A stretch of 64,000 nt of DNA. Origin: Alphaproteobacteria bacterium. Its GTDB lineage: Bacteria > Pseudomonadota > Alphaproteobacteria > SMXQ01. Location of the stretch: assembly GCA_038131655.1 (NCBI GenBank), contig JAYPPT010000002.1, positions 242,762-306,761 of the forward strand, written 5' to 3'. The position numbers were made by a program, and so were the translations under genes. The notes beneath the pieces were generated by a model. It did not search any database. It saw only the letters and a list, made by a program, of their open reading frames with translations, and was not told the DNA's origin. Of the stretch, positions 1-64,000 are shown in pieces (within the stretch, counting starts at the first letter, position 1; every line of letters starts with the position of its first letter).

Positions 1-986
1 TGGCGATTTTGGCGATGGCCTTTAACGCGGGCACCACCAATATCCCGGAACTGATGAAGTTCACCTTTGCCGAGGGTATGCAGATGTGGCTGTGGCTGGC
101 CTTCTTCGCATCCTTCGCGGTCAAGGTGCCGATGTGGCCGCTGCACACCTGGTTGCCCGATGCCCACGTGGAAGCGCCGACGGCGGGCTCGGTCATTCTG
201 GCGGGCGTGCTGTTGAAAATGGGTGGCTACGGTTTCCTGCGATTTTCGCTGCCGATGATGCCGCTGGCGAGCGAGGCTTTCGCGCCGCTGGTCTTCGGCC
301 TTTCCATCGTCGCGGTGATCTATACCTCTCTGGTCGCGCTGGCGCAGGAGGACATGAAGAAGCTGATTGCCTATTCGTCCGTCGCGCACATGGGGTTTGT
401 CACCATCGGTATCTTCACCTTCAACGTTCAGGGCGTTGAAGGGGCGATCTTCCAGATGCTGAGCCACGGTGTCGTTTCCGGCGCGTTGTTCCTTTGCGTC
501 GGCGTGGTCTACGACCGCATGCATTCGCGCCTGATCGCCACCTACGGCGGGCTGGTCCACCGGATGCCGGCCTACGCAGCGGTGTTCATGGTCTTTACGC
601 TGGCCTCTGTCGGCTTGCCCGGCACATCGGGCTTCGTCGGCGAAATGCTGGTTCTGGTCGGGGCCTACCAGGCCTCCACCTGGGTAGCGGCGCTGGCCGC
701 GACCGGTGTCATTCTGGGCGCGGTTTATATGCTGTGGCTCTATCGCAGGGTGATCTTCGGCACCCTGGACAAGGCGGAGCTGAAGGCGATCCTCGATCTC
801 GACCGGCGCGAGATCGCGATCTTCGTGCCCCTGGTCCTGGTGGTGATCTGGATGGGGGTTTACCCATCGTCGTTCCTCGACCTCATTCATCTCTCGGCCC
901 AGAACGTAGTGGATAACTATCAGGCCGCGATCAAGGCGGCGGCCCACGGTCCTGCCGCGAGCGCGGCGCTTGGGGGCGTACAATGA
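1..986 (+). CDS. nuoM: NADH-quinone oxidoreductase subunit M (5' part outside window)
   Basis: Motifs [42 protein letters not shown]; directly upstream of nuoN. Confidence 0.97.
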
Positions 987-2434
987 CCGCTTTTTCGATG
1001 ACCGCGATTTCGGCCGCGCTACCCGAGATTTTCATGGCCCTGTCCGCCATGGCGCTGTTGATGATCGGCGTGTTTCGCGGCAACACCCAGACCCGGACCA
1101 TCGGCTGGTTCTCCGTTGTCGTCATGGCGGTGGCGGCGGGGCTGGTGTGCGGCACATCCGCGTCGCCGGGCACCGCCTTCGGCGGGCTCTTCGTGGCAGA
1201 CGACTTTGCCCGTTTTGCGAAGATTCTGGTGCTTCTGGGCGCGGTGCTGGCCGCGATCCTGTCTTTTGCTTATATCGAACGCGAGGAAATGGCCCAGTTC
1301 GAATACCCGGTGCTGTTCCTGTTCGCCACCATCGGCATGATGATGATGATTTCGGCGAACGACCTGATCGCGCTTTACGTCGGCCTGGAGTTACAGTCGC
1401 TGGCGCTTTACGTCGCCGCCGCCTTCCGCCGCGATTCCCTGCGCTCATCCGAAGCGGGGCTGAAGTATTTCGTGCTCGGCGCGCTGTCGTCGGGGATGCT
1501 GCTTTATGGTGCGTCGCTTGTTTACGGCTTTGCCGGGACCACCGGCTTTGCGGGGATTGCCAAGGTGCTCACCGCCGCCAATGGCGCCAACGTCGGCGCG
1601 CTGGTGGGGCTTGTGTTCATCATGGCGGGGTTGGCTTTCAAGATTTCAGCGGTGCCGTTCCACATGTGGACGCCCGATGTTTACGAAGGTGCGCCGACTT
1701 CGGTGACGGCTTTCTTTGCCATTGCGCCGAAAATCGCGGCCATGGCCCTGTTCGTGCGCGTGCTGGCGGGGCCGTTTGCCCCGATTGCGGTGCAATGGCA
1801 CCAGGTGATCGTGGTGTTGGCGATCGGCTCCATGGCCGTCGGTGCCTTCGCCGCGATCAACCAGACCAATATCAAGCGCCTGATGGCGTATTCGTCCATC
1901 GGCAATGTCGGCTACATGCTGGTCGGCCTGGCGGCGGGCACCGAAGCGGGCGTGCTCGGCGTGCTGATTTACCTGGCGATCTACCTCGCCATGACGGCGG
2001 GGACCTTCGCCTGCATCCTGTCCATGCGCGTTCACGGCAGCGCGGTCGAAAGCCTTGACGATCTGAAGGGCCTTGGGCGCACACGACCTGGCCTTGCGGT
2101 GGCGCTGGCGGTGTTCATGTTCTCGATGGCCGGCATTCCGCCGCTCGCCGGATTTTTCGGCAAGCTCTACGTCTTCCTGGCGGCGGTGCAGGCCGGGCTC
2201 TACGTGCTGGCGGTCATCGGCGTGCTGGCCTCGGTCGTGGCGTCGTTCTATTACCTGCGGATCGTCAAGATCATGTATTTCGACGAACCTGCGGACGCCT
2301 TCGACCGCTCGCCCGGCCGTGAAGTCGGTGTCGTGCTGGCGGCGACCGGCCTGTTTACCGCTTTCTTCTTCATCGTTCCGGCGCCGCTGGTGGATGCCGC
2401 CACGGTCGCCGCGAAAACCTTCTTCGCCGGATAA
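983..2434 (+). CDS. nuoN: NADH-quinone oxidoreductase subunit N
   Basis: [45 protein letters not shown]; ATGA overlap with nuoM. Confidence 0.97.
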
Positions 2435-3168
2435 TGACGCCGGGCCTTCCCGGTTTTTACCACCTGACCGCTCTCGGTGTTGCGGCCAGCACCAATGACG
2501 TTGCGCTGGCGCGGGCCGCGGAAGGTGCTGCGGAAGGCACGCTGATTACCGCCGTTCAGCAGACCGCCGGGCGCGGGCGTCGCGGGCGGAGCTGGATCAG
2601 CCCCGCGGGAAACCTCTATCTCTCCGTGATCCTGTCGCCCGGTGCGGATGCGGCGGGGGCGGTCGGTTTCGCGGCCTCGCTGGCGGCGGCGGCGGCGGTT
2701 GCGCAATACGCGCCGGAGCGGGATGTTGCGGTGAAATGGCCCAACGACGTCTTGCTCGACGGTGCCAAGGTCGCGGGGCTTTTGATTGAAGCTGTGCCGG
2801 GCCGGGCAGGGATGGTGGTGCTCGGTGTCGGCATCAACGTCGCCCACCACCCGTCGGATACGCCGTACCCGGCAACATCGATGGTGGATGCAGGCGCCAT
2901 GCCGGGCGTTGACGAACTGCGCGATACCTTCTGTGCCCGCTTCCTGGATCTTTATCAGGGCCTGCGGCGTGATGGTTTTGCGCCGCTGCGGGCGGCCTGG
3001 CTGGCGCGGGCCAGCGGCGTCGGCGGCCCGATTACGGTCAACCTGGAAGGCGCGCGTTATGATGGCACCTTCGCCGGGCTGGACGAATCGGGCGCCTTGA
3101 TGCTTGACCAGGGCGCGAGCGGAATGAGAAAGATCACCGCCGGCGACGTTTTCTTCGCCGGGGCCTGA
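2434..3168 (+). CDS. birA: Biotin--[acetyl-CoA carboxylase] ligase (no N-terminal HTH)
   Basis: STND, QTAGRGRRGRSW, KWPNDVL, KVAGLL motifs; usual position after nuoN. Confidence 0.95.
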   Translation: MTPGLPGFYHLTALGVAASTNDVALARAAEGAAEGTLITAVQQTAGRGRRGRSWISPAGNLYLSVILSPGADAAGAVGFAASLAAAAAVAQYAPERDVAVKWPNDVLLDGAKVAGLLIEAVPGRAGMVVLGVGINVAHHPSDTPYPATSMVDAGAMPGVDELRDTFCARFLDLYQGLRRDGFAPLRAAWLARASGVGGPITVNLEGARYDGTFAGLDESGALMLDQGASGMRKITAGDVFFAGA

Positions 3169-3177
3169 GGGGAACCC

Positions 3178-3969
3178 ATGCTGCTTGCCATAGACTGCGG
3201 CAACACCACGACGAAGTTCGGTCTCTACGAAGGGATCGCGCCGGACGGACGTTTCGTTCATGTGTACCGGCTCGATACCGATGCGCGGCTCGGTCCCGAC
3301 GAATATCGAGCCCGCCTGGACAGTGAACTGGCCCATGCCGGACTGGATGCGTCGGCTATTGCAGGCGTGGCGATTGCCACCGTCGTGCCCGCCACCCGTG
3401 ACCGCCTGATCGTATTTGCCGAGGCCCTGACCGGCAAGGACCCGGTGGTCGTCGGCGCGAGCGGGGTTGAGCAGGGCCTCCGCGTGCTACTGCCGAACCC
3501 GCGTGAGGTCGGCGCCGACCGGTTGGTTGCCGCGCTGGCGGCCCATGCGCGGTGGCCGGGAACCAAGATCGTGCTCGATTTCGGCACGGCCACGACCTTC
3601 GATGTGGTGACGGCCGATGGCGATTATGCGGGCGGTGTTATCGCGCCCGGTGTGAATCTTGCCCTTGATGCCCTGCATGCGGGCACGGCGCAGTTGCCGC
3701 GCATAAAGGTGGCGCGGCCCGCCACGGTTATCGGCACGGGTACCGTCGGCGCGATGGAATCGGGAATTTACTGGGGCTACGTTGGCCTGGTCGAGGGAAT
3801 CGTCGAACGTATCCGCGCCGAATATGGGGGTGCGGACCGGGTGACGGTCATCGCTACCGGCGGCCTTGCGCCTCTTTTCGCCGAGGGCACCGATGTGATC
3901 ACGGCGACGGATACCAACCTGACGCTGACCGGCATCGTCATCGTCTACCAGCTCAACCGTCCCGCATGA
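3178..3969 (+). CDS. coaX: Type III pantothenate kinase
   Basis: LAIDCGNT, GADR, DFGTATT, GGVIAPG, IATGG motifs. Confidence 0.95.
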   Translation: MLLAIDCGNTTTKFGLYEGIAPDGRFVHVYRLDTDARLGPDEYRARLDSELAHAGLDASAIAGVAIATVVPATRDRLIVFAEALTGKDPVVVGASGVEQGLRVLLPNPREVGADRLVAALAAHARWPGTKIVLDFGTATTFDVVTADGDYAGGVIAPGVNLALDALHAGTAQLPRIKVARPATVIGTGTVGAMESGIYWGYVGLVEGIVERIRAEYGGADRVTVIATGGLAPLFAEGTDVITATDTNLTLTGIVIVYQLNRPA

Positions 3970-5666
3970 ACGCGCCAGCCCCCGTCATCAGTCCCGAAGC
4001 CGTTGTGGAAGCCGCCCGCGAAGGGCTGGTCTACCTGCCGCTCGGCGGTGCCGGCGAAATCGGGATGAATTTCTACCTTTACGGCTGTATGGGCAAATGG
4101 ATCGCCGTCGAATGCGGTGTCACCTTTGGCAATGAGACGACGCCGGGCATCGACGTCATGACCGCCGATCCGGCTTTCCTGGAAAGTGTCAGCAAGGATC
4201 TTCTGGCGATTGTCCTGACACACGCCCACGAAGACCATCAGGGTGCGGTTGCGCATTTGTGGCCGCGCCTCAGGTGCCCGGTCTATGCCACCGGCTTCAC
4301 CGCCGGGCTGGTGCGCACCAAGCTGGGCGAGGCGGGGCTGGAAGGCGAGGTCGAGCTGCACGAAGTGCCGCTGGAGGCGGAGATCACCCTCGGCCCCTTC
4401 ATCATTCGCTATGTGACGGTTACCCATTCGGTCCCGGAGCCCAATGCGCTCGCCATCACGACGAAATTCGGCACCGTGGTTCACACCGGCGACTGGAAAA
4501 TCGATCCGGATCCGTTGCTCGGCCGCACAATAGACGAAGCGCGCTTTCGTGCTCTGGGGGACGCGGGCGTGCTGGCGATGGTTTGCGATTCGACCAACGT
4601 GTTCAACGAGGGCGTATCGGGCTCCGAGGCGACGGTGCGCGAAGGGTTGACCGAGGTGATCGGGCGCTTCAAGGGCCGCGTCGCGGTCGCCTGTTTCGCC
4701 TCCAACATCGCGCGCGTGCAATCCATCAGTGAGGCCGCCGCCGCCAATGGCCGCCACGTCGCGCTGGTCGGGCGTTCGCTCTGGCGGCTGACGGAAATCG
4801 CGCGGGCCTGCGGCTATCTCAAGGGCGTGCCGGATTTTCTCACCGAATACGACTGTGCTTATCTGCCGCGCGAACGGGCGCTTTATATCTGCACCGGCTC
4901 ACAGGGGGAACGCGGCTCCGCGCTGGCGCGGATCGCAGCGGGCGATCATCCTCATGTGGTTCTCGAAAAGGGCGATGCGGTGCTGTTCTCGTCGCGCGAT
5001 ATCCCCGGCAACGAGCGCACCATTTCCGCCATGCAGGACCGCCTGGCGCGGACCGGCTGTGTCATCGTCACCGGGCGTAGCGCACCCATTCATGTATCAG
5101 GGCATCCTGCCCGCGACGAACTGGCGGCGCTTTATTCCTGGGTGCGGCCGAAGAATTCCGTGCCGATGCACGGCGAGGCGCGCCACCTGATCGAGCATGC
5201 GGCCTATGCCCGTTCCCTCGGCGTGCCCGCCGCCCATGTCGTGTCCAACGGCAACGCCCTGCGCCTGGCGCCGGGGGCGCCGGAAATCGTCGGTACCGTG
5301 CCGGTCGGGCGTTTGGGGCTGGACGGGAACCGGCTGGTGCCGGTGGACGACATCTTGCTTGGCCACCGGCGGCGTTCGGCCTATTCCGGCAATGCCTTCG
5401 TCACGGTGGTTCTCGACCGTAAGGGGCGGCTGGCGGCGGATCCGTCGGTCAGCCTGAAGGGGGTGACGTCGAACCCGAAAGAAGAACGCGAAGCGGTGGC
5501 CGCCGTTCTTGACGAGATCGAACGTACCCTCGCGCGGCCCGCTGGCAAGAAGGGGCGCCGCGCGGATCTGGCCCCGGATGAAGAGATCCGCCGCGCCGTG
5601 CGCCGGGCGGTCAATCGTGCCACCGGCAAGAAGCCGGTGACGGAAGTCCACGTCATCGGACTATAA
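3966..5666 (+). CDS. rnj: Ribonuclease J
   Basis: PLGGAGEIGMN, THAHEDH, HTGDWK, TGSQGE, HVSGH, PMHGE beta-CASP metallo-beta-lactamase motifs. Confidence 0.95.
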   Translation: MNAPAPVISPEAVVEAAREGLVYLPLGGAGEIGMNFYLYGCMGKWIAVECGVTFGNETTPGIDVMTADPAFLESVSKDLLAIVLTHAHEDHQGAVAHLWPRLRCPVYATGFTAGLVRTKLGEAGLEGEVELHEVPLEAEITLGPFIIRYVTVTHSVPEPNALAITTKFGTVVHTGDWKIDPDPLLGRTIDEARFRALGDAGVLAMVCDSTNVFNEGVSGSEATVREGLTEVIGRFKGRVAVACFASNIARVQSISEAAAANGRHVALVGRSLWRLTEIARACGYLKGVPDFLTEYDCAYLPRERALYICTGSQGERGSALARIAAGDHPHVVLEKGDAVLFSSRDIPGNERTISAMQDRLARTGCVIVTGRSAPIHVSGHPARDELAALYSWVRPKNSVPMHGEARHLIEHAAYARSLGVPAAHVVSNGNALRLAPGAPEIVGTVPVGRLGLDGNRLVPVDDILLGHRRRSAYSGNAFVTVVLDRKGRLAADPSVSLKGVTSNPKEEREAVAAVLDEIERTLARPAGKKGRRADLAPDEEIRRAVRRAVNRATGKKPVTEVHVIGL

Positions 5667-5697
5667 TGCTCATCCCAGTAGCGAAAGGCGGCATGCG

Positions 5698-5931
5698 ATG
5701 AACTGGTTCACAGGCATCATGGTTTACGTTATCGCGTGGTGGATGGTGTTGTTCACGGTCCTGCCCTGGGGCAATCGCGCACCGGACAATCCGGAGCCGG
5801 GTCACGAAACCGGGGCGCCGGAAAAACCGCGCCTGTGGCTGAAAATGGCCGTGACCACCTTGATCGCCACGCTCATCTGGGGGGCGATCTACTGGGTGAT
5901 CAAGGCCGATATCATTACATTCCGCAACTAG
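5698..5931 (+). CDS. DUF1467 family small membrane protein
   Basis: WW..LF.VLPWG...GAP pattern, two TM helices, conserved alphaproteobacterial position between rnj and proS. Confidence 0.85.
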   Translation: MNWFTGIMVYVIAWWMVLFTVLPWGNRAPDNPEPGHETGAPEKPRLWLKMAVTTLIATLIWGAIYWVIKADIITFRN

Positions 5932-5955
5932 CCTCACCCGGAACGGACGGGAACC

Positions 5956-6366
5956 ATGACCGACAGCACCCCCTTCAGTGTCGACGACATAGATCACCTG
6001 GTCCTTCGCAGTGGCGACGTTCCGCGTCTTGTGGCTTTCTACCGGGCGGCGCTCGGGCTTAAAACCGAACGCCAGACGGCCAATGGGCTTACCCAGCTTC
6101 GGGCAGGTTTGGCGCTGGTGGACATCATTCCAGTGACGGATCGCGATCAGCCGGGCCGCAATCTCGAGCATTTCTGCTTTCGCGTGACGCCCTTCGATCT
6201 TGAGGCCATTCGCGCGCATCTGGAAAGTGCGGGCGCAACCATCGTCAAATCCGGCACCGCTTACGGGGCCGAGGGACGGGGGCCGAACATTTATTTCCTG
6301 GACCCCGACGGTAACGAGGTCGAACTCAAGGGCCCGTCCGACGGCAAGCTGTTCGAGGCCGTCTAG
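5956..6366 (+). CDS. VOC (glyoxalase/bleomycin resistance) family protein
   Basis: IDHLVLR, EHFCF, YFLDPDGNEVELK motifs. Confidence 0.85.
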   Translation: MTDSTPFSVDDIDHLVLRSGDVPRLVAFYRAALGLKTERQTANGLTQLRAGLALVDIIPVTDRDQPGRNLEHFCFRVTPFDLEAIRAHLESAGATIVKSGTAYGAEGRGPNIYFLDPDGNEVELKGPSDGKLFEAV

Positions 6367-6374
6367 GCCTTGCC

Positions 6375-6926
6375 GTGAGCTATTGCGACATCTCCCGTGG
6401 CCACCCGGTTCACGGCCCCCATCATGACCTGGAATACGGGCGCCCCGTCACGGCGGACGACGTGCTTTTCGAACGCATCGCGATGGAGATCATGCAGGCG
6501 GGCCTGTCGTGGCTTCTGGTGCTGAACAAGCGGGCGGGACTGAATGCCGCGTTCGCCGGATTTGACCCTGACACCGTGGCGGCTTACGGCGAGGATGATG
6601 TGGCCCGCCTTCTGAACGATGCCGCCATTATCCGCAACCGCCGAAAGATCGAGGCGATCATTGAAAATGCCCGCCGCATTGATGCGCTGCGTGGTGAATA
6701 CGGCTCGATCAAGGGATTTCTTGATGCCCATCATCCGCTGCGCCCGGGGCAATGGGTGAAGGTGATGAAAAAGACATTCGTCTTCATGGGGCCCGAGGTG
6801 GTCAACGAGTTCATGATGTCCACGGGCTATCTGCCTGGCGCGCACGACCGCGACTGCCCGCTCTTCGATGAGATCGCGCGGCTCAAGCCGGCCTGGATGG
6901 AACAAGCTCCTCCCGGCGGATGGTAG
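6375..6926 (+). CDS. tag: DNA-3-methyladenine glycosylase I
   Basis: HDLEYG, EIMQAGLSW, IIRNRRKIEA, F.FMGP, H..DC motifs. Confidence 0.9.
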   Translation: MSYCDISRGHPVHGPHHDLEYGRPVTADDVLFERIAMEIMQAGLSWLLVLNKRAGLNAAFAGFDPDTVAAYGEDDVARLLNDAAIIRNRRKIEAIIENARRIDALRGEYGSIKGFLDAHHPLRPGQWVKVMKKTFVFMGPEVVNEFMMSTGYLPGAHDRDCPLFDEIARLKPAWMEQAPPGGW

Positions 6927-6944
6927 GGCGTTAGCCCGCTTCTT

Positions 6945-7143
6945 CTAGTCCGACTGGGCGCAGAGACCCTGCAGGTAGTTGTAGATCAGGGCGATGACTG
7001 CGCCGCAGACGAACCCGCAGACCAGACCCCAGATCCCACCGATAACCGTGCCGGTGAAAGTCGGCGCATAGCCGGGATAAATGCTTGAAAGTGTTTTTAC
7101 CAGCCCCAGGCCGAAGCCGCCCAGTCGCGCCTGTGCATGCAGG
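6945..7143 (-). pseudogene. Truncated small membrane protein resembling the family often annotated 'bacteriophage holin'
   Basis: Minus-strand frame reads LGLVKTLSSIYPGYAPTFTGTVIGGIWGLVCGFVCGAVIALIYNYL; no nearby in-frame ATG/GTG and first TM helix apparently missing. Family call is from recalled motif only. Confidence 0.5.
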
Positions 7144-7179
7144 CGCCGGGTAGTGCGCCAACGCCCTAGGGCTGACACA

Positions 7180-7208
7180 TTGCAGTTTGACGGGCGATTC
7201 CCTAAAGT
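7180..7208 (+). promoter_or_regulatory. Putative sigma70 promoter of proS
   Basis: TTGCAG-N17-TAAAGT, 42 nt before the proS ATG. Confidence 0.45.
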
Positions 7209-7250
7209 CGGGTCCGCCGCCAACCCGAGCATAAGGTCCCGAACCCGCCC

Positions 7251-8594
7251 ATGCGTCTTTCGCAATTTTACCTGCCTACCCTCAAGGAAACTCCCAAGGA
7301 AGCGGAGATCGCTTCGCACCGGCTGATGCTGCGCGCGGGCATGATCCGCCAGTCCTCCGCTGGTATCTATACATGGCTGCCGCTCGGCCATCGCGTGCTG
7401 CGGCGGATCGAGCAGATCGTCCGTGAAGAACAGGATCGCGCCGGGGCGCAGGAAATGCTCATGCCGACGATCCAGCCCGCCGATGTGTGGCGCAAGTCCG
7501 GGCGCTACGACGACTACGGCCCTGAAATGCTGCGCATCATAGATCGTCACGAGCGCGAGCTGCTCTACGGGCCGACCAACGAGGAACTTCTGACCGAGGT
7601 CTTCGCCGCCACCGTGCGGTCGTATCGCGACCTGCCAAAGATGCTCTATCACATCCAGTGGAAGTTCCGCGACGAGGTGCGTCCCCGTTTCGGCGTCATG
7701 CGCGGGCGCGAATTCCTGATGAAGGATTGCTATTCCTTCGACCTAGATTACGAAGGGGCGGTACGTTCCTACAACAAGATGTTCGTGTCCTACCTGCGCG
7801 CCTTCGCCCGGATGGGCCTGAAGGCGATCCCGATGGAAGCGGCGACGGGACCCATCGGCGGCGATCTCAGTCATGAATTCATCGTGCTGGCCCCGACGGG
7901 GGAGAGCGAGGTTTTCTGCGACAGCGAATTCTTGAGCTTCGATGCGCTGGCGCAGGAACCGGACTACGACGACGATGCGGCCATCAGCGCAATCCGCGAC
8001 CGTTTCACCAGCCTTTATGCGCGCACCGATGAAAAGCACGTCGGGGAAGAGTTCGAGCAGCAGGTTCCCGAAGCCCGGCGCTACCAAGGCCGGGGCATCG
8101 AGGTCGGGCAGGTGTTCTACTTCGGCACCAAGTATTCCAAGCCCATGGGGGCCGAGGTTGTCGGCCCCGACGGCAAGTCCATCGCCGTCGAGATGGGGTC
8201 TTACGGCATCGGCGTCTCTCGCCTCGTCGGCGCCATTATCGAGGCCAGTCACGATGATGGCGGCATCATCTGGCCCGATGCGGTGGCGCCTTTTGATGTG
8301 GCGCTGATCAACCTCAGGGCCGGGGACGACGCCTGCGACGATGCTTGCGTGCGCGCCTACGGCAAGCTGCGCGCCGCCGGTCTCGACGTGCTTTACGACG
8401 ACCGCGATGATCGGCCCGGTGTGAAATTCGCCGACGCCGACCTTATAGGTCTGCCCTGGCGGCTGATCATCGGCCCGCGCGGTCTCAAGGAAGACAAGGT
8501 CGAACTGAAGCGCCGCGACGGCACCGTCGCCGTCGAGGTTTCCCTCGAAGCCGCCATCGATCGTCTGATCACGGCCGCGGGCGGCCCCGACTGA
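7251..8594 (+). CDS. proS: Proline--tRNA ligase (short form without editing domain)
   Basis: [47 protein letters not shown]. Confidence 0.97.
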
Positions 8595-9840
8595 TGGCCT
8601 TCGGCCCCTTCGAGCGGCTTGTCGCGCTGCGCTACTTGCGCGCCCGGCGCAAGGAAGGGTTCATTTCCGTCATTGCCGGGTTTTCGCTGGCGGGCATATC
8701 GCTGGGCGTAGCGACGCTGATCATCGTCATGGCGGTGATGAATGGCTTTCGCGCCGAACTGCTGAGCCGCATTCTCGGTGTCGGCGGGCATTTCACGGTT
8801 TATGGGCAGGGGCGGCCATTGGCCGATTACGATGCCGTGGCCACCCGCATCAAGGCCCTGTCGGGCGTCACCGACGCGGCGGCGCTGATAACCGGCCAGG
8901 CAATGCTGACCGTTGGCAGGCGGGCAGGCGGGGTCGCGGTACAGGGCATGGCGCCGGGCGATCTGGCGCGGCGCAAGCTGATCGCGGACAACATCCGTTC
9001 CGGGGCACTGGCGGATTTCGGCGCATCGGATACGGTTTTGATCGGCACCCGGTTGGCGACACGCTTCGGCCTGCGTGTCGGCGATTCCCTGACCCTGGTC
9101 GCGCCCAGCGGCAATGTCACTGCCTTCGGCACCTTGCCCAGAACCAAGGCTTACCGCATCGTCGGCCTGTTCGAGGTCGGCATGTACGAATACGACAACA
9201 ACTTCGTCTACATGCCGCTGAAATCGGCGCAGGTGTTTTTCCGCCAGCCCGGCAGCGCCACCATGATCGAGGTGATGCTGGCCGATCCCGATAAATTGGC
9301 CGCCGCCAAGCAGGCCATCGGCACGGCGCTTGGCCCGCAGTATCGCCTGCGTGACTGGCAGGATGCCAATTCCAGTTTCTTCACTGCGATCCAGGTCGAA
9401 CGCAACGTCATGTTCCTGATCCTGACCCTGATTATCGTTGTCGCAGCGTTTAACGTGATCTCCGGCATGATCATGCTGGTCAAGGACAAGGGGCGCGATA
9501 TCGCCATACTGCGCACCATGGGCGCGACCCGTGGCGCGGTGATGCGGATCTTCCTGCTGGCGGGGGCGTCGGTTGGGGTGGTGGGCACGATTGTCGGCTT
9601 CGGCCTCGGGCTTGCCTTCGCGGCGAACATCGAAACCATTCGCGGCTGGATATCAAAGCTCACCGGCACCGACGTGTTCTCCGCCGAGATTTATTTCCTG
9701 TCGCAGCTACCGGCCAAGATCGACGCGGGCGAGGTGGCGACGGTGGTGCTGATGTCGCTGGCGCTGTCGTTCCTGGCGACGCTTTACCCGTCGTGGCGGG
9801 CGGCGCGTCTCGATCCGGTGGAGGCGCTGCGCTATGGTGA
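8594..9840 (+). CDS. lolC: Lipoprotein-releasing ABC transporter permease LolC/E (reads through into lolD in this sequence)
   Basis: [40 protein letters not shown]; expected TGA at 9838-9840 is out of frame by one base. Confidence 0.9.
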
Positions 9841-10513
9841 CGCGGCGCTGGAGCTTGCCGGGGTCACCCGCGCCTTCGAGGACGCGGGCGGGCGGCTGGA
9901 AGTGCTCAAGGGCGTGGACCTGCGCGTTTCCGGCGGCGAAATCATCGCCCTGGTGGGGCCGTCGGGTTCGGGCAAGTCGACGCTGCTGCACATCGCCGGT
10001 TTGCTGGAGCGCGCCGACGGCGGCACCATCCATCTCGCGGGTCATGATGCCAGCACGGCGAACGATGCCGAGCGCACGCGGCTCCGGCGCGAGCATCTCG
10101 GCTTTGTTTACCAGTTTCATCACCTGCTGCCGGAATTCAGCGCGCTGGAAAACATCGTGCTGCCGATGATGATGGCGGGCACGCCACGGGCCGAGGCCGA
10201 GGAACGGGCGGGCGAACTGCTCGACCGCGTCGGCCTGTCGGCCCGCGCGCGTCATCGCCCGGCCCAACTGTCGGGCGGCGAACAGCAGCGCGTCGCTATT
10301 GCCCGGGCGCTGGCCAATGCACCGGCGCTTCTTTTGGCCGACGAGCCCACCGGTAACCTCGACCCCGGCACGGCGGAGCAGGTGTTCCGCGTGCTGCTCG
10401 AGGTGGTCAAGGGCACCGGTAGGGCGGCGCTCATCGCCACCCACAACCCGGATTTAGCGGCGCGCATGGACCGCACCGTGACCCTTTCGGACGGACGCCT
10501 GGTCCCCGCCTGA
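9834..10513 (+). CDS. lolD: Lipoprotein-releasing ABC transporter ATP-binding protein
   Basis: Walker [10 protein letters not shown], LolD motif [27 protein letters not shown]. Confidence 0.92.
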
Positions 10514-10520
10514 TCCCGGC

Positions 10521-10592
10521 TTATCCACAATATCCTGTGGAAAAGTCGCCCATGCCTGGCAGATATTGCCCCTTGGCCCCATCCGTGGATAA
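10521..10592. promoter_or_regulatory. Three DnaA boxes upstream of dnaE
   Basis: TTATCCACA (10521-10529), TGTGGAAAA (10536-10544, reverse TTTTCCACA), CGTGGATAA (10584-10592, 8/9 reverse match). Confidence 0.75.
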
Positions 10593-10599
10593 TGGGCCA

Positions 10600-13500
10600 A
10601 TGGCCCACGCCGATTTCGTCCATTTGCGCGTGCACAGCGCGTACTCGCTGCTCGAAGGCGCGATCAAGCTGCCCGAGCTGGCGCAGCTCTGCGTTCGCCA
10701 CGAAATGCCCGCCGTGGCGGTGACGGACACGCGCAATCTTTTCGGCGCGCTGGAATTTTCCACCACCATGATGAAGTCCGGCGTGCAGCCGATTATCGGC
10801 TGCGATTTCGCCGTCAGCCACGAAGACGCCGAAGCGACCGATGGCGTTGCCGCCGCGGGCCGGACGCCGGAGCCGGACAAGCTTGTCCTGCTGGTGCAGA
10901 ACGAGACCGGCTACGCCAACCTGATTTCGCTGGTGAGCGAGGCCCATCTCGCGACCGAGGCGGGACGCACGGCGCAGGTGTCGTGGGATCGGCTCAAGGG
11001 ACGGACCGATGGCCTGATTGCGCTGACCGCCGGACCCGACGGTACCGTGGGACGCTTCTTGCTGGAGAACCGCCCGGCCGAGGCGGATGCTGCGCTTGTG
11101 CGCCTCAAGTCGCTGTTTCCGGGGCGGCTATACGTCGAGGTGATGCGCCACGGCGTTGCGGCGGAAGAACAGATCGAGGCGGCGATGATCGATCTCGCCT
11201 ATACCCATGATCTGCCGCTGGTGGCGACCAACGAAGCCTATTTTGCCACCGAGGACCTGTTCGAGGCCCATGACGCGCTGCTCGCCATCGCCGAAGGCGC
11301 CAACGTCGCCGCCACCGACCGTCGCCGCCTGACGCCGGATTATCGTTTTCGCTCGGCTTCGGAAATGAAGGCCCTGTTCGCTGATCTGCCGGAAGCCATC
11401 AGCAATACGCTGGTGATCGCGCGGCGTTGCGCCTATGCCAGCCCCGAACGCAAGCCGATCCTGCCGCCCTTTGCCGCCGATGCCGGCGCCAGCGAGGGCG
11501 ACGTTCTGCGCGAGCAGGCCCGCGCCGGGCTGGAATCTCGTCTTGTAGCTCATGTCCTGAGCAAAGACATGGATGACGCAGCGCGTGAGGCCGCCGCCCG
11601 GCCGTACCGCGAGCGGCTTGATTTCGAGCTGGGCGTGATCGAGGAAATGGGATTCCCCGGCTACTTCCTGATCGTGTCGGACTTCATTCGCTGGGCCAAG
11701 GGCCAGGGCATCCCGGTGGGGCCGGGGCGCGGGTCCGGTGCCGGTTCGGTGGTGGCCTGGTCGTTGCTGATTACCGATCTTGACCCGCTGCGCTTCGGCT
11801 TGCTGTTTGAGCGCTTCCTCAATCCCGAACGTATTTCCATGCCTGACTTCGACGTGGACTTTTGCCAGGACCGCCGCGACGAAGTGATTCGCTACGTTCA
11901 GGATCACTATGGCCGCGACCGTGTTGCGCAGATCATCACCTTCGGCAAGTTGCAGGCGCGTGCGGTGCTGCGCGACGTCGGGCGCGTGCTCGGCATGCCT
12001 TACGGGCAGGTGGATCGCATCTGCAAGTTGGTGCCCAACAACCCGGCCAATCCCGTCAGCCTGGGCGATGCCATCAAGGGCGAGCCGCTGTTGCAGCAAA
12101 TGCGCGCCGAGGACGAGACCGTCGCGAAGCTGATGGATATCGCGCTCAAGCTTGAAGGCCTGTACCGCCATGCCTCGACCCACGCGGCGGGGGTGGTGAT
12201 CGGCGACCGGGCGTTGTCGGAGCTGGTGCCGCTTTACCGCGATCCGCGTTCCGACATGCCGGTGACCCAGTTCAACATGAAATACGTCGAGGCGGCGGGG
12301 CTGGTGAAGTTCGACTTCCTCGGCCTCAAGACGCTGACGGTGCTGGCCAACGCGGTCAAGCTGGTCAACCTCGACCGGGTGGGTAAGGGCGAGGCGCCGA
12401 TCGACCTCGCGACCTTGCCGCTCAATGACGTGGCCAGTTTCGAAATGATGGCCAAGGGCGACACCACCGGCGTGTTCCAGCTTGAAAGTTCGGGCATGCG
12501 CGACGTGCTACGCAACCTGCGGCCCGATACCTTCGAAGACATTATCGCCCTGGTCGCGCTCTACCGTCCGGGCCCGATGGATAACATTCCCCGCTACGTC
12601 GCCTGCAAGCATGGCCGGGAGGAACCGGATTACCTGCATCCGTCGCTGGAAGGCATCCTGAAAGAAACCTTCGGCGTAATGATCTACAAGGAACAGGTGA
12701 TGCAGATCGCCCAGGAGCTGTCGGGCTATTCGCTGGGCAACGCGGATATCCTGCGCCGTGCGATGGGCAAGAAGATCAAGTCCGAAATGGAGGCCGAGCG
12801 CGCCAAGTTCGTGGACGGCGCCGTGGCCCGCGGTGTCGACAAGCGCAAGGCGGGGCACGTCTTCGAGCAGGTGGAAAAATTCGCGGGCTACGGTTTCAAC
12901 AAGTCCCATGCCGCAGCCTACGCACTGATCGCTTACCAGACCGCATGGCTGAAGGCCAATTACCCGGTCGAATTCTTCGCCGCCTCGATGACGCTCGACA
13001 TGGGCAACACCGACAAGCTGAATATCTTCCGCCAGGAATTGCAGCGCCTCGGGATTGCCCTGCTGCCGCCCGACGTCAATGCGTCGGAGGCGGCCTTCAC
13101 GGTAGAGCGTGACGAGGAGGGCACCAAGGCGATCCGCTATGCGCTCGGCGCGGTCAAGGGCGTTGGCGCCGCTGCGATGCAGAGCCTGGCGGCGGAGCGC
13201 GCCGCCAACGGCCCGTTCAAGGACCTGTTCGATTTCGCGCTGCGCTGCGAGCAGAAGGTCATCAACAAGCGCCAGATCGAAAACCTGACCGCCGCGGGCG
13301 CTTTTGACGGGCTTAATCCCAACCGCGCTCAGGTCTTCGGCAATGTCGAGCTGCTGACCCACCGGGCCTCGGCGGCGGCGCAGGAGCGCGCCAGCGGACA
13401 GGCCAGCCTGTTCGGCGGGCTTGGCGACGAGGCGCCGGCGGTCGGGCGCGGCCTTGCCGAGATCGCGCCGTGGTCGGCGATGGAGCGCCTCAACCACGAA

Positions 13501-14106
13501 TTCCAGGCCATTGGATTCTACCTGTCGGCCCATCCGCTGGATGCCTACGGCACCCGGCTCGAACGGTTGCGCGTGGTGTCTTCGGCGGCGCTGATGACCC
13601 AGGTCGCGGCGGGGGCGGAGGCGACGCGGGTCAAGGTCGCCGGCACCGTGATCTCGAAGAAGGAACGCATGTCTGCGCGCGGCAACCGTTTCGCCTTCGT
13701 CCAGATGTCCGATCCCACCGGCCTGTTCGAGGTAACGGTGTTTTCCGAGGTCCTGGGACGCGCCCGCGACATCCTAGAGGCGGGGAGCAACGTGCTGGCC
13801 ACCTGCGAGGCCCGGCGCGAGGGTGAGGGCCTGCGCCTGACCGTGCAGGAGATGCTGTCGTTGGATGATGCCGTGGCCCATGCGGCGCCCGGTCTCAAGG
13901 TCCAGGTGGTTGAGCCGTTGGCCCTGGCGGCCGTGCGCGACATCATCAGGGCCGCCCCCCGTGGCAAGGGCGAGGTCAGCCTGGTGCTGGGTCTGGGGGC
14001 GGGGGAAGAGGTCGAAATCGGCCTGCCGGGCCGTTTTGCGGTCCCGCCCAACGCCATCGAGGACCTGCGCGCCATTCCTGGCGTGGCCGAGGTCCGCGAA
14101 ATCTAG
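10600..14106 (+). CDS. dnaE: DNA polymerase III subunit alpha
   Basis: FVHLRVHSAYSLL PHP start, GPGRGSGAGS, SMPDFDVDF, KFDFLGL, YGFNKSH; start placed at ATG 10600. Confidence 0.97.
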   Translation: MAHADFVHLRVHSAYSLLEGAIKLPELAQLCVRHEMPAVAVTDTRNLFGALEFSTTMMKSGVQPIIGCDFAVSHEDAEATDGVAAAGRTPEPDKLVLLVQNETGYANLISLVSEAHLATEAGRTAQVSWDRLKGRTDGLIALTAGPDGTVGRFLLENRPAEADAALVRLKSLFPGRLYVEVMRHGVAAEEQIEAAMIDLAYTHDLPLVATNEAYFATEDLFEAHDALLAIAEGANVAATDRRRLTPDYRFRSASEMKALFADLPEAISNTLVIARRCAYASPERKPILPPFAADAGASEGDVLREQARAGLESRLVAHVLSKDMDDAAREAAARPYRERLDFELGVIEEMGFPGYFLIVSDFIRWAKGQGIPVGPGRGSGAGSVVAWSLLITDLDPLRFGLLFERFLNPERISMPDFDVDFCQDRRDEVIRYVQDHYGRDRVAQIITFGKLQARAVLRDVGRVLGMPYGQVDRICKLVPNNPANPVSLGDAIKGEPLLQQMRAEDETVAKLMDIALKLEGLYRHASTHAAGVVIGDRALSELVPLYRDPRSDMPVTQFNMKYVEAAGLVKFDFLGLKTLTVLANAVKLVNLDRVGKGEAPIDLATLPLNDVASFEMMAKGDTTGVFQLESSGMRDVLRNLRPDTFEDIIALVALYRPGPMDNIPRYVACKHGREEPDYLHPSLEGILKETFGVMIYKEQVMQIAQELSGYSLGNADILRRAMGKKIKSEMEAERAKFVDGAVARGVDKRKAGHVFEQVEKFAGYGFNKSHAAAYALIAYQTAWLKANYPVEFFAASMTLDMGNTDKLNIFRQELQRLGIALLPPDVNASEAAFTVERDEEGTKAIRYALGAVKGVGAAAMQSLAAERAANGPFKDLFDFALRCEQKVINKRQIENLTAAGAFDGLNPNRAQVFGNVELLTHRASAAAQERASGQASLFGGLGDEAPAVGRGLAEIAPWSAMERLNHEFQAIGFYLSAHPLDAYGTRLERLRVVSSAALMTQVAAGAEATRVKVAGTVISKKERMSARGNRFAFVQMSDPTGLFEVTVFSEVLGRARDILEAGSNVLATCEARREGEGLRLTVQEMLSLDDAVAHAAPGLKVQVVEPLALAAVRDIIRAAPRGKGEVSLVLGLGAGEEVEIGLPGRFAVPPNAIEDLRAIPGVAEVREI

Positions 14107-14147
14107 GCCCCGGGGTGCCCAAAAGGCCCGATTTTCCCGGTTTTACC

Positions 14148-14176
14148 TTGCAAACCAGCGCTTTCGAGGGTATCTA
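14148..14176 (+). promoter_or_regulatory. Putative sigma70 promoter of rpsB-tsf
   Basis: TTGCAA-N17-TATCTA just upstream of the rpsB leader. Confidence 0.55.
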
Positions 14177-14187
14177 GGCGCCCGTAA

Positions 14188-14275
14188 ATTCGCACACGGG
14201 GACGCGGCGGGAATGTTTCTGTCGCTCCGGTGCCGGGTGATCCGGTCACAACCCCGTGGACGCACAACCGGAGAA
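14188..14275 (+). ncRNA. rpsB 5' leader (t44 / S2 autoregulatory element-like)
   Basis: CACGGGG near 14195 can pair with CCCCGTG near 14252; internal CCGGT is complementary to ACCGG just before the RBS; position matches known S2 leaders. Confidence 0.6.
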
Positions 14276-14279
14276 GCAC

Positions 14280-15091
14280 ATGGCTATCCCTACCTTTACA
14301 ATGCGCCAGCTGCTCGAAGCTGGCGTTCACTTCGGACATCGCGCGGGCCGCTGGAATCCGCGCATGAGCCCCTACATTTTCGGTGAGCGCAACGGCGTTC
14401 ACATTCTCGATTTGCAGCAGACGGTGCCGATGCTCTACGCGGCCCTGCAGTCCGTGCGCGACGTGGTCGCCGGTGGCGGGAAGGTGCTGTTCGTCGCGAC
14501 CAAGCGTCAGGCGGCGGGCAAGGTCGCCGAAGCGGCGGCGCGTTGCGGCCAGTACTACGTCAATCACCGCTGGCTCGGCGGCATGATGACCAACTGGAAT
14601 ACGGTCACCGCGTCGGTGCGCCGTCTCAAGACCCTCGAGGAGCGTCTTTCCGGTGATGGCGCTCAGGGCCTGACCAAGAAAGAGCAGCTTCAGCTGACGC
14701 GCGAGCGCGACAAGCTTGAGCGCGCCCTTGGCGGCATCAGGAAATGGGCGGCCTGCCGGACATGCTGTTCATCATCGACACCAACAAGGAAGACATCGCC
14801 GTGGCCGAAGCCCGTAAGCTCGGCATTCCGGTCGCCGCGGTGCTCGACAGTAATTCCGACCCCGAAGGCATCAAGTTCCCGATCCCGGGCAATGACGACG
14901 CCATCCGCGCCATCAACCTGTATTGCGACCTGGTCGCCGATGCGGTTTTGGACGGCATTCAGGAGGAACTGGTTTCCCACGGCATCGACATCGGTGCGGC
15001 GGAAGAAACCCCGCTTGAAGACCTGGCCGTGGCCGAGGCCGTCGAAGCGGCGGCCGAGATGCCGGCTGCGGACGAGCCGTCCGCTTCCTGA
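14280..15091 (+). CDS. rpsB: 30S ribosomal protein S2 (frameshift near 14740, probably a sequence error)
   Basis: [10 protein letters not shown]...RWLGGMMTN in one frame, MGGLPD...[10 protein letters not shown] in another; one extra G restores GGIREMGGLPD. Confidence 0.95.
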
Positions 15092-15139
15092 GCTAATATT
15101 CAACGGGTTGCATAAAGATACTGAGGTAAGGACGAAACT

Positions 15140-16063
15140 ATGGCTGAGGTAACAGCAGCGCTGGTCAAGGAACTTCGTGAGAAGTCCGGCGCCGGCATGA
15201 TGGATTGCAAGAAGGCCCTGACCGAATCCGGTGGCGACATCGAGGCGGCGGTGGACTGGCTGCGCAAGAAGGGTCTTGCCGCCGCGTCGAAGAAGGCGGG
15301 GCGCGTTGCCGCTGAAGGACTGGTGGCGGTTGCCGGTGAAGGCACCAGCGCCGTCGTCGTCGAGGTCAATTCCGAAACCGATTTCGTTGCCCGTAACGGC
15401 GATTTCCAGAAGTTCGTCGCCGGTGTCGCCGATGCGGCGCTGGCGGTGAAGGGGGATCATGATTCCCTTTTGGCGGCGATGCCGGGTGGCGGCAAGACCG
15501 TGGCCGATCAGATCACCGATATGATCGCGACCATCGGGGAAAACCTCAACCTGCGCCGTTCCGCCGGCCTGTCCGTCGGGTCGGGCGTGGTGGCGAGCTA
15601 TGTCCACGCCGCGGTGGCGCCGGGCCTTGGACGTATCGGCGTTCTGGTGGCACTGGAATCGACCGGCGATGCGGCCAAACTGGAAGCTCTGGGCAAGCAG
15701 CTGGCCATGCATGTGGCGGCGACGAATCCGCAGTCGGTTGACGTCGCCAACCTCGATCCCACCGCGATCGAGCGCGAACGTTCGGTATTGAGCGAGCAGG
15801 CCCGCGCATCGGGCAAGCCCGAAGACATCATCGCCAAGATGGTCGAAGGCCGTTTGCGCAAGTTCTACGAAGAAGTCGTGCTGACCGAGCAGGTCTTCGT
15901 GGTGGATGGCGAGACCCGGGTGGGCAAGGTGATCGAAGCCGCGGCCAAGGATGCGGGCGCGCCGATCAAGCTTGTGGGTTTTGTGCGTTTCGGCCTGGGT
16001 GAGGGCATCGAGCGCGAAGAAAAGGACTTTGCATCGGAAGTTGCGGCGCAACTCGGCGGTTGA
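15140..16063 (+). CDS. tsf: Elongation factor Ts
   Basis: [38 protein letters not shown]. Confidence 0.98.
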
Positions 16064-16089
16064 GGCCGGACGCGCCCGGAAAGGGTAAC

Positions 16090-16811
16090 ATGGCGGCGGA
16101 TGGCCCCTATCGGCGGGTGCTCCTGAAACTGTCGGGCGAGGCCCTCATGGGCGCGCGCGAGTTCGGGCTGGAAGCCGATACCCTCAAGCGTCTGGCGGAA
16201 GAAATCCGCGCCGTGGTCGATCCGGCGTGCAGCTTGGCCTGGTCGTCGGCGGCGGCAATATCTTTCGCGGTGTCGGCGGCGCTTCCCACGGTATCGAACG
16301 CGCCCAGGCCGATTTCATGGGCATGCTGGCCACCGTGATGAACGCCATCGCCTTGCAAGGCGTTCTGGAGCGGGCAGGCGTGCCTACCCGCGTGCTTTCC
16401 GCCATTGCCATGCAGCAGGTTTGCGAACCCTATATCCGTCGCCGTGCCGTGCACCACATGGAAAAGGGCAACGTCGTCATCTGCGCGGCGGGCACGGGCA
16501 ATCCGTTCTTCACCACCGACACGGCTGCGGCATTGCGCGCTGCCGAGCTGGGTTGCGATGCGCTTCTCAAGGGCACCCAGGTGGATGGCGTCTATTCCGC
16601 CGACCCCAAGAAAGACGCCGCCGCGACCCGTTACGACAAGCTCACCTACCACGAGGTGCTGAGCCGCGATCTTCAGGTCATGGATGCCTCGGCCATTGCG
16701 CTTTCGCGCGAAAACGGCATCCCCATCCTGGTGTTTTCCGTGCATGAATCCGGCGCGCTTCGCGACGTGGTGCGCGGCAAGGGCAAGTTCACTATCATTT
16801 CGGACGGCTGA
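16090..16811 (+). CDS. pyrH: UMP kinase (frameshift near 16222, probably a sequence error)
   Basis: [11 protein letters not shown] then, in another frame, [29 protein letters not shown]. Confidence 0.95.
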
Positions 16812-16829
16812 CCGCCGAGGAGGCAAGCG

Positions 16830-17387
16830 ATGGCAGATCCCAACATCAAGGCGCTGGAATCGCGGATGCAGGGCGCGATCAACGTGCTCAGCGAGGAAAT
16901 GGCGGGACTGAGGACGGGACGCGCCTCGACCAGTCTGCTCGACCGCGTGGTGGTCAACGCTTACGGTTCGGAAATGCCGCTCGCCCAAGTGGCGACGGTC
17001 AGCGTGCCGGAGGCGCGGCTGCTTTCGGTCAGCGTCTGGGACCGGGGCAATGTTTCGGCGGTGGAGAAGGCCATCCGGGAATCAGGTCTTGGGCTTAACC
17101 CGGCCAGCGACGGCCAGACCATCCGCGTGCCGGTGCCGGAACTGTCGGCCGAGCGCCGCGAGGAACTGGCCAAGGTCGCGCACCGCTACGCGGAACAGGC
17201 GCGAGTTTCGGTTCGCAACGTGCGGCGTGACGGCATGGACCAGCTCAAGAAGCTGGAAAAGGATGGCGATATCTCCCAAGATGAGCAGCGCGCCTGGGGA
17301 GACGAGGTTCAGAAAATGACCGATCGCATGATCAACTCCATTGATGACCTTCTGGCCGAGAAGGATCAGGAAATCAGGCAGATCTGA
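16830..17387 (+). CDS. frr: Ribosome recycling factor
   Basis: LRTGRAS, VEKAIRESGLGLNP, ARVSVRNVRRD. Confidence 0.97.
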   Translation: MADPNIKALESRMQGAINVLSEEMAGLRTGRASTSLLDRVVVNAYGSEMPLAQVATVSVPEARLLSVSVWDRGNVSAVEKAIRESGLGLNPASDGQTIRVPVPELSAERREELAKVAHRYAEQARVSVRNVRRDGMDQLKKLEKDGDISQDEQRAWGDEVQKMTDRMINSIDDLLAEKDQEIRQI

Positions 17388-17391
17388 CACC

Positions 17392-18120
17392 ATGGAACCG
17401 ACGGCAGACGGCCAGCGCGGTGTTCCCGTCCATGTTGCCATCATCATGGATGGCAACGGGCGTTGGGCCGCGAGCCGGGGCCTGCCGCGGACGGCGGGCC
17501 ACCGACAGGGGGCCGAAGCCGTGCGCCGTGCGGTCGAAGCGTCGGGCGAGCTCGGCATCCAGTACCTGACTCTGTTCGGCTTTTCGTCGGAAAACTGGAA
17601 GCGGCCCGAAACCGAAGTGCGCGATCTCATGGGGCTGCTTGAGCGCTACCTGCGCAGCGAGATCGCGGACCTGCACAAGAACAACATCCGCTTGCGGATC
17701 ATCGGCGACCGCACGGCCTTTGCCAAAGACATACGTGCGTTGATGGACGAGGGCGAGGCGCTGACCCGCGCCAACAACCGTCTCAACCTGACGCTGGCGC
17801 TCAACTACGGCGGGCGGGCCGATATCGTGACGGCAGCCCAGCGCGCGGCGGAGGAAGTCCGTCTTGGGCGTCTGGCGCCCACGGATATCACCGAGGAACG
17901 TTTCGCCGGCTGGCTCAGCACCGAGGGAATGCCGGATCCCGATCTTCTGATTCGCACCTCCGGTGAGCTGCGGATTTCCAATTTCCTGCTTTGGCAGACG
18001 GCCTATTCGGAATTTGTTTTCGTCGATTGCCTGTGGCCGGACTTTTCGCGCAGCGAGCTGGAAATGGCGGTGACCGAGTTTGCCCAGCGTGAACGTCGTT
18101 ACGGCGCGTCGAGTGTCTGA
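17392..18120 (+). CDS. uppS: Undecaprenyl diphosphate synthase
   Basis: HVAIIMDGNGRWA, FSSENWKRP, IRTSGELRISNFLLWQ. Confidence 0.97.
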   Translation: MEPTADGQRGVPVHVAIIMDGNGRWAASRGLPRTAGHRQGAEAVRRAVEASGELGIQYLTLFGFSSENWKRPETEVRDLMGLLERYLRSEIADLHKNNIRLRIIGDRTAFAKDIRALMDEGEALTRANNRLNLTLALNYGGRADIVTAAQRAAEEVRLGRLAPTDITEERFAGWLSTEGMPDPDLLIRTSGELRISNFLLWQTAYSEFVFVDCLWPDFSRSELEMAVTEFAQRERRYGASSV

Positions 18121-18946
18121 TAACCGTTTCGCCGGTTTCGCGTTGCGCCTGATTTCGGGGTTGGTGCTGGCTGCCCTGGCGCTGGGTGCGGTCCACGCCG
18201 GGGGGATCTGGTTTCTGGGCCTGGTCGGTCTCGGTATTCTCCTGATGGCGGTGGAATGGCCGACGCTTTGTCTTGCGGGCGCGGGTCGCGAACCCCTGTG
18301 GCGGTCGCGGCCGCCCTTTGCCGCCGTCCTGTTTGTCGCCCTGGTGATCGGTGCCGCCGGTTTCATTGCTCTTGGGCGCTATCGCGCCGCCGTCTTCGCG
18401 GCCGGACTGGGGGCGCTGATGGTGGCCTTTAGCGCGCGCGGTAGGCGCATGGACCGATTGCTGCTCGGGGCGGGGGTGCCTTACATCATCGTGCCCAGCG
18501 CGGCGCTGGTCTGGCTTTCCGGTCTTGCCGGCGGTGCCTGGATTCTGACATGGCTGTTTGCCGTGGTATGGGCCACCGATATCGGCGGTTACGCGGTGGG
18601 TAAGAGCCTGGGCGGGCCCAAACTGGCGCCTGCCATCAGTCCCGGCAAAACCTGGGCGGGATTTTTCGGCGGCACCTTGCTGGCGGCGGCAGTAGCGGCA
18701 GCGTTTGCGCCGCTGGCGCAGGATCCCTTGCGGCTGGCCGCGCTGGGTGTCGGGGTAAGCGTGGCCTCGCAACTGGGCGACTTGCTGGAATCGGCGGTTA
18801 AACGCCGGTTTGAGGTCAAGGATTCAGGTTGTATCATACCCGGCCACGGCGGCGTGTTTGACCGCCTCGACGGCCTGCTGGTGGCGGCGGTTCTTGTTGC
18901 CGCTGTCCTAGTGGTGGCTGGAGACAAGGATTTTCTATGGCGATAA
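18113..18946 (+). CDS. cdsA: Phosphatidate cytidylyltransferase
   Basis: ISPGKTWAG, GDLLESAVKR..VKDSG..IPGHGGVFDRLD; start codon uncertain. Confidence 0.93.
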   Translation: MSDNRFAGFALRLISGLVLAALALGAVHAGGIWFLGLVGLGILLMAVEWPTLCLAGAGREPLWRSRPPFAAVLFVALVIGAAGFIALGRYRAAVFAAGLGALMVAFSARGRRMDRLLLGAGVPYIIVPSAALVWLSGLAGGAWILTWLFAVVWATDIGGYAVGKSLGGPKLAPAISPGKTWAGFFGGTLLAAAVAAAFAPLAQDPLRLAALGVGVSVASQLGDLLESAVKRRFEVKDSGCIIPGHGGVFDRLDGLLVAAVLVAAVLVVAGDKDFLWR

Positions 18947-20133
18947 CCCTGGAGCGGCCAAGCGCGCATCGGCGCCGCGTCAGTATTCTGGGTTCGACGG
19001 GATCAGTCGGCTGCAACACGGTGGATTTGTTGCGCCGCGACCCCGATGCCTATGAGGTCATTGCCCTGACGGCGCGCTCCAACGTGACGTTGCTGGCGGC
19101 GCAGGCGCGGGAATTGCGTCCGCGTCTGGTGGTGATCGCCGACGAAACCCAATACGACGCGCTCAAGGCTGCCCTGGCGGGCACCAATATCGCCGTTGCC
19201 GCGGGCGAGGCGGCGCTGGAAGAAGCGGCGGCTATGGACGCGGACTGGGTCATGGCGGCGATCGTCGGCGCGGCGGGGCTGAAACCGACGCTGGCGGCGG
19301 CGGCGCGGGGCGCCACGGTGGCGCTCGCCAACAAGGAAACCCTGGTTTGCGCCGGCGACATCGTCATGGGTGAACTGCGCCGGTCCGGCGGCACCCTGGT
19401 GCCGGTGGATTCGGAACACAGCGCCATTTTCCAGAGTTTCGATTTCGAGCACGTCGACGCGATCGAGCGCATCATCCTGACCGCATCGGGGGGACCGTTC
19501 CTCGATATGGACATGGCCCGGATGAAGGATGTGACCCCGGCCCAGGCCGTGGCCCATCCCAACTGGGACATGGGGGCGAAGATTTCCGTCGATTCGGCGC
19601 CCATGATGAACAAGGGGCTGGAGGTGATCGAGGCCAGCCACCTGTTCCCAATTCCAGAGGACCGGATCGAGGTCATCATCCACCCGCAGTCGGTGGTCCA
19701 TTCGATGGTCGGCTACAGCGACGGTTCGGTCCTGGCGCAGATGGGAACCCCGGATATGCGCACCCCCATCGCCTACGCCCTGGCGTGGCCCGACAGGCAG
19801 GCGTCTCCGGCGGCCCGCCTTGACCTTGCGGCGGTCGGGCAATTGACCTTCAAGGCCCCGGATTCCGTGCGTTTTCCGGCCCTGGACCTGGCAAGAGAAG
19901 CCTTGAAAACCGGCGGGGCGGCCCCTACAGTCCTGAACGCTGCCAACGAGGTTGCCGTGGCCGGGTTCCTCAACGGTGAGATTGGTTTTCTCGATATCGT
20001 TGCCGTGGTCGCGGCGGGGCTCGAGGCGGCGCCGAGCGGCCCCGTGGCTACCGTCGACGACGTCTTCGCCGTGGACCGTGAGGCGCGGGTGTCGGCTCGG
20101 GAACGGATGGCGCAATTCGCGCTCCGCCGATAG
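18937..20133 (+). CDS. dxr: 1-deoxy-D-xylulose-5-phosphate reductoisomerase
   Basis: LGSTGSVG, LANKE, PVDSEHSA, TASGGPF, HPNW.MG.KIS. Confidence 0.97.
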   Translation: MAITLERPSAHRRRVSILGSTGSVGCNTVDLLRRDPDAYEVIALTARSNVTLLAAQARELRPRLVVIADETQYDALKAALAGTNIAVAAGEAALEEAAAMDADWVMAAIVGAAGLKPTLAAAARGATVALANKETLVCAGDIVMGELRRSGGTLVPVDSEHSAIFQSFDFEHVDAIERIILTASGGPFLDMDMARMKDVTPAQAVAHPNWDMGAKISVDSAPMMNKGLEVIEASHLFPIPEDRIEVIIHPQSVVHSMVGYSDGSVLAQMGTPDMRTPIAYALAWPDRQASPAARLDLAAVGQLTFKAPDSVRFPALDLAREALKTGGAAPTVLNAANEVAVAGFLNGEIGFLDIVAVVAAGLEAAPSGPVATVDDVFAVDREARVSARERMAQFALRR

Positions 20134-20166
20134 CGGCGCGAACAGTTTGAATGGCTTAGGATTAGG

Positions 20167-21301
20167 ATGCAAATTCTCGATCTGCTCTGGACCAACGGCG
20201 CCGCGTTTATCTTCATTCTCACGGTTATCGTTTTCTTTCACGAACTCGGCCATTACTGGATCGCGCGCCGCAATGGCGTGCGGGTGGACGTGTTCTCCAT
20301 CGGTTTCGGCCCTGAACTGTTCGGCTGGACGGCGCGCAGCGGGACCCGCTGGAAGGTCAGCCTCTTGCCGCTCGGCGGCTACGTCAAGATGTTCGGCGAA
20401 GGGGCGACGACTGGCAGCGCGCGAAGACGAGCGCGAGCTGACAGCGGAAGAAAAGAGCGTTTCCTTCCACCACAAGCGCGTCGGCCAGCGCGCCGCCGTG
20501 GTGGTCGCGGGACCGGTCGCCAATTTCGTGCTGGCGATCCTTGTGTTCGCGGCCCTTTTCACCATTTCCGGCCAGCCCTTCACCCCGGCGGAAGTCGGCG
20601 CCGTGCAGGCGAACAGCGCCGCCGCCGAAGCGGGGTTTCAGCCGGGCGACCGGATTGTTTCCATTGACGGCACATCGGTGGAACGGTTCGAGCAGGTGCA
20701 GCGTATCGTCCGCATGGCTCCCGGCATGCCTTTGAACGTGACCGTCCGTCGCGCCGGGAAGGAAGTGACGCTGAAGGTCGTGCCGCGCCGGACCGAGATG
20801 GTGGACCGTTTCGGCAACCGTTCGGCGGTGGGCCTACTCGGCGTCAGCCGTTCGGGTACCGAAATCAAGAAACACAACCCGGCGACGGCCGTGGTGGCGG
20901 CGGTTACCGAAACCTGGCGATTGAGCCTTTATACCTTGCAGGCGGTGGGGCAGATCGTGCGCGGCGCGCGCTCGGCGGATGATCTCGGCGGGCCGATCCG
21001 GATCGCCCAGATGGCGGGACAGGTGGCGGAACTGGGGTTGACCAGCGTGTTCTGGTTTCTTGCGGTGCTGTCGGTGAACCTGGGCCTGATCAACCTGTTT
21101 CCCGTGCCTATGCTCGATGGCGGCCACCTGATGTTTTACAGCGTCGAGGCGGTTCGTGGCCGGCCCATCGGCGAACTCGCCATGGAGATCGGTTTTCGTA
21201 TCGGTCTCGGCCTGGTGATCGCGCTGTTTGTCTTTGTCACCGTGCAGGACCTGTCGCGCTTTGAGGCGATCTCCAGCTTCTTCAAGGGGCTGATTGGATG
21301 A
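20167..21301 (+). CDS. rseP: RIP metalloprotease RseP (frameshift near 20420)
   Basis: HELGH in first frame; AGPVAN, PDZ domain and [11 protein letters not shown] in second frame. Confidence 0.93.
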
Positions 21302-23605
21302 AGCCCTGCCGCGCCTGGCGCCGGATCGCCGCCTGTGCCGTCCTTGCGCTGGGGATGGTGGCGTTGCTTGTCCCGCTGGCGGCCCGTTCCGCCGTTGCGC
21401 AATCGCCCGGCGGCGTGGTCATCCGGGAAATCAGGGTCGAGGGGATCGAGCGGATCGAGCCCGAAACCGTGCGCTCCTACCTGCCGCTGCGCGCGGGGGC
21501 CGTTTATGATCCCCGCCAGATCGACGTATCGCTGAAGGCGCTGTTCGCGACCGGCCTGTTTTCCGATGTCGGGATCCGGCTGGAAGGCGACGTGGTTATC
21601 GTGCGGGTCAACGAAAACCCGATCATCAACCGTCTTGCCTTCGAAGGTAACGATGTGGTCGAAACCTCGGTGCTGCTGGCGGAGACCCAGTCGCGCTCCC
21701 GCGTCGTCTATACCCGCACACGTGTGCAGAATGACGTCAAGCGTTTGCAGGACTTGTATCGCCGTCAGGGCCGGTTTGCCGCGACGATCGTGCCTAAGGT
21801 CATCACGCGTTCACAGAACCGGGTTGACCTGATTTTCGAGATCAAGGAAGGTGAGCCGACGAAAATCAGGAAGATTACCTTCGTCGGCAACCGATGTATA
21901 CAGCGATAAACGCCTGCGCTTGATCATCGCTAGTGCCGAGACGCGCTGGTACAGTTTTTTGACCGGTGATGATTTTTACGATCCCGACCGCTTGCTCTAT
22001 GACCAGGAATCGTTGCGGCGCTATTACCTGAAGAACGGCTATCCCGAATTCAACGTGCTTTCGGCGATGGCGGAACTGTCGCCGGACCAAAAGACTTTCT
22101 TCCTGACCTTTACGGTGGATGAGGGGAAGCGATACACCTTCGGCGATTTTGAAATTGAGAGCCAGCTCAAGGCGCTCGATGCCAAGAAGCTCCGGAGCTC
22201 GGTCAGCTACAAGCCCGGCGATACCTATAACGCCGAAGAAGTGGAAAAGACGGTTAATGCCCTTACCGATGCCGTCGGCTCGCTCGGCTATGCCTTCGTT
22301 GAGGTGCGTCCGGAACCCAAGCGCGACAAGGAAACCCGCAAGGTCAACATGACCTACAGTGTGCGCGAAGGACCGCGCACCTATATCGAGCGCATCGAGC
22401 TTGGCGGGAATGTTCGCACCGAGGACCGTGTAATCCGGCGCGAATTTCGTCTCGTCGAAGGGGATGCGTTCAATGCTGCGAAGTACCGTTTGTCGCAGCG
22501 GCGGATCAGGGACCTTAACTACTTCAAGGATGTGAAGTTCGAACAGGTTCCGGGGAGGGCGCCCGACAAGACCGTTATCAAGGCCAAGGTGCAGGAAAAG
22601 TCTACGGGGTCTCTCAGTCTCGGCGCTGGCTTTTCCTCTAATGCCGGTTTTGTCACTCAGGTCACGCTGTCGGAACGCAACCTTCTGGGCAAGGGTCAGC
22701 AGTTATCGCTGAGCGCCAGCCTGGGCACGAAGGAGCAGCAGTTCGATATTCGCTTTACCGAACCCTATTTCCTGGGGCGCAACCTGGCGGCGGGTTTCGA
22801 CCTGTTCAACACCAGAAGGCTCAAGACGAATTCGATTGTCTTCGAGGAGGCCAAGACTGGTACGGGCGTCCGTTTGGGCTTTCGCTATAACGAGCACCTT
22901 TACCAGCAGGTAGGCTATAAAATCGAATCGCGTGAGATCAGCGACGTGGATTCCGATGCCTCCCTCTACGTTAAACGTCAGGAAGGTAAGAACACGAACT
23001 CGTCGCTTACCCAGTCTATTACCTATGACGTACGCGACAGCCGTCTTGACCCCACCGAAGGCTATGTCGTGCGCCTGAGCAACCAGTTGGCGGGCCTCGG
23101 TGGCGACAGCCGCTACCTAGAAACTGTGCTTTCGGCGACGTCTTTTTACAGCAGCGTCTTTGATTCGGTGCTCCGGGTGGGCGGTGAAATCGGATATATC
23201 TTAGGACTCGGGCGAGATATTAGGATCAATGAGCGCTTCTTCATCGGGGGTGAAAAGTTGCTGGGCTTCCAGAACGGCGGTATTGGTCCCCGGGATGAGG
23301 CGGCAGGCGATTCCCTGGGCGGCAAGCAGTACGCGACTGCCTTCGCGGAACTGGGCATCCCGCTGATGCCCGTGAACTCCTTCAAGCCGCGCGGCTACCT
23401 GTTCACCAACGCCGGAACGCTGTCCGAAACTGATGATAGCGGCACCGGTATTAAAGATGACGCCCTTATTCGCGTTGGCGCGGGTGTCGGCATTGGATTT
23501 TCGACCCCTTTTGGCGCGCTTCGGTTTAATTTTACCCAGGCCCTAAGAAAAGCGAGTTTCGATAAAACCGAGGTGTTTACCTTCCGGTTTGGCACCACTT
23601 TTTAG
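21298..23605 (+). CDS. bamA: Outer membrane protein assembly factor BamA (frameshift near 21890)
   Basis: POTRA repeats, ERNLLGKGQ, FTEPYF, C-terminal beta-signal FRFGTTF; removing one C at AAC-C-GAT joins the two ORFs. Confidence 0.93.
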
Positions 23606-23613
23606 AGGACGAC

Positions 23614-24219
23614 ATGAACCTTACTGCAAAAATTTTCCTCTCTCTGTGTTTTGTGCTCGTTTGGCTAGCGCCGATGCCCGTTCAGGCGCAGACTACGAAC
23701 CAGCGCTTGAAGGCACCGGTAATCGCCATCCTCGATATGCGAGTGGTCAAGCGGGATTCAATCTCGGGCAAGGCGGTTCAGTCGTTTCTGAACAGCAAGC
23801 GTCGTGCCCACAGGGACCTGATCGCGGCGGAGGAAAAGGCCCTGCGTTTGGCCTGGGAAGAACTGTCGCGTCAGCGCGCTCTCTTGTCGCCGCAGGCGTT
23901 CCAGGCGCGTGAACAGGCTTTTCGAAAAAAGGAAACCGCGGCGAAGCGCAAGATCGTTGCGCTCGAACAGGCCTGGCAGCGTGATCTGCGTGTAACCTTG
24001 ATCGAATTCGAAAAGATCTTGGGTGAAAAGATGCGCCCGATTATAGATAAGGTGATCGAGAGCAAAGGTATCGATATCATCATGGCCAACCAGGACCTGA
24101 TTTACGCCAAGGCCAAGTACAGCATCACTGGCGAAATCCTGAAAGGGATAGACAGGGTGTTGCCGAGTCTAGATGTGCAGGCTCTGGCCAACAAGGTGCT
24201 GCAGAAGAAAAAGCGTTAA
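23614..24219 (+). CDS. skp: OmpH/Skp family periplasmic chaperone
   Basis: Signal peptide, IAILD, long coiled coil, position between bamA and lpxD. Confidence 0.75.
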
Positions 24220-24236
24220 CGAAAGGCAGCCGGGAC

Positions 24237-25259
24237 ATGTCCGATCCGCGCTTCTTTTCCTCGGCAGGTCCTTTTACGCTGGCGGCCCTCGCGGAACTTA
24301 CCGGCGGAACCATTGCCAGCGGCGAGGGTGACCTCGTACTTAGCGGCGTCGCGCCGCTGGACGGCGCGACCGCCTCGGATATCAGCTTTCTCGAAAACCC
24401 GGCTTACGCAGGCGCGTTCGAGCGCTCCGGCGCCGGGGCCTGTATCGTCGGCCCCGACCTCAAGGCCAAGGCGCCCGAGGGCATGGCGCTGCTGGTAGTG
24501 CCCCATGCCTACAAGGGGTATACGCTGGTCGCGCGGGCCTTTTATCCCGATGCCGTACCCACCGGGGGAATCGCGGCCGGTGCGATGGTGGATCCCACCG
24601 CGCGGATTGGAGAGGGCACCGAGATTGCGCCGGGCGCGGTCATCGGCTCGGGAGCGGAAATCGGCAAGGGCTGTCGCATCGGCGCCAATGCCGTGATCGG
24701 CGAGGGCGTTATCCTGGGTGACGGATGCGACATCGGGCCGCTGGTCTCCGTGCGTTTTTCCATCCTGGGCAAGGGGGTGCGGGTGTATGCCGGCGCGCGC
24801 ATCGGGGAAGACGGGTTCGGCTATGCATCCGATGCGGACGGCCATTTGCATATTCCGCAGCTTGGCCGCGTGATGATCGGCGATGGCACCGAAATCGGCG
24901 CCAATACGACGATTGACCGGGGCGCGGGGCCCGATACGGTGATCGGGCCGGGGTGTATCATTGATAATCTGGTCCAGATCGGGCACAACGTGCGCATGGG
25001 CAAGGGTTGCATTGTCGTGGCCCTGGCCGGGATTTCGGGGAGTACCACCCTTGGCGATTATGTGGTAATCGGTGGCCAGGTTGGGGTTGCCGGGCATCTC
25101 AGGATCGCCGATGGTGTCAGGGTCGGCGCCCAGGCGGGTATTATTCGGGATGTCGAGGCGGGGCAGACCCTGCTGGGTTCGCCGGCCATGCCGCATAAGG
25201 AATTCTGGCGGCAGATCGCCGCCCTGAAAAAACTGGCGACACCCAAGAAGAACGGATGA
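24237..25259 (+). CDS. lpxD: UDP-3-O-(3-hydroxymyristoyl)glucosamine N-acyltransferase
   Basis: Hexapeptide repeats, [26 protein letters not shown]. Confidence 0.96.
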
Positions 25260-25266
25260 CAAACCG

Positions 25267-25728
25267 ATGGACGCGGTGAAAGACGAAAACAAGGTCATCA
25301 GCATCAACCGGATCATGGAAATGATCCCGCATCGCTACCCGTTTTTGCTGATCGATCGGGTGGATGAAGTAGTTGCCAACGAATCGGCGATCGGGGTCAA
25401 GAACGTTTCCATAAATGAGCCGTTCTTTCCCGGTCATTTCCCGACCCGCCCGGTCATGCCGGGGGTGCTTTTGATTGAATCCATGGCTCAGACCGCCGCC
25501 GTTCTGGTGGTGGAAACCCTGGGGCCGGAATCAGAAGGCAAGCTGGTCTATTTCATGACCATCGACGATGCGCGCTTCCGTCACCCGGTGGTGCCCGGCG
25601 ATGTGGTCAAGGTGCATGTCACGAAGATACAGAACCGGCGCAATGTCTGGCGCTTTCGCGGCGAGGCCAAGGTTGATGGCCGGCTCTGCGCGGAAGCCAC
25701 GTTTGCCGCCATGATCCTGGACGATTGA
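25267..25728 (+). CDS. fabZ: 3-hydroxyacyl-ACP dehydratase
   Basis: [25 protein letters not shown]. Confidence 0.97.
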
Positions 25729-25733
25729 TCGCC

Positions 25734-26534
25734 ATGTCGGAAATTCACTCAACTGCCGTTATCGCTGCCGGCGCCGAAATCGGTGAAGGCGTTTCCATAG
25801 GCGCTTATTGCGTTATCGGCGATGGCGTCAAACTGCACGACAACGTGAGCTTGCGTTCCCACGTGGTGATCGAGGGCGATACCGAAATCGGCTCAGGCTG
25901 CCAGATTTACCCCTTCGCGACGATTGGGTTGCCGCCCCAGGACCTGAAGTACAAAGGGGAATTCTCGCGCACGAAGATCGGTGTCGGCACCGTGATCCGC
26001 GAACATGTGACCATTCATCCCGGCACCACCGGTGGCGGCCTTCTCACCACGGTCGGCGCCAATTGCCTGTTGATGGTGGGTTCCCACATCGCCCACGATT
26101 GCGATGTCGGCGACAACGTGGTGATGGCGAACAACGCGACCCTCGGCGGTCACGTTCATGTCGGGGATTATGCCGTGCTCGGCGGTCTGGCCGGGGTTCA
26201 TCAGTTCGTGCGCATCGGCCACCATGCGATGGTCGGGGGACTGTCAGGGGTCGAAAACGACGTCATCCCCTACGGATCGGTGATGGGGAACCGCGCCTAC
26301 CTGTCGGGCCTGAATATCATCGGGCTCAAGCGCCGCGGCTTCTCCCGCGACGATATCCACGCGCTTCGTGCCGCCTATCGGCTGATGTTCGCGGAAGAGG
26401 GTACGATGTCCGAACGGCTCACCGATGTTGCCCAGATGTTCAAGGACAATGCCGCGGTGATGGAGATCGTGCACTTCATCCAGGCCGATTCGTCGCGCGC
26501 CGTGTGCCAGCCGCAGACGAAGCGTGCCGCCTAA
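25734..26534 (+). CDS. lpxA: UDP-N-acetylglucosamine O-acyltransferase
   Basis: [35 protein letters not shown]. Confidence 0.96.
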
Positions 26535-27354
26535 ATCCAAACTCGGAATTATCGCCGGCAAGGGTGAATTGCCGGTCTTGATGCTTGCCGCCGCCAAGGC
26601 GGAAGGGCGGCCGGTATTCGTGCTCGCGCTCGAAGGCCAGACCGCCCCGGAACTGGTGGCCAATACGGACCATGCCTGGATTCCCATGGGCGCCGTCGGC
26701 CGTGGGATCGAGGCGCTGAAATCCGCAGATGTCGGCGATGTGGTCTTTGCCGGCGGCGTGCGGCGGCCTTCGTTGCTCAAGCTTGGCCTTGACGGCAGGG
26801 GGGCCAGACTGTTGGCCAAGATCGGCAAGGCTGCGCTCGGTGACGACAAGATTCTTTCCGTCCTGATCAACGAGCTGGAGGGCGAGGGCCTCCGCGTTGT
26901 CGGCGCGGACGATATTCTATCCGGTCTTCTGGCGGTCGAAGGACTGTTGGGGCGGCATCTCCCCGATGCCCAGGCGGAAGCCGATATCGCCCGTGCGGTT
27001 GAAATCGGGCGTGCCCTGGGGGCGCTTGATGTAGGGCAGGCGGTGGTTGTGCAGCAGGGCATCGTGCTTGGTGTCGAGGCGGTCGAGGGCACCGATGCGT
27101 TGATCGAGCGTTCGGCGAACTTGCGCCGCGAAGGGCCGGGCGGGGTGCTGGTCAAGATCAAGAAACCCGGCCAGGAACGCCGCGCCGATCTGCCGACCGT
27201 CGGCGTCGGCACGGTTGAGGCTTGCGCGCGGGCCGGTTTGCGCGGCATCGCGGTGGAAGCCGGCGCCACATTGGTGCTTGGCCGCGATGAAGTGGCGTCG
27301 GCGGCCGATGCGGCGGGCTTGTTCGTCACGGCGATCCGGGTGCCGTCTCCTTGA
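26524..27354 (+). CDS. lpxI: UDP-2,3-diacylglucosamine diphosphatase LpxI (DUF1009)
   Basis: [35 protein letters not shown]; between lpxA and lpxB. Confidence 0.92.
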
Positions 27355-27365
27355 ATAATGCGACG

Positions 27366-28547
27366 ATGCCGACACCGCTGCATGTTTGCCTGATCGCGGG
27401 GGAACATTCGGGCGACCACATGGGCGCTCTGATGATTCGGGCGCTGATCGCGCGTACCGGCGGCAATGTCCGCTTTTCAGGAATCGGCGGCGGTGAAATG
27501 TCTGCCGAAGGGGGCACGCATGGATTTGAATCCCTGTTTCCAATGGAAGAACTGGCGGTTGCCGGGATTTTCGAGATCGTTCCCCATGTCCGGCGCATCC
27601 TGCGGCGCATCCTTGAAACCGCGTCGCGCATCCAAGCGCTGAGGCCCGATGTCGTGGTGACCATCGATAGCCCGGCCTTCGCCTTTCGCGTCGGGCGCAA
27701 GCTGAAGGGGTCCGGCATTGCCCATGTCCACTATGTCGCGCCCTCGGTTTGGGCATGGCGTCCACGTCGGGCGCGGATGATTGCGGGTTTTCTTGATCAC
27801 TTGCTGACGATCTTTCCGTTCGAGGCCCCGTATTTTGAAAAATGGGGATTGCAGACGACATTCATCGGTCACCCCACGGCGGAAATGGGTCTGGACCAAG
27901 GCGACGGGAAGGCGTTTCGCGCGGCCAATGGCCTGGGACCGGATCAGCCGCTCTTGTGCGTCCTGCCCGGAAGCCGCCATTCGGAGGTCAGCAAGCTGCT
28001 GCCCGTGTTGGGCGAGACCGTTGCTAAGCTGAAAAGCCGTTTTCCCGACCTCGCTGTCGTGGTGCCCGTTGTCGATACCGTTGCTAACGAGGTACGCGCG
28101 CGCGTCAGCGAATGGCATGTTCCGGTGATCGTGACCGAAGGCATGGATGCCAAGCGCGATGCCTTTGCCGCCGCCGACGCTGCGTTGGCGGCCTCGGGCA
28201 CCGTGACCTACGAACTGGCGATGGCGGGCCTGCCGATGGTGGTGGCCTATCGCATGGCGGCGGCTTCCGCTTTCGTCATCCGGCGCATGATCAAGATCCG
28301 CTACGCGTCCGTTGTGAATATTGTCCTCGGCCGCCAGGTCGTGCCCGAATGTATCCAGCAAGATTGCATTCCGGCAAACCTGGTGCGCGAGGTGGGTGCG
28401 TTGCTTGCGGACCCCGCGTTGCGTGCCCGTCAGAAAACGGATCTTGATGCGGTCGCGACGGCCATCGGGCGCGGCATGCCGCCGGCATCGGAAACAGCCG
28501 CGGATGCGATCCTGGCGGTAGTGGCCCGCAAGCGCGAAAAGCCATAG
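27366..28547 (+). CDS. lpxB: Lipid-A-disaccharide synthase
   Basis: AGEHSGD, IDSP, YVAPSVWAWR, LPGSR, ASGT. Confidence 0.96.
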   Translation: MPTPLHVCLIAGEHSGDHMGALMIRALIARTGGNVRFSGIGGGEMSAEGGTHGFESLFPMEELAVAGIFEIVPHVRRILRRILETASRIQALRPDVVVTIDSPAFAFRVGRKLKGSGIAHVHYVAPSVWAWRPRRARMIAGFLDHLLTIFPFEAPYFEKWGLQTTFIGHPTAEMGLDQGDGKAFRAANGLGPDQPLLCVLPGSRHSEVSKLLPVLGETVAKLKSRFPDLAVVVPVVDTVANEVRARVSEWHVPVIVTEGMDAKRDAFAAADAALAASGTVTYELAMAGLPMVVAYRMAAASAFVIRRMIKIRYASVVNIVLGRQVVPECIQQDCIPANLVREVGALLADPALRARQKTDLDAVATAIGRGMPPASETAADAILAVVARKREKP

Positions 28548-28608
28548 AGACCCCTTCGCCCGCCGCGTTATAATCAAGGTGAAATCAGGAAAAGCGGAGG
28601 TGACTGCC

Positions 28609-29013
28609 ATGTCCACCAGTGAATTCGGCCCGGCCCGGTTGCTGCACACGATGCTGCGAGTGTGCGATCTCGAAGCCTCCATAGATTTCTATACGCGCCA
28701 TCTGGGTATGACCTTGTTGCGCCGTCGCGACGACGAGGCCGGAAAATATACCCTGGCCTTTCTCGGTTACGGTGAGGAGACCCAGACCTCGGTGCTGGAG
28801 CTGACCTATAACTGGGGCCGGGAAGAAGGCTACGAAATCGGCACCGCTTACGGCCATATTGCCATTGGCGTGCCCGACGTGGCGGGCACCTGCGCCAAGC
28901 TGGCGGCCGCCGGGGTAAAGATGCCCGTGCCGCCGAAGACGCGCCCTTCGGGCAACACCATGGCCTTTATCGAAGATCCCGACGGCTACCGTATCGAGCT
29001 GCTGACCCGCTGA
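28609..29013 (+). CDS. gloA: Lactoylglutathione lyase (glyoxalase I)
   Basis: LHTMLRV, LELTYNWG, YGHIAI, EDPDGYRIEL. Confidence 0.9.
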   Translation: MSTSEFGPARLLHTMLRVCDLEASIDFYTRHLGMTLLRRRDDEAGKYTLAFLGYGEETQTSVLELTYNWGREEGYEIGTAYGHIAIGVPDVAGTCAKLAAAGVKMPVPPKTRPSGNTMAFIEDPDGYRIELLTR

Positions 29014-29030
29014 GCGGTCGCTTTCGCAAA

Positions 29031-29062
29031 CAAAAGGGGCGCCCCGCGGGACGCCCCTTTTG
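29031..29062. terminator. Bidirectional intrinsic terminator between gloA and gltA
   Basis: CAAAAGGGGCG...CGCCCCTTTTG inverted repeat with A/T tails between convergent genes. Confidence 0.8.
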
Positions 29063-29083
29063 TATTCGGCGGCTTGTGCGCGC

Positions 29084-30406
29084 TTACTTGCGCTTGCCGA
29101 TGGTCTGGAAGGCCCGTTTCGGAGAGCCGGTGTAAAGCTGGCGCGGACGGCCGATTTTCTGTTCCTTGTCCTCGATCAGCTCGTTCCACTGGCAGATCCA
29201 GCCGACGGTGCGGGCGACGGCGAAAAGCACCGTGAACATAGAGGTGGGGAAGCCCATCGCCTTAAGAATGATGCCGGAATAAAAATCCACGTTGGGATAG
29301 AGCTTGCGTTCGACGAAGTAGGAATCGCTGAGCGCGATCTGCTCCAGTTCCAGCGCCAGGTCGAGCAACGGCTCGTCCTTGATCTTGAGTTCCTTCAGCA
29401 CCGCGTGGCAGGATTTCTGCAGCACCTTGGCGCGAGGATCGTAATTCTTGTACACGCGATGGCCGAAGCCCATCAGCATGGTCGGATCGGTCTTGTCCTT
29501 TACCCGCTTAAGATAGGCGGGGATGTTCTTCCGATGGCCGATCTCGCCAAGCATTTTCAGCACGGCCTCATTGGCGCCGCCGTGGGCCGGACCCCACAGC
29601 GAGGCAATGCCCGCCGCGATGCAGGCAAACGGATTGGCGCCGGTCGAACCCGCAAGGCGGACGGTCGAGGTCGAGGCATTCTGCTCATGATCCGCGTGCA
29701 GGATGAAGATGCGGTCCATCGCCTTCGCCAGCACGGGATTGACGTCGTAGGTTTCGCAAGGGACGCCGAACATCATGTAGAGGAAGTTTTCGGCATATTC
29801 CAGGTCGTTGCGCGGGTACATGAAAGGCTGACCGATGGAATACTTGTAGGCCATGGCCGCGATGGTCGGCATCTTGGCCACCAGCCGGTATGACGCGATC
29901 ATGCGCTGGCGCGCGTCGTTGATGTCGGTGCTGTCGTGATAGAAGGCGGAGAGCGCGCCGACCACGCCGCACATGATGGCCATGGGATGGGCGTCGCGAC
30001 GGAAACCGCGGAAGAAGTAATTGATCTGTTCGTGCACCATGGTGTGGCGCGAAATATCGTATTTGAACTTGGCTTTCTCGGCCTTGTTCGGCAACTCGCC
30101 CTTCAGCAGCAGGTAGCAGACTTCCATGAAGTCGCTTTTTTCGGCCAGATCCTCGATGGAATAGCCGCGATGGAGCAAGATGCCCTTGTCGCCGTCGATA
30201 TAGGTGATCTTGGATTCGGTTGAGCCGGTAGCCGTGTAGCCCGGATCGTAGGTGAAATAGCCCGTATCGGCATACAGGCGGCGGATATCGATGACATCGG
30301 GGCCGACGCTACCGCTCAACAGGGGGAAATCCACCTTCTTGCCACTCACGTTATCGGTGAGGGTGACGGTTCGTTGTTTGTTTTTCGGTCCCTTGGTGTT
30401 GGCCAT
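29084..30406 (-). CDS. gltA: Citrate synthase (type II)
   Basis: [43 protein letters not shown]. Confidence 0.98.
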
Positions 30407-30596
30407 ATTGTCTTTCCCTGGTTCCTGTCCGCCGCATCGGGCGGCACGTTCCGCGCCCGCCGGAGCCGGTCCGGCAGCCGTTAACTCTGTTTCTGGTTTC
30501 GGGCCATCCTATAGCGACCGCGCCCAAGAAGCAATTCGCAGCCTATACGCCGGAGATTAAAAATCCGTGTGCGGCGAAGGGCTTGCGGCAGAAGGC

Positions 30597-32018
30597 TCAG
30601 GTCAGGGCATCACCGATCCGCGCAAGACTTTCGTCCCGGCCCAGGACTTCCAGCACTTCGAACAGGCCCGGGGATTCGGTCGAGCCCGTCAGCGCCGCGC
30701 GAAGCGGCTGGGCAACCTCGCCGAGCTTGGCGCCGGAGACCTCGACATAGCCGCGCACGGCGCTTTCCAGCGCTTCCGCTTGCCACTCCGCGACATCGGC
30801 AAGAATTCCGGCAACGGCGCGCAGGTGATCGGCGCCCCCGGCCAGCAGCCGGGCGGCCTTGTCGGTCGGCACCAACGGCCGGGGACGCACGTAGAACGCC
30901 GCCTTGTCGGCCAGTTCAATCAGCGTCTGGGCACGGGTCTTCAGGCCCGCGAGGCCTTTTTCCAGCCGGGCGCGCCCGGCATCGTCGAGCGGGGCGCCGG
31001 TGATCTCGGTCAGCCGCGGGGCCATCAGGTCAATCAGGCGCGCGTCATCGGCGAGGCGCAGGTAATGGGCGTTGAGGCTGGACAGCTTGGTCAGGTCGAA
31101 GCGCGCGGCTGCCTTGCCCACGGCATCAAGGCCGAACCACTTGATCGCATCGTCGCGGGAGATGATTTCATCGTCGCCGTGGCTCCAGCCCAGGCGCAGC
31201 AGGTAATTGAATACGGCTTCGGGCAGGAATCCCATGTCGCGGTAGGCTTCGACGCCGAGCGCGCCATGGCGCTTCGACAACTTGGCACCATCGGCGCCAT
31301 GGATCAGAGACATATGGGCGAATTGCGGCGCGCGCCATTCCAGTGCGTCGTAAAGCTGGAGCTGGCGAAAGGTGTTGGTCAGGTGATCATCGCCGCGAAT
31401 GACATGGGTGACGCCCATGTCGTGATCGTCCACCACTACGGAAAGCATGTAGGTCGGCGTGCCGTCGGAACGCAGCAGCACCATGTCGTCCAGTTGCGCG
31501 TTGACGACACGCACCTCGCCCTGGATCAGGTCCTGAACGACCGTTTCGCCGTCCTGCGGCGCCTTGAGGCGGATCACCGGGGGAATGCCGTGGGGGGCTT
31601 CGGCCGGGTCGCGGTCGCGCCAGCGCCCGTCGTAGCGCATGGAGCGGCCTTCGGCCTTGGCGACTTCGCGCATCTCGGCCAGTTCTTCGGGCGTGGCGTA
31701 GCAGTAATAGGCCTTGCCCTGCTCGAGCAGACCCTGAGCCACCTTGACATGGCGGGCGGCGCGGGCGAACTGGAACACCGGGGCTTCATCGCCGGACAGC
31801 CCCATCCAGGCGAGGCCGTCGAGAATGGCGTCGATCGCCTCCTGGGTCGAACGCGCCCGGTCGGTGTCTTCGATCCGCAACAGGTAGGTGCCGCCGAAAT
31901 GACGCGCGAACAGCCAATTGAACAGGGCCGTGCGCACCCCGCCGATATGCAGGAATCCGGTCGGACTGGGGGCGAAGCGGGTGACGACCTTGTCGGTGGG
32001 GGCGGTTGGCTCGGACAT
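30597..32018 (-). CDS. gltX: Glutamate--tRNA ligase
   Basis: [36 protein letters not shown]. Confidence 0.96.
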
Positions 32019-32121
32019 GGCTCCGGCGGGGCTGGGTTGATAAGCTCTTTGGGCCGGCGTTAGTAACACATTCCCGCCAGGGATTCCATTTGGCCGGGCG
32101 GCAAGGGGACAAGCACGCGAT

Positions 32122-33025
32122 ATGGCGGTTTCGGGGGCCTATGAACCGCGCCGGGGGGCGCTTGCCGAATGGGGCGTACGCTTGGCCGCCGTGGCGGCGG
32201 CGGAGCGCGAGCGCTGGCCCCTGTGGCTGCCGGTCGCCCTTGGCACCGGGATCGCCATCTATTTTGTCCTGCCGGTGGAGCCACCGTTGGCCCTGGGCCG
32301 CGCCGTTGGGGCTCGAGGCCTGGCCCCTGACGGCGATGGGTTGGGGGCTCGATGCCGTGCTGTGGATCGCCCATGCGGTCACCGCGCTGCCCGGTGCCGC
32401 GGTGTTGATGCCGGAAATGCCGGTCGCGGCGATGGTGCTGATCGCGCTCGGCGGGCTTTGGCTGGCATTGTGGAAGACGCGCCTGCGCATGGCCGGGCTG
32501 GCCCTGCTGGCGGCGGGGCTGATCGTTGCTGTGTGGGCGCGTCCGTCCGATCTGGTGATTGCCGGGGACGGCGAAAGTTTCGCCGTGCGCGACGGTGGCG
32601 GGGGAATCGTGTTCGCGGGCGATGTCTTGCCGCGCCTCGAGCGCGAAACCTGGCTGCGTCGGGCGGGCGCGGAAGACACCGGCGCGCCGCGCAAGCGCGC
32701 CGCCTTTCCCGCCCGCGCCGCCGGTGGGCATTTGACCTGCGATGCCCTGGCTTGCATTTACCGGGGGCGGGGACAGTCGGTCAGCCTGATCCGCGATCCC
32801 TTGGCGGCGGCGGAAGATTGCGCGCGCGCCGACGTGGTGGTGGCGCTGGTGCCGCTTGGCCGCGGCTGATGCCGGGGGCCCGCGCGCATCGTCGGCTTTT
32901 TTGACCTGTGGCGCGAAGGGGGACAGGCGATCTGGCTTGATCCCGTGCCGAAAATCGCAAGCGTTGCTGCCTACCGGAGCCGCCGCCCGTGGGCGCCGGA
33001 AAAGCGCTCCCGCTCAAGGCGTTGA
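32122..33025 (+). pseudogene. comEC: ComEC/Rec2 competence protein remnant (large internal deletion, frame change, in-frame TGA)
   Basis: N-terminus ERERWPLWLPVALGTGIAIYFVLPVEP joined near 32295 to C-terminal PLGLE..P...MG.G segment; TGA at 32867 then FDLWREGGQAIWL...RPW; gltX-comEC-lexA synteny. Confidence 0.8.
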
Positions 33026-33100
33026 GGGCCTGATTGGCCGCCTCAAAAGGCCGTGTTAGGCTGGTGCCAAAGAAATAACGACCGCAGGGAGAGAGCAACC

Positions 33101-34468
33101 ATGAATTTCATCACCCGTCTAATGGCACTGAGTGCCACAGCCTTCATGCTGGCGGGGCCGGCGCTGGCCGCCGAATTGCCCGATGCCACGAAGAAGATGC
33201 TGACCAAGCTCAAGATGGACGCATCCATCCTCAAGGGCCTCGATGATGAGTTGAAGATGCCCCCCGAATGGATCGCGGGCGCCAAGAAGGAAGGCAAGGT
33301 GACCTACTTCGGCACCTTCGGCCTGGGCGAATGGCCGGAGTTCATTGCGCCGTTCAAGGCGCGCTTTCCCTTCATCAATGTCGATCACCAGCGCGGCTCG
33401 CGGCTCGGCCGTGTGGACAAGCCGCTGATCGCCTTCAAGGAGGGCCGCGTGCTCGCCGATGTCATTGCCGCCATCGGCGCCCAGCTCAAGGGCTTCAAGG
33501 AGGCGGGGGCGCTCGAAGACCTGCGCGTGCTGCCCAATTTCAACCAGGCCGATCCCGACATGCGGGCAAAGGACGGCCTGTGGGTCGGCGAAAAGGTCAA
33601 GTACTGGTGCATCGCTTACAACACCAAGCTGGTGAAGAAATCGGAGCTGCCTAAAACCTGGGACGACTTGCTGAGCACAAAGGCGTTGCAGAACAAGAAT
33701 CTCGGCGTTTCCGATCGTCCCCACAACTGGATCCTGCCGCTGTGGACGACCAAGGGCGCGGCCTATACGCGCAACTACATCGATCGCTTCTTCAAGGAGG
33801 TGAATCCCCAGACCCGCAAGGAAGGCGCACGCGCCATCGTTACGCTCGCCATCGCCGGGGAATTTCACGCGGCCCTTCCGGCGACCGATTACCGCGTTGC
33901 CGAATACGCCGAAAAGGGCGCGCCGATTTCATGGCATTGCCCGGAACCGGTGCCGACGACAATTTCGGAGCTGGTCATCATCAAGGGCAGCAAGGCGCCC
34001 AACGCGAGCAAGATTTTCCTCAACTGGTACCTGTCCCGTGAAGGCCAGATCGCCCAGTACTATTCCACCGGCGCCGCGCCGGTGCACAAGGGGCTACAGG
34101 AAATCGGGTTCAGCGCTTATCCCGACCAGATCAAGGGCAAGAAGGCGGCGGTGCGCAGCGCCGACAGCCTGGAAAACGAATTCACCCTGGCTTTGCGCGC
34201 GTGGCACGCGGGCTGGAAGGCGGCGGGCGGCTTTGTCGCCGAGGCGCCCAAGGTGGTCAAGACGACGCTCGCCAAGATCGAGCGCGGCGGGCGCATGCTG
34301 CACTTCAAGGTCGGCGAGGCCATGCACAAGTCCAAGGTATCGGGGTCGCGCACGCAGATCACCATCGGCGGCAAGCCGGCGCGGCGCAACAAGCTGAAGG
34401 TCGGCATGAATTGCGCCGTGACTTACGGCGGCAACGGCTCCGAAGCCAAGTTGGTCGCCTGTCAGTAA
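33101..34468 (+). CDS. Orphan ABC-type extracellular solute-binding protein with an extra C-terminal basic domain
   Basis: Signal peptide (PALA-A), AKKEGKV, F..RFPFI, IAYNT.LV....PKTWDDLL, APNASKIFLNW.LS.EGQ; no permease or ATPase adjacent. Confidence 0.85.
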   Translation: MNFITRLMALSATAFMLAGPALAAELPDATKKMLTKLKMDASILKGLDDELKMPPEWIAGAKKEGKVTYFGTFGLGEWPEFIAPFKARFPFINVDHQRGSRLGRVDKPLIAFKEGRVLADVIAAIGAQLKGFKEAGALEDLRVLPNFNQADPDMRAKDGLWVGEKVKYWCIAYNTKLVKKSELPKTWDDLLSTKALQNKNLGVSDRPHNWILPLWTTKGAAYTRNYIDRFFKEVNPQTRKEGARAIVTLAIAGEFHAALPATDYRVAEYAEKGAPISWHCPEPVPTTISELVIIKGSKAPNASKIFLNWYLSREGQIAQYYSTGAAPVHKGLQEIGFSAYPDQIKGKKAAVRSADSLENEFTLALRAWHAGWKAAGGFVAEAPKVVKTTLAKIERGGRMLHFKVGEAMHKSKVSGSRTQITIGGKPARRNKLKVGMNCAVTYGGNGSEAKLVACQ

Positions 34469-34484
34469 GGCCGGCCGGAAATGC

Positions 34485-34519
34485 GAAAGGGGCGCGGAAG
34501 AAATCCCGCGCCCCTTTTC
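34485..34519. terminator. Bidirectional intrinsic terminator between the SBP gene and lexA
   Basis: GAAAGGGGCGCGG-loop-CCGCGCCCCTTTTC. Confidence 0.8.
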
Positions 34520-34539
34520 AATTCAGCCTGGACGATGCG

Positions 34540-35244
34540 TCAGTGATAACGCCGCATGATGCCGACGAGCTTGCCCTGCACCTTGACCTGGTCGGGGCCG
34601 AAGATGCGGGTTTCGTATTTCGCGTTGGCGGGTTCCAGCGCCACCGACTGGCCCTTGCGGCGCAGGCGCTTGAGCGTCACCTCGTTGTCTTCGACCAGCG
34701 CGACGACGATGGTGCCGTTCTCCGCCGTTTCGACCTGCTGGATAACGGCGATATCGCCGTCGAGGATGCCGGCTTCTTCCATCGAATCGCCTTCGACTTC
34801 CAGAGCGTAGTGTTCGCCGCGGCCGAGCATGTCCGGGGGCACGCCGATATAGGCGGAATGATCGCGCAGCGCCTCAATCGGGGTGCCGGCGGCGATCTTG
34901 CCGTAAAGCGGCAATTCAACCGCATCGCCGGGCTTGGCGACGGGGGCGCCCTTGAGGCCGGGGGAGGCAAAGGAGCCCTGGATGACCTTGGGGGCGAAGG
35001 ATTTGGGCGCCGCCGGGCGGGCTTCACTGCCTTCCGGTTCGCGCAGGATTTCGAGCGCCCGGGCACGGTGGGGCAGGCGGCGGATGAAGCCGCGTTCTTC
35101 AAGGCCCGAAATCAGGCGATGGATGCCGGACTTGGACTTGAGGTCGAGCGCTTCCTTCATTTCGTCGAAGGACGGGCAGACGCCGGTTTCCTTCAACCGG
35201 CCGCTGATGAAGGTGAGCAGTTCATGTTGCTTGCGCGTCAGCAT
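34540..35244 (-). CDS. lexA: SOS repressor LexA
   Basis: [21 protein letters not shown], cleavage site IAAG, GDSM, TLKR. Confidence 0.97.
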
Positions 35245-35294
35245 GGCGTTCCTAGCGTCGCTGCGGGCCGTCGCCGGGGCGAGGGCCGTGAATA

Positions 35295-35348
35295 GAACAA
35301 AACAAAAACGTCAATCCATGTTCTAGTTTAGTTCTTTTCCGGGGTCAA
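35295..35348 (-). promoter_or_regulatory. lexA promoter with alphaproteobacterial SOS boxes
   Basis: Perfect GTTC-N7-GTTC at 35320-35334, near-match GAAC-N7-AAAC at 35295-35309; minus-strand TTGACC-N17-TAGAAC overlaps the first box. Confidence 0.85.
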
Positions 35349-35375
35349 GCCCTTCGGCGCCGGGCCGGTCGGGCT

Positions 35376-36596
35376 TCAGGCGCCGTGAACGGCGTCCAGA
35401 GGCACGATGGCGACGATCTCCCCGGCCTCGGCGGCGGGCGCGTCGGGGGCGCGGCGGATCAGGCAGTCCGCCTGGGCGAGGCGCGACATCATGGAACTGT
35501 CCTGCACGGGGAAGGGGGTGGCGACGGGCAGATCGCCGCCGTCATCGGCGAGGGTGGCGCGGATATAGTCCTCGCGGAAATTATTGGCGCGAAGCGCCTT
35601 GGCCAGCCGCGCCCGCGCCATGGGCACGCCGTCGCCGGGCAGGCCCAGCATGGCATCGAGCGCGGGGCCGAGGAACAGGATCGCCGTCACCATGGAGGAC
35701 ACCGGGTTGCCAGGCAGGCCGAGCACATGGGTATCGCCGAGGCGGCCGAACATTAAGGGCTTACCCGGCTTCATCGCGATCTTCCAGAAATCCACCGTCA
35801 GGCCAGCCTGGCCCAGGACCTTTTGCACCAGGTCGTAATCGCCCACCGACACCCCGCCGGTGGTGATCAGAAGGTCGCTGCCGCGCGCGCCTTCGGTCAG
35901 GGCACTGAGCGAACCCGCCTCGTCGCGGGCGATGCCGAGATCGATCGGCACCCCGCCGCGCGCCCGGATGAAGGCGGCCAGCGCCGGGCCGTTGGAGGAG
36001 ACGATCTGGTTGGGACCGATGGGATCGCCAGGGCGCACCACTTCGTCGCCGGTCGCCAGGATGCAGACGCGTGGCGCGCGCCTCACGCTGATCCATGGGT
36101 GGTTCATGGCGGCGGCAAGGCCGATATCCCTCGCGCCGAGCCGTCGTCCGGCCTTCAGCAGCACCTGGCCCTCAGAAAAGTCGATCCCGGCGTCGCGGAT
36201 GTTCTCATGCGGTTCGGGGGCTTCGCGCACGGTCACCTTTGGGGCGCCCATGTCGGTGTCTTCCTGCAAGACCACCGCATCGGCCCCGGCGGGAACCGGC
36301 CCGCCGGTAAAGATGCGTACCGCCTGTCCCGGTCCCAAGGTGCCGTCGAAGGCGCCGCCCGCCGGGGCTTCGCCGATCACTTCCAGGGTGGCGGGCACCG
36401 ATGCCGCGTCCGCCGCCCGCACGGCGTAGCCGTCCATGGCGGAAACCGCGGTGGGCGGCTGCGTGCGCCGGGCGACCAGGTCCTCGGCCAGCACGCGCCC
36501 GACGGCGGCATCCAGCGCCACGGTTTCGGGCGCCAGCACCTTGAAGGCACTGCGGATGCGCGTCCGTGCGGCGTCGACGGAGAGCAAGTCGCTCAT
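35376..36596 (-). CDS. moeA: Molybdopterin molybdotransferase MoeA
   Basis: SAMDGYAV, RIFTGGPVP.GADAV, TGDE, TTGGVSVG, KPGKP, LPGNPVS, QDSS. Confidence 0.95.
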   Translation of the reverse strand: MSDLLSVDAARTRIRSAFKVLAPETVALDAAVGRVLAEDLVARRTQPPTAVSAMDGYAVRAADAASVPATLEVIGEAPAGGAFDGTLGPGQAVRIFTGGPVPAGADAVVLQEDTDMGAPKVTVREAPEPHENIRDAGIDFSEGQVLLKAGRRLGARDIGLAAAMNHPWISVRRAPRVCILATGDEVVRPGDPIGPNQIVSSNGPALAAFIRARGGVPIDLGIARDEAGSLSALTEGARGSDLLITTGGVSVGDYDLVQKVLGQAGLTVDFWKIAMKPGKPLMFGRLGDTHVLGLPGNPVSSMVTAILFLGPALDAMLGLPGDGVPMARARLAKALRANNFREDYIRATLADDGGDLPVATPFPVQDSSMMSRLAQADCLIRRAPDAPAAEAGEIVAIVPLDAVHGA

Positions 36597-36601
36597 GGGG
36601 T

Positions 36602-37084
36602 TCAGCCCTTGGCCTTGTATGTGCCCGAGCGCCCGCCCGCCTTGTGGGTCAGGTGAATATCGGTGATGCGCATGGATTTGTCCGCCGCCTTGCACATGTC
36701 ATAGACTGTCAGCGCCGCCACCGACACCGCGGTCAGCGCTTCCATTTCGACGCCGGTCTTGGCGGTGACCTTGCACGTCGCGGTGATATCTATGGCGGCG
36801 CTACCGTCCTTGGCGGCCTTCAGCTCGACCTTGACCGAGTTGAGCGCCAGCGGATGGCAAAGCGGAATCAGGTCGGGGGTCTTTTTCGCGCCCATGATGC
36901 CGGCCAGCCGGGCCACGGAAAACACGTCGCCCTTTTCAATGCCGCCTGACTGGATCGCTTTCAGGGTCGCCTTGGACACCTCGATCCGTCCGCTGGCGGT
37001 GGCGGTGCGCGCCGTGATCTTCTTGGCGCCGACATCCACCATGCGGGCGTTGCCCTTGCTGTCGAGATGGGTAAAGCGGGCCAT
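36602..37084 (-). CDS. moaC: Cyclic pyranopterin monophosphate synthase
   Basis: [31 protein letters not shown]. Confidence 0.96.
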
Positions 37085-37095
37085 GACGGAATCCT

Positions 37096-37911
37096 TCAGG
37101 AAAGGGTTGCGGACGTGGGGACGGGGCCGATCAGGGCCTTGACCGCTTCGGTGACGTCCGGCTGGCGCATCAGGGATTCGCCGACCAGGAAGCTGCGCAC
37201 GCCGGTCTTGCCCATGCGCGCGATGTCGTTGCTGTCGCGGATGCCCGATTCGCACACCAGCATCGCGCCCTTGGGCGCCAGCGGTGCGAGGTGTTCGGTC
37301 ACGGCAAGATCGGTGGTCAAGGTCTTGAGATCGCGGTTGTTGATGCCGATGAAACCGGTTTCCAGCCTGGCCGCGCGTTCCATTTCGGTCTCGTCATGTA
37401 CTTCGACCAGCGCATCCATGCCGTATTGCTTGGCCGCCGCCGCCAGCTCGGCGGCCAGCCCATCGTCCAGCACCGCCATGATCAGCAGCACGCAGTCCGC
37501 GCCGAGCGCACGGCTTTCGGCGATCTGCCACGGATCCACCATGAAATCCTTGCGCAGCACCGGCAGCATGCATGCCGCGCGCGCTTCGCGCAGGTAATCG
37601 TCGCAGCCCTGGAAATAGGGCCCGTCGGTCAGCACCGACAGGCAGGCGGCGCCGCCCGCCTCATAAGCCTTGGCGAGCGCAGCAGGGTCGAAATCGGGGC
37701 GGATGAGCCCCGCCGACGGGCTCGCCTTCTTGATCTCGGCGATCAGGCCGACGCCGTTCTGGGCGTGCTTGACCGACAGCGCGGCGCGAAACCAGCGCAC
37801 CGGCGGCGCGGTTTCCGTCGCCGCCTCCAGTTCCGCCAGTGGCCGGGCGGCCTTGCGCTTGCCCACGGTTTCGCGGGTGCGGGTGCAAATCTCGGCAAGC
37901 TTGTCGGTCAT
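37096..37911 (-). CDS. trpC: Indole-3-glycerol phosphate synthase
   Basis: [39 protein letters not shown]. Confidence 0.96.
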
Positions 37912-37918
37912 GGGGCCA

Positions 37919-38944
37919 TCAACCACGGGTAATGGCGATCAGGCGCTCAAGGGTCTTGAGCGCGGCGCCCGAATCGATCATTTCCGCGGCGGTGGCGATG
38001 CCCGCCTTGATATCGGCGGCCTTGCCCGCGACCACCAGGGCGGCACCGGCGTTGAGAAGCACGATCTCGCGGTAGGCGCCCGGCGCCCCGTTCAGCATCT
38101 CGGTAATGGCCTTGGCATTGGTGGCGGGATCGCCGCCCTTGAGCTCCTGCGGGTCCACCCGCTTCAGCCCGGCGTCCTCGGGGGTGATTTCAAAGGTCGT
38201 GACCTTGCCGTCCTTCAGTTCCGATACCGTGCTGGCGCCGGTGGTGGTGAGTTCGTCGAGCCCGTCGGAGCCATGCACCACCCAAGCGGCTTCGGAGCCG
38301 AGCTGGCCCAGCACCTCGGCCATCGGTTCGGTCCACTGGCGGTGGAACACCCCGATCAGCTGGCGGGTGGTGCCCGCCGGGTTCGACAGCGGGCCGAGCA
38401 GGTTGAAGATCGTCCGCGTGCCGAGCTCGACTCGCGTCGGGCCGACGTGACGCATGGCGGCGTGGTGGCGCGGCGCCATCAGGAAACCGATGCCCGCCTC
38501 GTTGATGGATTTTTCGACCAGCGCCATGTCGGCTTCGATGTTGACGCCGAGCGCGGCCAGCACATCGGCGGAGCCGGACTTGGACGACAGCGCTCGGTTG
38601 CCGTGCTTGGCCACCGGCACCCCGGCAGCGGCGACCACCAGGGCCGCGCCGGTGGAAATGTTATAGGTGCCGCTGGCATCGCCGCCGGTGCCGCAGGTAT
38701 CTATGGCACCGCGCGGTGCCTTCACCGACAGGGCCTTGGCGCGCATGACCTTGGCGGCGCCCGCGATTTCATCCACGGTTTCGCCGCGGACCCGAAGCGC
38801 CATCAGGAAGCCGCCCATTTGCGACGGCGTGGCATCGCCGGACATGATGATTTCGAAGGCCTGTTCGGCGGCGGCACGGCTTAGCGGCTCGCCGTCGGCG
38901 ACATGCGCGATCAGCGCCTTGAAATCAGTGAATTGTCCGTTCAT
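37919..38944 (-). CDS. trpD: Anthranilate phosphoribosyltransferase
   Basis: [37 protein letters not shown]. Confidence 0.97.
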
Positions 38945-39528
38945 GCGGCGAGACCCCCTGTGGTCGCGAGATTGAGAAAATTGCGCAAGATATCGTGTCC
39001 CCCGGCGGAGGCGATGCTTTCGGGATGGAACTGGACCCCATGCACCGGCAAGCTTCGGTGTGCGAGCCCCATGATCAGCCCGTCATCGGTTTCCGCCGTG
39101 ACGCGCAGGCAATCGGGCAGGGTCTCGCGCTCCACCACCAGCGAATGGTAGCGCGTGGCGGCGAGGGGCGAGGGCAGCCCCTGGAACAGCCCGGTGCCGT
39201 CGTGGCGGATCTGGCTGATCTTGCCGTGCATCGGCACCGCGGCGCGCACGACGTGCCCGCCAAAGGCCTGGCCGATGGCTTGATGGCCGAGGCAGACGCC
39301 GAGCAGGGGCCGCTTGCCTGCCGCTTCCCTGATGACGTCGAGACAGATTCCGGCGCGGTCCGGGTCGCAGGGACCGGGCGACAGCACGATGCCTTCGTCG
39401 CCCAGTGCCAGCGCTTCGGCCACGCTGATGGCGTCGTTGCGTCGCACCGTGACGGCGGCCCCCAACTCGCCCAGGTAGTGGACGAGGTTGTAAGTGAAAC
39501 TGTCGTAATTATCTATGAGCAGAAACAT
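38941..39528 (-). CDS. trpG: Anthranilate synthase component II (glutamine amidotransferase)
   Basis: [33 protein letters not shown]. Confidence 0.95.
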
Positions 39529-39706
39529 ATCAATGGGTTATATCTTATTTCTTATTCATCGCACGAATTGTGCCTTTGTCTTATAGCAGCCGCGCCGGAC
39601 GCACGGAAGTGGCGCGACAGATTAGTCCCGCCCTTGCGTGGCGCAAAGGTTTTCCCCACATTGGAGCACTGGTCTTCCGAACCCTTGTCGAACGGATTTT
39701 TTTGCC

Positions 39707-41929
39707 ATGGCCCCGGCCGATAAACCGCCTGCCTGTCACCACACTCCGGCGCCCGCGCCGGAACACGCCTGCTGTCACGGCGCCGCCCCGGCGAAGCCCG
39801 CCGGTGTTGCCGTCAGTGGCTATACCTGCCCCATGCATCCGGAAGTGCAAAGCCCGACGCCCGGTGACTGCCCCAAATGCGGCATGGCGCTGGAGCCGGT
39901 GGCGGGCAGTGCCGAGACCGGGCCCAGCCCGGAGCTGCAAAGCATGACGCGGCGCTTTTGGGGATCGCTGGTTTTCACCTTGCCGCTGCTTTTCTTCGCC
40001 ATGGGCGAATTGCTGCCGTTCTGGCCGAAGGATGGCGTGTTTTCCCACAGCGTGGACCGCTGGGTGCAGTTCGCCCTGGCGACGCCGGTACTGCTTTGGG
40101 GCGGCTGGCCGTTTTTTGTTCGTGGCTGGCAATCGGTGCTGAACCGCAGCCTCAACATGTTCACCCTGATCGCCATGGGCACCGGCGTGGCCTACGTCTT
40201 CAGCGCCATCGGTGTCATCGCGCCGCACATTTTTCCGGCATCGTTCCGCGTTCACGGCGGCGAGGTCGGACTGTATTTCGAGGCGGCGGCGGTGATCGTT
40301 ACCCTGGTCCTGCTCGGCCAGGTGCTGGAACTGCGCGCCCGTGAGCGCACGTCCGGTGCCATGCGGGCGTTGCTCGATCTTGCGCCCCGGACGGCGCGAC
40401 GTATCGGGCCCGGCGACAAGGACGAAGACGTGGCGCTGGAAAGCGTGCAGGTGGGTGATCGCCTGCGCGTGCGTCCCGGCGAAAAAGTGCCGGTGGACGG
40501 CGTGATCGAGGAAGGGTCCAGCGCCATCGACGAATCGATGATGACCGGCGAACCGATCCCGGTGGAAAAACACACAGGCGACCGGGTGACCGGCGCCACC
40601 CTGAACGGCGCGGGCGGCTTCGTCATGCGGGCGGACAAGGTCGGCACCGATACCTTGCTGGCGCGGATCGTCAAGATGGTTGCCGATGCGCAGCGCACCC
40701 GCGCGCCGATCCATCGCCTTGCTGATCGGGTCGCGGGCTGGTTCGTGCCTGCGGTTATCGCCATCGCGGTGATTACCTTTATCGCCTGGGCGGTTTTCGG
40801 ACCGCCCCCGGCACTGGCTTTCGCTGTGGTCAACGCGGTGGCGGTGCTGATTATCGCCTGTCCTTGCGCGCTGGGCCTGGCGACGCCGATGTCGATCATG
40901 GTCGGCACCGGCCGCGCGGCGCGGGCGGGCGTGCTGTTCCGCGACGCCGAGGCACTGGAGCGTCTGGAAAAGGTGGATACCCTGGTGGTCGACAAGACCG
41001 GGACCCTGACCCTGGGCAAGCCCGCCTTTAGCGGCGTTGAAAGCGTTGGGGGGATCGAATCCAACGAGGTGTTGGCTCTGGCCGCGGCGCTGGAAAAAGG
41101 CAGCGAGCATCCGTTGGCGACCGCCATTCTGAGCGGCGCCGAGGCGTCGTCCCTTGCCCTGCCGGCGGTGGAGAATTTCAAGGTGCATCCGGGCAAGGGG
41201 GTCAGCGGTCGCATAGATGGCGCCGAGGTGGCGCTCGGCAACCGGGCGCTGATGGATGATGTCGGCGTCGTGCTAGCCGCTTTGGCGGGCGAAGCCGACA
41301 ACCGGCGCCGCGATGGCGCCACGGTGATGTTCGTTGCCCGTGACGGTGCGGCATTGGGCTTCGTCGCCGTGGCAGACCCGATCAAGGAAACCAGCGCTGA
41401 AGCGGTCAAGACACTTCAGGGTGACGGCGTTCATGTCGTCATGCTGACCGGGGACACGCTGCTGACCGCGCAGGCGGTGGCGCAGAAGCTCGGCATTGAC
41501 GATGTGCGCCCCGATGTCCTGCCCGAAGGCAAGAGCGAAATCGTCAAGGCGCTGAAAGCGGGGGGTGCCGTTGTCGCCATGGCGGGCGACGGCGTCAACG
41601 ATGCCCCGGCACTGGCTGCCGCCGATGTCGGCATCGCCATGGGCGCGGGCACCGACGTGGCGATGGAAAGCGCGGGCGTGACGCTGGTGAAGGGGGATCT
41701 GCGGGCGATTGCGCGGGCACGGCTGATGTCGCGCCTGACCATGCGCAACATTCGCGAAAACCTGCTGTTCGCCTTCGGCTACAATGGCCTGGGCATACCC
41801 ATCGCGGCCGGGGTTCTTTACCCGGTGTTCGGCCTGTTGTTGTCGCCGATGATCGCGGGTGCTGCCATGAGCCTGAGCTCGGTTTCGGTGATCGCTAACG
41901 CGCTGCGTCTCAACCGGGCACGGATCTGA
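39707..41929 (+). CDS. copA: Copper/silver-translocating P1B-type ATPase
   Basis: N-terminal YTCPMHP..CPKCGM, TGEP, CPCALG, DKTGTLT, SEHP, GDGVND, YN..GIP, MSLSS. Confidence 0.92.
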
Positions 41930-41953
41930 CTTGGGCCGCCGTAGAAACCCAGC

Positions 41954-43024
41954 TTGAAGAAGCCCCGCCGCCGACCGGCCTGCCACGCGGGCTCGATGTC
42001 GCCGCTGGCCCTGGGCCTGGCGCTCATCGCCGCCGTCGTGGGCGGCATTGCGCTGGGCATCGGCGTGGCCTGGCTCGCGGGCGTGCTGAAGCCCGATGCG
42101 AAGGTGGGGCTCGGCGATGTTGCCTATCCGGTGTCCCGCGAGGCTTCTTCGGAACTGGAGCCGCGTCCCGATCCGCGCAAACCGCGTCCCCGCCTGGCAA
42201 TCAAGCCTGGCGTGGAGATCGAAACACCGGCCCTGATCCCGGCCCCGTTGCAGGCCACCCGCACGCCAACCGAAACCGCATCGCTGGCCGCTACCGTGCC
42301 CGCCTGGCGGCGGCTTGCGTCTCGCGTAGCATTACAGGCGGGCGTGCCGATGATCGGTATCGTGATCGACGATCTGGGGCTGGACCATCCGCGCACGGCA
42401 CGGGCCATGCGTCTGCCCGCACCGGTGACACTAGCCTTTCTCTCATACGGCAACCGGCTGGCGGAGGAGACCGCGGCGGCGCGGGCGGTGGGCCATGAAC
42501 TTCTGGTTCATGTCCCGATGGAGCCGCAGGGGCCCGCGATGGATCCCGGCCCCAATGTGCTGCGTGCCGGCGATGATGCGGCGCAAATCCGCGCCCGGCT
42601 GGACTGGGCGCTTGGCCGCTTCACCGGGTTCGTCGGTATCAACAATCACATGGGCTCGAAATTCACCGCCGATGCGGCGGCCATGGATATCGTGGCGCAG
42701 GAACTGAAGGCGCGGGGATTGCTGTTTCTCGATTCACGCACCTCCGCCGCGACCCGGGCGTTTGAGCGTGCCCGTGCCGCCGGGGTGCCCGCCGCGTCAC
42801 GGGGGATTTTTCTCGACCGTGAACTGAACCCCGACGCGGTACGCCAGCGCCTTGCCGATCTGGAGGCGCAGGCGCGCAAGCACGGCCGCGCCATCGCCAT
42901 CGGTCATCCCCATGACGTGACCCTGGATGCATTGGAGGCGTGGCTGCCGACACTCGGCGCCAAGGGCCTTCAACTGGCGCCGGTCAGCGCATTGGTGGAA
43001 AGCGACGCCGTTGCCGCGCGCTAG
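41954..43024 (+). CDS. Divergent polysaccharide deacetylase family protein (YibQ-like)
   Basis: N-terminal TM, IVIDDLG, HVPMEP, GINNHMGSKFT, FLDSRT, AIAIGHP; start uncertain. Confidence 0.88.
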   Translation: MKKPRRRPACHAGSMSPLALGLALIAAVVGGIALGIGVAWLAGVLKPDAKVGLGDVAYPVSREASSELEPRPDPRKPRPRLAIKPGVEIETPALIPAPLQATRTPTETASLAATVPAWRRLASRVALQAGVPMIGIVIDDLGLDHPRTARAMRLPAPVTLAFLSYGNRLAEETAAARAVGHELLVHVPMEPQGPAMDPGPNVLRAGDDAAQIRARLDWALGRFTGFVGINNHMGSKFTADAAAMDIVAQELKARGLLFLDSRTSAATRAFERARAAGVPAASRGIFLDRELNPDAVRQRLADLEAQARKHGRAIAIGHPHDVTLDALEAWLPTLGAKGLQLAPVSALVESDAVAAR

Positions 43025-43035
43025 GAAGGCATTGC

Positions 43036-43650
43036 TTACGGTTTGACGTAGCCGTAATTGACGACCTTCTTCACGCCTTCGGTCTTGGCGATCACGGACA
43101 GGAGCTTTTTCATTTCCTCGCTCGAGCGCGCACGACCAAGGACATAGACGGTGCTGAAGGCATCAATCGCCGTCTTGAAGTTCACATCGGCAACCCCGCG
43201 GGTCTTGATCATGTTGGTGCGCACCTTGGCGGCAACCACCAGCGCATCCTTCCAGTCCAGCATCTGTGACTTGCGGCGCTCCTGGTTCTTTTTCGACATG
43301 TAGCGCGCATGCCAGTAGAGCTTCTTCACGCCCTTCACTTTTTTCACGCCGGCGCGGAACTTGTCGTAGGCCGCCTTGTCGTCAAAAATGCCGGTGATCA
43401 GCAGGTGCTGTTCGTAAATCTCGGTCGAGGCCTTGATGGTGCCCAGGTTGGCCATCACCTTGTTGACGTCGATCACGATGCGGTTGTCCTCAAAGATGTC
43501 GCCGGCTTTGCGGGCCTCGATGGCGCGATCCACCAGGGTCTTGGGCGCGGTCAGGAAGTCCATGAGCTGGGCCGGCGCGGGAGCGGCGTGCAGGACGAGG
43601 GCGAGCGCGGCCGAGGCAAAGATGGTGCGAAATCCGGGCGCGCAATGCAT
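43036..43650 (-). CDS. Periplasmic protein with two BON domains (DolP/OsmY-like)
   Basis: Signal peptide; LLITG...GVKK and VYVLGRARS..E......GV.KVVN repeats. Confidence 0.75.
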   Translation of the reverse strand: MHCAPGFRTIFASAALALVLHAAPAPAQLMDFLTAPKTLVDRAIEARKAGDIFEDNRIVIDVNKVMANLGTIKASTEIYEQHLLITGIFDDKAAYDKFRAGVKKVKGVKKLYWHARYMSKKNQERRKSQMLDWKDALVVAAKVRTNMIKTRGVADVNFKTAIDAFSTVYVLGRARSSEEMKKLLSVIAKTEGVKKVVNYGYVKP

Positions 43651-43657
43651 GGGGGCG

Positions 43658-45169
43658 TCAACTCGTATCGCGGGCGGCGAACTTGACGGCTTCTTCCGCA
43701 GCGCGGATCAGGGCGCGGGCCTTGTTGCAGCTTTCCTGGTATTCCGCCTCGGCGTCCGAATCGGCAACGACGCCGCCGCCGGCCTGGACATACATGGTGC
43801 CGTTCTTGATGACAGCAGTGCGCAGCGCGATGCAGGTATCCATCGCGCCATTGGCGGCGAAATAGCCGACCGCGCCCGCATAGATGCCGCGCCGGGCGAT
43901 TTCCAGCTCGTCAATGATCTCCATCGCGCGCACCTTGGGCGCGCCCGACACGGTGCCTGCCGGGAATCCCGCGACCAGCGCCGAGATCGCATCCTCGCCG
44001 TCCTTGATCCGGCCTTCGACGTTGGAAACGATGTGCATGACATGGGAGTAGCGTTCGATCACGAACTGTTCCGTCACCTTCACCGTGCCGGGTTTGGCGA
44101 CGCGGCCGACATCGTTGCGCCCGAGGTCGAGCAGCATCAGGTGTTCCGCCAGCTCCTTGGGATCGGCCAGCAGGTCGTCTTCCATCTGCTTGTCCTCGGT
44201 GCCCGTCTGGCCGCGCGGTCGGGTGCCCGCGATGGGGCGGATGGTGACGGTGCCGTCGCGCAGGCGCACCAGGATTTCCGGACTGGAGCCGACAACGGAG
44301 AAATCGCCGAAATCGAGGTGAAACAGGAACGGCGACGGGTTGAGGCGCCGCAACGCCCGGTAAAGCGCGATGGAGGGCAAGGTAAAGGGCACGGAAAAGC
44401 GCTGGGACGGCACCACCTGGAAGATGTCACCCGCCAGGATGTAGTCCTTCGCCTTGGCCACCATCTCGTGATAGCGCTCACGGGTGGTGTTCGAGACCGG
44501 CACCGGGGCGGGCGGCGCTTCGGCAGACGTGGTCAGCGAATGATCGAGCGGCATCGCCAGCGCGGCAACCGCATCGGCCAGCCGTTCATGGGCCGCTTTC
44601 AGCGCATCGGCGGCGTTGACGCTTTCCGACGGCCACACCGGCGTCACCAGGGTCACGACGTCTTCAATATTGTCGAAAACCGCGACGAGGGTGGGGCGGA
44701 TGAACATGCCATCGGGCACGCCCAGGGTGTCGGGGTTGTTGTCGGGCAGTCGCTCCATCAGCCGCACGGTGTCGTAACCCATGTAGCCGAAAAGTCCCGA
44801 AGCCATCGGCGCCAGCCCTTCGGGCACCTCAAGGCGGGATTCGCTGATAAGGGCGCGCAGGCTGTCGAGCGTCGGTTCGGCGCAGGGCGTAAAGGCATCG
44901 GCGCGGTTGCGGGCATCGCGGTTGATTTCGGCGCGATTGCCGAAGCAGCGCCAGATCAGGTCCGGCTTCATGCCGATGAACGAATAACGCCCGCGCGTGG
45001 CGCCGCCCTCGACGGATTCGAACAGGAAGCTCATGGCTTCGCCGCGGGCCAGTTTCAGCATCGCCGAGACCGGCGTTTCCAGGTCCGCTACCAGCCGCGT
45101 ATAGACCAACTGGGCCCGTCCCGCGTCGTGCGCGGCCCCGAACGCGGAAGACTGCGGAAAAATTTCCAT
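43658..45169 (-). CDS. trpE: Anthranilate synthase component I
   Basis: DLETPVS, LFESV.GG..RGRYS, NPSPF, SSPE, PIAGT, EHLMLLDLGRND, GTVSGAPK. Confidence 0.97.
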   Translation of the reverse strand: MEIFPQSSAFGAAHDAGRAQLVYTRLVADLETPVSAMLKLARGEAMSFLFESVEGGATRGRYSFIGMKPDLIWRCFGNRAEINRDARNRADAFTPCAEPTLDSLRALISESRLEVPEGLAPMASGLFGYMGYDTVRLMERLPDNNPDTLGVPDGMFIRPTLVAVFDNIEDVVTLVTPVWPSESVNAADALKAAHERLADAVAALAMPLDHSLTTSAEAPPAPVPVSNTTRERYHEMVAKAKDYILAGDIFQVVPSQRFSVPFTLPSIALYRALRRLNPSPFLFHLDFGDFSVVGSSPEILVRLRDGTVTIRPIAGTRPRGQTGTEDKQMEDDLLADPKELAEHLMLLDLGRNDVGRVAKPGTVKVTEQFVIERYSHVMHIVSNVEGRIKDGEDAISALVAGFPAGTVSGAPKVRAMEIIDELEIARRGIYAGAVGYFAANGAMDTCIALRTAVIKNGTMYVQAGGGVVADSDAEAEYQESCNKARALIRAAEEAVKFAARDTS

Positions 45170-45175
45170 TTTCGG

Positions 45176-47056
45176 CTACTGACGGTTTTGCTGCAGAAGG
45201 TTGGTGCGAACCTCTGCCGGGTATTGCGCGCGCATGGCCCCGATGAACTGCTGGAACAGGTCGCCGCCCAGGGCCTGGCGAATTTCCTCGCCCAGCGCGT
45301 CGGTGGTTTCCTTGCGTTCCTTCGCGTCGGGGGCACGAATCTCGGTCAGGACAGCGACGGTGAAGCCGCCGGTGCTTTCAGACACGGCGGCCTCGCCGGT
45401 CTTGAGGGTGTACAGCTTCTGCATCAGGGCTGCGGGCAGACCGCTTTCCGCGGCATGGGTCAGGCGGGTGAAGGGCTTCGAGGTCTTGACCTTGAGCTTT
45501 TCGCCCCGGGCCACGGCCTCGATCTTCTTGCCCGCACGGATGCTGTCGGCCAGCTTTTTTGTATGGACTTCCGTTGCCTTGTCCCTGGCATTTTTCTTCC
45601 ATGCGCTTATCACCTTGGCGCGGATATCCTTCAGCGGGCGCACGGCGGGCGCCGTGACCTTGTTGACGTGGACGACCATGAAGCCGCCGCCTTCGGATTC
45701 GGTCAGGGCGCTGTCCTGGCCATCTGCGGTTTCAAATGCGATGCGCAGGAACACCGCGCTCTTGGGCAGGCCGCTCACGGCTTTACCGGCAAGGTCGCGG
45801 CCGCGACGGTCAATCGCTTCGGCGCGACCGGCGCGCAGGTTGATCTGGCGGGCTGCCTCTTCCAGGGTGCCGCCCGCGGCAAGCGCGTCTTCAAGCTTGT
45901 TGGCAAGGGCGAACACGGCCTCCCCTGCGTCGTGGCGGGCGATGTCCTTCTTCAATTGCTCACGCACTTCGGCCAGCGGCTTGGTGCGGCCGGTCTGCAC
46001 ATCCTTGACCCGGACGATATGCCAGCCGAGCGCGGTCTTGACCGGGGCGGAATAGGCGCCTTTCTTCAGGGCAAAGACAGGGCCGGCCAGTTCCGGCAGC
46101 ATGTCGCGCCGATCCACCCAGCCCAGCGCCACGGGCTTCTTGGCCTTGCCGTCCTCTTTCGCCGCTTCGGCCAGGGACTTGCCCGCCTTGATGGCCACGG
46201 CGGCGGCTTCGGCCGCGGCCTGGGAGGCAAAGACCACCTGTTCCAGCTCACGCCGGTCGCGGGTGGTGAATTCGTCATGACGGTCCTGGTAGGCCTGCTT
46301 GATCTTTTCGTCGCTGACGCGAATTTCGGCAGCAAGGACGGCCGGGTCGAGATGAATCCAGCTTACGTTACGAAGTTCGGGCGACATGAAACGCTGTGAA
46401 TTGGCCTTGTAATAGGTCTCTACTTCCGCGTCCGAGGGCTCGGCGACCTTGTTCGCCGGGACAAACGGAACCAGAAAGGACTTGGCGGCGCGGCGTTCGG
46501 ACCGGAAGCCGACCAGCGGTTCGATCATCGCGCCCGGCACCGGAACGGCGCTGGAAATGGCGCGGTTGATTTCCGACGCGGCAAGGTCGCGCTTGAGATT
46601 GGCGACATAGTACGCCTCGTTCATGCCGCTGCGCGACAGCACCTGCATGAAGATGGCGCGGTCGAACTTGCCGCGATTGTTGAAAAAGGTTTCATCCGAG
46701 GTAATGCGCTGGGCGACCAGCGCATCGGGAATGATGACGCCGAGATCGCGCGCGCCCAGCGCGACGGCGGTGCGGTTGACGATGTTTTCGACGACCTGCC
46801 CGGTGATGCCCATACGGTCGGCTTCGGCACGGTCGAGGCGGCCGCCGAACAGCGGTTGCAGGCGGTTCATTTCCTCGCGGATTTCATCGTTGACCTGGGA
46901 ACGGGGCAGCTTGACGTCGCCGATGGTGATGACGGCGGGATCGCGTTCGCCGAGGAAGATGTCGTTAATCCCCCAGACCGCGAAGCTGATGACCAGCATG
47001 CCGAGCAGGATCTTGATGACCCAGGACGAGGTCTGGTTTCGAAGCTCTTGTAACAT
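45176..47056 (-). CDS. ppiD: PpiD-like periplasmic chaperone (SurA N-terminal and parvulin-like domains)
   Basis: MLQELR...ILLGMLVISFAVWG TM anchor, LGW, S.PVKT..GWHI; divergent from tpiA, upstream of trpE. Confidence 0.85.
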   Translation of the reverse strand: MLQELRNQTSSWVIKILLGMLVISFAVWGINDIFLGERDPAVITIGDVKLPRSQVNDEIREEMNRLQPLFGGRLDRAEADRMGITGQVVENIVNRTAVALGARDLGVIIPDALVAQRITSDETFFNNRGKFDRAIFMQVLSRSGMNEAYYVANLKRDLAASEINRAISSAVPVPGAMIEPLVGFRSERRAAKSFLVPFVPANKVAEPSDAEVETYYKANSQRFMSPELRNVSWIHLDPAVLAAEIRVSDEKIKQAYQDRHDEFTTRDRRELEQVVFASQAAAEAAAVAIKAGKSLAEAAKEDGKAKKPVALGWVDRRDMLPELAGPVFALKKGAYSAPVKTALGWHIVRVKDVQTGRTKPLAEVREQLKKDIARHDAGEAVFALANKLEDALAAGGTLEEAARQINLRAGRAEAIDRRGRDLAGKAVSGLPKSAVFLRIAFETADGQDSALTESEGGGFMVVHVNKVTAPAVRPLKDIRAKVISAWKKNARDKATEVHTKKLADSIRAGKKIEAVARGEKLKVKTSKPFTRLTHAAESGLPAALMQKLYTLKTGEAAVSESTGGFTVAVLTEIRAPDAKERKETTDALGEEIRQALGGDLFQQFIGAMRAQYPAEVRTNLLQQNRQ

Positions 47057-47276
47057 CTGTGAACAAGGCCTGTTAAGTCGTTGATAGGAAAGGTCGCGCG
47101 GAAGTCCGGGGCGCGCGGGCCGACGGGCGGCATCATAAGTGCGGGGCCGCGGGGCCGCAACAGCGAAGGCAAGGCGCCGTCCGGCCTCGGTGCCGGGGTT
47201 TTGAGGCACTTTGATTGCCTGGGGGCGCGTGTTACACAGCGCGGTGTTCAAGACCGTATAGGACAGGGGGAAAGAC

Positions 47277-48029
47277 GTGGCGGGTCCAAAACCGTTGATC
47301 GCAGGCAACTGGAAAATGAACCGTGGCGGTGCCGACGGCGTAGCCTTGGCCAAGGCCGTGCTGGCGGGGGCGACGGGGCAGGATTTTTCATGCGATTTGC
47401 TGCTGTGCCCGCCGGCGGTGGTGCTGGCGGCGGTTTCGCATATTGTTGACGGCAGCGACATCGCCACGGGCGGGCAGGATTGTCACGTCGCGGCAAGCGG
47501 CGCGCATACCGGCGATATCGCCGCGGCGATGCTGGCGGGTGCTGGTGCGACCTATGTCATCGTCGGTCATTCCGAACGCCGGACCGATCACGGTGAGGAC
47601 GATGCCCTTATCGCGGCCAAGGCGGCGGCGGTGCAGAAAGTCGGCATGACCGCCATCATCTGTATCGGCGAAACCGAGGCGGAGCGCGATGCGGGCCGGA
47701 CCCTCGATATCCTGACCCGCCAGATTGCCGGATCGGTGCCCGAAGGGGCCGTGGCCGATAACACGGTCATCGCTTACGAGCCGGTCTGGGCCATCGGCAC
47801 CGGGCGGACCCCCACCAACGCCGAGGTCGCCGAAGCCCATGCCCATATCCGCGCCCAGCTTGCGGGCAAGGTGGATAACCCGGCTGGGGTGCGCTTGCTC
47901 TACGGCGGCTCGGTCAAGCCCGAGAATGCCCGGGAACTGATGGCGCTCGATAATGTAGATGGGGGCCTGATCGGCGGTGCCAGCCTGGAGGCGGCCTCGT
48001 TCCTTGCCATCGCCCGGGCCTGCGGCTGA
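47277..48029 (+). CDS. tpiA: Triosephosphate isomerase
   Basis: AGNWKMN, GHSERR, AYEPVWAIGTG, YGGSV, LIGGASL. Confidence 0.98.
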   Translation: MAGPKPLIAGNWKMNRGGADGVALAKAVLAGATGQDFSCDLLLCPPAVVLAAVSHIVDGSDIATGGQDCHVAASGAHTGDIAAAMLAGAGATYVIVGHSERRTDHGEDDALIAAKAAAVQKVGMTAIICIGETEAERDAGRTLDILTRQIAGSVPEGAVADNTVIAYEPVWAIGTGRTPTNAEVAEAHAHIRAQLAGKVDNPAGVRLLYGGSVKPENARELMALDNVDGGLIGGASLEAASFLAIARACG

Positions 48030-48117
48030 GCCGCTGCGGCAGCGGGGGCAATTGGGCCTTTAAATCGGCCGGCGATGGCACTATGTTCTTGCCCGAAACC
48101 AAGCGGAAGCGGTTCTG

Positions 48118-48429
48118 ATGACCATTATTCTCCTCGTCATTCATCTCTTTTTGGCCCTGGGCCTCGTTATCGTGATCCTGTTGCAGCGGTCCGAGGGCGG
48201 AGCGCTGGGCATCGGCGGCGGCTCCGGCGGCCCCGGCGGGATGATGAGCGCGCGCGGGCAGGGCAGCCTGCTCACCCGGATCACGGCGGTGCTGGCGACG
48301 GGGTTCATCATAACCTCCCTGACCCTTGCGATTATCGCCAGCCAGAACCGCAAGCCGACATCGGTGCTCGACAACGTGCCGGCGACGCCGGCCAAGCCGA
48401 GCGAGCCCGCGGCGCCGCTCGGGCGGTAG
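48118..48429 (+). CDS. secG: Preprotein translocase subunit SecG
   Basis: ILLQRSEGG, LTRITAVLA; tpiA-secG-pyrG synteny. Confidence 0.93.
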   Translation: MTIILLVIHLFLALGLVIVILLQRSEGGALGIGGGSGGPGGMMSARGQGSLLTRITAVLATGFIITSLTLAIIASQNRKPTSVLDNVPATPAKPSEPAAPLGR

Positions 48430-48467
48430 GCGGGGTTTTATTCAAGGGTTTGCCACGGCGAACCCGC

Positions 48468-48500
48468 AAAAGAGGGCGGCGCCAATCGGTCGCCCTTTTT
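48468..48500 (+). terminator. Putative intrinsic terminator after secG
   Basis: AGAGGGCGGC-loop-GTCGCCCTTTTT hairpin with T tail. Confidence 0.6.
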
Positions 48501-48585
48501 CCTATCTCGGCGGCGGACATTTTTTCGTCGTCTTGGATCAATTTTGAATCGGAGCGGGCTGCACCATGCTGTAGTCTGTGAAGCC

Positions 48586-50212
48586 ATGACGCGGTTCATT
48601 TTTATCACTGGTGGCGTCGTGTCATCGCTCGGCAAGGGTCTCGCTTCGGCGGCACTGGGGGCTCTGCTCCAGGCCCGCGGCTTTAAGGTCCGTCTGCGCA
48701 AGCTCGATCCCTATCTCAACGTCAATCCCGGCACCATGTCGCCCACGCAACATGGCGAGGTGTTCGTTACCGACGACGGCGCCGAAACCGATCTCGACCT
48801 CGGCCATTACGAACGCTTCACCGGCGTTCACGCGCGCCAGTCCGACAACGTCACCACCGGGCGCATCTATTCCACCGTGATTTCGCGCGAACGCCACGGC
48901 GATTACCTGGGGGCGACCGTGCAGGTCATTCCCCACGTAACCGACGCGATCAAGGAATTCATCGCGACGGATCCCGGCGATACGGATTTCCTGCTGTGCG
49001 AGATCGGCGGCACTGTCGGCGACATTGAAGGCCTCCCCTTCCTTGAAGCCATCCGCCAGTTCGGCAACGAGGTCGGCCCCGAGCGCGCCATGTACGTGCA
49101 CCTGACCCTGCTGCCCTATATCCCGACGGCGGGGGAGCTGAAGACCAAGCCCACCCAGCATTCGGTCAAGGAACTGCTGTCGGTGGGGATCCAGCCCGAT
49201 GTCCTGCTGTGCCGGGCGGATCGCGCAATCCCGCCCGAGGAACGGCGCAAGATCGCCCAGTTCTGCAACGTGCGGCCCAATGCCGTGGTCCAGGCGCTGG
49301 ACGTGGACAGCATCTACCAGGTGCCCATCGCCTATCACGAGGAAGGCTTCGACGACGTGGTGTTGCAGCACTTCGGCCTCGATACCGCCAAGGCGCCCGA
49401 CCTGGGGCGCTGGACCGGCATCATGGAACGCGTGCGCAAGCCCGAGGGCGAGGTCCGCATCGCGGTGGTGGGCAAGTACACGGCCTTGCTCGATTCCTAC
49501 AAGTCCCTGTCCGAAGCCCTGACCCATGGCGGCATCGCCAATAACGTCAAGGTCAACCTGGACTGGATTTCATCGGAAATCTTCGAAGAAGACGGCACGC
49601 TGGAAAAATTGCAGGACGTCCACGGCATCCTGGTGCCCGGCGGCTTCGGCGAGCGTGGGACCGAAGGCAAGGTGCTGGCGGCGCAGTTCGCCCGCGAAAG
49701 CGCGTGCCCTATTTCGGCATCTGCTTCGGCATGCAGATGGCGGTGATCGAGGTGGCGCGTCATCTCGCGGGCATCACCGGCGCGGGCTCGACCGAGTTCG
49801 GGGCCGCCATGGACCCGGTGGTCGGGCTGATGACCGAATGGGTGCGCGGCAACGAGCGCGAGCTGCGCTCGGCCGAAGACAACCTGGGCGGCACCATGCG
49901 GCTCGGCGCCTACGAAAGTCATCTGGCCAAGGGATCACGGGTGCGCGAAATCTACGGCAGCGACGTGATTTTCGAGCGCCACCGCCACCGCTATGAGGTC
50001 AACATCAACTACAGTGACCAGCTTGAGGCGGCGGGCCTGATGGTGGCCGGCCTGTCGCCGGACCAGCGGTTGCCGGAAATCGTCGAGCTGGCAGATCATC
50101 CGTGGTTTATCGGCGTGCAGTTCCATCCCGAGCTGAAATCAAAGCCTTTTGATCCCCATCCGCTGTTCGCGTCCTTCGTCGAGGCGGCGGTGACCCAGTC
50201 GCGACTGGTCTG

Positions 50213-50213
<1 letters not shown>
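48586..50213 (+). CDS. pyrG: CTP synthase (frameshift near 49698, probably a sequence error)
   Basis: [28 protein letters not shown]; then [20 protein letters not shown]; one extra A restores AREKRVPYFG. Confidence 0.95.
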
Positions 50214-52364
<2,151 letters not shown>

Positions 52365-52381
52365 GGGCGCGCGCAACAAAA

Positions 52382-52518
52382 GAATCGGGACATGAAATAA
52401 AAGAATCAATTAGGCCAATCAGCTTTATCCCAACCCTGATTCCTGATCATAGATTTCGCTTCTAGATTCGAGATTCTTTTCACTTTTTTCTTGACCCGGT
52501 GGAATCCGCTGTGATTCG
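52382..52518. promoter_or_regulatory. ftsB promoter region with seven GANTC (CcrM) sites
   Basis: GANTC at 52382, 52403, 52438, 52465, 52472, 52502, 52513; TTGACC -35 candidate at 52491. Confidence 0.7.
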
Positions 52519-52527
52519 CTGCGGGCC

Positions 52528-52917
52528 ATGACGTTGCTTGGTGAAATTCGCGTTCGCGCCCGCCTGATCTTCGGCCCCGTGCTGGCGGCGACGGTGTTTG
52601 CCTATTTCGCCTATCATGCCGTTCAGGGCGACCGCGGCCTGATCGCTTGGATCAAGCTCAACCAGCAGGTCCAGGAAGCCCGCATCGAGCGCGACCGCAT
52701 CGCTTCGCGCCGGGGCGCGCTGGCGGCGCGGGTCCACTACCTGCAACCGGCGACCCTGGACCGGGATCTGCTCGAGGAACGCACCCGCGCGGTCCTCGGC
52801 TACGTTCACAACGACGACATGGTGATCGGCAAGGGCCGGCGCATCGCGTTCGACCCGATCAGCGCGCCGCCGCCACCGAAATCGGGATTGGCCGTCCATA
52901 TCTCGCTCCGCCAGTAA
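52528..52917 (+). CDS. ftsB: Cell division protein FtsB / septum formation initiator
   Basis: TM, YF.YH...G.RG, coiled coil, LD.DLLEE..R..LG; follows eno. Confidence 0.88.
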   Translation: MTLLGEIRVRARLIFGPVLAATVFAYFAYHAVQGDRGLIAWIKLNQQVQEARIERDRIASRRGALAARVHYLQPATLDRDLLEERTRAVLGYVHNDDMVIGKGRRIAFDPISAPPPPKSGLAVHISLRQ

Positions 52918-52948
52918 AAAAAAGCCCCCGGACATCGCCGGGGGCTTC
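52916..52948. terminator. Intrinsic terminator between ftsB and the tctC-like gene
   Basis: A7-GCCCCCGG-acatcg-CCGGGGGC-TT; strong T tail on the minus strand. Confidence 0.8.
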
Positions 52949-52969
52949 ATCAGTTCATCGATCCGGCCG

Positions 52970-54280
52970 CTACTTGCAGTCGATTTTCTTGGCTTCTGAA
53001 CCGGGGCCGGGATAGGTGAAGGTGCACATCATGCCGACCTTCACCGCCTTGCGCTTGGCTTTCTTGCCGCCCACCGTGATCTTGGTGCGCGAACCGGATA
53101 CCTTGGCCTTCACTTCCTTGCCCTTGTATTCGATGAAGATCTGGCGACCGCCTTTCTTGGTCTTGGTGACCTTGCCGGTATGCTTTGCCAGCTCGATCTT
53201 CACCTTCTTGACCGGGCCCTTGTACTTGATCAGGTCCTTGATCTTTTCCACCGTCGCCTTGGGCGCGGCGGCCAGCTCGGCGATCATCTGCTGGACCTCC
53301 TCGCCGCTGATGGGTGAGATCTCGCGCTTCTGTTTCTTGGCGTCGGCCAGGAATTTGGGATCATTCATGGTCGCCATGAATGCCGCGCGCAGGACCTTCA
53401 CCTTGTCGGCGGGGACCTTGGGGCCGACGACATAGGGCCGCCCCATGGCCTTCGAGGTCAGCATCAGGCGCCACCAGGTCTTGGCGTCCTCCACGGAGTA
53501 CTGCGGCAGGACGTGCTTGCGATCGACGAAATCCATGATCATGGGGACGCCCATCCTGGTCAGTTCGGGCAGCGGCTTGAGCGAGAGTTGCACCAGCGGC
53601 GTCACGTTCTTCATGAACCGGGGGCCCGCCAGCAGCTTGAACGAGGACCAGGACTGGCTATAGCCCTCGATCTCGCCGCGCTTGAGGGCAAGATGCCCCT
53701 GGGCGGAGCCGGGGTAACCGCCGATGATCTCGTACTTGGCGCCCATGATGTTGTTGAGCATCGCGGGATAGATTTCCGTGTCCGTCGGACCGGTGGAGCC
53801 GAGGATCGCCTTCACCTTGAAGCCGTCTTCCAGGGTCTTCACCTTGGCGCTTTTCACCACCGCCAGCACGCCGGCTTCGTTGGTGGCGCTGCCGAGCCAC
53901 TGGAACTTGGTAGAAACAAAGGTCGGCCCCTTGTGGCCCATGATCTGGTCGAGGGGGATGGTGCGCTGAACCGCGCCGATGATGCTGCCGTCCTGCGGCG
54001 CGATCCCGTAGATATAGTTGGCGGAGACGATGCCGCCGGCGCCGATCTTGTTCTGGACGATCATCGGCGGCTTGCCGGGGATGTGGCGGGGCAGATGGCG
54101 GGCGAGGGTGCGTGCGTAGGTATCGTAGCCGCCGCCCGAGGACGAGCCGACGATGATCTTCATCTGGGTCTTGGCGTAGAAGTCGGAAATCGCGTCGGAG
54201 TGTGCCGGGCCGGCGCCCGCGACAACCAGGCCGAGCGTCCCGAGGGCACCAATAAAGCTGATATTTTTCAAGCGGTTCAT
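52970..54280 (-). CDS. Orphan TctC/Bug family tripartite tricarboxylate transporter substrate-binding protein with an extra C-terminal basic domain
   Basis: Signal peptide, IIVG.S.GGGYDTYAR, VQN..GAGG, PQDG, GYPG, RGEIEG, DPKFLADAKK; no tctA/tctB adjacent. Confidence 0.87.
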   Translation of the reverse strand: MNRLKNISFIGALGTLGLVVAGAGPAHSDAISDFYAKTQMKIIVGSSSGGGYDTYARTLARHLPRHIPGKPPMIVQNKIGAGGIVSANYIYGIAPQDGSIIGAVQRTIPLDQIMGHKGPTFVSTKFQWLGSATNEAGVLAVVKSAKVKTLEDGFKVKAILGSTGPTDTEIYPAMLNNIMGAKYEIIGGYPGSAQGHLALKRGEIEGYSQSWSSFKLLAGPRFMKNVTPLVQLSLKPLPELTRMGVPMIMDFVDRKHVLPQYSVEDAKTWWRLMLTSKAMGRPYVVGPKVPADKVKVLRAAFMATMNDPKFLADAKKQKREISPISGEEVQQMIAELAAAPKATVEKIKDLIKYKGPVKKVKIELAKHTGKVTKTKKGGRQIFIEYKGKEVKAKVSGSRTKITVGGKKAKRKAVKVGMMCTFTYPGPGSEAKKIDCK

Positions 54281-54630
54281 CGTACTCTCCCTGTCATGGA
54301 TTATTCATTGCTTATGCGATGAGTGCGGTGATGGAAAAAGGATAGCACCCAAGGTGACGGGATCAACCTTCATGACCTTTCAGCAGGTTTTTGCGATGTT
54401 CGAACCTTGCGTCCGATGCGCGATTTCGCGATAGATTATTTCTTAATCGGGCGGGTAAAAAGATCGAATTTGATATTATTAACTTAAATCACGTTAATAC
54501 AATTTATCACATTGAATTCTAATATTTTTTTTCGGCTTTTCGGTGGCCTTGAATCAAGTGTAGGGTGTCTCGCTCGCGGCGCCATGACGCCGCGCTGTCG
54601 TTCGTCAGGAACCGCCAGGGGAACCCGAAC

Positions 54631-55683
54631 ATGGCCCGTGCCGCCAAGAAAAAATCCGCCCGTAAAACCGCGCCCGCAAAGCGCAAGGCCGCGCCCCGCA
54701 AGGCCGGCACCAAGCCTGCCGAGAGCCAGAAGGAGTTGCTGCACCTCTACCGCGAGATGCTGCTGATTCGCCGGTTCGAGGAAAAGGCCGGCCAGCTCTA
54801 TGGTCAGGGTGCCATCGCGGGCTTCTGTCACCTCTATATCGGGCAGGAGGCGGTCGTCGTCGGCATGCAGGCCAAGCTGAAGGCCGAGGATACGGTGGTC
54901 ACCACCTACCGCGACCACGGCCACATGCTGGCTTGCGGCATGGACCCCAAGGGGGTGATGGCGGAACTGACCGGACGCCAGGGCGGCTATTCGCGGGGCA
55001 AGGGCGGTTCCATGCACATGTTCTCCAAGGAGAAGAACTTCTACGGCGGGCACGGCATCGTCGGTGCCGGGGTGCCGATCGGCGCCGGGCTTGCCTTTGC
55101 CCATCGTTATCGCGGCAACGACGCGGTGTCGCTGACCTATTACGGCGACGGCGCGGCCAACCAGGGGCAGGTGGCGGAAAGCTTCAACATGGCGGCGCTT
55201 TGGAAGCTGCCGGTGATTTTCATCATCGAAAACAATCAGTACGGCATGGGCACTTCCGTTGCCCGCGCTTCCGCCAGTGCCGATTTCTTCCGCCGGGGCG
55301 AGCCTTACGGCATTCCCGGCCACAAGGTGGACGGCATGGATGTGCTGGCGGTGAAGGAGGCGGGGGCCAATGCGGTGGCGCATTGCCGCGCGGGCAAGGG
55401 GCCGTTCATCCTGCAGATGGAAACCTATCGCTACCGCGGTCATTCGATGTCGGACCCGGCGCGTTACCGCACCCGCGACGAAGTGCAAAAGGTGCGCGAG
55501 GAACGCGATCCCATCGATCATCTTTCCGACATCCTGTTCGAGAACAAGCTGGCGAAGGCGGAAGACCTGAAGAAGATCGACGCCGAGGTGAAGAAGATCG
55601 TGACCGAGGCGGCGGATTTCGCCCTGACCGATTCGGAACCGGCGCCGGAAGAACTTTACACCGATGTTTTGGCGGAGGCCTGA
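54631..55683 (+). CDS. pdhA: Pyruvate dehydrogenase E1 alpha
   Basis: GFCHLYIGQEA, GKGGSMH, GDGAANQGQ, TYRYRGHSMSDP. Confidence 0.96.
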   Translation: MARAAKKKSARKTAPAKRKAAPRKAGTKPAESQKELLHLYREMLLIRRFEEKAGQLYGQGAIAGFCHLYIGQEAVVVGMQAKLKAEDTVVTTYRDHGHMLACGMDPKGVMAELTGRQGGYSRGKGGSMHMFSKEKNFYGGHGIVGAGVPIGAGLAFAHRYRGNDAVSLTYYGDGAANQGQVAESFNMAALWKLPVIFIIENNQYGMGTSVARASASADFFRRGEPYGIPGHKVDGMDVLAVKEAGANAVAHCRAGKGPFILQMETYRYRGHSMSDPARYRTRDEVQKVREERDPIDHLSDILFENKLAKAEDLKKIDAEVKKIVTEAADFALTDSEPAPEELYTDVLAEA

Positions 55684-55686
55684 GGC

Positions 55687-57099
55687 ATGACCATTCCCGT
55701 TCTGATGCCGGCGCTGTCGCCCACTATGACCGAGGGCAAGCTGGCAAAGTGGCTTAAGAAAGAAGGTGACGCGGTGCGCGCCGGCGACGTTATCGCCGAG
55801 ATCGAAACCGATAAAGCGACGATGGAAGTCGAAGCCGTGGACGAAGGCACCATCGGCAAGCTGATGGTCGCGGAAGGCACCGAAGGCGTCGCGGTCAATG
55901 AGCCGATCGCCATTCTGCTGGAAGACGGCGAGGACGCCTCGGCCCTGAAAGCGGCGCCCGCGCCCAAGGCAAAGCCGGCGGCAAAGGCTGAAGCCGTACC
56001 GGCAGAGACCAAGGCCGAAGCTCCGGCTCCGGCCCCGGCCCCGGCGGCCGAAGCGCGCCCGGCCGCGCCCAAGGCGCCGCCGCCGTCCGATGTGGACCCG
56101 CGTTTCTATGCCGAAACCACCACCATCACCGTGCGCGAGGCCCTGCGCGATGCGATGGCCGAGGAAATGCGCCGCGACGAAGCGGTGTTCCTGATGGGCG
56201 AGGAGGTCGCGGAATATCAGGGCGCCTACAAGGTCAGCCAGGGCCTGCTCGACGAATTCGGCGACCGCCGCGTCGTGGATACGCCGATCACCGAACAGGG
56301 CTTCACCGGTCTTGGCGTCGGCGCGGCCTTCGGCGGGCTCAAGCCGATTGTCGAATTCATGACCTTCAACTTCGCCATGCAGGCGATGGATCACCTGATC
56401 AATTCCGCCGCCAAGACGCGCTACATGTCCGGCGGCCAGATCGCCTGCCAGATGGTGTTCCGTGGCGCCAACGGTGCCGCGTCGCGTGTGGCGGCCCAGC
56501 ATTCGCAGTGTTTTGCGAGCTGGTATGCTCACATTCCCGGCGTCAAGGTCGTGGCACCTTATTCCGCCGACGATGCCAAGGGGCTTCTGAAGGCCGCGAT
56601 CCGCGATCCCAACCCGTTGATCTTCCTTGAACATGAAATGCTTTATGGCCGCAGCGGCGACGTGCCGGTGGACCCGGATTTCGTCGTGCCCATCGGCAAG
56701 GCCCGGGTGGTGCGCGAAGGGACGGATGTTACCATCACGGCTTTCTCCCTGATGGTGGACCTGGCGTTGCAGGCAGCCGAGGCGCTGGCGGCGGAAGGCA
56801 TTTCGGCGGAAGTGATCGACCTTCGCAGCCTGCGCCCGCTTGATACCGAAACCATCCTGCGCTCGGTTGAAAAGACAAACCGCATCGTTTCGGTGGAGGA
56901 AGGCTGGCCCTACGCGGGGATTGGTTCGGAAATCGCCGCGCGGATCATGGAAGAAGCCTTCGATTACCTCGACGCGCCGCTCTACCGCGTGACTGCGGCG
57001 GACGTGCCGCTGCCTTACGCGGCGAACCTCGAAAAACTGGCATTGCCGGACGTGGCCGACGTCATTGATGGCGTGCGCGCCGTGACCTACCGCGGTTAG
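55687..57099 (+). CDS. pdhB: Pyruvate dehydrogenase E1 beta with N-terminal lipoyl domain
   Basis: ETDKA lipoyl site, [31 protein letters not shown]. Confidence 0.96.
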
Positions 57100-57350
57100 G
57101 GGGGAGCATCATGGCCATCATCATCAAAATGCCCGCCCTGTCGCCGACCATGACCGAAGGCAAGATCGCGTCCTGGCTGAAGAAGGAAGGCGACGCCATC
57201 AAGGCCGGTGACGTTATCGCCGAGATCGAAACCGACAAGGCGACAATGGAAGTCGAGGCCGTGGACGAAGGCACGCTCGGCAAGATCATCGTGGCCGAGG
57301 GCACCGAAGGCGTGGCCGTGAACGCACCGATCGCCGTGCTGGCCGAAGAC
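55705..57350 (+). repeat. Duplicated lipoyl-domain coding sequence (about 55705-55925 and 57129-57350)
   Basis: Near-identical DNA and protein: [12 protein letters not shown]...[40 protein letters not shown]. Confidence 0.8.
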
Positions 57351-58430
57351 GGCGACGACAAGGCGGCGGTGGCCGCCGCGGCCAAGGATGCGGCCGCTGA
57401 GGCGCCCGCGCCCGCTGCAAAGGCCGAAACGCCGGCTGCGCCAGCAGCACCTGCGGCGCCCGCGCCCGCGTCGAAACCGGCCCCGGTGGCCGCACCCGCC
57501 CCGGCACCGAAGCCCGCGCCGGTGGCGAAACCCGCCGCGCCGACAGCGGCAGGCGGGCGTGTGTTTGCCTCTCCATTGGCGCGCCGCCTGGCGCGTGACG
57601 GCGGCATCGATATTGCCCGCGTGCCCGGCTCCGGCCCGCATGGGCGCATCATCAAGGCCGATGTCGAGGCCTTCGTCGCCTCCGGCGGTCACGGCATGGC
57701 CGCGGGCGGGTTGTGCGCCGGTGCCGGTCAGGCCTTCGGCCCGGCCAATGCACGGGTTGAGCCGCACAGCAACATGCGCAAGGTCATCGCCCGTCGCCTG
57801 ACCGAATCGAAACAGACCGTGCCGCATTTCTATGTTGCGATGGACTGCGACATCGGCGCGCTTCTGGCGCTGCGCAAGGAAGTGAACGAGATCGACGAGA
57901 GCCTGAAAATCTCGGTCAATGATTTCATCATTCGCGCTTCGGCGCTGGCACTGCGCAAGGTGCCGGAAGCCAACGTATCGTGGGCCGATGACGGCATGAA
58001 GGTTTTCGATGCCGCCGACATCTCCGTCGCCGTTGCGACCGAGGGCGGGGGGCTGATCACGCCCATCGTGCGCGCCGCCGACCGCAAGGGGCTGGCCGCG
58101 ATTTCGGCGGAAGCCAGGGACCTGGTCGCCCGTGCGCGTAGCGGCAAGCTGACCCCCGATGAATACCAGGGCGGCACGTTCTCCATTTCCAACATGGGCA
58201 TGTTCGGCGTGCGTGAGTTTACCGCCATCATCAACCCGCCGCAGTCTTGCATCCTGGCTGTGGGGGCCGGTGAGGAACGCGCTGTCGTTCGCGATGGCGA
58301 GATTGTGATCCGCAACATGATGACCCTGACGCTGTCTTGCGATCATCGCGCCGTGGACGGTGCGCTGGGGGCGAAGCTGCTCGGCGCCATCAAGGAACTG
58401 ATCGAGCATCCCGTCCGGCTGGTGCTGTAA
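57111..58430 (+). CDS. pdhC: Pyruvate dehydrogenase E2 dihydrolipoamide acetyltransferase
   Basis: Lipoyl domain, [29 protein letters not shown]. Confidence 0.95.
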
Positions 58431-58451
58431 CCCGTTTCCAAGGAGGGCCCC

Positions 58452-59879
58452 GTGGCCGACACGACCTTCGACCTGATCGTAATTGGCGGTGGCCCTGGCG
58501 GCTACGTCGCGGCCATCCGCGCCGCCCAGCTGGGCATGAAGACCGCCGTGGTGGAACGCGCCCACATGGGCGGCATCTGCCTCAACTGGGGCTGCAGCCC
58601 GACCAAGGCGCTGCTGCGCACGGCGGAGGTTGCGCACCTGGTCGCCCATGCCGATGAATTCGGCGTCAAGGCCACGGCCAACGGCGTTGACCTGAAAAAA
58701 GTGGTGGCCCGTTCGCGCGCCGTTGCCGGGCAGTTGTCCAAGGGCATCAGCGGGTTGATGAAGAAGAACAAGGTCACGGTGTTCGATGCCCGGGCGCGTC
58801 TTGACGGCATGGCGGCGGGCGGGGCGCGCAAGGTCGCGCTCAGCGATGCCGACGGCAAGGCCCTTGATCCGCTGACTGCAAAGCACGTTATCCTTGCGAC
58901 GGGCGCGCGGGCGCGTACGCTGCCGGGGCTTGAGCCCGACGGCAAGCACATCGTGACCTACAAGGAAGCGATGGTGCCGGAAACCATGCCCAAGCGCTTG
59001 CTGGTGATCGGCTCCGGCGCCATCGGCATCGAGTTCGCGAGCTTCTACAACGATCTTGGCGCCGACGTCACGGTGGTCGAGGTGATGGACCGCGTGCTGC
59101 CGGTCGAAGATGCCGATGTTTCCGCCTTCGCGGAAAAGGCCTTCGAAAAGCAGGGGATGACTATTCACACCGCGACGTCGGTGAAGTCGCTCAAGGTGCA
59201 GAAGGGCAAGGTCGTGGCCGAGATCGTGCCGGGCAAGGACCCGGACAAGGCGCGCAGCGAAACCTTCGACCGCGTTATCCTGGCGGTGGGCATCACCGGC
59301 AATGTCGAGGACCTGGGGCTGGAAAAAACCCGCGTTCGGGTCGAGAAGGGCCACATTCGCATCAACCAGTGGTGCGAAACCGGCGAGCCGGGCGTTTACG
59401 CCATCGGCGACGTCGCGGGCCCGCCGTGGCTGGCGCACAAGGCGAGCCATGAGGCCGTGCTCTGCGTCGAGCGTATCGCGGGCCATGACGGCGTTCATCC
59501 ACTGGATACGGCAAACATTCCGGGCTGTACCTATTGTCGCCCGCAGGTGGCATCGGTGGGGTTGACCGAGGCCAGGGCCAAGGCCGAGGGATACGAGGTC
59601 AAGGTGGGCAAGTTCCCCTTCATCGGCAACGGCAAGGCCATTGCGTTGGGCGAGGCGGAAGGCTTCGTCAAAACCGTTTTCGATGCCAAGACCGGGCAAT
59701 TGCTCGGCGCGCATATGATCGGCGCCGAAGTGACCGAGCTGATCCAGGGCTTCGTCGTTGCCAAGACGCTGGAAACCACGGAAGCCGAATTGATGGCGAC
59801 CGTGTTCCCGCATCCGACGCTGTCGGAAATGATGCATGAATCGGTGCTTGACGCTTTTGGCCGCGTGATTCACTTCTAG
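58452..59879 (+). CDS. lpdA: Dihydrolipoamide dehydrogenase
   Basis: [32 protein letters not shown]. Confidence 0.96.
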
Positions 59880-59899
59880 TCCCGAAAGGGCCCGCGATC

Positions 59900-60826
59900 G
59901 TGAGCAAGATACATAACCTTGGTGCCGAAAAGGCCCCGCGCCAGCCGAAACCGGCTTGGATCCGGGTCAAGGCACCGACGTCGCCGGAATACAACGCAAC
60001 GCGCAAGTTGATGCGCGGGCTGAAGCTCAATACCGTGTGCGAGGAAGCGGCGTGCCCCAATATCGGGGAATGCTGGTCCAAGGGCCATGCCACGGTGATG
60101 ATCCTGGGCGACACCTGCACGCGGGCCTGCGTCTTTTGCAACGTCAAGACCGGCAAGCCCAATGCTGTCGATCCGCTGGAGCCGGAACACCTGGCCACGG
60201 CGGTGGCGGAGCTGAAGCTTGAGCACGTGGTGATCACCTCGGTGGACCGCGACGACCTTGACGATGGCGGCGCGTCCCAGTTCGTCAAATGCATCCGCCG
60301 CTTGCGCGAGACCGCGCCCGATACCTCGGTGGAAGTGCTGACGCCGGATTTCCTGCGTAAAGAGAATGCCATCGAGGCCGTGGTGGAAGCCCGGCCGGAC
60401 GTGTTCAATCACAACTTGGAAACCGTGCCCCGGCTTTACGGCACCGTGCGGCCCGGCGCGCGCTATTTCCAGTCGCTCAAGCTGCTCGACCGGGTCAAGA
60501 GCCTGGACCCCACGATCTTCACCAACTCGGGCCTGATGGTGGGGCTCGGCGAGGAAAAGGCAGAAGTGCATCAGGTGATGGCCGACCTGCGCGCCGCCGA
60601 CGTCGCTTTCCTGCCCATCGGCCAGTACCTGCCGCCGACGCCGCGCCATATCGCCGTGGAACGTTTCGTCACGCCCGATGAATTCAACGACTATGCCACG
60701 GTGGCGCGAAACAAGGGGTTTTTGCTGGTCTCCAGTTCGCCCCTGACGCGGTCGAGTTACTTTGCCGCGGAAGACTTTTTCCGCCTCCGCGCCGCGCGCG
60801 AAGCCAAGCTCGCGCCCAGGTCCTGA
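59900..60826 (+). CDS. lipA: Lipoyl synthase
   Basis: [32 protein letters not shown]. Confidence 0.96.
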
Positions 60827-60832
60827 TTATTC

Positions 60833-61294
60833 ATGCATCGCTTTGACGAAACGCGGCGGCTGCCCTATGCGCCGGGGCAGTTGTTCGATCTTGTCGCGGA
60901 CATAGCGAAATATCCTGAATTCCTGCCGTGGTGCCTGGGCGCGCGGATCGGCGCGCGGGAAAAGGCGCCGGATGGCGAAGTGGTAACCGCGGACCTGATC
61001 GTCGGCACCCGCGTGTTCCGCGAAACCTTCACGTCCCGCGTCACGCTGCGCAAGGACGCCGATCCGCCTGCAATTGATGTCTATTACGTCAAGGGGCCGA
61101 TGCAGCACATGGAAAACCGCTGGCTCTTTCATGCGGAGGGGGAGGGCACGCGCCTGGAATTCCACGTCGCTTTCGCCTTTCGTTCCGCCATTCTGGAAAA
61201 GCTGATGGGCGCGTTTTTCGACGATGCCTCGCGCCGCATGGTGACGGCGTTCGAGACACGGGCGCGAAAACTATACGGCGATCCCGGTGCCTGA
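60833..61294 (+). CDS. ratA: RatA/Coq10 START-domain protein
   Basis: LFDLVADI..YPEFLPWC, FTSRV, GP...EN.W.F, AFE.RA; follows lipA. Confidence 0.88.
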   Translation: MHRFDETRRLPYAPGQLFDLVADIAKYPEFLPWCLGARIGAREKAPDGEVVTADLIVGTRVFRETFTSRVTLRKDADPPAIDVYYVKGPMQHMENRWLFHAEGEGTRLEFHVAFAFRSAILEKLMGAFFDDASRRMVTAFETRARKLYGDPGA

Positions 61295-61745
61295 AATCTT
61301 TGTGGATGGCGATGCCTGCCCGGTCAAGGACGAGGTGCTGCGTGTCGCCGAACGCCACGGATTGCGCGTTCACCTGGTCGGCAATTCGTGGCTGCGTGCG
61401 GGGGGCGCGCATCCCTTGATCAACCGGGTGGTGGTGGCCGAAGGGCTGGATGCCGCCGATGACTGGATTGCGCAGAATATCGGTCCCGGCGATATAGCGG
61501 TGACGGCGGATATTCCGCTGGCGGCACGCTGCCTTGAAAAAGGCGCGGCGGTTATCGGCCACACGGGCCGCCCCTTTACCGAGGACAGCATCGGCAATGC
61601 CCTGGCCATGCGCGAACTGATGGCGCATCTGCGCGATACTGGCGACGTGCGGGGCGGCGGTCCGGGATTTTCGAAACAGGACCGATCGCGCTTCCTCGGC
61701 GCGCTCGAAAACATGGTGCAGGCGGCCAGGCGCACGGGCAAGTGA
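61287..61745 (+). CDS. yaiI: YaiI/YqxD (UPF0178) family protein
   Basis: IFVDGDACPVK, DAADDWI, VTADIPLA. Confidence 0.9.
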   Translation: MPEIFVDGDACPVKDEVLRVAERHGLRVHLVGNSWLRAGGAHPLINRVVVAEGLDAADDWIAQNIGPGDIAVTADIPLAARCLEKGAAVIGHTGRPFTEDSIGNALAMRELMAHLRDTGDVRGGGPGFSKQDRSRFLGALENMVQAARRTGK

Positions 61746-61802
61746 CAGCGTTTCCGGCGTGGTGTATATATTCGTCCGGTGACTGAAACAGAACGGCCCG
61801 TG

Positions 61803-61970
61803 ATGAAAAGCCTTTTGCCCGCATTTATCGCCCTTATGCTTCTGTTCGGGATGTTTCCCGGCCAGACGCTTTTGCCGGTGGTGGGTCATCATGATCAGGG
61901 TGCAATTGCAGATCAATCGTCCGATCATCAGCATTCCGGAAAAATGCCCGGTTTTCACTGTTCCGTCTGA
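61803..61970 (+). CDS. Possible small secreted or membrane His-rich peptide
   Basis: MKSLLPAFIALMLLFG hydrophobic leader, HH..DHQH..HC tail, upstream GTGACA-N17-TATATA. Confidence 0.35.
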   Translation: MKSLLPAFIALMLLFGMFPGQTLLPVVGHHDQGAIADQSSDHQHSGKMPGFHCSV

Positions 61971-61976
61971 AACCGT

Positions 61977-62867
61977 TCATGCAGCCGGTGGCCGGCGTCG
62001 TTCGGAGCGCACGAGGTAGATCGATGAGCCGATGATGACGCCGGCGCCGATGAAGCTCCAGGCGCCGGGCAGCTCGCCGAAGAACAGCACGCCGAGGATA
62101 AAGGCGTAAACGATCCGAAGGTAATCGAACGGCATCACGAAGCTGGTATCGCCGAGGCCCACCCCATGGGTGAACATGCTTTGGCCGATGATGCCCAGGG
62201 TGCCGGTCAGGGCCAGCAGCAGACATTCTTCCGGCGTCGGCGGCACCCAGACGAACATTGCCGGGATGAAGGCGAACAGGGTAGTGAAGGCGGCGAAATA
62301 AAACATGATCGTCACGGTCTGCTCGGTCCGCGACAAAAGCTTGATGGTCAGCACCACCAGGGTGCCGAAAAAGGTGCCGCCGAGCGCGACGATGGCCCAG
62401 GGCTCGAACCCGTCGCCGAAGGGGCGGGTGATCATGATGACGCCGGAAAACCCGACCAGCGCCACCAGCGCGCGGCGCCAGCCGACATCTTCGCGCAACA
62501 CCAGAAGTGCGATGCCGACCATCAGGATCGGGCGCGAAAACTGGATGGTGACGGTGTCGGCGATGGCCATGTTCACCAGGGCGAAGAAGAAAAACATATT
62601 GCCCATGAAGCCAACGAAGCCGCGCGTAGCATGCAGGTGAAGCTTCTTTGTTTTGAGCACCTTGCCGAAGCCGGTGCGCCAGACCACCGGCAGGATCACC
62701 AGCAAGCCCGCCAGGAAGCGCACGAACAGCACCTCGAAGGACGGCAGGCGCTGGCCCAGGTGTTTCACCATGGATGCCATGACGATCAGGATAAAGGCGC
62801 CAACGACGACGAAGGCGGCGCCGCGGACATTGGGGGAAAGGTCGGCCCAGCGGGCCTTGAGTGTCAT
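61977..62867 (-). CDS. DMT/EamA family transporter
   Basis: About 10 TM helices in two repeats, P.FEVLFVRF, L.EDVGWRR, PFDYLRIV, FFGE.P. Confidence 0.9.
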   Translation of the reverse strand: MTLKARWADLSPNVRGAAFVVVGAFILIVMASMVKHLGQRLPSFEVLFVRFLAGLLVILPVVWRTGFGKVLKTKKLHLHATRGFVGFMGNMFFFFALVNMAIADTVTIQFSRPILMVGIALLVLREDVGWRRALVALVGFSGVIMITRPFGDGFEPWAIVALGGTFFGTLVVLTIKLLSRTEQTVTIMFYFAAFTTLFAFIPAMFVWVPPTPEECLLLALTGTLGIIGQSMFTHGVGLGDTSFVMPFDYLRIVYAFILGVLFFGELPGAWSFIGAGVIIGSSIYLVRSERRRPPAA

Positions 62868-62883
62868 GATCAAAGGCGCACAC

Positions 62884-63600
62884 TCATCCCCAGGCCGCCT
62901 TGGCGACGATTAGGGCGCCAAGGGTGCCATGCGCCGCGATGGATACCCACAGCGATCCCGAGCGCAGGAATAAAAGCCCGTAGGCCAGTCCGTAGACGAA
63001 ACCATAGGCCATGCTGATGGACAGGTCGGGGCGGAAGAACAGCCCGGCGAACAGGATCGAGGACACGAAAAGCCCGGCCTCGGGCCCGAAACGGCCGGCG
63101 AAGAAGTTGAACATGATGCCGCGAAAATAGATTTCGAGGGCGAGGGGCAGCAGCACCATGCGGGCGGCGAACAACGAGACCAGTCCCATTTCGGTATGGA
63201 GCCCGGCCCCGAACTCCTTGCGGAAATCGTCCATGATGCCGAGGCCGAAGGCATGATCGGCCCGTTCGCCCAGGAAAAATAGGACGGTGCCGACGCAGAC
63301 GGCGATCACGATCCAGCGCGGCTCCGGCCGGGTCAGGCCAATGATCCCCCAGCGCGCCGGTGTGCGCCAGGCGAGCACATAGCCGGTGGCGATCAGGATG
63401 CCGGTGGTCAGCAGCAGCGCGAACCAAAGCAACGCCTCGGCCCGGTTGCGGTTGGGTCCGAAGATCGTCGGGTCGAGCTGGACGATGATGACGCCAAGCA
63501 CGACAAAGATCAGGACGCTGAGGAAAGTGATACCGAACAGGTTGCGGATCGAGACCTGGTATCCGACGGGCAACTGCGGTGGGGGCTTGAGGGTAATCAT
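62884..63600 (-). CDS. CPBP (Abi/CAAX protease-like) family membrane protein with degenerate catalytic motifs
   Basis: PLALEIYFRG, SSILFA, LFLRSGSLWVSIAAH match the CPBP motif layout. Confidence 0.72.
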   Translation of the reverse strand: MITLKPPPQLPVGYQVSIRNLFGITFLSVLIFVVLGVIIVQLDPTIFGPNRNRAEALLWFALLLTTGILIATGYVLAWRTPARWGIIGLTRPEPRWIVIAVCVGTVLFFLGERADHAFGLGIMDDFRKEFGAGLHTEMGLVSLFAARMVLLPLALEIYFRGIMFNFFAGRFGPEAGLFVSSILFAGLFFRPDLSISMAYGFVYGLAYGLLFLRSGSLWVSIAAHGTLGALIVAKAAWG

Positions 63601-63632
63601 AAAGGGCACTCTCCTGCGGGGGCGGGCTTGTT

Positions 63633-64000
63633 TTAGGCCCTTGGGGGGAGGCTCTGCAACAACAGCCTGAGGGCGCTCTCGACCGTCTGGGCGCGGACAT
63701 CGGCGCGTGAGCCGGAAAAGACGTGGGAATGGTTGACGGTTTCACCGCCCTCGCGGGCTACCGCGAGATGGACGAGGCCCACCGGTTTGTCCTTGCCGCC
63801 GCCGCCCGGTCCCGCGATCCCGGTCACGGCCACGGCCAGGCTGACCCGAGCGCGAGCGCGCGCACCTTTGGCCATGGCTCGGGCGACCTCGGAGCTGACC
63901 GCGCCGTGGCGTTCCAGCAATTCGGCTCCGACGCCCAGAACCTCGCGCTTGAGGCGGTTGTCGTAGGTCACGAACCCTCCCATGAAGACGGCTGACGCGC
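63633..64000 (-). CDS. cinA: CinA C-terminal domain protein (NMN deamidase-like), 5' part outside window
   Basis: GFVTY.N..K, HGAVS.EVA.AMA.GA, VTGIAGPGGG..KPVGLV. Confidence 0.9.
   Translation of the reverse strand, partial: ASAVFMGGFVTYDNRLKREVLGVGAELLERHGAVSSEVARAMAKGARARARVSLAVAVTGIAGPGGGGKDKPVGLVHLAVAREGGETVNHSHVFSGSRADVRAQTVESALRLLLQSLPPRA

Follow-up and report, generated by a model that had tools for sequence, protein, structure and literature searches.

The gene at 52970..54280 (minus strand; an ORF of 436 aa plus stop) in the window, the 64,000-nucleotide stretch of DNA analysed here, encodes a secreted TctC-like solute-binding protein (SBP) with a C-terminal OB-fold tail. The tail is confidently predicted to be an autonomously folding OB-type β-barrel, and it is strongly cationic. 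It recurs in the genome on SBPs of two unrelated transporter classes, and in sister proteins a plain poly-lysine run stands in its place. As its most likely role we tentatively favour, with somewhat less than even confidence, that it tethers these proteins electrostatically to an anionic envelope surface.

Structure and genomic position of the tail-bearing protein

The AF2 model of the full-length protein has a pLDDT of 91.1 and a pTM of 0.80. The putative signal peptide (residues 1–28, MNRLKNISFIGALGTLGLVVAGAGPAHS followed by DA; 54197..54280, minus strand) has a hydrophobic core followed by an A-x-S site and is modelled at pLDDT <50 over residues 1–23. Its cleavage site, inferred by eye, lies between GAGPAHS and DA, with no lipobox Cys.

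Residues 29–352 (53225..54196, minus strand) adopt the two-lobed type II periplasmic-binding-protein fold of the TctC/Bug SBPs of tripartite tricarboxylate transporters (TTT). In a Foldseek search against the PDB, the top 13 listed rows (ranks 1–14) are all TTT SBPs, with E-values from 1.2e-16 to 1.5e-11. Specifically, the body matches TBP (8hk9, E 1.2e-16), TctC (4x9t, E 3.9e-16), TphC (7ndr), Bug27 (2qpq), BugD (2f5x), and MatC (6hke), with TM-scores (target) of 0.65–0.83; secretion is a further feature in common. The original prediction of a complete TctC fold is thus correct by structure (Foldseek E 1e-16 to 1e-11) but not by the Pfam TctC model (PF03401), which gives the target 19.6 bits (E 7.3e-4), under the cut-off of 27. 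The same model gives 31.5 bits to the L042 ortholog of the target (69%) and matches 15 of the 29 other carriers scanned at E < 0.01. The SBP fold ends where it was predicted to end, before the extra residues: its final helix closes at K352 (EKIKDLIK), and tail-less homologues in other families terminate exactly at the last helix of the body. The solved chains matched have 288–302 residues; the target continues past its last helix for another 84, which form an extra domain. The linker (residues 353–361, YKGPVKKVK; 53198..53224, minus strand; pLDDT ~88) lies between the last helix (341–350) and the barrel and contains a short strand, 357–359.

The OB-fold tail occupies residues 362–436 (52973..53197, minus strand); the span to which attention was first drawn, 52970–53200, corresponds to this domain together with the stop codon. 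These last ~75 residues contain the motif GGR...KVSGSRT.IT.GGK.A.R...KVGM.C..TY...EAK...C, which also ends the ORF finishing at 34468 on the plus strand. Modelled alone, as had been suggested, the tail is an OB barrel with a pLDDT of 94.3 and six strands, and the same strands are present in the full-length model. DSSP assigns the strands to residues 4–14, 19–24, 27–32, 39–42, 57–62, and 71–74 of the tail model and a helical turn to residues 49–51. The arrangement is that of an OB fold, in which five strands close into a barrel and a short helix or turn separates the third strand from the fourth. VIA-align returned 167 chains at Z ≥ 5, and those listed include classic OB folds (AspRS/AsnRS anticodon domains, SSB, PriB, RPA, and MCM). 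The Z-scores of 6.6–8.6 are inside the tool's stated background for models without a clear match; therefore, the tail is shown only as a generic OB fold.

Among the 31 tails on SBPs of this genome, the invariant columns are K53, G55, C58, and C74, which together with G17, R18, G44, M56, and A69 make up the full set of invariant or near-invariant columns. The loops GGR and SGSRT are moderately conserved. The two cysteines are co-conserved (both present in 140 of 195 domains, neither in 49, and only one in 6) and probably form a disulfide, Cys419–Cys435 in the target; the signal peptides on all carriers are consistent with such a periplasmic disulfide. The net charge of the target tail is +17. 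Charges of +6 to +18 (median +14, for 73 aa) are found in 30 of the 31 tails on full-length proteins of this genome; the exception is a divergent copy, C1:158098-159594, with a tail charge of 0. The best 150 database representatives supplied 129 C-terminal tails with two cysteines; their median charge is +13, with 110 at +5 or more and 5 neutral or acidic (−2 to −7). In contrast, the median charge is 0 in 55 related domains without the complete pair of cysteines, mostly repeats of the DUF5666 type.

The target gene lies between genes for DivIC/FtsB (PF04977, E 1.5e-9) and PdhA (E1_dh, E 1e-107), in agreement with the original prediction, which also described it as monocistronic and without tctA or tctB nearby. 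It converges on ftsB and is transcribed away from pdhA, and just 3' of its stop codon lies a hairpin resembling an intrinsic terminator, with a run of T behind it (52921..52948, minus strand; 11-bp stem with 8 G-C pairs, TTTTTT; a consensus match only). The orientations and the terminator indicate that the gene is indeed monocistronic, and a search of the contig gave no TctA or TctB match. In this respect the target resembles most Bug proteins, which are described in PMC5812351 as 'orphans' with no tctAB nearby. The L042 ortholog has different neighbours (an ABC-2 permease, TPR, and LON_substr_bdg) and likewise no tctAB nearby. Because the ortholog sits in another gene context, the position between ftsB and pdhA is uninformative on function, and conserved synteny was rejected as a functional clue.

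Distribution and family relationships of the tail

The other copy in the window is carried by a secreted ABC-type SBP with a signal peptide (33101..34468, plus strand; 455 aa; Pfam SBP_bac_8 E 2.5e-14, SBP_bac_1 E 7.8e-14, SBP_bac_6 E 4.5e-9). Its OB-fold tail (34241..34465, plus strand; HMM 142 bits) is 44% identical to the target tail over 75 aa. An HMM built from these two tails only finds 35 ORFs in the genome (E 1e-47 to 1e-4), and 36 after iteration; the tail match is therefore far beyond chance, and the tail is a module common to both window SBPs, as originally proposed.

The 36 copies in the 2.42-Mb genome comprise 31 on secreted SBPs, one stand-alone secreted copy (C5:19755-20090), and four remnants. 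The SBP carriers are 26 TctC-like proteins, 4 ABC-type proteins, and the divergent copy. In all 31 carriers an A-x-A-like site comes after a hydrophobic core at the N-terminus, and all are thus secreted, as judged by eye and by hydropathy scan; a lipobox-like string (LAVAGC) occurs in only one (C3:10018-11463). The expectation of more carriers elsewhere is borne out beyond this genome too: among 24 further genomes from the same family, 23 carry the tail, with 4–58 matches each. It was found in only two of ~208 alphaproteobacterial families sampled. All carriers come from uncultured bacteria.

The tails are more alike than the bodies, with median identities of 39.7% and 25.5%, respectively, and the tail has the higher value in 432 of 465 pairs. 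Across ABC-type and TctC-type bodies, the tails are 39% alike, the same as tails generally, whereas those bodies are only 13.5% alike. The target tail shares 90% identity with the tail of C4:5466-6782, against 49% for the two bodies. For this pair, 39 of 45 third codon positions are identical in the last 50 residues, and the pair value is 0.76, compared with 0.61 ± 0.11 for tails generally. Gene conversion between tails is not borne out by this comparison, because codon bias raises the third-position identity of tails generally.

A known family name for the tail was sought and rejected. Specifically, Pfam gave nothing over its cut-offs (Big_3 E 0.019), NCBIfam gave no match, a PDB sequence search gave noise only (E ≥ 0.8), and the ESM Atlas returned no match at or above 0.9. 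Of 331 matches to the tail region, the 120 listed are named only 'TctC' or 'hypothetical', and their precomputed Pfam annotation is PF03401 or none.

At the profile level, the tail appears homologous to DUF5666 (PF18914), a family of periplasmic or extracytoplasmic OB-like repeats. In hhalign, a profile of the 31 tails aligned with seven Pfam-delimited DUF5666 segments at 95.9% probability (E 5e-9, 66 columns), the seven proteins having first been retrieved by the tail profile itself, which picks up multi-repeat DUF5666 proteins. The Pfam DUF5666 model misses the tail, with no match at E ≤ 1 to the tail alone or to the whole protein. The tail further differs in being a single C-terminal copy on SBPs, with a conserved cysteine pair. 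Judged by profile comparison, it is probably a remotely homologous, polycationic branch of the DUF5666 OB-fold family that is specific to this lineage. The excerpts of the papers listed in a full-text literature search mention DUF5666 only in passing.

The CusF and SilF metallochaperones are, like the tail, small periplasmic barrels of five to six strands. CusF is the best Foldseek match in the PDB (E 3e-3, TM 0.65–0.70), although no match to the tail is at E ≤ 1e-3. CusF binds metal through a His/Met/Met/Trp set, which has no conserved counterpart in the tail alignment; the alignment contains no conserved His or Trp. Some repeat proteins related to the tail match Pfam CusF_Ec.

Transporter partners and a poly-lysine appendage

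SBPs greatly outnumber transporters in the genome, which contains 10 intact TctA loci and more than 45 TctC-like SBPs. A TctA or ABC permease lies within 3 kb of 5 of the 31 carriers, a tail-bearing SBP adjoins 4 of the 10 intact TctA loci, and one tail-bearing ABC-type SBP is located in an ABC operon. An adjoining membrane subunit is found for 5/31 proteins with OB tails, 4/23 with poly-lysine, and 2/5 plain TctC proteins, numbers too few to show a trend, and a link of the tail to orphan status was rejected. The tail is independent of transporter class and of orphan status. These counts, and its presence on ABC-type SBPs, lend no support to a role specific to orphans or to TctA/TctB. The way in which orphan TctC/Bug proteins, present by the dozen, locate so few TctAB carriers is described as unsettled (PMC5812351).

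Poly-lysine, in runs of 6–13 residues, forms the C-terminus of a further 23 secreted SBP-like proteins encoded by the genome. Internal runs of six or more lysines are absent from ORFs of 100 aa or more in this genome. In all, ~54 binding proteins in 2.4 Mb carry one of two polycationic C-terminal appendages. The TRAP DctP, Peripla_BP_6, and SBP_bac_5 binding proteins of the genome have neither. In two other genera, the poly-lysine runs sampled close SBP-like ORFs in 7 of 7 cases (3 TctC-like, 2 PhnD, and 2 without family); the poly-lysine DNA pattern reads almost alike both ways, which makes a reversed-pattern control uninformative. Genera with only 4–9 OB matches have no poly-lysine runs, and the two tail types rise and fall together across genera, with no compensation.

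In a maximum-likelihood tree of 58 SBP bodies, from which the divergent carrier was left out, OB and poly-lysine tails are interleaved. Under parsimony, the OB label changes 13 times on this tree and poly-lysine 11 times; when only the strongly supported branches are counted, at least 7 and at least 6 changes, respectively, are still required. Well-supported sister pairs of one OB and one poly-lysine protein occur in the TctC and ABC clades alike. As read from the tree, the OB tail and poly-lysine have replaced each other repeatedly, with at least 6–7 switches, and the interleaving points to one shared job for the two. The link between OB tails and poly-lysine tails is new here. Full-text literature searches (main texts) gave no paper on an OB-fold or poly-lysine extension of TctC or other SBPs, and 'C-terminal' has no occurrences in PMC5994714.

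Possible role as an electrostatic tether

With the same domain on dozens of paralogues and a poly-lysine tail on many others, the tail is most likely an electrostatic envelope sticker, and its poly-lysine twin and their repeated mutual replacement suggest that its job is most likely generic and physical. Specifically, a 75-residue lysine-rich module has been added behind the last helix of a periplasmic TctC/Bug-type SBP, and in this bacterial family dozens of SBPs, from two or more unrelated classes of transporter (TTT and ABC), have received it. The cationic tail would stick reversibly to an anionic surface, most plausibly inner-membrane phospholipid head groups on the periplasmic face, and tethering would confine the SBP close to a few shared membrane transporters. 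We infer that charge is the working property of the tail, and we place its binding target and its benefit to uptake at the same level. The full scheme, in which interchangeable OB barrels and poly-lysine runs hold TTT and ABC SBPs on an anionic surface without lipid and thereby allow orphans to share few transporters efficiently, is possible, and we hold it a little more cautiously than the tether itself. Regarding the original idea of an adaptor or anchor, the anchor gains indirect support from the polycationic tail and from poly-lysine standing in for it in sister SBPs, while an adaptor specific to orphans or TctAB does not.

Binding proteins of diderm bacteria are usually pictured as freely diffusing. 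The tail would do without lipid what lipoprotein or transmembrane anchors do for the SBPs of other bacteria. Membrane tethering of TAXI SBPs has been suggested to raise the local SBP concentration (PMC11574862, citing Roden et al. 2023). The proposed outcome would be like that of Gram-positive and archaeal SBPs with lipoprotein or transmembrane anchors and of lipoprotein TAXI-TRAP SBPs, namely an SBP kept at the membrane (PMC11574862 and PMC5812351). The tail carriers differ in having no lipobox in 30 of 31 cases and no hydrophobic helix; their attachment would be electrostatic and reversible.

Several observations argue against a tether. The SBP bodies are basic too (median +14, pI 9.7), and part of the tail charge may therefore reflect a general bias of the secreted proteins of the organism. 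The stand-alone secreted copy has nothing to tether, neutral or acidic tails exist (5 of 129 in the database, and the divergent copy in this genome), and the numbers of OB and poly-lysine tails co-vary across genera instead of compensating. In addition, a pure charge patch needs no 75-residue disulfide-stapled barrel with moderately conserved loops, and the folded barrel and its loops could mark a specific binding site. The tail might accordingly dock onto one specific shared protein partner, such as a periplasmic or inner-membrane scaffold, a sensor, or some feature that the membrane subunits of transporters have in common, through conserved loops on the usual ligand face of the OB fold. In favour of docking, the tail is more conserved than the body, the GGR, SGSRT, and K..GM.C motifs show moderate to strong conservation, a stand-alone secreted copy exists, and OB folds commonly bind ligands. 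We nevertheless consider docking unlikely, because the tail is found on SBPs of two unrelated transporter classes, a featureless poly-lysine run substitutes for it in sister proteins, its strictly conserved positions are mostly Gly, Cys, Met, Thr, or hydrophobic, as is usual in turns and in a protein core, and no candidate partner was found.

Many OB proteins oligomerise, and the tail could drive homo- or hetero-oligomers of SBPs or a periplasmic lattice, consistent with the existence of proteins with two tandem tails (P0001 and P0002) and with the best VIA-align match, the domain through which an S-layer protein self-assembles (9fs9; Z 8.6; rmsd 2.2 across 66 residues). Self-association is nonetheless highly improbable: this Z-score is inside the background range stated for the tool, two domains of about +15 each should repel, and poly-lysine, interchangeable with the tail, cannot self-associate without a polyanion. 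It is improbable, if slightly less so, that the cationic C-terminus stabilises the SBP without localising it, for example by blocking tail-specific periplasmic proteases, which prefer non-polar C-termini, or by keeping abundant SBPs soluble. Both appendages are at the extreme C-terminus and are confined to secreted SBPs, which are known to be very abundant in other bacteria (Bug proteins; PMC5812351); but a few charged residues would suffice for protection, a 75-residue barrel or 13 lysines being far in excess, and the other periplasmic SBP classes of the genome manage without either appendage. Binding of a small anionic or metal ligand in the manner of CusF, or the gathering of anionic substrates as an antenna, seems far-fetched. 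CusF and SilF (Z 6.6) are among the closest folds, and related repeat proteins match CusF_Ec, yet the alignment lacks a His/Trp column, the sole conserved Met is core-like in position, the cysteines behave as a structural pair, and the tail-bearing bodies are from families with different ligands.

The electrostatic tether, if true, would give a direct experimental handle on the use of orphan TctC/Bug proteins, and the repeated swapping makes it testable that cells hold binding proteins at a charged surface. The tail itself, a compact cationic barrel that is modelled with confidence and folds independently, lacks a family entry and a solved relative, and is therefore attractive for structure determination and possibly as a fusion tag.

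TctC/Bug-type protein with an extra C-terminal domain

The minus-strand ORF at 52970..54280 of the window encodes a 436-aa product; its neighbours are DivIC/FtsB, PdhA and enolase, and a terminator-like hairpin lies directly 3' of its stop codon. The full-length AlphaFold2 model was based on 37 homologues (pLDDT 91.1, pTM 0.80). Because its first structural matches are solved binding proteins of tripartite tricarboxylate transporters, namely TBP 8hk9 (E 1.2e-16), TctC 4x9t, TphC, Bug27, BugD and MatC, the body has a TctC/Bug fold, consistent with the original prediction, although the Pfam TctC score (19.6 bits) is below the cut-off of 27 and NCBIfam gives no match. The last helix of the solute-binding protein (SBP) ends at K352, and residues 362-436 (window 53197-52973) form the extra domain. 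A shared motif fills these last ~75 residues and recurs at the end of the plus-strand ORF 33101..34468, an ABC-type binding protein (Pfam SBP_bac_8, E 2.5e-14; SBP_bac_1, E 7.8e-14). The two tails are 44% identical, confirming the proposed sharing of one module by both proteins. Since body homologues in other families (Bradyrhizobiaceae, 53% identity; Xanthobacteraceae; Beijerinckiaceae; other MAGs) end just past the last SBP helix, the tail is an addition onto a plain SBP. A 69% ortholog in another MAG has a different gene neighbourhood. Elsewhere in the window, G+C falls to 0.564 at 22001-24000, and is 0.62-0.67 in most other 2-kb bins.

The original prediction had also proposed modelling the tail alone. 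Prediction on the basis of 31 aligned tails gives a confident six-stranded barrel (pLDDT 94.3, pTM 0.79). Foldseek finds no match to this model at E <= 1e-3, the best being CusF (E 3e-3, TM 0.65-0.70). Exhaustive structural comparison retrieves classic OB folds at Z 6.6-8.6, including an S-layer self-assembly domain, AspRS/AsnRS anticodon domains, PriB, SSB, PilY2, YobA and SilF. Because these Z scores fall inside the stated background of the comparison tool, the model supports no assignment more specific than "OB fold". A PDB sequence search finds no relative of the tail. Against 1.84 billion representative proteins, the tail profile gives 638 matches at E <= 1e-3 and 298 at E <= 1e-10, and in 134 of the 147 top hits for which a domain was matched, it lies at the C-terminus. 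Among the best matches are multi-repeat proteins with Pfam DUF5666 or CusF_Ec. When the tails are compared, profile to profile, with seven DUF5666 segments delimited by Pfam, from proteins originally recovered by the tail profile itself, the probability is 95.9% (E 5e-9). Two of the matched representatives, P0001 and P0002, have two tails in tandem, while P0006 has a signal peptide fused straight onto a tail.

OB tails across the genome and family

More tail carriers had been expected elsewhere, and indeed, when the two window tails are turned into an HMM, the 2.42-Mb genome yields 36 copies (38 matches by the genome search tool). Of the 36, 31 belong to proteins that are 409-485 aa long and have signal peptides, 30 of them at the extreme C-terminus; the divergent, uncharged copy at C1:158098-159594 is followed by 68 further residues. 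Four partial, degraded copies occupy short ORFs that have no body (C2:98355-98576, C2:148278-148430, C2:328440-328664 and C5:18349-18486) and are apparently what is left of tail-bearing genes that were deleted or have decayed. A stand-alone secreted tail of about 100 aa at C5:19755-20090 (+) (L030) consists of a signal peptide, GGGGG and the barrel, and has no Pfam match. A tctA is located 2.8 kb away, and pieces of a decayed, tail-bearing tctC (C5:18349-18486 and 19201-19338) lie next to this copy.

TctC is matched (Pfam, E < 0.01) by the 436-aa protein and 15 of the 29 carriers outside the window, and SBP_bac_1/6/8 by the window's ABC-type protein and three of the 29; one other matches only Phosphonate-bd, weakly, and ten have no Pfam match. 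In a tree of bodies, from which the divergent C1:158098-159594 was omitted, 26 carriers are placed within one TctC-like clade and four within one of ABC type (SH-aLRT support of 100% for both). The tails are not sorted by carrier class and are more conserved than the bodies (39.7% versus 25.5% identity; 432 of 465 pairs).

The tails are strongly cationic. The tail of the 436-aa protein has a charge of +17; the median is +14 over a length of 73 residues (pI 10.4) for the tails of this genome and +13 for 129 C-terminal two-cysteine tails in a database sample (110 at +5 or more). The median is 0 for 55 related domains that have no full cysteine pair, and a few database tails, including P0005 and P0009, are acidic. 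Both cysteines are invariant across the 31 tails. Because they are present or absent together (140 domains with both, 49 with neither and 6 with one, of 195) and all carriers have signal peptides, the pair fits a putative periplasmic disulfide joining the last two strands.

Of 24 further genomes searched from this family, 23 contain the tail, with 4 to 58 matches each (the exception is 83% complete), and none of 16 genomes, each from a different other family, contains it. Across 400 evenly sampled genomes of the class (about 208 families), it occurs only in this family (3/3 genomes) and one other (2 genomes, 2 matches each). The named relatives are all uncultured MAGs labelled "Alphaproteobacteria" or "Rhodospirillaceae".

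Poly-lysine ends on sister SBPs

The genome's "tail-less" TctC paralogues mostly terminate in lysine runs, e.g. ...KKKKKKKKKSN. Genome-wide, 28 ORFs end in this way, and six or more consecutive lysines do not occur internally in any ORF of >=100 aa. At E < 1e-3, ten of the 28 match TctC and three match ABC SBP families; ten without a match all join SBP clades on the body tree, and the remaining five, whose tails are weaker, are not SBPs (Mdh, an HlyD-type protein, GlmU, trigger factor and a glyoxalase). The 23 SBP-like proteins, exemplified by C2:332436-333563 (-), C1:164259-165425 (+) and C8:9111-10298 (+) (loci L068-L095), have terminal runs of 4-13 lysines, 8-13 lysines among the last 16 residues and signal-peptide-like N-termini, two of them of the twin-arginine type. 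In seven, the lysines directly follow a short Cys-x(2-10)-Cys loop, e.g. C..9..CRKKKK (C1:164259-165425, C1:924366-925652, C2:332436-333563, C2:457220-458548, C6:16877-18154, C7:49428-50528 and C8:9111-10298), which may form a disulfide-closed cationic hairpin. Proteins of two further genera have the motif as well (L102-L104, L107). Runs of lysine codons are present in 16 of the 24 further genomes searched from this family, and in two other genera all seven sampled runs terminate SBP-like ORFs, including two of the PhnD type.

On the maximum-likelihood tree of 58 bodies, 20 poly-lysine SBPs fall in the TctC-like clade and three in the ABC-type clade, interleaved with the OB forms. Parsimony gives 13 changes for the OB tail and 11 for poly-lysine (at least seven and six, respectively, on strongly supported branches alone), and both clades contain supported sister pairs of opposite tail type. 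Both appendages are absent from the genome's TRAP DctP, Peripla_BP_6 and SBP_bac_5 binding proteins. One SBP_bac_5 (peptide-type) protein, C1:616687-618705 (-), ends in a hydrophobic helix and RRRRRK (...GLPWGWIGGAAALAVLVIWRRRRRKGGTA), which resembles a membrane anchor or sorting signal; the SBPs of this genome would then have a third type of C-terminal attachment.

Proposed role and transporter context

Because two unrelated polycationic appendages occupy the same position on several SBP classes, occur on SBPs only and have been repeatedly exchanged, they point to one common job that depends on charge and is independent of a particular transporter or ligand. Most likely, we infer, this job is reversible electrostatic attachment of the SBP to some anionic surface of the envelope. 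The outer face of the inner membrane would be the most plausible such surface, and the attachment would keep many SBPs near few carriers. Functionally, this would be an analogue of lipid-anchored SBPs (PMC11574862, PMC5812351).

Several observations weigh against attachment. The SBP bodies are themselves strongly basic (pI 9.4-10.2, net +9 to +35 across the 31 carriers plus 16 further TctC-like proteins; the window's cytoplasmic enolase, PdhB, GltX, MoeA and TrpD are acidic, pI 4.6-5.7), and the few acidic tails do not fit. A folded barrel with conserved loops exceeds the needs of a charge patch, a free-standing tail copy exists, and the OB tail and poly-lysine co-vary across genera and do not compensate for each other. 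The tail may instead dock one specific partner, drive self-association, protect the C-terminus or bind a small ligand. A full-text literature search returned no description of either appendage on SBPs; new here are their coexistence in one genome, alternating on the body tree, the charge contrast between tails and DUF5666 repeats, the profile link between the two, and the comparison of the tail with orphan status.

As for that comparison, the original prediction held that no tctA/tctB lies near the 436-aa protein. None is present on the window's contig, so the gene is an orphan. The original prediction had also proposed that the tail could serve as an adaptor or anchor for such orphans and that tail-bearing proteins and tctAB loci be counted. 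The genome has 10 intact tctA, one broken tctA and several tctB for its 36 tail copies. A tctA is found 103-820 bp away from four tail carriers, and an ABC-type carrier has its permease at a distance of 1.4 kb. With 5/31 OB-tail carriers beside a membrane subunit, as are 4/23 poly-lysine SBPs and 2/5 plain TctC, the tail is not an orphan-specific adaptor. The broken tctA, C5:13902-15019 (+), is matched across several frames, one with an internal TGA. At C6:7914-9794 (-) and C1:1221875-1223746 (-), TctA and TctB matches share one open frame (664 and 688 aa), and these are therefore putative fused TctA-TctB carriers. Two further tctA frames are 676-686 aa long.
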